A stretch of DNA of 64,000 bases from Magallana gigas (Eukaryota). The first letter of the stretch is position 1. Every line of letters starts with the position of its first letter. This document shows, piece after piece, positions 1 to 64,000 of this stretch. The stretch is taken from NCBI RefSeq assembly GCF_963853765.1, contig NC_088855.1, positions 23,498,001-23,562,000 of the forward strand. The letters run 5' to 3'. The notes beneath the pieces were generated by a model that saw only the letters and a list, made by a program, of their open reading frames with translations, did not search any database and had not been told where the DNA came from. A program made the position numbers and the translations under genes.

Positions 1-3000
1 AACTTGATTTAATCAAAGAAATTATACTAGAAAAGTAAATATACAAATGGGTTTTGTGTCATTCACTATTATTTCGCCTATACCCGTGCTTGTACGGAAA
101 GTACCCTCTACAAAAAGCATAAATACAGGTGCCTGTAGTAATATGATTTTCTAAACCTAGGTACATATTTTGTAATGGTGTTTGTATCCATTAGTTTGTC
201 ATAAATTATGGAAACGAGCATCGAGAAATGAATATACATAACATTGTATATATTTAAATTCAGTTAATATTCTGAATCATGATTACTTCCAGCATAATGC
301 AATGAATGCTAATTATGCAAGTGTAAACAAAATGTAGTGCTTTAATAAATTGTTTATACTCGATGTGCTCATACTCAGAATTTTGCATAAGAAATTGAAA
401 AAAAATCAAGCAGTTTAGATAAATGTAATTAATATCCTTAATTCTTATACTTAAAGAAAAAAATATGTGTCACTTTATGATTCTTCGGGAAATCAATTAA
501 TTGACCGCAAAAAAACTTTGCATCACCACTTGGCTATTCAAAACGCATTTTATTCAACACATTAATTGCATGTTCTTTATATACGTAGCTATGAATAATT
601 TTTTTTTAAGTCAAATGTTTTAAAGATGTAGTGACAGCTAGATTACTGAGACTCTTTTCAATTTTCAGTTGTGTAATTTGCGTTTGTGTAAATATTATAA
701 AATAAATATTCTATAACATTTAAAATGTATATACTATACAGATTAGAAGTATTTGTAAATTAATTATTTACATGGTTTTATATTATAACGGTGTAAGCTG
801 GTGTTTTCATAAATCTTAAAGTAAGTACTAGAGAGAACTTGATCATTATAGATATATATTAATTTAATTTTTCAAAATATATAATTGTATTTGAAAGGAT
901 AAAAACTATTTTTCAACTAATATATTTGAATGATGTTCATTCTGCATAAGTGTTAAACCTATTTTTAATTATAATTATATTATCAGTATACAATACAAAG
1001 TGCAATTTTGATTTAATTTTTCATTGTTAAACGTTTTATTTTTTTTTCTCTAAAACATTCTAATAATAGCATGGCCTTAAACATATGTTGCAATAAAACT
1101 AGTTCCAATAATACAGGTTATAAAATTTATGAATGCATAGCTAATAAGGAGTTGAAAATAACAGTGAAAATGTGGATATTATTCTACATATCCCCGTAGG
1201 GTGCCCCATATTTGAACCTGCTAGAGTTGTTCCCCTTAATATATCCGTGGTAACAGTTAACAAACTCCATCCGTGATTTTCTCTGTTCATAGACGACGTC
1301 AAATTTCAGTTACAGCCAAAATATGTATCATGTTATTTTCAAAAGCGCTCGTTAGCGCGGATGTTTACTAAAGAAGTATATGTATTAGTTTGAAGAGGAG
1401 TTAATATCGATTTTAATAAATGCTGTAACAGATATGCAACCTGTCCGAGAACATGGGGGATTTTTTGATTAAAAATTACTTACTTTCTGTAGTCTTTTAT
1501 CATGGCAGAATAAACGTTTTTCGTGCGTTGTTTGGTATCATTTTGTTCTGCAAGTTCTCCAGCGTCTGTTTGTAACAAAGAACAGTCTGAACAGTCTCAT
1601 GCACCGTTATTGTCCTGGTAACGGCCGAATAAAACAACGCGACTTTTACTACCTGTTATATTTCAGGCGAAGCTTTCGCAAACAAGCGCGATATTCTTTT
1701 CATTTTAATTTAATTTTAGACGAGGTTTTATGAAATTAAATACATACACTAAGTATTTTATGGTAAATCATTTCACATATATTTTTGTTCTATGATTATT
1801 GAGTGAATACAAGCTTATGAATTTGCTGTTTAAAAACACTTAATTTTGTATAGAGTCACATAGCGTTACGTTATGACGTGACTCTGTTTGTGGATGCTAC
1901 CTACAGCCATACAAATGAGGGTGCTACCTTCATATACACATGCACAGTATTATAGTTCTGGAAACTATTTATCTTGTATTTTAATATATTGGGTATTCAT
2001 TGATCACCTAAAATTAGTATTCCACTGGCTGTAGCTAACCTTGTAAGTAAATTAAGTTTCATTACAACCTCATAATACACAACTTCAATTAAAAGGTTTT
2101 TTTATCAATTTTCAAACAATTAGCAATAAATAAAATCCCCAATAACGCACTTTAAAAGTGTAATTTGAGAGGCGAATATATTTTTTGGAGGCAGATATGT
2201 CGCTATATTATAGTCTGCAAGTCAAGTGAACTATTATGGTCTTTCAAAGAAATAAGAAATCTGTCGACACTTGCAGTACTTTGATGATTTCTATGGCGAT
2301 CGACTGCATTGCATCATGTAGTCGTATTTCCCAAGAACAAAATTTCCTTTGACTTCCAACTTTCAATTATAATATATTATGAATTATTCTGTTCATAACT
2401 ATGGAAGTTTAGCGTGTTCAACAGGTTAATTTATTAGCCACATTCTCAGGTTACTATTTCACATCTTTAAGGTGAAGATGATTGACTTCGAATAATAGTC
2501 TTATTGTTAATAAAAGCACCTTCCAACTTTTACTCAATTACATATGTTCTGAGTTGTGTGCGCTAAAGCGACACAAGATTTTCGGTCGCACATGGCGATT
2601 GAATTAACACAGACTGACCGAATAAACAAACGGGTGGGAAAGTGAAACACATTGAGGAGAAAATGTTACACACAGGAAGTCACCAAAAATGATTTTCGAC
2701 AGATCTAGATATCTTTTCGCCAATTTAAAAAAAATCTAGTGCGAGCACTTGTCAGCGGGGTGGGAGGGGGGGGGGGGGGGGGCGCAGCAATGAGTTCGCT
2801 TCCACGCTCAAACGAACAACCATGTATTAGAAAAACTACAGAGTGATTAATATGTGACCGATAGAATCTAATCTTAAGTTGTTTAAAACTCATGTTAATA
2901 TTCTTTCAAATAATCATCAAATGCCTCAATTCAGGACAATTCAGGACATTCTTTTATCGTGCTAGCACCTACCGCAAACATGTAACATGGAACTTTGATT

Positions 3001-3989
3001 ATAATTTGAGTTGATTTTTAAACTACCTTGTACGCTATCGTATAATTAAATCAATGCTTAATCAGCTGTACAAGTAAAATAAATTTATCTTTTCATCTTA
3101 AACCTATATGATAGTTGAAAACATAACAAATATAGTTCTGTCCGTGCAAAATATGAAACATGAACGCGTGATAAGGTACATGTAGAAGAACACGAGCCGA
3201 CAGCGGATCACTTGTCCACTCGCCCTATATTTCCTCGGCCATGTGCGAGGGATGATCATCATCTAATATTTGTGAGGGGGGGGGGGGGGGGGGGTTAAAT
3301 TTTTTAGAGATACAAACCAACCATTGATTTATGTTTGACGATGTTTCCGATTTGGAGTTATATCGTTCATTAATATTCATTTTCACTCTAATGTTTAATT
3401 GAATAAATACAAGATGGACAAACTTTTATAATCATCTAAGTGTGCGTCGTGCTGTGCGAATCTTGTGTCTTAGATAACCGCTTACCGGTAGGTAGTGCAG
3501 CTGTGGCTGATCTCTTCGGCCGTGGACGAAGGATATATTAATGAAAGGTACAACGCACAGACACGCACAGCTCAGAAACCAGGACGATTTGAAAAGTTTA
3601 CAGTATAATGACCATATTCTATCAAATAAAAGTTCTTTATTTTAAACTTAAAACCCAAAATTGATCTTTGTCTGATATTGCTTTAGATTGAGAATGACAT
3701 TGCTTTTATTAATTAACTGAACAATTTCTTAATTGACACCGAATCGTTTAGTCGATAAACTTTTATGTGTAATCAAAACTAAAACAATTCTTGAGTTCGC
3801 GGCTAATTAAACTCGTATATGAGAGACGCAACTCTCGTGTATTAGATAACAGCTGACCGCTAGGTAACCCAGCCGCGACCATGGTGACCGATTTTCTCGG
3901 CCGCGGGCGAGGGAGAGTTTCGTTAACTTGGCCAAATTGCCGCGAGTACTGGTCAACACGTATTACTTTTTCCCTCACATTGTGAAATA

Positions 3990-4622
3990 CCCGAACACAA
4001 AAACAGTTTTATGAGATCAATAAAGTCACAAACAACATTTTTTGCAGCGACGCCCATATCGAAAAATTTACCGTTTTAGAGTTATGAAGCAAAGACTTTT
4101 AAGGAATCTAGACCCCTCATTTTAGGGGCTAGCCCTTTTTTTATGGTATCAAATGAAAGCTCTTAATATTCTGCACAACTTTTGTTCTATATGTGTGTAG
4201 AAAAAAATTACAACTGAAAAGTTATTGAGCAAAGATATAAGCAAAATTTAACATTTTTTGAAACATAAATTTCAATGTAATTTTTTAAGAAGTATACGTG
4301 GGTTAATCAAACATGTAAAACTAGGAGGACAACGTTCAAGATGTCTACATTAAAGATTTGAAAATTAAAACTACTTGCTACGGATCAACTCGGAGCCTTT
4401 GCAGGTACACGAGACCCACTAAAAAAATATTTAAAGAGGAATAACTCAAAACCGGAAGTAGCGATTTCATAAGTTTTTAGTAAGCTATTGTCATTTCCAA
4501 TAAACCCTGAAAATTTGAATAAAATCTAATGACAAACAAGCGAGATATTACAGTTTATAGAAACGTCTAGAAGAAAAAGAAGAAGAAAAATAATAATGAA
4601 GAATTTCCAACCGAATCAGTAC

Positions 4623-4653
<31 letters not shown>

Positions 4654-4657
4654 CTAG
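3990..4657 (+). mobile_element. Helitron/Helentron-type non-autonomous element 3' end (5' boundary uncertain)
   Basis: Perfect 13-bp stem AAGGTCTTCCGTT-gga-AACGGAAGACCTT (4623-4651), then CTAG (4654-4657), preceded by a GAA/TAA-rich tract. Confidence 0.6.
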
Positions 4658-4895
4658 TAAGAGGCTGAATTTAAGCTCTTTAAAAAAAACCCCACAATTT
4701 AAAAAAAAAAATTGATTATCAACAAAATGCCAATAACAGCTATGGTATATCAGTTTCTTACTAGTGAAATCATACATCCAAAAATATACTTTATAGATCC
4801 ATCAAATAATGTATTGGTGCATCTAGCCATCATAAAAGTAAACAGCTTACAAGAGGGGTTACAAATGAGACATTCCAGAAAACACGATCCCTTAC

Positions 4896-7800
4896 CTGTA
4901 AATACTTGTCATGGGTTAACATACAAAAGCTGACTAATGCATAACTAATGGAGAAGGTTAGCAGAATTCTTCTGACCAGCCAAAGGAATGGTTGCAGAGT
5001 TGGAGATCTGTTCACTTCATGTAAAAGAGGTATTCTATATTCCAGCACCATAATCTGAAAAGAAATTTCAGTATGTTTCGAATTGATTTCGCAAACTAAA
5101 CTTGTAGATCCAGACAAAGCTTAGTAACACAGCTTAACATAGTAATTAATGATCAAAGAGTTCAAATCTCCCATTTAAATTTCTCTATATAATATTCCAA
5201 ATTCCCTTACTTATCTTGACAGCAAAACAGACAAAATATACTATATACACAGACAGTCTCCAACAGATGTAAAGTAGTAGACTTTTAAAATTGGACCCAT
5301 TCATTATAATCATACAAGAAAGAGTCAGGATCATATAATTTACATTTTACACTTAACAATGTTGGAAATACCAAGATAATTTTCAATACTTTTCTGAAAA
5401 TTACAAATATTTCATCATACTTTTTTTTTTTTAATAAATATTACCTGATTTTCTGTGTTGACCATGATGAATTCTAGGAAGAAGTTCATATAATAGCCGG
5501 ACGCTAGTCCATGCCACATAGCTAGATATGACAGGGTCACTGCCTGGGATAATGACTTGCTACCCAGAAACTGTAGTCTTCTGTAAATGTAACTGTAAAT
5601 ATAAAAAGATCAGTTATAAGCACTCTTTTATTTTATCCAATTTAAACTGGACAAAAAAGGTCGACAGTTTAATAATGCATAAAGCAATTATAGCCAGAGT
5701 CCTTTTGTTACATACACGTATTTATGAAGGTTGGGTGATTGTGGTCATTTTTAGACTATATTTATCTCCTTTAAAAAAAGAGCTCTGTATATTAAGATAT
5801 AGAAAAACATCAAAATTCTAAAGCTAATATATCGGTACTTGGATTTTTTGAAATACACAATGATATTTTTTTTTACTACAGAAATCATCTCCAGCCGACC
5901 CCATGGGTAATTTGTAGACCACCCAGCCTCCTTAGGGTTAGGCCAAACAAAAAAATAGGTTTGTTTCCGCTTTCAGGCTGAAAAAAATTAGAGTCGGATG
6001 AACTTTTCCCCCGGCTGGTGGGAACATTTCTTGAAATTCAACTGGCACGACATGCCATTTGTAAATAACAAACATCTACACAACACTGATGACATCTAAA
6101 TAAGTTCTATAAAAGTTTTTACGACTTAAATTTAGAGGACACAATAAATTATTTAACCGAATAAAAAAAATGTTTAAAAAAAAAATTGATAAAAACGGAA
6201 ATTTACAAAAAAACTCAGAAATTTTTTTTGGGTCGGCGGGCTTAAGTTAATGTCGGTCGGGAAAGCGGAAACAAACCTATTTTTTTGTTTGGCCTTACCA
6301 GTGTGCTACTCACTTAACTGTCAATATTTAGACTGTATAAACATGAACATTTCCATGTAACATACATATATGTATATATAACATGCATATGAGCAGAAAA
6401 TGGGAAAATATCAGAAGCTTGTTGCTGATTTGTCAGGAGAGAGGGTGGAGAGTATGGTGTTTCCCAGTGGAGGTTGGCGCGCGGGGCTTTGTTGGACAAT
6501 CCTTGTGGCGAGCCCTGAGAGTCATCTTAGTTATTGGGTTGGAAAGAAGACAGCTCATAGGGCGACTAAGCAGCGAGGCAGAAATAGCATCGCTATGGTT
6601 GTGGAGAAGCAGAGAGGCAGAAATAGCATCGCTATGGTTGTGGAGAAGAAGAGAGGGACAGTGGGGAAGACAGTGAGAGACAATTGTGAGTGTAAGATCA
6701 GTTCACAGGCGGATAGCTGGATGGTCCCGGGCTGGGAGCTGATCACCCCAGTTGGCGCACCTCTAGAGGTTGTAGTGGACAGCGCCAAAACAACCGAGGA
6801 AGGAGGATCCACCTGATGACGGGATCATCACGCATCTATACTACCAAGATGTTTACAGGTACTTTCAGACCACATCAATTCAATAGCTTGTTCATTGGAA
6901 CTCCAAGCTTGCATTAAAACAAAATTCTTAAATATTTTTATTTTCCCCATCCAGAAAATTCAAATCTATAATTATTACCTCGATCTTTTCATTTTTATTT
7001 TCAGACTAGGTCATAGCTGGGCTTGCCATTCATCCGAAAATATACTCATTGGCAGAAATAGCATAAGAAAAAGCACAAAAAACAAGAAAACTCAATGGAA
7101 TTGCCTAAAAATGTGATTTGTTTCAACTGTCCAACTTTAAATCATAAATAACAATTGAGTAAAATGTGCATAGTATCTGGATGATACCTATAGCTTTCCC
7201 CTTCAAACCCTGACCATTTTTGTTAAGAGTTTCAGTTAATATATTAATATTAATATATTCAAAGTTAGAATTAAGGCTATTCACCTAAACATCCACTTGT
7301 TTGTGTTATAGTTGAAGGCCTCTATGGCTTCACGGAATGTGCTGCAAGTTTCCTGCTGATAGAGTTTTACATTGGACACGCCGTCCCACAAAATGTTGCC
7401 ATTTTTATCTTTTCCATTGTATGACAGTCCCATTAAAATAGAAATGCCCTCCTGGAAAAAATATGAAACATAACAAATTAAAGTGTAACTAAAAATATGA
7501 CTCAATAAAACTTTCAAATACCAATATGGAAAATTCCAACCAACCAATGTGTCGCAATACATGTCCTATGCTAGGTATTATTTACATACACAAATGACAT
7601 AGGAATTTATTCAATTCCAATGATAAAAGAACCAGACATAAGGACTTTACTTGAATATAGGTCATTACTAAAGGACTTTGCTTTGACCTTAACCTCTGAC
7701 TTGAAAAAATTAAATAGTTCTGAATCATTGCACATCTTTAATCTTCAAAAAATAAAGCCTGAGCAAAATTTGTTCACGCAGTCAAAAGAAAAGGATTTTT

Positions 7801-10800
7801 ACATCGGTTTGCTATGACCATGACCTCTGACCCGAGAACTTGACTTAAGGTCACTGTACATCCTTTATCTGGAGTCACCTTGTGGGTGAAGTGTCAGCTA
7901 TATTGGGCCAAGAGGAGAGAATACTGTCTAATAAGGACTTTTCACATATATCTCCTGTGATCTTAACCTACAAAACTTACACATATTAACCAGGTTCCAA
8001 CATATTTTCTAAAATGAAGTTGTCCCCATACCAGTATGTAGAAACATTTGGTGATAAATCCCAATTCCTGAAACATAAAGCAAAGGCAAGTTTCACATAT
8101 TTTTTAAATCAATTTTAAGCACTCTCTACCATCACAATATTGTAACAATAAAATAATTTGAGTAATCAAAAAGCACTCATATATGTTGCAAGTATTACAG
8201 TTTGTTCTCTGAATCACCCCATAACTGAATTTTTCTGTGGGGTGCTATTTTTTGCAAAATTTTGCAGTATATCTCAAACAATCCAAACAACAATAAAACA
8301 GTTACAGAAAAATGTGATAAACATTTCCAGTATTCTTATTATCATTATGAAATCACACAATATAAGATCATGAAAATTATCATAAAATGAACTCCGATTT
8401 TTTAAATCAAAATTCAAAACTCTGCACCTGCACAAGAAGGATATATTGTGGAATCATTTTTATTCAAGGGGGGAGCAATGTGTTTGAGGGTAGCCAAAAC
8501 TTTCCTGATTTGTGGGAACGTAATGTCGTTAGTAGTGTAATTAGGATAATTTTAATAAATATTAAACAAATGCTTGTATATACATTCATGGGGATATAAA
8601 TTCATGCATGGGGAGGCGTTACCCACGACGAAAGCTACAAACATTGGTCCCCCACAAATACATGTAATAATGATTCCACAATATGTTAAATTCTTTGTTC
8701 CTTTAGTTGACAGTTAACCTTTCCGTTCAAACCAACCTGATACTGAGCGGTAAAGAAGTACTCGTCAGAGAACAGCATGTTGCCCGTCTGGAACAAGACA
8801 ATGTATAATATGCCAAGGGCGAATCTGGTCAAAGCAGGGCCAACACTGTCATTGAAAAAACAAAAACATTCTGTACAATCAGCATATAGACACTGCAAAA
8901 CTTAGACTATGGCAGTTTAAAACTATAAGCATTTGTGATCGAAAATCAAAATTTTGTGATATAAATACATGTATATCTAAACAAGAGATTTTTGTGAAAC
9001 ACTTATGCCCCCCTCCCTTGGAAACATCCACAAAGACAATGAACGTAAACTGCAAATAACTGGAATTTTTCTAAGTCCAATGGTTATAACTCTGTCGAAA
9101 ATTGCTCTATCATACCCAAAATTGAACTACCTAGATATTATCATGATAAACCTGTATACCAAATTTCATTCCAATATGTTCATCCTCTGTGAAGAAAATG
9201 AGCAGAAACTGCAAATAACTGGAATTTTTCTAAGTCCAAGGGCCATAACTCTGTTGAAAATTGCTTGATCGTACCCAATATCTAACTTGACCTAGATATC
9301 ATCATGATAAACCTGTTTACCAAATTTCATTCCAATATGTTCATCCTCTGCGAAGAAAATGAGCGGAAACTGTAAATAACTGGAATTTTTCTATGTCCAA
9401 GGGCTATAACTCTGTCAAAAATTGCTCGATCATACCCAATATCGAACTTGACCTAGATATTATCATGATAAACCTGTATACCAAATTTCATTTCAATATG
9501 TTTATCCTCTGCGAAGAAAATGAATGGAAACTATTGGTGGACTGACCGACCGACAGACCAACAGACAGCAGCAAAGCAATATGCCCATATGCCCTCCCTT
9601 CTTCGAAGGGGGGCATAAAAATTTAATTTTTGTTATTCATTTCGTACATGTTGAATTATATCTCTAATTGCATAAATAATATTGAACATAATTATTATAC
9701 ATCTAGAAATTGCATGGATAAAGTAATTGCATGTTTATTTAAAAGTGATAACTCATATAATTATGAACATCATGTGTTTGATGTGAATTTACCACCAGAA
9801 TTGTTATTCTTGGTACAACACCAAATAGAAATCCTACTTCATATACATTAACAAAAGCTGATTATTATAAACAAGAGATGTTTGTGAAACACTTATGCCC
9901 CCCTCCCTTGGAAACATCCACAAAGACAATGAACGTAAACTGCAAATAACTGGAATTTTTCTACGTCCAAGGGCCATAACTCTGTCGAAAATTTCTCGAT
10001 CGTACCCAATATCGAACTTGACCTATATATTATCATGATAAACCTGTATACCAAATTTCATTCCAATATGTTCATCCTCTGCGAAGAAAATGAGCGGAAA
10101 CTGCAAATAACTGGAATTTTTCTACGTCCAAGGGCCATAACTCTGTCGAAAATTGCTCAATCATACCCAATATCGAACTTGACCTAGATATTATCATGAT
10201 AAACCTGTATACCAAAATTCATTTTAATATGTTTATCCTCTGCAAAGAAAATGAACGGAAACTGTTCGTGGACCGACCGACAGCAGCAAAGCAATATGCC
10301 CTCCCTTCTTCGAAGGGGGGCATAATAATATTGATTTTTATAAGAAATCAAAAGTTGTATATATGCATTGTACCAACTTGCTGTGTGTGAGAGTCTGTGA
10401 GAAAGTGGTGTTCTGTCTATCTGTCTGTCTACATACTATAAAAATATGAAAAAAATCCAAACAGCACGAGATCATCTGGAGCTTATCTCTTATCCATGTT
10501 CCTGCTGATCATACATGTAACGGACCTGAGCGCTGGATATTGCACAAATTTATATACGCAATCCTGCACGAGAATTACCTGTGGGTTTAAATCTACCAAA
10601 TTACGAATTTCTCGTAAATATTGCTTCTTTTAAATTAACACAAGAATTACTTGTGTTTGGACCCGTATTTAAGTTATTATCGAGGGTAATTAAATATAAG
10701 ACTATTTAAAGTTTACGTAAATTTATTAAACGATGAAAAACCAAGACGTATAATTATATAACTAATCAACAATAACAAGTACACCTACAATTATATCACT

Positions 10801-13800
10801 GACAATCGGGAATCACCCAAATTGAACAGTGATACTATAGCACAACCTTCGTGTGTACGTTAACTCAATAAAAGGGGGGGGGGCGCACTAAACGAGAATG
10901 ACCCGATTAGTGTACGAATAAATATTATAGAAGTCGAGAAATAATCTAGAATTACCAGACTATATCTCACTTAACTTTTAACGCAAAACTTTGCCAATTA
11001 TATACCACAATAAATCTAAATTTACGTAAAAACTATTTCTACTGTGACAATATTATAAAATATCGATAATTCACTTATTTAGAATAATAAAATTCCAAAG
11101 AACTATTAACGTTTACTTAATTATTTAATCGGTAAGACTTCAGAGATTAACCCTCTGTCTAATCGTAAATAAAATGAACTATGTCGTCTGTATCGAAATT
11201 AATCCAATAAAAACTCCCTAAATATTAATAAATATCGTGAAAACGAGATTAACCCGTAATACAACGATGAAATAATAAATAAATTACTCAAAATCCCCTA
11301 ATTCTACCTAAAATAATCGAAGTAGTAAAAAAACACCCTCTAACCTCAATTGCTTCACCCCGAGTCCACCGGATAGAGTGATCTCCCCTATTTATAAACA
11401 TACAGAGTCCCCCCAGTGACCCACGCGCTTCCCTAGGGATCACCGGCAGCCACCGGCAGTCACCGGCAATAACAAAGACTAATATATGAAATATAATTCA
11501 ACAATTAAATTAGGTGATTTACACAATATATGACAAATACAATTATAGCAATTCATACAACAACAATTTAATACAGAAATCGCAATAAAACCTAGTGCAC
11601 AAAAGTTATGATTTGCATCGGGCGTGATATACTGAAATTCAATAACACTAATGGCGGTATGTAAAAACAAAAAGATACAGGCTTGGAAAAATCATGAAAA
11701 CGTTTAAAGTAGAGCTTGCCAATGAAAATAAAAGACCTGGCAGATTGAAATACAATCAAATAATCACGTCCATCTGAAGCAGTAAGTAATAATAGTACAA
11801 ATTAAGATATCTTGTTGTAAAATACAATCGGTACAATCGGTAAATAAGGGGGTACAATCGGTAGATAAGGGGGTAAATAAGGGGGGACATGTCAAAAGTA
11901 GTACATTATAAAAATACAACTCTACAATATCACAATCGTCACATTACACAAGGATAAAAGACATTACCTGGCAGGTGGATGATCCTTCATTCCTGGTGAG
12001 GCATCTTTAGCCATTATTGCACTGAACTCTCCTCTGGTGAAAGCCAAATACTTCCTTATACCAAACTGAAATAAACGTTGTAACAGTTGAAAAGTACTGA
12101 AATATCTAAATAACCATGAGTAAGTTGAAGTGATTTTGGAACTGCAAACAGCTAATTCTTTTAGTATTTTTACACCTGATATCTCTAATAAAGTTTTTTT
12201 CTTGGTCCCACTTAAAATATAATAAATGAGTTTACCATTGTAAAAAGTTTCAAAATAGGTTGTTTGGATTTTTTTGTGTGTTAAATTTGAAATTTGGATG
12301 AATACATATTTTGTGGACCAAGTTTTACCAACAAATTAAAGGTTTGGTTTTCGATGAACTTAAAATTTAATGTTATGAATGCTAGCATCAATCTATATTT
12401 AGCTTTCCATATATCAATTACCTGTGGTCCAGCTAGCATTCCTCCCACATAGAAACATTGGCCAAAGATAGCAAGCAGCGACGGAATGTCTGTGATGAAA
12501 TTTTCCTTCTGATCTTTTGATAGCTTGTCCTAAAATTCAAATCAACAAATACTAACGGTAATGGTTATCATATTTGCTTTGGTAAAGACCAATGTAACTA
12601 ATTTAAAGTTCCCAGTTCTTAACAGTGTTGATTTCTTTGGTCCAAAGCTTAGTCAACCCATGGAATGAATGCCTATATTTTTTCAGTGACCAAAATCCAT
12701 TGGCAGGCCTTCAAAACCAAATTCAGCATCCTTAATTAAGCATAGAATAAAATGAATTGAGTATCCCATATTAATCATTAGAAAACTGTGTCCCAAATTA
12801 ATCATAGGAAAACTTAAATGAGTGCTCTATATGAAACAAAAAAAAATTAACAGCCTACTTGTCAGAGCTGGTATAGGTTTGCCTGTTCAATGGTATTTTA
12901 GAGATTTTTCATATGTTTTCTTTTGAGACCTACACCTGTTTTACCTGACTTTTCTTCCCATCATAGTAGTCTAGGACAAGGGCTGTGAGTCTGAGCGTGA
13001 GCACACACTGAGGGGTGCTCCATGTTATAGAGTAGCCCTCCAATTTCACACTCTCCACGTAACTATATAGAAGGTATAACTACAATATAAAAAAATGTTC
13101 AATCAAACACAGCTTATTTTTTTTTTATTATACAAAAGATTAACACTTCACTTAAGGATCCTAGACACCCCGTGACTTCTACTTTTTATGACAGTAAGTC
13201 ACAACATGGCAATTTTAGCGCATTGTGAAACAGTTTATACCACCATTCTTTGTTTTCTATCTCTGTGGCGCAGTGGGTGTTCCTTCAGTCTACCAACTCA
13301 CAGGTCCCGAGTACGAATACTGCAGGGGTTTTTATTTTCATTAACAGCAGTAAAATTTGAAAAGTTGATTTTTCACCCCCCAAAAAAAGAATTTCTGGGG
13401 TCATTTTTAAGTCGAACACATGCTAAAAATCCATATCTTCAAGTAATTTAAAAGAATGGGCTTGTAGGCGGAACTTTTCCCAGGTGTGTGGAGGACTCTT
13501 AAAGCACTGATAAGATAACATGTGAGATCTGCTTCAACAAACAGCAGAATAAAGGACAGCTTGACCTAAGCTATATCTTAAATTATTAATAAAGTGAAGT
13601 TTATTAAAGAATATCATATACACTAAAGAGTAAAAATAAAAGTGATGTATATTGTGTGTATTTGTGACAGTGTATTTGATATACAGCTGAGTTGTATCAC
13701 TTTCATGTTATTCAAACCAATCATAAAGAAAAATAAATTGTCATACTCACAGAGTTAAAAATAAAACTGAAGACCACTGAAAATTTGGATCCACCTGCCA

Positions 13801-24005: not shown

Positions 24006-26993
24006 ATTTATTCATAAATTAGAATTGTGTTGCTAAAGAATGATACAACATCTAAAAGTAATTTTAAAGAAAAGTATCTGAGAAATGAAAGGATCCTTCC
24101 ATTTTCTCAACTTATACTGCTGGCATGGGAGAAGGTAACATCTAGCATCATGGTATAGTGTCTCTGAATGTTTGCTCTCAATGTCTTAATTAATACTTCA
24201 AATTATGCTAATGCTTTAATAATTAAGGGCTAAAGCTTGCAACTGTGTGAAGTATATTAATATGACATATATTTGATCTGTACTCCTTTTTGACATGGAG
24301 ATATTATTCTGTTTCATTGCAATCAGCATGGGTGGCATCTACTTATGGTTAATCCACAGAAGTAAGGTTCTCAGATGGCCATTGTAATGTTTAGATGTAG
24401 TATTCAATTGTGTCTGTCTTCCATCTATAGAATATATAATGTGCTGGTATATATTCTTCTGTAGCCTTACAAGTGTACCCATCAATACCTGTTGGTCAAT
24501 AGCATTATTGATTTATCATTACAAAGTTAGCTTTCCTGCTGTTGTTTCACAGACTGGCTGTATAAATATACCCCACAGCAAAACTATGTTTGCTGGGTAT
24601 AAGACATTGCCCTGTCAGTCAGTCTGTCTATCTGTCTGTCTGTCATATCTAAGTTTCCTGGGCTGTGACTTACTATCTTAATCAAAAGATCATATAAACT
24701 CACTTGAAGTTTTTAGACACAAATTAAAAAAAAAACAAAAAACATTCAATTTTGAGACAGAGAAGAAAAAGAACAGATAGACCTTGCTTTGATTTTTTTT
24801 ATTGGGCATCAAATTTCATAAATTACAGTTGACTTCTTGCTCAGAAAGGTTATGCGGGGGTATATGTCTCCAGTGGACAGCTCTAGTCTTAGATAAGCTT
24901 GAATATGTAATGTATTATGTTGTTATATACACTCTTCCTCTAACTCTTGCAGCTTGGGTGTATTCAAAATATGGTGGCTAAAGGTTGTTTTCTGTGTTGT
25001 CAATTTGTGCTTCTTCCTTATTTTTGATCTTATTTTTAGACAGGAAGGATTATTTTGAACACAAACAGTAGTCTAGAAAAGGTTTTCATGCACTTTTATA
25101 GTCAATTGTTTTGACAACACTTGCTACCAAAACATTTTTACTGAAGCATGAAACTTTTTATAAGATTTAGATGTAGTGCATTTGTAAGCATTTGAAAGAA
25201 ATTTGTTTAATTTATCATATAAATAACTGTTCCTATAAGCCCTTTATACCATGTGGGAAGTAAAAACACACTAACTTCTTTTTATAGAAATTTTTAAGGA
25301 AGAAATATTTTTGTAGGTAGACCACTTGTTATCTTTAGATACATGCACAGTCAAACTTTGTTGTTTAAAAACATCGAAATATCAGAATATTCGAGATATT
25401 GAGGGTAAAATACTTTTGAAAAATAAGTGGTTGGGACTTACAATTAACTTTGACATATCCATTGTTTTTATCAGTGTGCGAGATATCAAAATTCAACTAT
25501 ATATGTAATTTGAAAAGTTGGAATATTTTGCAGTCTAGAAAAGTAGCAAGTGTTGTTTCTAATTGATATAATTTTCATTGAAACAACCCCATTGTTTGCA
25601 CTTGATCTTCTATGACTCTTTTAATTTTAATTCTCTGTAGATACCGTAATTTGGAGGTCATGCATATTAAAAATTATTACCAATTCCCATCACTTTTAGT
25701 TGTTTGATACACTTTGATGAATAAAGAAGCAAGACGATATGTGGCTGAGTTGCTATTCTAAAGATAAAATTTGAATATATTTAACCTTACATGAAGAAAA
25801 TGTAAGCATGCAATTGCAGCAAATTGAACTATACATAAAGCTATTTGTTTTGCCCCCCCCCCCCCCCCAACAATTTTCAAATAAAAATAATGGGTAAAAT
25901 ACATATATCAACAAAGAAAGGTAAATTTGAAAGATTTATAACCCATGTTTCTGTATTAATGAAAATTGACAATTCATTTTAACTTTCAAATCTTCAATAT
26001 GAGTTAAAAATAGCTAAGATTTGCCTTTATTGACTGTAATCTGTTTCTATAGCAACGGATAAGTGAAATCAGCCAACTTATTCAGCCTTGCTTCTTTGTT
26101 TGGAGTATATATATCATAGAGTGAAATATATTTGTTTAAATATCAGTGACCATGCATGCTGGAACCATTGTAAGAAATTTTTGATTGATTTGAAAATTTC
26201 TTTTTAATATGCATTTATTTGTCTAATAGTGATAGCAGTTACAATATTTTTGTTATTTAATATTTTTACACAGTTTTGAATGAAAAAGGATCTCAGAAAA
26301 AAATCATTAATTTATGATATGGAAAATAGGGATTTATTAGTTTATGCATCCATAAAGTTTATGAAAGTGTTTATTGTTTAAAATTTGGTCAGAATATGTA
26401 AGAATAATTTTGGTCAGAAAAATTATGGGAATTGTATAAATCATGAACAAGATCATAATTCAGATATTTTTTTGGGGGGGGGGGGGGGGGGGGGGGGATG
26501 GGGGGTAAAATTTGATTTCTCAGAGTTGTACAATTTTGGAACATAATATTAATAATAACAGATTTCAGAAAAATTTTGTATACCATGGTACCATAGTTTC
26601 GACATGTTGCCATATATGAAATATCATACATGACAATTAAGTCAAAAAAAAATATCCAAAACAAATATAAAGCCAATAAATCCACACAAAAAAATCTTGG
26701 TTATCATGAAACTCTTCACACAATATTTTTGTTAGTACATACATGTATATCTTATTTCAGAAAAGGTGTAAAAAAAAAAAACCCCAAAGTTTATCTTTTT
26801 TCAGAAAACCTGTATAAAAAAGTTCTGCTTTGTAAAACGTGTAATAAAATCATAGGGTCTTTGATAGCTGTTGTTGTAGATGTAAAGAACATGTAAAAAC
26901 TTAATTGTTAATAATTGTGTTTTCGTTCTTTGTGTAGTTTGGGCTGTTACAAGTCAACAAAGCAGTGGAGACAGTACCAACAACAGTGGATAA
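16916..26993 (+). CDS. VAMP: Synaptobrevin / VAMP1-2-3-like R-SNARE with alternative exons
   Basis: Split start codon AT|G: AT at 16916-16917, then GTAAGT. Core exons 19749-19830, 19958-20036 and 20157-20236 encode [68 protein letters not shown] exons 22668-22719 or 23815-23866. Terminal exons 24327-24352, 24953-24981 or 26938-26993. Confidence 0.95.
18276..18323 (+). CDS. VAMP 48-nt in-frame cassette exon ([15 protein letters not shown])
   Basis: ttttgttaag|GTCTGCT...CCACCAAT|gtgagt. Phase 2 at both ends, matching exon 1 (AT|) and exon 19749 (|G). Pro/Gly-rich like synaptobrevin N-termini. Confidence 0.8.
21001..22055. mobile_element. piggyBac-like non-autonomous element with TTAA target sites
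   Basis: TTAA|CTCTTTACCCCTTA...TAAGGGGAAAAGAG|TTAA, plus subterminal inverted repeats (TTTTGACG...GGCCATATCCTTAA). Confidence 0.7.
22668..22719 (+). CDS. VAMP transmembrane exon A ([17 protein letters not shown])
   Basis: attgtag|ATG...ATTG|gtaagt; 52 nt, phase 0 to 1. Confidence 0.88.
23815..23866 (+). CDS. VAMP transmembrane exon B ([17 protein letters not shown])
   Basis: tttatttccag|ATG...GTCG|gtgagt; 52 nt, phase 0 to 1, same length as exon A. Confidence 0.85.
24575..24890. mobile_element. Degenerate Helentron-type short element
   Basis: Hairpin-like CAGCAAAACTATGTTTGCTG, (TCTG)n tract, and end GCGGGGGTAT...CTCTAGT. Confidence 0.4.
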
Positions 26994-29579
26994 GTCAACT
27001 ACATCTCTCAGAGCATCATCCATATTTCTAGTGCTTAGTTCCTCTCTTCAGGGACTCTCTTATTTCAACTGACAGTTTTCAAAGTTTAAAGTTGTTGTTT
27101 TTTCCTCTCAAGTTTGACATAAAACAAAATATTGATATTTAATAAGAAATAATGTGTCTATGCTTGAAAATAAGTGATGTGAAATTGTCAACTGCTTTAT
27201 TGAATTCAAGTTCTGTAGAGTTGATTATTTTTTTTTCTCTCATGTTTTTCTTGTATGTATTTGCTGTCCTCAGGATTAAAAGAAAAAGATTTTGATTGAT
27301 TTTGATTTTTTTCTGTAAAATGAAAAAAAAAAATGATGTGATTAATGGTACAATGTATTTATGATTATTCTAATATTGTTAAGTTTTATTGTAAAAATCT
27401 GATATGAATTAATCTATATGTACATGTATATGAACATAACCAATGTAGAGATTTCTTGCACAACATTCCAGTGTTCACGAAGGTTTATTGCTAGCTTAGA
27501 TTAAATGACTGTCATGCTCTTATATTTTATTTTATAGGAATCTGTTTTTGGGGAAATTAAAGTGCATACATGGGTTAACAGAATCATTAGTTAATTAATT
27601 AAAAAATATGCAAACAAATTCTATAAGCGAAACTAGATGGCTTTTTTTAATTTGCTTTCAACCTGTTTCCTTTGACTTATTTAAGGTGGTCTCTGATAGC
27701 ATTAGTATACAAAATGACCTTTGACCCTAGTGTGGTCAAATAAAATACTGGAAATCTCAAGGATGAAAAGGCGTCATATACAAGTTTACCCATGTATGCC
27801 TTTAAGATGGAAATGACTGGATAATGTGTGTCTAGACTCTATAGAATAATTCAGCAAGTTGTGGACTACGTAATGATTATACGGGATATATTTACCGAAT
27901 TATTGCCCTTCATGTTTGTCTATTTTTAATTGTCAGCTTTTTTTTTAACCAGAGTTGGTCTGCTGTCCCTCTTTTACTATTATTCCAATACCTTGTTTTG
28001 GGCTATTGGAAAAAAGTGAAAAGTCATAAATATATTGTATAGAACAAGTAAGGTCATATTTTTATAGGAAGGAAGGTCTTGGGTAATATTGATTTACAGC
28101 ATGCCCCCCCCCCCCTTTCCAAAAAAAAAATTCGAAGGGGTGTTAGCTGTATGACAAAAATGATTTCTACAAAAATTGAGGGAATTCTGAAATGATCGAT
28201 CTCAAATAGTTTACACTTTCAACAAAGTTTTTAAGATTCTTATGATTTTCTTTCACTTAAAGAAGTATAATAATAGTAGTATTTGGTTTGCCTTGTTTTT
28301 GTTTGAACTTTACATTTTTGGTCATAAAAACAATAGTATTCCCTAACAGATTTTGAACAAAATTGGTTGTCATCAATGCCCCATTCACATAAATTAATAA
28401 GAAATAAAAATACAGCTAATACCTAGATTCTTGCATGTGGTGGAATCCTAATGAACTTCTGGAATGTCTAATTAGGCAACAAAGTCCTTGAAGAAGTAGA
28501 GTTATACGTAGTTGGCTACGTTAGGTGAGTAGTGCGTCCCACTGGGGGGCTCTTGTTGATGGTACTCGTCTGTTGGTAGTCATTACTGTACATACATTAA
28601 TGTTTATTATTTATTATTGGGTCACATAGTTATCATTATTATTACTCTGTTTACATTATGTATGATGGAATCCTGTTTAAAAATTTGTACATACATTGTA
28701 AAATAATCAGATTCTTTAACTGGACTGCGAGTGGGATTATTTTCATGGCTTAAATTTATGTCATTATGCTGTTCCTTCTAACCCCCTGATGTGTACAATT
28801 TTTTAATGTTCGAATATTTTTGCACCTGCATGCTTTCTGAATCAAAGATATTTTGTCATTCTAATTAAATTTGAAAAAAAATTTGCCAAATTAAGATCAA
28901 CCTGTCCATGAAACGTGTTTGAGGTGTATTTGTTTCCATTATATAGGATTCCAGTTGCATTTTATGTGTGGAATTGTAGCTCTGACATGGTATGTATATC
29001 TTGATATATGTACTTGGTCCCAGTGTCAGGCTAACACATTGTATAGAATAATCTGTGTTGTCTTGTTGATGCAGTCAGTGTAAGAAATAGATTAAATGCT
29101 TACCATACATAGGTATATCGTATTTTGTCCTTTTTTATGACTGCAAGAAGGAAGGTTTTTAGGGAGTCTGATTATGGAAGCCCAAATGAACAAAAAAAAA
29201 CTCGAACAATTGATCACTTTGATTTCTGGTATTAGTTCAAAGCAGAAAAACTGGACTTTATTATTCTAATGGATGAATGGAGTTTAGGCACAAAAGTGTT
29301 CATGATTATCGAAATATTAAGGTTTCTCCACCCTTGATGATCTTATGGTATATGCATGTAATAGTTGTTTAAATTTGAAGATCAATACGTAAGCAATCAA
29401 ATTGTACTTAATTTTGGATATGTTGCAAATATATTTCTCATGATGTAGGAGCTAACACGGGTACATGTATTTTGTATCGGTAGAATGTCCTTCATAAAAT
29501 GTTTATTGAAATTAAAATTAACTATTATAACTCAATTATTGATTGAAAATTAAGAGTTAAATCATTGATTAGCATCCAA

Positions 29580-30640
29580 ATTTTACACGTTGAAATTATC
29601 AAGTTTTACATAGTAATATATAGAGAAAATCGTTAAAAAACTTCTTCTCAAAAACTATTAGGGCAGAAAAGCTCAAATTAAATTGGAAGCATACTCAGGT
29701 AGTGTAGATTCAAATTTGTTCAAATCATAGTCCCTGGGGGTAGGATGGGGCCACAATGGGGGGGATCAAGTTTTACATAGGAATATATAGAGAAAATCTT
29801 TAAAAATCTTCTTCTCAAAAACTATTTGGCCAGAAAAGCTCAAATTAAAATGGAAGCATCCTCAGGTAGTGTTAATTCAAGTTTGTTCAAATCATAGTCC
29901 CTGGGGGTAGGGAGGGGCCACAATTGGGGGGATCAAGTTTTACATAGGAATAAATAGAGAAAATCTTTAAAAATCTTCTTCTCAAAATCTATTTGGCCAG
30001 AAAAGCTCAAATTAAAATGGAAGCATCCTCAGGTAGTGTAAATTCAAGTTTGTTCAAATCATAGTCCCTGGGGGTAGGGAGGGGCCACAATGGGGGGATC
30101 AAGTTTTACATAGGAATATATAGAAAAAATCTTCTTTTTAAAGACTATTTGGCCAGAAAAAGCTTAAACTTGTGTAGAGGCATCCTCGGGTAGTGTAAAT
30201 TCAAGTTTGCAAAATCAGTCCCTAGTGATAGGGCGGGGCCGTGATGGCGGTTTGAATTTTTACATAGGAATTTATAGAGAAAATCTTTAAAAATATTCTG
30301 GGAAAGTTTTCGGTCCAAAACTCAGTACTTAGTGTGAAAGCACAGGTTATGCAGATTTAAGTTTGATGAAACCATGATTCCCTAGAGAAAAGTGGGGCCA
30401 CGAAATGGGGGGGGGGGGTATATAGGAATAAAAGAAAAATCTTCTTACAGGTATAACAACAAAAAGGGCTTGGTATTTATAAAAAAAAAAGAGGTGGATA
30501 AAAATTGGCAGATTTTCAATTTTTTTTAGCAAGATCTATTGTACTTAGTTGTCAAGATATTTTGATACTGTAATGCTAATTTGATCAGAATTAAGGCAAT
30601 TGTTGCTCAAGTGAGCGGTGTGGCCCCTGGGCCTCTTGTT
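29580..30640 (-). repeat. Cg170-like 166-167-bp satellite array inside a Helentron-type element
   Basis: Units begin at 29601, 29768, 29935 and 30101, with a diverged fifth unit. The right boundary is the reverse complement of AACAAGAGGCCCAGGGGCCACACCGCTCACTTGAG, the typical oyster Helentron end. Confidence 0.8.
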
Positions 30641-31096
30641 TAGAAAGCCACTCAGAAGTTGGAGTACTTATCCGCTATTACTATTCGAATAGCAAATAGT
30701 AATCTGTGGTCCACAATTCAAATTACCGTAACTTTTTTTATCGACGTAAATCAAAATCAAAATCTAGATAACTTCCTTATGTTATCGAAAGAAACAGTGA
30801 TATAAATGTAAAGAAATGACCTGAACATTGACATAATTAGCTAGCCTGACGAGAGTGTAAGTAAATATATCATATACTGTTGTAAAACTATATTCAATGG
30901 GATGGTTAAGAGTCTAGATCCCGTATTTTAAGCCTTCATGTTTGATCAGGATGGGATACCGGGAAGCACCTATCGACCCTCAAAAGGATCCGGGTTTAAC
31001 TATCTAAATTGAACATCTTTATGGTAAATCATTAAGGAAATTTAAACGAAAAAATGTTAATATAATTGTTCATGAAATTTTGTAAATTATGTATTT

Positions 31097-31376
31097 CAGG
31101 CACGTAGCATCGGGGCACAGATTTTTCTTATAAATTTACGTACAAAAAATTGAAATAACATGGAGTTTGCCCCCATACTTTTATGGGAGCATGTAAAAAA
31201 TTGAATTGAAAATTAGGAAATGAAACGTGAGGCATACCCCCTCTGATTAGGATTTTCGGGATTTTGGAAATTGAAAGCAACCTTATTTCGTTTTTTTTTG
31301 TTTTTGTTTTTTTTTATTTGTCAAGTTTTTTTGGATGAGCCTGGCAACCACTTTAAAAAACGATGCTACGTGCCTG
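31097..31376. mobile_element. MITE with 16-bp TIRs
   Basis: CAGGCACGTAGCATCG...CGATGCTACGTGCCTG, flanked by TATTT on both sides. Confidence 0.7.
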
Positions 31377-32449
31377 TATTTAAGGAGCAAGGAAAACAGA
31401 AAGCGAATTTTAGACGTTATCCTGGTCAACTTAGTGGTAGGGAGCACATTGCGGATTTTGATATTTTTTGCTTATTTGATATTCAACTGATTTTGTTTAT
31501 AGTAGATATATGAATATGATGAAACAATAAATTATTTTATGTAATGCCGAATATAGGTGCATATCTTTACAGAAAAAAGTTAGAGACGATGTCCCCAAAT
31601 GCCTTACAAAATAAGGGTGAGAGTATATTGGAATCATTATCTAGATAAGATGACTCGTAGCATTTCAATAATCCTATATGAGTTTGGTTTTATCTTTTTT
31701 TTTTCCAGAAGAAACTCAGAGATCACGATTTTATCCCCCATAGACTTCAGGAAGAGCTAATAGTTGGTTCATAGAAAAGTTTGAATTTTAAAGTTACATT
31801 GTAAATCATTTTATCTTCTCATATTTTCTATCATTAAATTCTTACATAAAATGGTAAATGAAAGAAAAGGTTTGTTTAAAAAAATAATGATATGACATTC
31901 TATACATTTTTTCAGCAGTTTTAAAAAGGTTAAGGAGCGAGAGGATAACTTTTAAAGTAATTCTTGTTCTTCAACCAAATGTCATTTTTTTTTTTTCGTT
32001 TTCGTTTATTTCGCGAAAGTATTTCAAAATGTTGATTTTACATGTTCTCGCATAGTAAAAGCTGTATACATGTATGTTAATTAGATTATTATTTCATTAC
32101 ACGAATCAATAAAGGGGTGGTGAGTTTAATTCTATAGTGTTTCCTGCATGCCAACCTCCTGTCTATGGATTTGTTACAGGGTGTGTGACGTATGCGTTGC
32201 GTTAACACATCTGGTATTTCGCTATGATTGGCGCTTCAGCTGCCGAGAAGATTTATCTAAACGAAGCGTCCTATTTTATGATATCCGAGCGCAAACACAG
32301 GTCCGAATGATCTTTGCGATCTTCCAATTACACTTCTATAATCTTTGATACTTTGGAATAATAACATAAAAAAAAATCACACACTGAAAAGTTTTCACGA
32401 TGTGAAGAAAATTACAGAAATGAAATTGGATTAACCAGTTTTCGAAAAA

Positions 32450-35400
32450 ATGCGAGTTTTCACCATTTTCCGAGCCTTGTTTGTCCGAAGTTTGTTCGGG
32501 GCCCACGGGCTGATCGCCATTTGGCGCCTGTACATGGTGATTGGAGAGATCTGGTGTTGGTACCTGAGTGTGACGCTTCTTGGACTACTCATAGAGACTG
32601 TTGTTACCCTCGCTGTCAAACGTGGGAAGGAATGGAAATGGTATGTATGTTACAACAAGGCCTGATATTTATTGTTATTTGATATAATCCTAATTATTAC
32701 TATCATTAATTACATGTATATTAACCTCATACAATAAAACCTTATTCTTCTGAACTCGATGGAACCTTACAAAAAGACGCCTTCGAGATACGCGATGAGT
32801 CAAGATATCATGGTTAAAACGTTTAAAGAAAAATTGGACTTCCAAATCACTTTCATATAATCATGAAATCGAGATATCTGTGTTGAAGATACCGAATATC
32901 ACATTTATGAATGGTAGGAAATTTGTGATTGTGACAGAACAGTAAGATAAAGGAATTAGAGACATCTGCACTGAGAATAGAATTTCGCGCAAATATATTC
33001 TCTTTGAAACTGGTAAAAAAAAAATCACCGCTTCCACCACTCCTATACCCAAAAGGAAAAATGAAGTGTTCGTTTATGACGGCACTATGGTCGCTCCCTA
33101 TCTAAATCATTTTATCCCTATACGTTAAAAACAAGGCCTAATACTTTCGACATTTTGATCTGTTTTATCTCGACCGGAAGCGGTCAAAGTTTGTTTTAAG
33201 CATATTAAACATAATACTTGACACCGTGCTTGTTCATTTAGAAATGTAAACTGTTGATGAAAATAAAAATACTCATTTAAAACATGTATAGTTTGTAACT
33301 TTAGTCACTTCCGGCGGAGATTTGTGCTGAGTTGCAGGCCTTGTTCATTTATAGTACTAGGAATGGCGAATTTTATATACTGATTAATATGCGTTACGTC
33401 TTTGGATGGTACAGAAAGAAAACCTTAAAAATGTACATCATGAATTTTTTTGATATTTTTGTAGAATAAAGATGGAGATTATTTGATTATAAGCATTTTA
33501 CATTGTTCTGAGCCTTTCCGTAAAAAAAAATGTCTAAAAAAACAAAAGTGGCGATCATCCATTATTGGCGAAACGAGACCTTTGTGAATTATTTCTTCTT
33601 TAAAGACTACAGTGCATAAATGATTCTTGATAAATATAAGTAATGAAACCTGCAATATAAAATCACATGTATATTTTGATATGATATGGAATATATTAAA
33701 AAGACAGATGTGTTCTTTTAAAATTTACTTTCTGAAGAAAAGGAATCATAATATATTTGCAGCACGTCTTCAGAAACGCATATTGTGATATTTGCAATTT
33801 ATCTATAATTAAATCCGCTCGCATACTCGCTGTAGCAAGTACGCGAGTAGATCAAAAATTTTTAATTAAATTGACAAACATTGCATATGGATCAATAATC
33901 ACATTTTTTTTTTTATTTTGGGAGTTAACAGGTTTTGACGTTGATATATCGTACAATAAAGAAACGTTCAAATTTTTGCGATATTATAATTTTCAAAGAA
34001 AACCGTTAATTCTCATTAGCCTTTTAAATGCTCGCCCCTCAGTATCTTAACTGACATATGTATTAAATATATCGGAATTGAAGATTCTGTACTCCTGGCT
34101 GCAATACTTTAAAAGTCTGTACGCATGCGCGGATGTACTGTGGAATCATTAGAATTCGTGGTGGCTCAATTCGTGGGTAGCCTTTCCCCACGAATGTACA
34201 TCCTCAACGAAAACAAATTTAGAAAATGTTATCTTTGTTACTGAAACTGAAAACCGACGCATCCACAAAATTACATTCCAACGAATAAGTAAAAAACCAC
34301 GATCCACGAAAATTGGCCCTCACGAATATAAATGTTAATTTTACATGTACAAGTAACATCTCTCTATAATCTTAAAATAGGAAAACTAATGTGATTGTGG
34401 ATAAGTGCCATACTACGTTGCAAAGAAACAGCAAATTTATAGAATGATCACACACCTCGGTCAATTCGTACCTCATAGACGAAATCAGCCGAGGTATGCC
34501 AAATGATGGAAAATGAGCACTTGGAACCGTGCTCTCTTTGTCGCTAATGGTTTAATAGACCCCGGTATAATCCACGCTTAGTTAAATTCTCACAGTCATT
34601 GTGTAAGACACCATCAATCATAATTTGTAGTGGATTCAGAAAATATTGTCACTTTTTGATTTGAATTAAATGACCAGTGTTAAAAAGTACGATTTTAAAG
34701 ACATAAAAAGTTTCAAGGACTGCGTATATTTAAACAATAAAAAGCTTTCTTTAATTAGTGATTCATTCAGGTTATAAAGGTAGCGACACTGCAGAAAAAT
34801 TACCCGCGTTAGCGGATTATGTGAATTATTCTGCAATGATCGCTACGTTCATAACCTGCATGAATCATCAAAGAAAGCGTTTTATTGTTAATATTATATA
34901 AATAGTGCCTGTTTGGGAGGGTATCAGTTGAAATTGACTCCCCGAGAAAACCATTGTCAACCGACGCGAAGCGGAGGTTGACAATGGTTTTCGAGGGGCG
35001 TCAATTTCAACTGTTATCCTCCCAAACAGGCACTATTTATTTTGTTATACTGAATGTCTTAATTTTTAAGAAAATTTTACTGCTTTTATATAGGAATCAT
35101 GTGAATTCTACAGCGAACCGTACGCGCATAATTTTCGCGCATGTAACATTTTTTATTGTTATACTTTCATGTTAAATACTGAAATCTGATTGGTAAAGAC
35201 GCAGTTAATAATATTTACTATTACCCTCAGCGTTAGCAACGCACTTGGCAACGGGTAACATTAAAAAATGTTACATGCGCGAAAATTATGCGCGTACGGT
35301 TCGCTGTAGAATTCACGCTATTCCTATATAAAAGCAGTAAAATTTTCTTAAAAATTTAAAAAAAGACATTCAGTATAACAAAATAAATAGTGCCTGTTTG

Positions 35401-38400
35401 GGAGGATAACAGTTGAAATTGACACCCCTCGAAAACCATTGTCAACCTCCGCTTCGCGTCGGTTGACAATGGTTTTCTCGGGGTGTCAATTTCAACTGTT
35501 ACCCTCCCAAACAGGCACTATTTATATAATGTTACCCGTTGCTAAGTGCTTTGCTAACGCTGAGGGTAATAGAACGGATTATGAACTGTGTCTTAACCAA
35601 TCAGATTTCAGTATTTAACATGAAAGTATAACAATAACATTTGCCTATGACTAAATCAATTATGTTAAGTTAGTAAAATTCACCAAATTACTGTTAATGT
35701 ACATAAGTATGCTAGCTAAAAGAAACAGCCAAATCGTCTCCTGTGAGACATCATCATGAATATTTCGTGCAGTCCGTGATTTTTCTTAGGTCGCTGTAGG
35801 TTTCGACCAATCAATAAACATGGTGTGTCGATTTCAGTCCTGTCAGTTTTTTTGTCAAGTTCAGCCGCTGTAGATTTCGACCAATCGATAAATGGGATAT
35901 GTAGATTTCATTCTGGCTGTTTCTTTAGAGCTATGATTTAACTATATAAGTTTCTGTAAGAAATAGAGGATATAATACGTGGTAGATGTAAATATATATT
36001 CCTAAGCGACAAATTGAATTAAACTGGTTTGATTATGATTCGGATTTTTGGGGGTGGTAACGATCCGATTCATATAGAAATAAGGGAGAAAATGCTAAAT
36101 ATCTTTAAATGTCATTGGCGAAATAAAATAATCAAATGTAATACTGTTAGCACACTCTAATTTCTTCGACCAAGCCAGTGTTTCATTAGAAAAGACCAAT
36201 ACAGAGATATATACAGTTACTAGCGGGGATATATAGCTTACTCGCTATTAAAAAAAAAAACCAAAAAAAAAAAAAACCCACCAAAACACCTCAAACAGAC
36301 AAAGCTTGAGTCTCTCTTTCAACTTGATTATGTAGATATATAATAAAATAGTTTTGAATACAGCGGACTGTAGATAATGAACGCACCGGGTGCCGTCTCT
36401 CTCTCTTTTCCTAGTTTTTTTTTACGGAAGTATTGACCTTTAGTCTATGTTGTGGTCTTTGCAATATGATAGTCCGTTTGAGACTTCAGCATACTAGTCC
36501 ATCATCAACCTACACGTGTCCCGACACAAAGGGGGGAGAGGTAGCCACACTATAGCCAAGTCCCATCTTAATGTCATGAACGGAGGGTGACAATGGCGTT
36601 ATATAATCACCACAGAAAGTAATGCTGGGGAACCTTTCACAGAAAGTAATTAAAAGTATTCCCTCGATTCTAGCAACAGCAAAATTACTCATTTTCCCAA
36701 ATAGCTGTAATGACAATCAAATCTGGCTGGGTTTCTCACGTTAGCGTTAATTATACGTCCGCGGTAATAAAAACTCTCCCTAGTTTGTTATGTGTGTATG
36801 GTTTTTTGCTACTACTAAATGCTTGATCAAAAACCTCAAGTCAATCCAATTCTGTGCTTTCAGGTTTTGTCCCAGCGTGTTTTTCTATTTGGCGAGTGTA
36901 GTGCCCGCCATTTGGTTCTTAGAGCTGCATGCAATGGAGGACCGGATAGAAGAAAAGGCTGAACAAGAACGATTTAATATAACTACACAAAACCAGAACA
37001 GATCCGTGGAAGATTTAAAGATTATTATTAAAGATTTGGGGGTAAGAGGAATTCATATCGACACACTGGTTAATGCTCGACAAAAGTACAAAACATTTTA
37101 TTAATCTCGAAATTTTCTTTGATTTTAGAAATAAGGTTACATTACTTTTCAAATATCATCTTTTATTCAATCAGATAAATCAATAAGCATAACAGTGCGT
37201 GTACTTTAACACGAAGTGACGTCAGGAATCTATAGCCGGTATTTAGGAAATATCGGAGAGGCAGACAAATGGGGGGGGGGGGGGGGGGGCACCTGGCCAC
37301 TTAAAATAATTCTATTATAAATGTATGATAATAGCGTCATTTCACAACGCTCAAGAAAACATTTTATGCCTTGCATATTGTACAGATTTTATAAGTACAA
37401 AATATGCATCTTAAAAATCGGTGAAAGAAACCTAATTTCTCTCATATTTGCACTCTCTTAAACCGTTATTTTTTACACAATTGCGTTTGTAAAAACTTTG
37501 ATCAGGATTTATGTATTCAACACACCACCTTACTGCAGTTAATATTTTCTTTAATTCTGAGAAGTGTTTCAGTAAACAAATAAAATGAAAACATCAGGAT
37601 TTCTTCTTTTTTTTTTGGGGGGGGGGGGGGGGGGGTAAGAACATTAGACCTTTTATTGTTGTTTTACTACATATACATTTTTATATTGTAAGTATGATAT
37701 GAACAACTGATATCTTTTGTATCTTTAGATTGATTTTAGTTTCCCGTTGTCCTTGACCGCTGACCTTTGGCTGCGTGTCCTTGAGCAGTTTTTGCTGCTG
37801 ATGCTGATAGTCGGACGCTGGGTGCTTCCTAAAGGGGCGCTGTCACATGATCAGTTATCACAGCTCCTATTGGTTTATGTTGGCACTGCGGCTGATATTG
37901 TTGAATTCTACGAAGCATTTAATGAGGAGGCGGTAAGTTTGAATTATTGAATATTTTCACACAAAACATAGAACACAAAAACATATGTATTAAAGCAGTC
38001 ATGTTGTACATTTTAAATTACACTCACGTTTGTCCTAATTATATAAACTTCGCTCTTACAATAATTCATAGGCAAGTACCAATAACCATTTTAGGTAAAG
38101 TACAATCCATTGTTGATATATATTCTCCTTGGTATATGGACCATGAGCCTGCTTCAGTTCACGTTGGTCGTCACGGCAACGAGAGCACGGCGAGATCTTG
38201 TCGGCGTTCCGAGTGGACTAATCCTGGCAATGAAAGAAGAAGCGCCAAGCTGTTGCAATCCGGAAATCTACGGAATCATCGTGTCAATTCTGATGCAAGA
38301 TTGTCCCTTTCTTGTGATTCGGCTGCTTTTGATATTTTACTACCATGTTGTGAGCTATACAAATATGTTTTTCACTTCCAAAAACTCGTTGGTAATTCTG

Positions 38401-38676
38401 TTACTCTTGTACAGAGTGGTCGTTATTCAGACAACCGACAAAAAGAAATCTCGTTCGTCTGGGTTGACTACGCGAGAAAAGAGTGTAGAGGAGCTCCAAT
38501 CTAAGAGCAATATTGAAGTTCACAACCTTCTCCACTCCAGCAAAAGTGCTCCAAACGTGTCCATAATCAACGGCAATTCGGCGTTCCGTTCGTTTGACAG
38601 CCTGCCCATTGACGTCACCACTGATGTCATCGTTGGAGTCGAAGGATTAGTGGACGACACAAATCGTAATCTGTAG
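32450..38676 (+). CDS. TMEM26: Transmembrane protein 26-like
   Basis: Exons 32450-32640, 36864-37041, 37729-37932 and 38095-38676 join in frame. Motifs: [88 protein letters not shown]. Confidence 0.92.
34733..34889. mobile_element. Short imperfect palindromic element
   Basis: AACAATAAAAAGCTTTCTTT...AAAGAAAGCGTTTTATTGTT with a central CCGCGTTAGCGG hairpin. Confidence 0.55.
34894..35637. repeat. Interleaved inverted-repeat element A-B-C-B'-A'-C'
   Basis: A (34894-35040, itself a hairpin) and B (35041-35152) recur inverted at about 35263-35529. C (35154-35262) recurs inverted at 35528-35637. Confidence 0.8.
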
Positions 38677-40230
38677 GAACTAATAGCTGGGAACACGACG
38701 TGACTTAACCATCAAAATATGTATTAATGTTTGAATTAACTTATCATCACTCATGAATCGGGCACTGATTGTTTTGACATTGAAGTCAGTTGAATTAGAA
38801 TAGCCATTTCTGACATTGTATTTCTAAGACATGTTTTCAACTCAATGTGTTATACGTTTAATCGACATCAACTTTACCTATTTATCAGCTGAATTAAGAC
38901 TAAACAATGACTTGCAGCCTCAGAAGCCACTGGTTTAGAGTATCACTGTTAGTTTTTTGTTGAGATTTTCAATAAAAAAAAACTTTGGCTTTTGTGATTT
39001 GTAGCGTATCAACAAATTAAGGATTTCGTCAATTTCGGATGAATCAAAAGATAGTTTCTGGTTCCTGCTTATCTAACGAGACTTCATTCCACAATTTACT
39101 CAGTTTATTTTTTGACAGTTATATGTTTTAAAAACAAGTTTCATTTTTTTTTACACAAGGTATTTTTTGATGCAGATCAAAACGTGTACATGTATCTTAT
39201 AGTTAGCACCATGCAAAATAAATTCAAGTTGCAAGATCAAAACGCTTTGACATATTGAGGTCATTTCCATGTAAATAGTTGTAAACAACAATTGGATGAA
39301 CTCAACACAATGTGGCACATTCATTGAGAACAATTCTATGTAACCGAAATTACACGGGGAGGAACCAAGACATCAATTTTTTTTTTGGGGGGGGGGGGGT
39401 AGCCTCGTTACCATGGTAACAAAAACTAAAGATGGAAAAATTTTCATTGTCATAATTTATAAAGATATTTTTTTCTATTTAGATGTTTTGGAAACAAATT
39501 GACAACGTTCAAACTAAACATTACAAACTAAAAAGATCGTCAAATCATTTGAATTGAGTTATAATTGTTTCGAACAATAACTCTCCCATTCGATGCACGC
39601 GTTCATTTTTTTTAATGCACGCAATAATTCAATCATTGAGAGCAATATCTTTTTTTAAAAAGCATAAAACTCATGCAGTTTACAATCATTAGAATCACTT
39701 CTTCAAATGGTTGAAATTCAATGTCTCTTTCAAAGGAATCGATGCATGCATTTATTAAAAGGGTGATATCACCGAACTACTTGAGATGTATTCATGGTTC
39801 TCCTCACGTCGCTTGTGTTTGTCGCCTCTGTCCAATTAGATAATCAAAGTATTGAAAATTCTTATAGTAAGAAATGTATGAGCACTACTGATTCATTTTT
39901 AAAGTTTTATTTTCATTAATTTTCACAGTGTTTATGGGTCTTATTAATAAAGACTGTAAATATTTCATTTATTTTAGGCTATATTTTTGTTTTTACCATA
40001 CTGTATAATTTGAAAATAATCTTATTATATAAAGTTGTAAATGAATAATTTTGATATCTCAACATTTTCAGTGCGTCTAAAACACCAGAAATACCGCTCT
40101 TACGTTAACGAAATTAACCATTAGATTTACATTAAAACCTTTCCTTAAGTTTTAAACTATTATTTAGTATTAAAAAAAATCCATAATTTTTTTGATTTTA
40201 AGAGTTTGAATGTTTTCCTATATCTTTATA

Positions 40231-40340
40231 CAATCGCAACTTCTCGGGACTTTCCGGCAGGCTCGGAAAAACACCTCGAATATATTAACATTACAGGTGG
40301 TTTTCCGAGCCTGCCGGAAAGGCCCGAGAAGTTGCGATTG
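40231..40340. mobile_element. 110-bp MITE with 46-bp TIRs and 10-bp flanking duplication
   Basis: TATCTTTATA|CAATCGCAACTTCTCGGG...CCCGAGAAGTTGCGATTG|TATCTTTATA; 2 mismatches between the arms. Confidence 0.8.
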
Positions 40341-41186
40341 TATCTTTATACAGAACTCTCCTGTTCAGGAGATTTGTATGGTCTAAAAATGTCCAAGACC
40401 ATCTAGTTCATTTAAGTTTTGACCGGATGAAGGTTGTATTGAACATTTTTTTTCCGAAAATATATTACTTTCAATATATTCCGTTCCGTGGACATTGACC
40501 TTCCGGTTTTTATACACGTCACAATTAACGTACGAGTACCAGCTGTGAGCATTCCCCCGGGACACACGGTTTTAATTTCTAAAACCTAAACGATCATAAG
40601 TCACAATAACAAAAATTTCTAAATTATGAACAAAACACTGAAAACAGCATAGCATACAATTAAAAACCAGTCTTAACAAAACGACAACTTTGTTTTAATT
40701 ACTACATCAGCACACCATGTTGAGTCCATCAATTAAAACAAGTTGATTTTTAAACAGCTATAATTAATATCCAGAAAAGTGATGTGTTTTCAATTTTTGT
40801 AATTCGTTTTTTTGTTTTGTTTTTATTTTTTTGTTTTTTTTTTGTTGCTTTCATTGATTATATAATTAGTTTTTTATTTAAATAAATTTGTTAATATTGG
40901 GGGAGAATTGATAAAATTATTTGGGCTTTTTAAAAATCAATATTATTTTGTTAATCCTCAGGGAAAAATAATTTTGTTAACTCACGGGTGGAGTCTATAA
41001 TTGGTAACTTTCTATATGAATTTAACTAAATACATGTATGTTTTTTTTATTCAACTGAGAGCCAAGTCTATTGATCCCTCTCCTGTCACGAGTCAGGAAT
41101 TAGCATGACGTCACAATGAAAGTCACATGGTATAACGTCATAATCAAAACGACGAAGTCACTATCACTATAGCATATACAGAGGAG

Positions 41187-43482
41187 ATGGCAGGTAATGA
41201 AAATTGCATAGTTGTCATCAAATATTGCATGTCTGTACATAAACATTATATCTTAAATGTGGTTGTAGAAGACATCTTCTGTTTCAGATCACAGTAAAAT
41301 GGAGTCAAAATCAGATATTGGAAACGGTCCAGTTATCAATATGGTATGTACAACTGCGTTTTTAAAATACATGCATACATTAAAAATTCATAAAGTCGCA
41401 ACGGAATTAAACAACCACTTTTGTCTTTGACTTATCTAGGAACGGGTTCCAATCACAAAGGGCCAGGAGATTCAACGTTCAGATGAAAAGAGAGCGAATA
41501 ATATTGGAAATGGAGAAATCCAACGTCGGTTTAAGAATATTCCTGTATTGGAGGAAAGAAGACTCCTTGCGCTAGAAAGGCATATCAAGCGTAAACGGAG
41601 GAGACGGCCGTACGTTAAAAAGATGAAGAATCTGGACAAAACAGGGCACCAACTTGACAAAACCATGGCGTCTTCCAATGGAGAAATGGCAGACGACCCT
41701 GGGGCGTTTGATTTAAAGGATGAGAGGATACAAGTTTCTGAAGGGGAAGGAAGAGAAGGTTGCATTCTGAATAAAATCGTGGGTACGAGGATGCCAGCTT
41801 TAGAAAAATATGAGGAGAATCAAATTGATCTTCAAATAAAACACGAACTGATCGAAAATGTTGAAGCTCAATCAACAAAGATGGAGGTAGGAAAAGATAA
41901 GGAACAGAGTGTGCAATTTGATAAGTTGGTTAAATACTTACTTGACGGAGTAAAATTAGATTTACTGAATATAGTGGAAGATGAACTAAACGGTAAGAGG
42001 AAAGAGGTTGAGGAGGAAGGTAAAATAAAAAAGGATGAAGGGGCTGGTATGGAGGTGAAGCAAGAAAACGAAGAAAATTTAACTGCCGTGAAGGAAGTCA
42101 ACACTTCGCCGCCTAAAGATGCTTGGATGGAAGTAAATCGTGTAAATGACAGAAACTTGAAGAAAGAAAAAGAAAACCTTCAAAATGAAGGGCATATCAA
42201 ATGTTCGGAGAGAGCAAAGGACCCTGAAACCCAAACTGATCATATCAGGTAATTTCTCTTTTACTGCATCATTAATTGGATTCAGTAACTTACATGTACG
42301 AATTTTATTTCATTCTTTAATCTTCTTGCTTCAAAAATTAAAATTCATTTCATGTTGGTTTTTTTAATCAGAAATGTATGAATAAATTAACAACAATGAA
42401 GCAATTCAGCATAAAAGTACAGACAACATTTGCAATTATTGATTGAAATCCGATTTGAAATCTTTTACATTTCTTTTCAGAGTTGAAAATCCGGGACAAA
42501 GTAGTTCTGGGCCAAAGGAACCTAAACCAAAAGATTCCGAATCGGAAGCCATCAAATCAAATGAACTGGTAAAAGATGGAAGAGATAATGAAAAGACTAA
42601 TACCGATATAAGAAACAAGGTATTTACATATTCTGATTATTTAACATTTTGTCAAGAAATATATGAAAACTTCATAATACTGTTATGAGATATTTATATC
42701 CAAAGTCTTGTTTAATTTGAAAAGTAGGAAGAAGACGATATCATTTGGTCTTAATTACACTGAAATCTATATACATTAGTGGGAAAGTTTTTGGTCCATG
42801 TTTTATTTTTTTATAACTTCATCCACTGAAATAAGACTATTCAGTTTTGACACCGATAAAAAATGTTTACCTTTTCTTTTAATTTTTAGCTTGTCCTCGA
42901 TGACAATGAAAATGATGATGAGGAAGATGACGATGAAGGCTTTATGCCGAGAAAACTATTTTTCTTTAGTTTTTCTGAATTTAAGGTATTTCTTTACGTC
43001 TATATACTATTTGCAAATCTTTATTTCACTGCAAATATATACAACAGAATTAATTGTTTGATTACACACTACTACTGTACATAATACTAGTGTATAGGTT
43101 GAGAACTGAATTATTCGTACTTTTATAAGGAATAAGGAATTATTCTTTGAGTATTATGAGGTGATAATTTCGGTCGGGGCGTGATCAAATCCAATAAAGC
43201 AAGAAGGGCTTTATGAAAGAATAATTCCTTATTCCTTATAAAAGTACGAATAATTCAGTTCTCAACCTATACACTAGTATTATGTACAGTGTCATTTGAA
43301 GTTATGGGTTTTATAGTACAAAATCGATACGTAGTGTTATCACAGGCAAAGGCACTGGAAAATGTAGATACATGAATTTAAATTCAGCGTTAATGACTAC
43401 ACCTTGAACATGTAAATGAAATATACATGATGTTTTTCATTTCTTTTTGTTTTTGTTTTAGAAAGAAGAAACCTCTGCATAA
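41187..43482 (+). CDS. Hypothetical low-complexity Glu/Lys-rich protein, 375 aa, no recognised domain
   Basis: Exons 41187-41193, 41288-41343, 41440-42248, 42481-42619, 42890-42985 and 43462-43482 are all GT-AG and phase-consistent (1128 nt including TAA). Contains KRKRRRRP and an acidic DDNENDDEEDDDE tract. TGACGTCA at 41106-41113 upstream; AATAAA near 43565. Confidence 0.75.
43074..43290. mobile_element. MITE with 75-bp perfect inverted repeats
   Basis: 43074-43148 is the exact reverse complement of 43216-43290; 67-bp spacer. Confidence 0.85.
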
Positions 43483-44586
43483 TGGAAGAATAAGAATTAT
43501 CAGGAAAAACAGCATTCCACTTCATCACCCGGTTAATTTGTTATATATTGAGCACTACGAGTTTAATAAATAAAATACTAGTATGTTTTGTTGACTGTAG
43601 TTGGCTATTTTTTTTTTTATCTAAGATCTGTTGGCACTTGATTCCTTAGAATACAATATCAAAACATTCTTTCTTTTAGGATTTATGTCCGTATAAAGGT
43701 AGCGAACAATACAGATAAAAACAGATAACCTGCATCAGCAATGATCGCTAACTTCATACACACATGATCCATCAAATATTGCATAAACCCCCAAGAAAAA
43801 AGAAATAAGCTGAATCTTTATATTTGCATTCCGAATCTCTCCTTGGTCACTGTCTAAATTAATTTTATGAAATAAAAGTTTATTTGAACGGACTAAAAAC
43901 TGTAAACGTGCCATTCCTTGGGGGGGGGGGGGGGGGGGAGGGGGGGATCTTCTCAATACAAGTTCGACATTGTGATGTTTTTATAATTCATCCCTTGTCC
44001 ATACATATTTTCTTATGTCGTCATTTCTATTGTCGTAATAAAATCATAGATTGAGACAATCACATCTGAGAACAGCTGATTTAATGGCAACATTCAGAGT
44101 TTCACCGATGACATCCTCAGAAGCACCAATCGTCACCCAAAGAACGCAAAGCATAACTCTCTCTCTCTCTCTTTCTCTCTTTACTTCCTCATTTGGATAC
44201 CTTAGATTTGTTATAGTTAAAATTATATTCTAGCAGCTCTCAGCATTTATTTTTTAAATTTGGGAAGGACTCCGAAACGAAAGTTGATTTCTGTTAGAAA
44301 ACATACTCCAAAAAGGAGTTTGGCGCCTGGGCACTTATATCAAAACAACTCATTTTTACGCGAAAACAGGGCTCTTAGGAAATTACAACATGAAATCGTG
44401 GACTTAATACTCAGTAGATGTAAATCTTTGTTTATGAATAACAGTAACAATCTCCTTATTTATTCAAAGAACTATAATTATATACACCTGTAGCAAGCGA
44501 TTGCATAAATCTACGAGTGAATTTTCAAATAAACTACAAAGAGGCATTAATATCATACATGTAAAATTTTTACAACATACAAAATT

Positions 44587-47500
44587 TTATTTAATTTTAA
44601 GATATTTTGCGAAAGCCAGCATCGTGGTAGAATATGTATAAGCGTCAGAGGACCAAAAAGGGAAAAACCCTGTGGGAGAACCTCGAGGGTTAAACCCGGG
44701 AAAATCTATGGGGGTTTTCTCGCCAAAGTGTCTTTGGGAAAGCAGGATGTTATATTGTTCATCTGACAAGGTCCCCTCGAATCCGACCAGGAAGAGTCCG
44801 TCTGGAAACATGTCGTCATTGAAACTGGTTCCGTTCAGATATTCCTTCCGGTTGGCTGGATACCAAAATGGCAAACTCTGTAAAAGGTTCAAAAGATGTA
44901 AGAGAAATATATACGAGTAGTTTAAAATTTATGAAATACTTACGTTCTTAAGGTAAATAACAATGACGTTAAATAGTGGAAAACGTGATAGAGCCGAACA
45001 GACATACACGTACAAATGTAAGGAAATGCAAAATAATTTGATACGGAGACGAGTCAAAGAATTTAGAATGTTTATTGAAACAACATTAATCAGAATGTTG
45101 GAAGTACAAAAAACGGCCGTAAGAAGAAGTAATGTTAATATCGTTGCATCAAAATTTACCACTTCACGAGTTACTTCATCAATTCGAAACGCAGATCATT
45201 TCTTGTGAAAGTGATTTTCTATAGCTATTGTAAAAACTGAATATGAATATTTTACCATTGACTCAAGGAAGTATGTTGCTGTCTATCAGTTTGCCTAATG
45301 TATTATATGTGATTGTGTGAAAATGCGATTCTTTGCAAAATTACCGCTTGTCCCTTCCCAGAACCCGAGAAAAAAGCGTTCCAGGGCTTGAGATGTGTAC
45401 CAAGGATGTTATCGTTCAACCATCTCACGCTTTGTTGAATTGTTTCGTTTACCGAGCTGGGTGTGTCTGACAATGATACAAACATACTTTTTGTAACAGA
45501 AATGCCTATCAAACAGGAGGCAAATCAATTAAGATTTATAAACACATGTTTTGTTCATAATAACTTGTACATAAGAGCATCCTCCAAAAGAAAAAAATAA
45601 CATTGCTGAATTGTAAATTCAATGCGTGGATTTTTTTTTTAAATTTCAGAAATATATATGGTTAAGTTAGATGTTGCAAAGATCTCAGAATTTAAAGTTA
45701 AAATCACATGAGCACAACTTACTATTCAAGAAAGCAAGTGTATCGCCCTCTGTTGACGTCCAGATATTTATAAGTGTGTTAACGGCCATTGATGTCGTAA
45801 ACAGCCTATCTTCTGCATATTTCTGGGGGAAAAAATCCAAGATGATTAAATGAATTTTCTATCTATTTTATCAATGTTGTTTCAAAATGAAATCCAATTT
45901 AGCACTTTCGAAAGGATTATAATCCTTACAATAGCATTTCCTTTTATGTCAAAATCCCCGTCTCCCAAAAAGTCGTCAAAATATATTCCTCCATCTGCCG
46001 ACTTACTGGCTTCTTGTAAAATGTCCGCAGTTACTTTGTTCCTCATAGCACCCTCTAGCTTTTGCAACACATCCTCTAGCATCTAATAATTGAAAGACTA
46101 AACCCATCAAAATGACATTCATTCATATTTCTAGCTCATTGGTACTTGTTTTAAAGTTATAAGATAAATTAATTAAATGTCATAGAAATCGGTTAGTATG
46201 ACACAGACTGCAGCTATAGCAAAAGAAATGAAAGACGTAAAGAAAAACAAACTATCCATATTCAGATTAGCCAAATGAATCTATGTGGTACCTTGAGAGA
46301 AAGAGGTGCCTTTTTGTAGAAATCTCGTAGAATGGTCAATGTTCTGGACGTAAACCAAAAACACTCTAGTTTGGACGGATAATACGTCAGAGCCAAGTCT
46401 CGCCGAGACGAGAAGTTTCCCGTGATTTCGTAGATGATCAGATCCACGGTATCTTTGTAAATATGCTACAAAAATACCAGAATTCCTTGGATTAAATATT
46501 AATTTCATGTGAATCTTAGTATTGTCTAGAAGAACAAAGCAACTTTTCGTCTCAAACCTGGATATCACTGTCAAAATCAGTGGGCTTAAACAGGCCAGAG
46601 AGCAGAGCAGACGTCAGGCCGTTTACAGTGTTAGCTGCAACCGTGACGTCAACGTTATTGACGAAGAACGGCATGGCGACACCTTTATCGCTCAGCGCCA
46701 TTGCCTCATCCACATTCTGAATCTATAAAACATCAACAACATGGATATATCTGTGTACTCGATTATGGGAACATCCATCACGCACATCCCTTCTCTGCAG
46801 TGTATCAGTTGACTGGCACATTAAAGTAGCGTTGCAAAGTGTTGGAAAACGCAGTTATCGAAAATGGTTTTAAAATTCAATTGGCCTCACAATCTTTCAT
46901 ACATCATCCTCTGAGTAGAGTAAAATTCTCAATAGACGCATCGCTGGCCAAACTTTAGTTAGTAAGAACAAACATGTCTTACCTACAAACTTATTTTTTT
47001 TTTGCAATTCAAAGGAATTGATGGGATGGACTTTTTAGCTTCTTTAGCTTACACAAAACACTAAAACCTTTCAATTTAGCTTACCCATGTCGGGACAAAT
47101 GCAGCATCTGTTTTATTTGTGGCGGCCAAAAACTTGTGAAGATAGAAGTAGGTTCTGGGATCAATGGTGTTAACACGAGTGTTGTTAGAGTGGGGTCTGT
47201 AGGCGTATCTCTTCAGCGCGTGCAGGACCGAGGTAAGGTTTGAATTTGTGGATTGCCATTTTGCAAACAAATCACTGTAACCTGGAATTTCCTTCAACAA
47301 TGAACCAAGTCCAATATTGACAAAGGTATCGTCAAAATCTGGTGGAATGTGGAAGGCTGCAGCGAACATATCTCTGTGAAAAGGCAACAAATCCGTTATA
47401 TTCATTTCATCAGGCATAAAGCACCGTTTTTCAAAGTGAAGAGACCAACTGGCTTGTATGTTTATTTTTCTATAGTTAATTATATAGGTTAAAGGAACAT

Positions 47501-48490
47501 TTTTTTCTTAAAAATATAGGAGGGACAAGACCTCCATTTTTTAAGTATTTATTTTCTTGCTTAAGGTCTACATGTACTAACTTTTCGTGCAGTAGATGGT
47601 CCATGACTGTTGCTATGTCACCGAGGCCCATCAGCTTCAGTAACTCTTCCACAGATTTCACCGGAAACTTGTCCGATAGCTGGAAGAGCTGTAACAGATT
47701 TTCCGGGGTACTCTGCCATTTTTTGACGGTATCGTTGTATAGCTGAGGCCAAAACGTCATCACCGATGTGTTGTAATTCACGTTCTTGTCGTGATATTTT
47801 CCTACAAAAACGATGTCATATATCGCATGTCATAAAGTAAAATAATGAAATGCAGTTTGTATAGTTATCTCTTTACAGTTTAACATGCATAGAAGGTAAG
47901 GGTAATGTCAATTTTAAGAAGTCTTGCAAGAATTGGCAAAAGTTTGGAAACTTCAAACTTTTTTAATATTTAGTTGGTAAATTTTAATGCTTAATGCCCA
48001 TATAACTTATTTTGCAGGACAAAGTACTAGTATTATATTTCACAGTGTTTGTGTCGCACTATAATGTACATGTGAACATGAATTTGAGAAAGAATGAATA
48101 CTGTATACCAATAGCATCCAAAGCTAGATCTATTTGTTCCCTTTTTGGTTTAAACTCTCCACCCAATGCCCGGATCTCTAAAAGACAAGCTGTAATCCAT
48201 GCTGTCACAAACATGTTGTTGTCATTCACGGCAAAGTTCTTGCGGATCGCAACCATTTCTGGAGCTCCATGAAAATTTAATTTGACCACGCTTTCATAAG
48301 TTCCTTTGTCCAGTTTCCAAGGTAACACAAGTGACGATTTCTTATCCTCCTTGGGTTGACGTTCTTCTACCTTGGAACTCAGAGCTACAAGTGTGTCTTT
48401 TATTGTCTTTTTGAACAAAAATCCGTCTGATTTGTCTATAAAAGGAAAAAGAATCACCAACAAAAGTATAAATTGTCCAGGGAAATTCAT
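44587..48490 (-). CDS. Uncharacterised secreted glycoprotein, 631 aa, with DxDD motif; possible class II terpene-cyclase-like (alpha/alpha)6 fold
   Basis: Nine phase-consistent exons (minus strand): 48109-48490, 47582-47801, 47085-47373, 46558-46722, 46292-46465, 45930-46082, 45723-45822, 45345-45466, 44587-44877 (1896 nt). Hydrophobic N-terminus MNFPGQFILLLVILFPFIDKSDG. The confidence value refers to the gene model; the function is inference. Confidence 0.88.
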
Positions 48491-49111
48491 CTTGCCGGTC
48501 TGAAGGTCGCGCCTTATCTGGCAAAGTATTTTGTAACAGACGATCTAGGTGTTTCTAAAGCGTTCATAACAACTAGTACGGAGAATTTGATAATAATTTT
48601 CGGAATATGAGTCTCAGACTTCGATAAATTCTTCGTGAATGGAAACTACAGTCACTTACTATACATTATCTTTACATGTATTTCAATACACTTAACAATG
48701 AGATAATCAAGATGAGAACTGTTAAGTCCAAACCACACCGGACTTTATTGTGCAGGGTCTGTTTTGGAAACTTTACCTCATATTCGGTGATTTTCTGTGA
48801 CATTCGAGATAGGTCTAAAATACACGCAATTAACGTTGGCATTGTAAGTTACATTTCATTTTCTCGTGCACCATCGGGACATGATGGAAAATGTCCCATA
48901 AAACTCTCTTTTTATGATATGCTAATTGAATAAAACACTTTGAACATATTTTTCCAAAATGAATGAATATATGTTCATGCAAGAACTCTTAATATAGATA
49001 CAGTACAACAAATATACATATACCATGATCTTTGACATTATCTTCTATACTGGCACGCCAGTATAGTCAAAATCCATGATCCAATGTTTTTCACGTTTAG
49101 ATGGGAAACAT

Positions 49112-51263
49112 TGACGCACTATGACGAACACTCGGAGAGCATGTTTTGCAGTATTCATTCTTTGTGGATTATCGTCACTCTTGTGTAGGTTTCCTTAATA
49201 ACCATCATTTTATTATACAAAATATAATTGGACGTCTCTTTCTCTTGTTAATCAATATGGCCTTAGAAAAACTTACGATGCATGCATGTTTTCAAGTGTT
49301 TCAGACAAATATTGGAAGAAACAACAGCATTCCCAAAATGAAGCCCTTGTTATTCACACGAGAAATGAGAGAACAAAATCAACGTATGTACAAAAAAAAG
49401 GAAGAAAGAAATTCAGAGAAATATAGATTGGTCCTAGGATATTACGTTTTGATTCGGGGGATGGAGTACCATTCATCATGAAGTTGAACATTTTTTTTTG
49501 GTTAAATTCTCTTTTCCTGATTCTATGTAAAACTTCACGAGACAAATTTACAAGTTTGGGATGGGTTATATACCACTCCTCGTCATCTTCCCCGACTGTT
49601 TTACGCTAAGTTGAAGGAACACTTCTAAAATATTTTTTTTCCGGATCCATCACTAACCAATATTTTTCTATTACCAAAAAGGGTAGATAAGTCACTGTGC
49701 ATTGTCCTGGTTAATATTAATTTTAGCAACCACCTCCACTATTCAAAACCTACGATCCCAAGATGGATTCTGGCAATATGAATTTCCTTGAGCAGTTTAA
49801 TTACACATGTACGCTTGCAGTGTCAATAAAATATGTGGGGTTGGGGCAAGGGTATGGAAGGGGTTATAATGGAATATAATTTTCCTATATATTTTTTCTA
49901 AAATTTTCGATGAATCATGTTTTAGTTATTTGTACATTTGGTGTTTTGAATAGAACCTATAAAGAAACAGAACAAGGTGTCCAAGATTCTGCTGATGACG
50001 TACATGAGGAGCGGGTCGTCTTTCGTTGGAGAACTGCTGAAGTTCGGAGGAAACGTTTTCTATGTGTACGAACCATTCTGGTCGGTGTACGAGAAAACCT
50101 TCCGGACCGATACGGAAGTCTGCCACCGGAACGGAACTTGTCAGTAAGACGACTTTGTAAATTACAATAACAATATAATATTATTGCATACTGAAAAATC
50201 AACATTTATTCGCGACAACGTATTTTCGCGATGGATTAGTCATATAACGTACATATTACAAATTCTTGAAATTTGAACTTTTTTTTGCCATTGAAAGACT
50301 AGATCGTAACTATATTTTTTTTTCGCACATGAAAATGAAAAAAAAATAGTTTTGAGGAATAACATCAAAATATATTTTTGTTCCTTTTTTTTTTTAAAAA
50401 GAAAACCGTCCAAAACATTACAGAAGACAGATAAAACTATTGACATTATCAGTGCCATTTTTGACTGTCGAATTTCTGAGCTGCCCATTGAGGTTTTGAA
50501 GAGTTTCACGACCTTCCATTTCACGAGCGGATACAGCAGACGATGTAAGTCAATCCTAAAGAAAAGACAAACGTGGAAGTCACGCAGGAAAAAAGTGTAT
50601 GACAACAAAAAAGAATGGTGTCTTTCTCGGTGGGAGAGAGCTTGCAAAACAGCTACGGCCCGAGTCATCAAGACCATTCGTCTGTCGCCAAGACTCCTGA
50701 AGAAGACTGATCGGTTATCTGATGTAAAAATAGTCCATTTAACTCGTCATCCTTTGGGCATTTTGAATTCTCGCATGAATATCGGAGAAGTAAATAGCAG
50801 CAACTTTCTCTCGTCTGCTCGACATTTGTGTCAAATGATGGGACAAGATGTTCTTTATGTAAAGGATAAAGTGAAAAACGGTAAAGAAGATACAGTTGTT
50901 CCGCTGACCTTTGAGTGCTTGGCTTCGAACCCGACGGATGTGGTGAAAAATATGTTTGCTTCTCTTAATTTGAATTATTCAAGAGATACGGAAAAATGGA
51001 TAGCAGAACATACAAATTACAGCAGTCTAAAGACGTTTAACAATGCTAAAGAAGGATCGGTTCAAAATATAACTCATGATCCACAAAATACTAAACAAAC
51101 AAACGGCACGTTCCACGTGCGGAAAACAATGTCCAAAGAGATATCCAGTGCTTGGAGAAGCAGTCTCTCCATAGACTTGATAAAAGATGGAGAACAAGTC
51201 TGTGAAATTGTTTTGAAAGAAATCGCATTCTTGGTTACGAGAAAGGAAAATTCAGTGTGCTAA
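49112..51263 (+). CDS. Carbohydrate sulfotransferase (CHST1/3-like, Golgi type II); 5' exons tentative
   Basis: Exon 49954-50143 encodes KILLMTYMRSGSSFVGELL...VFYVYEPFW (5'-PAPS-binding loop). Exon 50402-51263 encodes VIKTIRL and KIVHLTRHPLGILNSR (3'-PB). A candidate signal anchor, MTNTRRACFAVFILCGLSSLL, starts near 49112, but I could not join it in phase unambiguously. Confidence 0.85.
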
Positions 51264-51912
51264 TTAATGATCTCTTTTTCTACGATCTGCAATGATTTCA
51301 TTTGGAAATGTTGTAGAATATAAGGTTGATATATCATATGTCAAGTTTTATTTAAAATGGGAATAAAAGATAAAAAAAAAATTAAAAGATCAGGCTAACC
51401 CCCACCCAAAGATCTGAGTTTTTCTGGCATTGTAGTATCATTTGATCTACTGACAATTTTCAATTTATTCTAAATATCACTTGATGGACACTGTTCAGTA
51501 CCAAAACATACCAGTATCATAGCTTTATAAACTAAATTCCAACAGTAAGTCTTGATAGCTGGACAATTATCAGTATCGCTAGACACCTCCTGATCAGTAA
51601 CACTTGATTAGTATGATCATCATCAGAATAAATATCACTTCGTTGACTGATAGTTTAAAATGCAATTCGAATTATGAAAAAATAAATAATAATGAAAGTC
51701 TAGAGTTTGATGCTTTACAACCTTTTATTTTGTAGAAACACATGATTAGGAGTAGTGAACAAACAAAAATCAAAAAAGTGCTTGTAAATATATATACATA
51801 TACATTAACAACTGGCATGACAAGAAAAGTATATAAAAAATGTATAAATAAACAAAATGACTTGTCATAGTGAGGCTAGTATGACTATGATTTATGACTA
51901 TGTCCTAATATC

Positions 51913-52249
51913 ACAAGAGGCCCATGGGCCACATTGCTCACCTAACATATCTAAAGAATTTCTGCACCTCTTTCTGAAATTTCAATAAACCCTGAAATCA
52001 GGAAGGAGGTGGGGTGGGGGTCAGAAAAATATGAAAATCGTTGGTCAATCTTTTCAACAATTAAGTAAATACTTTGTTTCAAAAAGTGTTGCGCCAAGTT
52101 AAATTAAAATTGGCCAAGTGGTTTTGAGAAGAAACCAAAAAATGTGAAAAGTTTACAAACCAATGGACAGAGCGACAGACCATTAGGCTGACACTGAACA
52201 GCTGGTGATCAGAAAACTTACATGAGCTTACTGGTAAGGTGAGCTAAAA
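51913..52249 (+). mobile_element. Degenerate Helentron-associated element
   Basis: ACAAGAGGCCCATGGGCCACATTGCTCACC start, GACAG tract, and end TGATCAGAAAACTTACATGAGCTT...GGTGAGCTAAAA. Confidence 0.65.
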
Positions 52250-53455
52250 CATGAGAATGGTTTAACACTTACAAACTGTAAGTGTTCTCTGATATTCTGA
52301 TGCATAAACACTAAACCCAAATAAAGGTTTTTATATCTTAAATTGTGTTTTTTCCCTTGAAGAACTACATTTCAAGAAAGAGTTGAATGATAAATACTGT
52401 TCAAATGAAAATGTATCACCTTTAAATTAATTTTAAATATTTTCTTTGTGATATATTAAACTGCTATGTATCACAATTGCCAAAAAATACCACTGGTTTT
52501 TTTTTTTTATACTTTTTACACAAATAGTGGATTGCTTATACATTTAGTATTATTAAATATAAATTAAAATCAAAAGAAACATTAATGTCCCCCCTCAATT
52601 CATTGGGGGCATATTCTAATACAACAAAAATTAGAGTAATTCAGCACACAGACTACGTACATTACCATCATCACACATACTTAAATATATACCTATTAAT
52701 GTTGGGAACAACAACCCATGTGACAATAGTGTTAGTGCAGCTTTTTCTCAGCAGTACATGTATAACCATTGTTTGCAATGATTTGTTCATAACCATTGAA
52801 TATTGGAATGTCAGGTTCTGTATAGCTAACAAAAATAACACTGTAAATAGACAATATACAGGAATGTAATGGCCAGCCGATTTAAAAAAAAAAAGGGGGG
52901 GGGGGCGGGGGAATGTACTAATGAGCAAGGAATGTTGTTTATCTATCACTATGTGGAATGTTTGCAGTGCAACATTTCAGCATTTAATGCCTTTTCCATC
53001 ATCACAGGTATTAATATTGTAAATATATATTTATACAAATATATATGAAGTTCTGCATTCTATACAAGAGGATAGAAGTCTCTACATGTGAAAATATGAT
53101 TTACTTCAACATTGCCTCCAGTCTGAATAAAAAAAAAAAATCGTTAAAATGTGTAGGCTTTAAAACTAAATCACATGGCTAAATATCAATACTTTAGTAT
53201 TCTTACATAAATATCCACTTGCAAGATTTGCTGGTGGCTGATGCTTGGGTGTTGATGTAAATTATCAAGTAGGTACATGAATTAATCATACTTTTAAAAT
53301 ATAATGTAGAGTAGTGGACAAATCGTATAACAGTATCATTCCTTTCTGATGACCTGATCACAGAGTACCAGTGGGTGATTATCTTATCATCATTAATACT
53401 GATGAGCAAATAATTGACCAAGTATTTCGATTTTCTTATAAAGTTAAAAAACCTT

Positions 53456-56400
53456 TTACAATGGATCATTAGCATGCTTGATATTATGAGACGCGATCTG
53501 TGCCGGACCAAGCACTGCATAGTTACATTCACTCTTCATGCAATGATAATGTGTTTGCTTCAGTTCGTACGGACACCTGGAGACCTCGCATTTCTCATTG
53601 ACCCCGATCTTCTTGAACCCCTGCGAGCTGATGTTGTCTAGCTTGGTGTGGTATTTTCGGTGAGTGAGAACTTTGCTGGAGTCGGTGCAGTTGTAGTTGC
53701 ACTTGAGACAGTGGAAGTGGGAAGCCTTGCCTTCGTACTCGCATTCATCGCGTCCACAGGGCTGGTTCATACGAAACTGCTGCATTTCCCCACCAGTCAG
53801 ACTGTCGATTCGCTCATGTCTTAACGTGTGCTGTATGAGGCGAGAACGATCACTGAAGCTGTATCCACAGTCTGGGCGCGTGCAGTGGAAATGCGTGATG
53901 CCCTGGCGATACGCACATTTAACAAAGTTACAGTCATCCTTGTGTCGAACACGGATATAACCTTCAGGAATGCTGTCATCTTTGCCACTTTTGGTGCTTA
54001 TTCCACCATCGCTTATCCTTCTTTGCTTGACTGCTATTTCACCACTGTCCACAAAATCATTATGTCTGGTTCTCATACGTTTCCTCCCTGATCTTTTAGA
54101 AATACTTGTGACATTGTTTGACATTTTACTCTCTTCTTTTGAGGCTTCTAAACTACTTTCATCCATAGTACTCTCCTCTTCATAGTGGTTGCTATTTTCA
54201 GTTTCAGATATGACTAATTTCCCATCCATACTTTCATACAGATTCATACTACTCTGAAGATCTGATGTGCCATGAGTTTTCTGAGCTTTGGCAATAAGAC
54301 TGGAGAAAGTGGATGGATTCAGATTCAGAGAATCTGAAGCATTCAGCTCCCCATCAAGTGAGTTGTGTTCATCATCAGAGCTCTGGGCTGACCTATGCGC
54401 CCTCTTATTTGTTGGAACATGTCCTTGATCATGATTCATTATGGCTTGTATTTGGTCAGGCTTTGGTGCAATGGTAATGGGACAGACAGCTTTCCCAATG
54501 ATTTGCTGGGAATCATTCTTTCCGAATTTCAATCCATGCTTTGAAATGTGTGCCTTGACTCTATTCATGTCGGAGAAAGCTTGATTGCACTCGAAACAAT
54601 GATAGTGGTCCTTCTTCTTTAGCTTGCAAAATGGTCGCCCACAGTTCTGATCCAATCCATAATGCATCTTATTCTTCAGGTCAGACCAGGTGGGTTGTGG
54701 AATGGTGTTCCCTCCTTGCTGTAGAAGAACAGCCAAAGGTAGAGGGTGTCCTGTGCTGGATATCATTCCAGTTGCAGCAGTAATTATGGTTGGTGTGATA
54801 CCCGCAGATACCATAGGGACAGCTGTGATTGCCCCGGACACAGCCATCGGATGAAAAATGGTGGCATCTACTGCAGTGGATACTTTGTCACTGGACTGTC
54901 CTGATGAAAGGCTTGACAAGGGATAAAAAGTTCCTGATGTTTTGATCAAGCCCTTGGCATCAGCAGGAGCAATGGGAATAAATCCAGCTATGGAGGTATT
55001 GTCAGTGAGTGAGAGAGTTGGATCTTCTTTGTTTGTGCCATTTACTTCAGTGTTTTCGTGCTTCTTGTTGTGTTGCATCATGGTGCTGTGGCGAACAAAG
55101 GAATAGTCACATTTGGGTCTGACACAGTGGAAGTGGCGATTGGCTTTGTTGTTGTGGCAATGCGGTCTGCGGCAATTGACATTTCTATCAAAGAATTCAA
55201 AGCCCTCATGAATCGTCACAAAGCTATGGAAATCTTTTGCGTGCAAATTGAGAACATCCAGTCGATCGGTGGCCTGGTAGCAGCGAGGGCGAGCGCAGTG
55301 AAAATGTTCCTTCCCCCTGTACAAACACAACTCGTCCGGGCAGGGATTGTCCTCTTCAAACTTTTTAAATCCATTGATCACCGTCGGGTTTTCACACGAG
55401 GGATTCAGTATTTCAGACTCTGTCAGTTCCACTTTCGGAATAACAGGTATAGTATTTCTGGGATACTTGGGTGGTCGACCTCTTTTACGCGGTGTATCCT
55501 CTGCAGACTTTGGCGAAGACTTGTACGTTTTTCCGGCTGAGCTGCGCGCATACTCGTGGATCCTATAGTGTTCAAGTCTCCCAAATGTGGGGCCTTCATG
55601 GGGTACAACATGTGTGCAGCCAGACTACAAAAAGAAGTAATAAATTCAAATGAAACCCAGCTTATTTTTTATGAGATAACATAAATCAAAACATGTCAAT
55701 CAGAAATTATATATGCATTTGAAACTGATGCTATGCATTACCCAGATGCAGTGATAATGTGTCTGCTTGTTGCTGTACTGACAGTTCTCTGGGCACGTGT
55801 CTGTGTCGGAATACATAACATAGGCGACAGGAGTGATACGGTCTTGTAGTTCATGAAATCTATAACCAAAAAAGAGATTTAATAAAAAATCAATGAAATC
55901 ATAAAAAACACTCAAGACAGAAGCAAACCCACAAAATTATATCTTACTGACCCTTTAAGAAAACCTAAAAAATTGGACTTCATAAACATGAATGATTCAA
56001 TGGTAATACAACTCAAGAACCTACCTGGCATGTTCGCGGACACCATCTTTTGATTTGAACAACACCAGACATCCCTCTACTCGACAATGGTAGTGGTCCT
56101 TGTAAAGGTACTGACAGCGAGAGTTACACGGGTCATTGGCTGTGTACCTTAAATAATTGAAAAAGACAAAAATGAAGATAAATTGACTACTACAAGTTTA
56201 TCAAGCAAGTCTTCGAATTTATGCAAAAATAAAAACAAATTCATGTGTTTTGATATTGTTTCAGTACCTGATGAGGTAGTTTTTCCAAGATTCATCTCTC
56301 TCTTTTCGCTCCTGAGTGTTGTTAGCTGCAGTCTTTGATAACAGCAGCGGTGTATTTGGTTGTGGGATGGGGACATTCAACCCTTGGGCTAAACTTGTCT

Positions 56401-59291
56401 TAAAGTGTGCTGGTATGCCAGTCTCCACTTTGGGCTGTGTAGGCAGAGACATCGTTCCTTGCACCGCAAACTCCTGTTTCTCTTCTTGCTTCGTATACAC
56501 AGGAATGGGTAAGGTCAGAGAGTCATTCAGTTTCTCCCCCCGGAGGCGGTCTGCGTGCTGAGGCAGAACCATAGTCTCCTCCTCCTCCATCCTGTCCAGT
56601 TCTTTGTTGTCCGATTCCTCCGACTTCAGACTCTTTACATCCGAGTTACTGTCATCCAGGGAGTGTTCGGACATGGGAACTCTGGAGTCGCAGCTCTCGT
56701 CTTTGAAATCGTCGTCGTTGATTTCCGTTTTGATGGAAATGGGGAGGGACATGTGGCTGAGTGGACTACTAGTGAAGGACTGATTCTCACTCGCTAGATT
56801 ACTTCTGTACTGTAGACTAGAATCCATGTCGTTACTGTCCTCTCGGTACTTTCTATAGGCCGTCTCAAAGTCACGCCGTTCATGCTTTCTTTTATGAGAA
56901 AACAGCTGAGCAGTAGAATGCAAAACGTAAATACAGCCTGTAAAATGAAAAAAAAACCTTGAGAAAAAAAACCTACAAAAAATCAAGCACACAATGTGTA
57001 TAAAAAATGCATAGACACTGCTAAATAAGGGAAACATAACTGTTGTTTCAATTTTAAGTTAAAAAGTGAAAAATTGAGTTATTCCCCTTTGTAAATCATG
57101 AAATTAAATATGCTGTCCTACTTTGTATTTTAATTTTTGATCTGCAAATATTTCCTGTATATCCTACTAAGATCTCTAATTTAGATTTGTGTATGTTTCA
57201 TACAAAATATGGGATAGGAGCATTCATGGATATTTTCCATATTGTATAATTTTATCTTGAGGGGATAATTTTTAGTAATTATTTTTTTTTTTTGGGGGGG
57301 GGGGGGAGAAAAAAATAATTTCTTTACTTCATTCTGGACATGGCAAACAAGCAATTTCCTAAATATGGCCTAGCTAAGAAGATGAAAAGTACCATACTTG
57401 AATTCTATCCCTCGTTACATGTACTAACAAAATGATATACCCATAAACCCAGTTCTATGTCATACCTGGTCTAATGCAGTGAATATGGTTACTGAGTTTG
57501 GAATATCTACATCCAATATATCCGCAGTGTTCATATTTCATAAACTTCTTAAATCCATCCCGGCCAAGCACTTCATCCTTTTGGTGGTATGTCTTGTGCT
57601 TTTCTATAGAAATTAAAGATAATAAAAGTTATTTCCCTTTAAACAGACTACCAAATTCAATGTGGCTCAAGACAACTGTAATGTTTGTACAAATTAGCTA
57701 TAAATTGGCTGTTATAAAGATAAAACATTACTTTATAAGTTTAAGTATATGTATATTAGTAAGGGGTGAGAGAAATAAACATTTTCCCAGAAAGTTGCTT
57801 TCAAAAACATTTACCGGTACTTGGGCAAAAATACTTTTATGACAATCAAACTAACAGCCCTTCCAGATTCAATAAATCTGATATCCCCATCTACAAATTT
57901 AAACAAATATGCCATAAATTAACATTTTTGAGGCCCCTCTTTATAACTATTGTCTTAAAAATACCTATTAATAAAACATACCCATATCTGCTTTGTTTTT
58001 GAAAGTGAAGTTACAGCCTGGTCTTCGACAATGAAAATGAGTCGTTCTTTGTCCGTAAAAAGCACACAGAGGTGTCCCACAATCCTCAGTGGCGCGGAAC
58101 CTCTGGAAACCTTCCTGTATAATGGCTGAATCCTTCCTGTGGTAGTTGGCGTGCATCTGTACATCTGATGTACTGATGTAAACTTTGTCACAGCCTTGCT
58201 GTAAAAAATCATACAAATATTGTGTAAAATAAAATTTCAAGAACATTATGTTTCTGCATTTCATTTTTCACTGAAAAATAATTAAAGGTTTTTATCCAAA
58301 TTAATGAATATCAATTTTACAGGATAACTCTGACATCTACATCTTTATCTTTTACAATACAGACACTGTAATCCAACTTTTATTTGTGGCAAGATTCTCT
58401 AAAACCTTGTTGTTGCAAATATTTTTTGATTGCCATGAACCAGTCATTATGGTGACATCTCTTTTATGTGCTTAAAATCATTTGCAAATCCATGCAATTG
58501 ATTGCAAAAAAAGTCATCGCAAACCAGTACATCACTAGTCAAGTCCTAGTGAATAACAGTTGGTTTACAGTATGTTCTACATCCTACATGGTGGTTTACA
58601 GCGTTGACTAACCTGTAAACAGTGGTAGTGGGTCTGCCGACCGTTGTGGGTACAGGTGCCATATTTCTGACTGCAGTCGTCTAGGGGACTATACCGCATG
58701 AATCCATGCTGGAGGGATTCCTCTCTCTTCCTGTGCCATTTGTAGTGGCGGACCATCTCTTCTTTCTTGATGAAGACCCGAAAGTTACAATCCATGCAGT
58801 GGAAGTGCTCCCGATACCCCAGCTCCTTGCAGTACTTGACTTTGCATTCCACGCCACTGCTGAATCTTAAGGTGAATTCAAAAAGCATTCATACTTAATT
58901 TTATAATTTCTTGAAAACTTAATATAATTTAATCATAAGCCTTTTTCCTCACATTTGATTAAGTTTATAATACCATTTGCCATCTGTAGGAATGAAACTG
59001 AAATCACTGTAAGAGTGAGTTCTTTATAAGCATTTTTTGCTTTAACTGAGTTTTATTGTAGATTGGGAAGGAAAGGAGAAAATGATTTCTTTCCCACATT
59101 ATAGTAGCTATATACTGGTAGTATTGATTTGAAACTGTCCCAGGTGCCCTAAAACTGCTATTACCTCTTAAGGTACTTGGAGTAGTCCGGAAGTCCCGGA
59201 TGCTTGATGGGACTCGGAGAGCCTGGACTCTGGTTGTTGAACACTGCTTTAATATAAGCCGCACTGTTTGTAAACTTGTCATCTTTGATCA
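53456..59291 (-). CDS. CASZ1: Zinc finger protein castor homolog (3' portion; 5' exons not found in window)
   Basis: Exons (minus strand): 59165-59291, 58613-58865, 57982-58198, 57466-57603, 56268-56937, 56025-56147, 55742-55859, 53456-55624. Castor signatures: [60 protein letters not shown]. Confidence 0.95.
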
Positions 59292-59476
59292 CTGAAAAGA
59301 GATTCAGATCTTACAATAATGCATAGACAATCAAGCAAAAATATGCTTTGAATTGTAGATATTGAATTTTAAATCCTGGATGATTTTTTCATTGCATTTC
59401 ACTCTCTCTCTCTTTCTCTCTCTGAATTGTAGAATCTATGTACAATTGAGTAATGGATAACTTTTTCATTGCATTT

Positions 59477-59480
<4 letters not shown>

Positions 59481-59512
<32 letters not shown>
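59481..59512. repeat. (CT)n microsatellite within a local imperfect duplication (about 59380-59460 vs 59460-59545)
   Basis: TTTTTCATTGCATTT-(CT)n-TGAATTGTAGAATC.ATGTACAATTGA occurs twice in tandem. Confidence 0.7.
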
Positions 59513-59517
<5 letters not shown>

Positions 59518-62500
59518 AATTGTAGAATCCATGTACAATTGACCCCCTCCCCCCTTAATGACCCCTCTTTGACCCTAAGGTATTTATTGTATGGATATGC
59601 ATATGTACATATGTATATGAATAAAATTATGAATAAAATGAAATCTAAAATTTCGTTTGATTTTCTTCTATTATTTCCTTCTATGGATTGCCAATTCTTC
59701 TCAATGTGCTTGCTTCTGTACTTTAATGACAAATTAAAGCCTCAATTTTTTTTTTCATTTGATTATTCTCCTATCTATATATTCACTACTTTCACAAAAA
59801 AAAAGAACTGTACGCTCTCTGTATCTTGTTTGTTAATTGACAACACTGGCATTCAAATTTTTGGTTACCCATTGGAAATACCATTAGATACCATTGTATA
59901 CTTAGACTTTTAAAAAATTAGAAAAACTAAATTTTAAAATTTTAGGCTTAAATTTGTATGTGGTCATGCCCATTTAAATAGGGATACTAAGATTATTTCA
60001 ATTTTCTTGTTCATACTTCAAATCTTGGACAAAGTTCAACAAAATAAAGATTAATAAAACTTTAATTTGTGTGTTCAAAGTGTGGTTTTTTGAAGTGAAG
60101 TTTTTCCATTTTTAAATGACAGCTTAAATTGTGAAATCGAGTAAAAGACATCGTCATGTACGTATTCAATGTTATTCGGTTTGGCAGTATTTCAAAAACC
60201 TGATAAACCAGTAAAAGATTTCCATTGTTATCGAGAAAAACTTGCAAATTAGTCATATTGCATATAAAAAATGTAAAAACCATTAAGTGTTCAATGAAAT
60301 TGCATTTAGGCTGGTATTCTTTAAAATATATATTTTCAATCTATAATGTATATAATTCATTATCATAAATATTGAAAAAAAACAAAGGAGTTCATTGATA
60401 AGTCAAGCTACATCAAACAAGATATTCTAGTTTTCACACAGCTCGCCTTGACACAATGGAAAATAAATTTTCTTGAAACAACCGAAAATGACAAAATCTT
60501 GTATATTTAATAATAAAAACCTTCCATCACCATCAGCACATAACTTAATGACAATATGTCAAGAAATTAATAAATTTCTCTGAATTTTAATTGCAAATTT
60601 GAAAAATTAGAATATTAAATTTGTCTAAATGGAAATATACAGAAAATCTGACTTTATATCATCTTCTTTTACCTGAAATTGCTGCTCTCACATTAAATGG
60701 GAGCATCATTTGAATAATATTGTTAAAAATCAAAAACCAAAGAAGAAATTCACTTAATATTTAAGAATTTATGATGAAAACATGACTAGGTGACATTTTG
60801 ATTTATAGACTTAATTTTCATATAATTAAGACAGAATGATAGAAGAATACAAAGAATGTAAAATAGTTATGACTTTTGATAGAAATCTAATCGACAAGTA
60901 ATGACCCCACACACCATATATTATAAAAAGAAATTGCAATTATATTTCAAAAAAACAATTTTGCTATCCTTAATAGATAATTTGATATAGGCTTTTTGCA
61001 ATCTAGATCAAAAGAATCTTTACGTAGTGTATTTTTCATCAACTGTTCTAAACTATTTCAGATTCAAAATCGGAGTCTGTATATATGTACATGTATTTAT
61101 CAATAATAGTATAAAATTTCATCGCAACTAAAAACATTTTCTCATGTAATTTCTACAATTTCATGAATAAAGTATGTTGTGTCCACTATACGATCTAGCT
61201 AGCTTGTATGATTAATTTCATTTTCGTATCCCCGCATATAAAGTTACACACATTAAGGATTCTTTCATTATAATAATGTACTAACTGACAACAGAAAATT
61301 TCAGATAAAATTGTATATGTATCCTGTGAAAAATAATTCATTTAATTTTCACACAAATCTAGACTACATTATTCATAGCAAAGTAACAAAAAGTGGAATT
61401 TTTTCACCACAATTCTGACATTAATTGTTGCATATAATGTTTAAGAATAAATATTTTATTTTGAAGAAAAAAAAAGATGTATTTCATTTTCACTTATGTA
61501 AATGAATCTGACAAAATTCGCAAAAGAGTATCTTAAAACCAAATGTGAAAGTCTTTATATCTTTAAAAGGAGGGGGGGGGGGACTTTTTATACTTCAAAA
61601 TAAAGTGCAAACAATTTCTTTGTATACACAATAAACAATATATACTTATAAATAAATTATATGAATTACGGGACATGAGCATGTGTAAGTTTTTCACAAT
61701 TGGTGACCTAGCTTATAAGACAATATACTGACTATTTAACTTATATTAATTACTGATTAATTAACTTGGTAGGACTTAATTCATAATAACAATTAGTTCA
61801 CTTTGCATCTACAATAGACATTGAAACACGATCACATGACATATAGACCAATATATCACCAGAAAAGGTGTCAAGATTTACCACCGAAAAATAATGCCGA
61901 CTTCCTTAATAATACGAAATAACAGACATTAGAACAGCTTTAACTGTCAAATACAGAGAAACCCCCTATTAAGCATTAATTGAAAAAAAAAAAAACCCAA
62001 CATTTGATGGATCTTTGTGATTTATTTAGTACCAATACAACTAATATACTTCTCTCCAAATTCTATTTTCCCTTTTATTCTTCCGAGTTCCACAAATAAT
62101 ATGCCTATATATGTATGTTAAACATATGATTCAGAAATGCTTGAATAAACTCTGCTACAATGTGGTACATTTATTTGCTATCCATTGCACAAATATGTTT
62201 TTGTTTAATATGGCTGATTTAATTGTATATTTTGCAAAATAGTTGCGAGCACCTGATACTGCATTCTAAACGTCCTCATGAAGGTCAGTCATGTATGCGA
62301 GCCTGCATGGCCTAAATATTTTGGATGTAATATGAGTTCAATCACATAAAAATTCTCTGATTTTAAACTGCATCATGGAAGGTTGTTGCTTTTACCAAAA
62401 ATTCCAAACTTGGCATTTTAATCAGTTTTGCGAGAAAAAGGTTGGCATTTAAAGCAATTTATTTCATTTGCAGCATTATTACATCTGTATTTAGTTGCAG

Positions 62501-64000: not shown

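Follow-up and report, generated by a model that had tools for sequence, protein, structure and literature searches.

Gene structure, transcription and encoded protein

The window analysed here is a stretch of 64,000 nucleotides of Magallana gigas DNA, to which all positions refer. Its minus strand carries, at 44587-48490, the coding sequence of a gene of nine exons (48490-48109, 47801-47582, 47373-47085, 46722-46558, 46465-46292, 46082-45930, 45822-45723, 45466-45345 and 44877-44587). Joined across introns that are all of the GT-AG type, these exons form an open frame of 1896 nt that encodes a protein of 631 amino acids, followed by a stop codon. The gene is real and expressed. RNA contigs from runs X2, X7 and X14, derived from two transcriptomes of a single study and one oyster metatranscriptome, skip the introns and cover the 5′UTR, the nine exons and the 3′UTR on the minus strand (~44486..48578). 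All eight splice joints occur in these contigs at the exact positions predicted, and three of the eight are also present in raw poly-A reads (X20), so that the clean nine-exon gene proposed by the initial annotation is confirmed at the RNA level. The RNA samples differ from the assembly by several SNPs. A public collection contains a protein derived from a transcript (P0186) that is 98.7% identical to the product of this gene over the full 631 residues, with eight substitutions and none in the motifs; it stood in for the spliced product in the protein-level analyses.

The N-terminus has the organization of a typical signal peptide, as had been proposed, with a short n-region, a 12-residue hydrophobic core (FILLLVILFPFI) and then DKSDG. 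This segment spans approximately residues 1-23 (48422..48490, minus strand), has low pLDDT in the structural model and is a family-wide feature, signal-like N-termini being found in 100 of 117 homologues, one of them bacterial. N-glycosylation sequons are present, as the initial annotation stated, but they number nine and not eight, since NNT occurs twice. Their enrichment is modest, given a mean of 5.2 ± 2.0 in shuffled sequences (p ~0.06).

Conserved motifs

Six motifs had been singled out in the protein, and both they and their DNA coordinates are correct: MTFWPQ, HIPPDFDDT, IDPRTY, NNVDVTVAAN, ALTYYPS and CFWFTSRTL begin at residues 142, 209, 271, 319, 377 and 387, respectively. Conservation was counted in an alignment of 117 homologues (A1), which also served as the basis for structure prediction. 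Only five columns of this alignment are invariant, namely D213, D215, P261, D272 and Y381. Two of them belong to the DxDD motif DFDDT (residues 213-217; 47325..47339, minus strand), in which D215 is the putative proton donor according to its conservation and the alignment of the truncated model described below. D213 and D215 are thus kept in 117 of 117 sequences, D216 is Asp in 111, and T or S occupies position 217 in 116. The rare replacements of D216 (C, S or T) echo the DxDT and DCTAE variants.

IDPRTY (residues 271-276; 47148..47165, minus strand) lies at the N-terminus of helix 273-286 and contains the invariant D272, accompanied by I271, R274 and Y276, each at least 90% conserved. In NNVDVTVAAN (residues 319-328; 46630..46659, minus strand), the same level is reached by N319, N320, D322, V325 and N328, the last being a low-confidence candidate for hydrogen bonding to D215. 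The conserved aromatic motif YYPS (residues 380-383; 46373..46384, minus strand) includes the invariant Y381 and aligns with the FYP of beta-only cyclases. In the structural model, the conserved motifs mark the N-terminal ends of alternating helices (93, 214, 273, 323, 384, 467 and 613), the region in which a toroid of this type would be expected to form its active site. Many of the conserved residues at these inner-helix N-termini are polar (about eight Asp, three Arg and several Asn), and there are aromatic residues among them as well.

Predicted fold and structural neighbors

AlphaFold2 with the A1 alignment yields a confident model (mean pLDDT 95, pTM 0.93) in which an (alpha/alpha)6 barrel, the fold anticipated by the initial annotation, starts at about residue 28. 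Foldseek returned weak top matches that were already beta-only class II cyclases. An exhaustive structure search then placed the cyclase domain of the drimenol synthase AsDMS at rank 1 (score 27.7; rmsd 2.8 Å over 298 residues, 13% identity), in line with the likeness to drimane-type synthases proposed beforehand. Ranks 2-10, with scores of 20.6-24.4, were occupied by PtmT2 CPS, Tpn2, SsDMS, 6IJ1, 8PAJ, Rv3377c, SHC, MstE and human OSC, so that the ten best matches are, without exception, terpene cyclases. Next came the TED domain of CD109 (17.7) and a putative glycoside hydrolase (17.5), the best cyclase and the best glycosidase representative being 10 Z units apart.

Other comparisons point in the same direction. 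In the ESM Atlas, the structural neighbors are the cluster of the family itself (TM 0.93) and then bacterial proteins of ~470 residues (TM 0.58/0.76) that bear the name ‘putative squalene cyclase C-terminal domain’. The neighbors by protein-language model, both for exon 3 and for the entire protein, fall in AstC-like_C and SQHop_cyclase_C clusters. The model thus shows a predicted fold of the class II terpene-cyclase beta-domain type, nearest to the cyclase domain of drimenol synthase. About 300 of the ~600 mature residues of the model align to cyclases. The remainder consists of insertions: four helices occupy 161-207, and segments rich in beta structure lie at 44-76, 128-160, 434-466 and 515-612. 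These insertions recall the long capping loops described for the AsDMS cyclase (PMC12232559).

Position of the putative general acid

The location of D215 was examined with a truncated model (pLDDT 96) that begins at H209, taken as model residue 1, and in which D215 is model residue 7; its register was read from the first aligned residue, on the assumption of no gap in the first seven residues. On this basis, model residue 1 corresponds to residue 370 of SHC (1SQC), 449 of human OSC (1W6K), 103 of MstE, 297 of SsDMS, and 317 or 327 of AsDMS (9MHS/9MLO and 9M7D-F numbering, respectively). D215 would then correspond to SHC D376, OSC D455, MstE D109, SsDMS D303 and AsDMS D323 or D333, and D213, given the same ungapped stretch, to SHC D374. 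These aspartates are the general acids that experiments have assigned in the respective enzymes. In human OSC the general acid is D455; for MstE, D109 is designated as such by the titles of PDB mutant entries; and for SHC, the motif DVDDTA was seen at residues 374-379 in the profile alignment. The general acids of AsDMS and SsDMS are D323 and D303 (PMC12232559), the former being D333 in the other numbering (PMC9128629).

Since model residue 1 always lies opposite the position six residues before the acid, D215 falls on the general acid of SHC, OSC, MstE, SsDMS and AsDMS, and six structures, each with a numbering of its own, give this offset, so that a register due to chance is unlikely. A local likeness in sequence, HIPPDFDDTF in the oyster protein against YYPDVDDTA in SHC, accompanies the superposition. 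As shown by the model, D215, at the N-terminus of an inner helix, occupies the structural position of the class II general acid, and the early reading of the DxDD as a class II-like motif is upheld to this extent.

Relation to known cyclase families

Sequence comparisons are far less telling than structural ones. No Pfam model matches the oyster exons or 20 full-length homologues, even at E values up to 10; this holds for SQHop_cyclase_C/N and Prenyltrans (PF13243, PF13249 and PF00432) and for the HAD domain, the N-terminus being the signal peptide. Precomputed Pfam annotation is empty for every listed family member. Likewise, no Pfam 38.1 family is listed as common to the Atlas clusters of the oyster family, an observation that speaks against a PF28380 match. 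PDB sequences gave noise-level EF-hand matches only, with exon 3 as with the family profile, and a regular-expression search detected no QW motif in the oyster protein. Screening of a word-indexed protein collection with the family profile retrieved family members and no sequence intermediates, and no match emerged when hhalign compared the family with beta-only cyclases taken one sequence at a time. By Pfam and PDB-sequence searches, the protein thus matches no characterised family of another function, and no paper on its family was found in the literature.

A link to beta-only cyclases appears when profiles are compared. For this purpose 80 beta-only PF13243 proteins (A3) were assembled, with a Bacteroidota ORF that has DADDT at residues 104-108 as the starting point. 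The A3 profile itself matches SHC (E 8e-25), with D104, D106 and D107 on D374, D376 and D377, and N175 on H451. In a colinear hhalign of A1 with A3, NNVDxTVxAN aligns with NNxxxHPEVNAN (N328 on N175), YYP with FYP, and EDR with the region of the invariant D314; with greedy realignment, DFDDT aligns with DADDT as well. By this low-confidence step, N328 may correspond, through N175 of the beta-only cyclases, to SHC H451. The comparison has a probability of 12%, an E value of 0.0023 and a score of 34, against 15 for the reversed profile. Block-shuffled controls score 18-41 (n=30), one of the 30 exceeding the real comparison, but such a shuffle is a poor null since the blocks retain their motifs. 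With these weak statistics, the profile link to beta-only cyclases is supportive only.

Comparison with characterised systems places the family apart from each of them. By structure, the nearest kin is the cyclase (TC-beta) domain of the HAD-fused drimenol and drimenyl-diphosphate synthases (AsDMS 9MHS and 9M7D-F; fungal AstC; AstC-like_C, PF28380). AsDMS is a cytosolic enzyme that acts on FPP, whereas the oyster protein lacks the HAD phosphatase domain, has a signal peptide and is ~300 residues larger. Its family has DxDD[T/S] in place of the DxDTT of HAD-fused drimane synthases, to which no sequence-profile link was found. The beta-only class II cyclases (MstE 6SBB; the myxobacterial ‘SHC’ 8PAK/8PAJ; Bacteroidota PF13243 proteins) are cytosolic proteins of ~340 residues with PF13243 and QW-type DGSW repeats, both absent from the oyster family. 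SHC and OSC, 620-730 residues long, are monotopic membrane enzymes that combine a beta with a gamma domain and carry QW motifs, and OSC has DCTAE; the oyster protein is single-domain and without QW motifs, and a six-frame search of this oyster genome gave no PF13243 signal. The GH105/GH88 unsaturated uronyl hydrolases are also among the closest known systems.

Distribution and descent of the family

The initial annotation regarded the protein as an orphan, but it is neither an orphan nor confined to bivalves. A HMMER scan with exon 3 alone collected 222 cluster representatives at E ≤ 0.001, many of them ~630 residues long and matching at about residues 200-300, and homologues number in the hundreds. 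Named members carry the labels ‘uncharacterized’ or ‘hypothetical’. Among animals they are found in many molluscs, with several copies per genome, in Branchiostoma, Patiria and Amphimedon, and in rotifers including Seison; among protists, in Amoebozoa, Apusozoa, Alveolata, Rhizaria, Discoba and Metamonada. Given that it spans most eukaryotic supergroups, the family is not bivalve-specific. The oyster genome has at least three family loci, on the same chromosome, and identity to the Saccostrea and Ostrea orthologues is 77-78%.

Prokaryotic copies are few. One lies on a contig of 69 kb whose T9SS and ECF-sigma genes are of a kind typical of Bacteroidota. A search with a five-sequence alignment retrieved four loci in MAGs, of which two belong to Bacteroidota, one to KSB1 and one to a MAG with the label archaeon; a related-locus search with P0058 alone gave nothing. 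Among 401 evenly sampled Bacteroidota genomes, the sole real match was in G001, the center of the search and a carrier known beforehand, the family profile giving only noise in the others. The neighborhoods of the prokaryotic copies consist of housekeeping genes and offer no functional clue.

In a maximum-likelihood tree of 30 sequences, animals form one clade (SH-aLRT 94) and molluscs another within it (99), and the order of branching among animals is broadly that of the species tree. Prokaryotic sequences lie at various places among the protists, on an unresolved backbone. The single animal clade gives no sign of recent horizontal transfer, including into bivalves, a scenario that had been raised at the outset. 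As judged from these sequences, the family appears old, eukaryotic and vertically inherited, and the tree fits vertical descent in animals.

Proposed function and alternatives

The reading we favor, with somewhat better than even confidence, is that of a class II-type enzyme of the cyclase superfamily, which would use D215 for general-acid catalysis in a secretory or lysosomal compartment, possibly on an isoprenoid. The protein would be a secreted (or lysosomal/luminal), N-glycosylated, single-domain (alpha/alpha)6 barrel of the beta-domain type, whose ~270 additional residues, arranged in loops and helices, probably form a cap over the cavity. It would be an active enzyme, starting catalysis in the manner of known class II cyclases: D215, under the tuning influence of D213 and D216 and with N328 as its probable hydrogen-bond partner, would donate a proton to a C=C bond or an epoxide in the bound substrate, and the resulting carbocation would be resolved by ring closure or hydration. 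An isoprenoid substrate, dietary or endogenous, is the leading guess, and an acidic extracellular or lysosomal compartment the presumed setting.

Several observations speak against a cyclase. The oyster exons and the homologues searched are matched by no cyclase-family sequence model, and QW motifs are lacking. The protein is secretory, unlike known class II cyclases, which are cytosolic or membrane-associated, and we know of no occurrence of their usual substrates outside the cell. The polar conserved residues would suit a sugar or phosphate ligand too, and the spread among phagotrophs and filter-feeders, together with the expansion in molluscs, resembles that of digestive hydrolases or lysosomal enzymes.

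These polar motifs, the secretion and the digestive-like phyletic pattern make a glycan-acting enzyme, which the initial annotation had also allowed for, a real if clearly less likely alternative. According to this alternative, the protein is a carbohydrate-active enzyme with a six-hairpin (alpha/alpha)6 fold (a glycoside hydrolase, an unsaturated-uronate hydrolase or a lyase-type enzyme), secreted for digestion, with the DxDD as catalytic acid/base. Its glycosylation and the family-wide signal peptides would suit such a role, as would the multiple mollusc copies, the phagotrophic protist hosts, the T9SS-bearing Bacteroidota contig, the many conserved Asp, Asn and Arg residues, and two automatic database names, ‘Cellulase’ and ‘GH63 C-terminal domain-containing’. 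It is disfavored by the structural ranking, with ten terpene cyclases ahead and the best glycosidase 10 Z units lower, and by the exact placement of D215 on the cyclase general acid in the truncated model. In addition, no GH Pfam model matches any member tested at E values up to 10, the prokaryotic copies lie outside polysaccharide-utilisation loci, and the six-hairpin families GH105, GH88, GH9, GH63 and GH76 provide neither a family-model match nor the best structural match.

More remote is a non-catalytic binding or carrier protein, for example a secreted binder of lipids or terpenoids, in which the toroid fold would have been put to a new use, as in transcobalamin and the TED domains of complement. 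We hold this to be rather implausible, since over 100 sequences, spanning animals, Discoba and bacteria, share the acid triad, and six other motifs at inner-helix N-termini are conserved too, which is the pattern of an active site; nor is there a thioester motif.

Finally, a bivalve-specific orphan, a gene recently gained by horizontal transfer from a microbe, or a contaminant of the assembly, to which the bacterial origin of the closest solved structure and the full-length members in a few prokaryotic MAGs might have pointed, is refuted by eight spliceosomal introns and expression in oyster RNA, by the homologues and the Saccostrea and Ostrea orthologues, by the animal clade that branches roughly as the species tree, and by the 401 Bacteroidota genomes with their one known carrier.

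Within the favored reading of a class II-type enzyme, a bolder proposal can be formulated. Animals and other eukaryotes might possess, in this family, a second and hitherto unrecognised line of functional class II terpene cyclases, secreted or lysosomal and beta-only, that cyclise or hydrate isoprenoids outside the cytosol, with mollusc paralogues possibly behind the terpenoids of these animals, such as the drimanes of sea slugs. This proposal is tentative, and we regard it as rather doubtful.

Significance

To our knowledge, oxidosqualene cyclase is the one terpene cyclase of the protonation type (class II) established in animals, and we know of no assignment of the cyclases behind many invertebrate terpenoids. 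The family described here is expressed, comprises proteins of ~630 residues with a predicted class II fold, an intact and correctly placed general acid and a secretion signal, and extends from Discoba to chordates. It is invisible to Pfam, and also to the InterPro screens of recent animal terpene surveys, one of which used IPR018333 (PMC13483135). What is new is that the class II cyclase fold includes a secreted, uncharacterised family that no Pfam model covers. If its members act on isoprenoids, the chemistry of terpene cyclisation would reach the extracellular or lysosomal space, and candidate genes would become available for work on mollusc natural products; if glycans are the substrates instead, the active-site geometry of cyclases would have been reused for another acid-catalysed reaction.

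Genomic surroundings of the gene

A 303-aa open frame carrying a Sulfotransfer_1 domain (E 9e-10; 50352-51263 of the window, plus strand) is located ∼2 kb upstream of the cyclase-fold gene on the opposite strand and is a possible neighbour with a function in the secretory pathway. An exon-sized ORF matching Tmem26 (E 5e-28) is found at 38110-38676, plus strand. On the minus strand, an uninterrupted ORF of 658 aa (53456-55432) gives no Pfam match; such a frame is atypical for the surrounding intron-rich region, and it may be an intronless gene or stem from a mobile element. Directly upstream of the 5′ end of the gene, at 48753-48900, one contig of the RNA run X7 aligns and then continues into sequence dissimilar to the window; it probably represents a neighbouring or divergent transcript.

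Within the gene, the conserved DDFLGDGD motif belongs to a segment of exon 6 (aa 404-460; 45930-46082) across which the family profile yields noise-level matches to EF-hand proteins (E 0.5-2). The matches could reflect a calcium-binding loop or mere coincidence.

Paralogues in the oyster genome and a search for oxidosqualene cyclase

The chromosome that carries the gene holds two more paralogues, at distances of 1.0 and 2.4 Mb from it and with 41-60% identity to it per exon. The first (loci L006 and L008) occupies G000:C3:24509000-24527000; the second (L005 and L007; G000:C3:25917109-25954500) seems to extend across more than 30 kb. Among these loci, one exon-3 match contains an in-frame TAA, which may mark an intron or a defect. 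A six-frame search of the whole oyster genome with SQHop_cyclase_C (PF13243) gave no match and thus no oxidosqualene-cyclase signal, although a signal fragmented over several exons could escape such a search.

Unusual gene models and prokaryotic members of the family

Longer gene models (P0055, P0089, P0165 and P0171) combine the family domain with ankyrin repeats in Heterostelium (1249 aa) and with a nucleotide-sugar-transporter domain in Cavenderia (1014 aa), or reach about twice the normal family length in Tegillarca (1105 aa) and Amphimedon (1011 aa). They may be true fusions or adjacent genes that were merged.

Full-length members are also encoded in two Bacteroidota MAGs, one KSB1 MAG and one archaeon-labelled MAG (L013-L016), the copy in the last being broken into three frames, and in a 69-kb Bacteroidota-like contig (L009). 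All are surrounded by housekeeping genes. The scattered positions of these prokaryotic sequences in the tree suggest that the family has moved sporadically between eukaryotes and prokaryotes.
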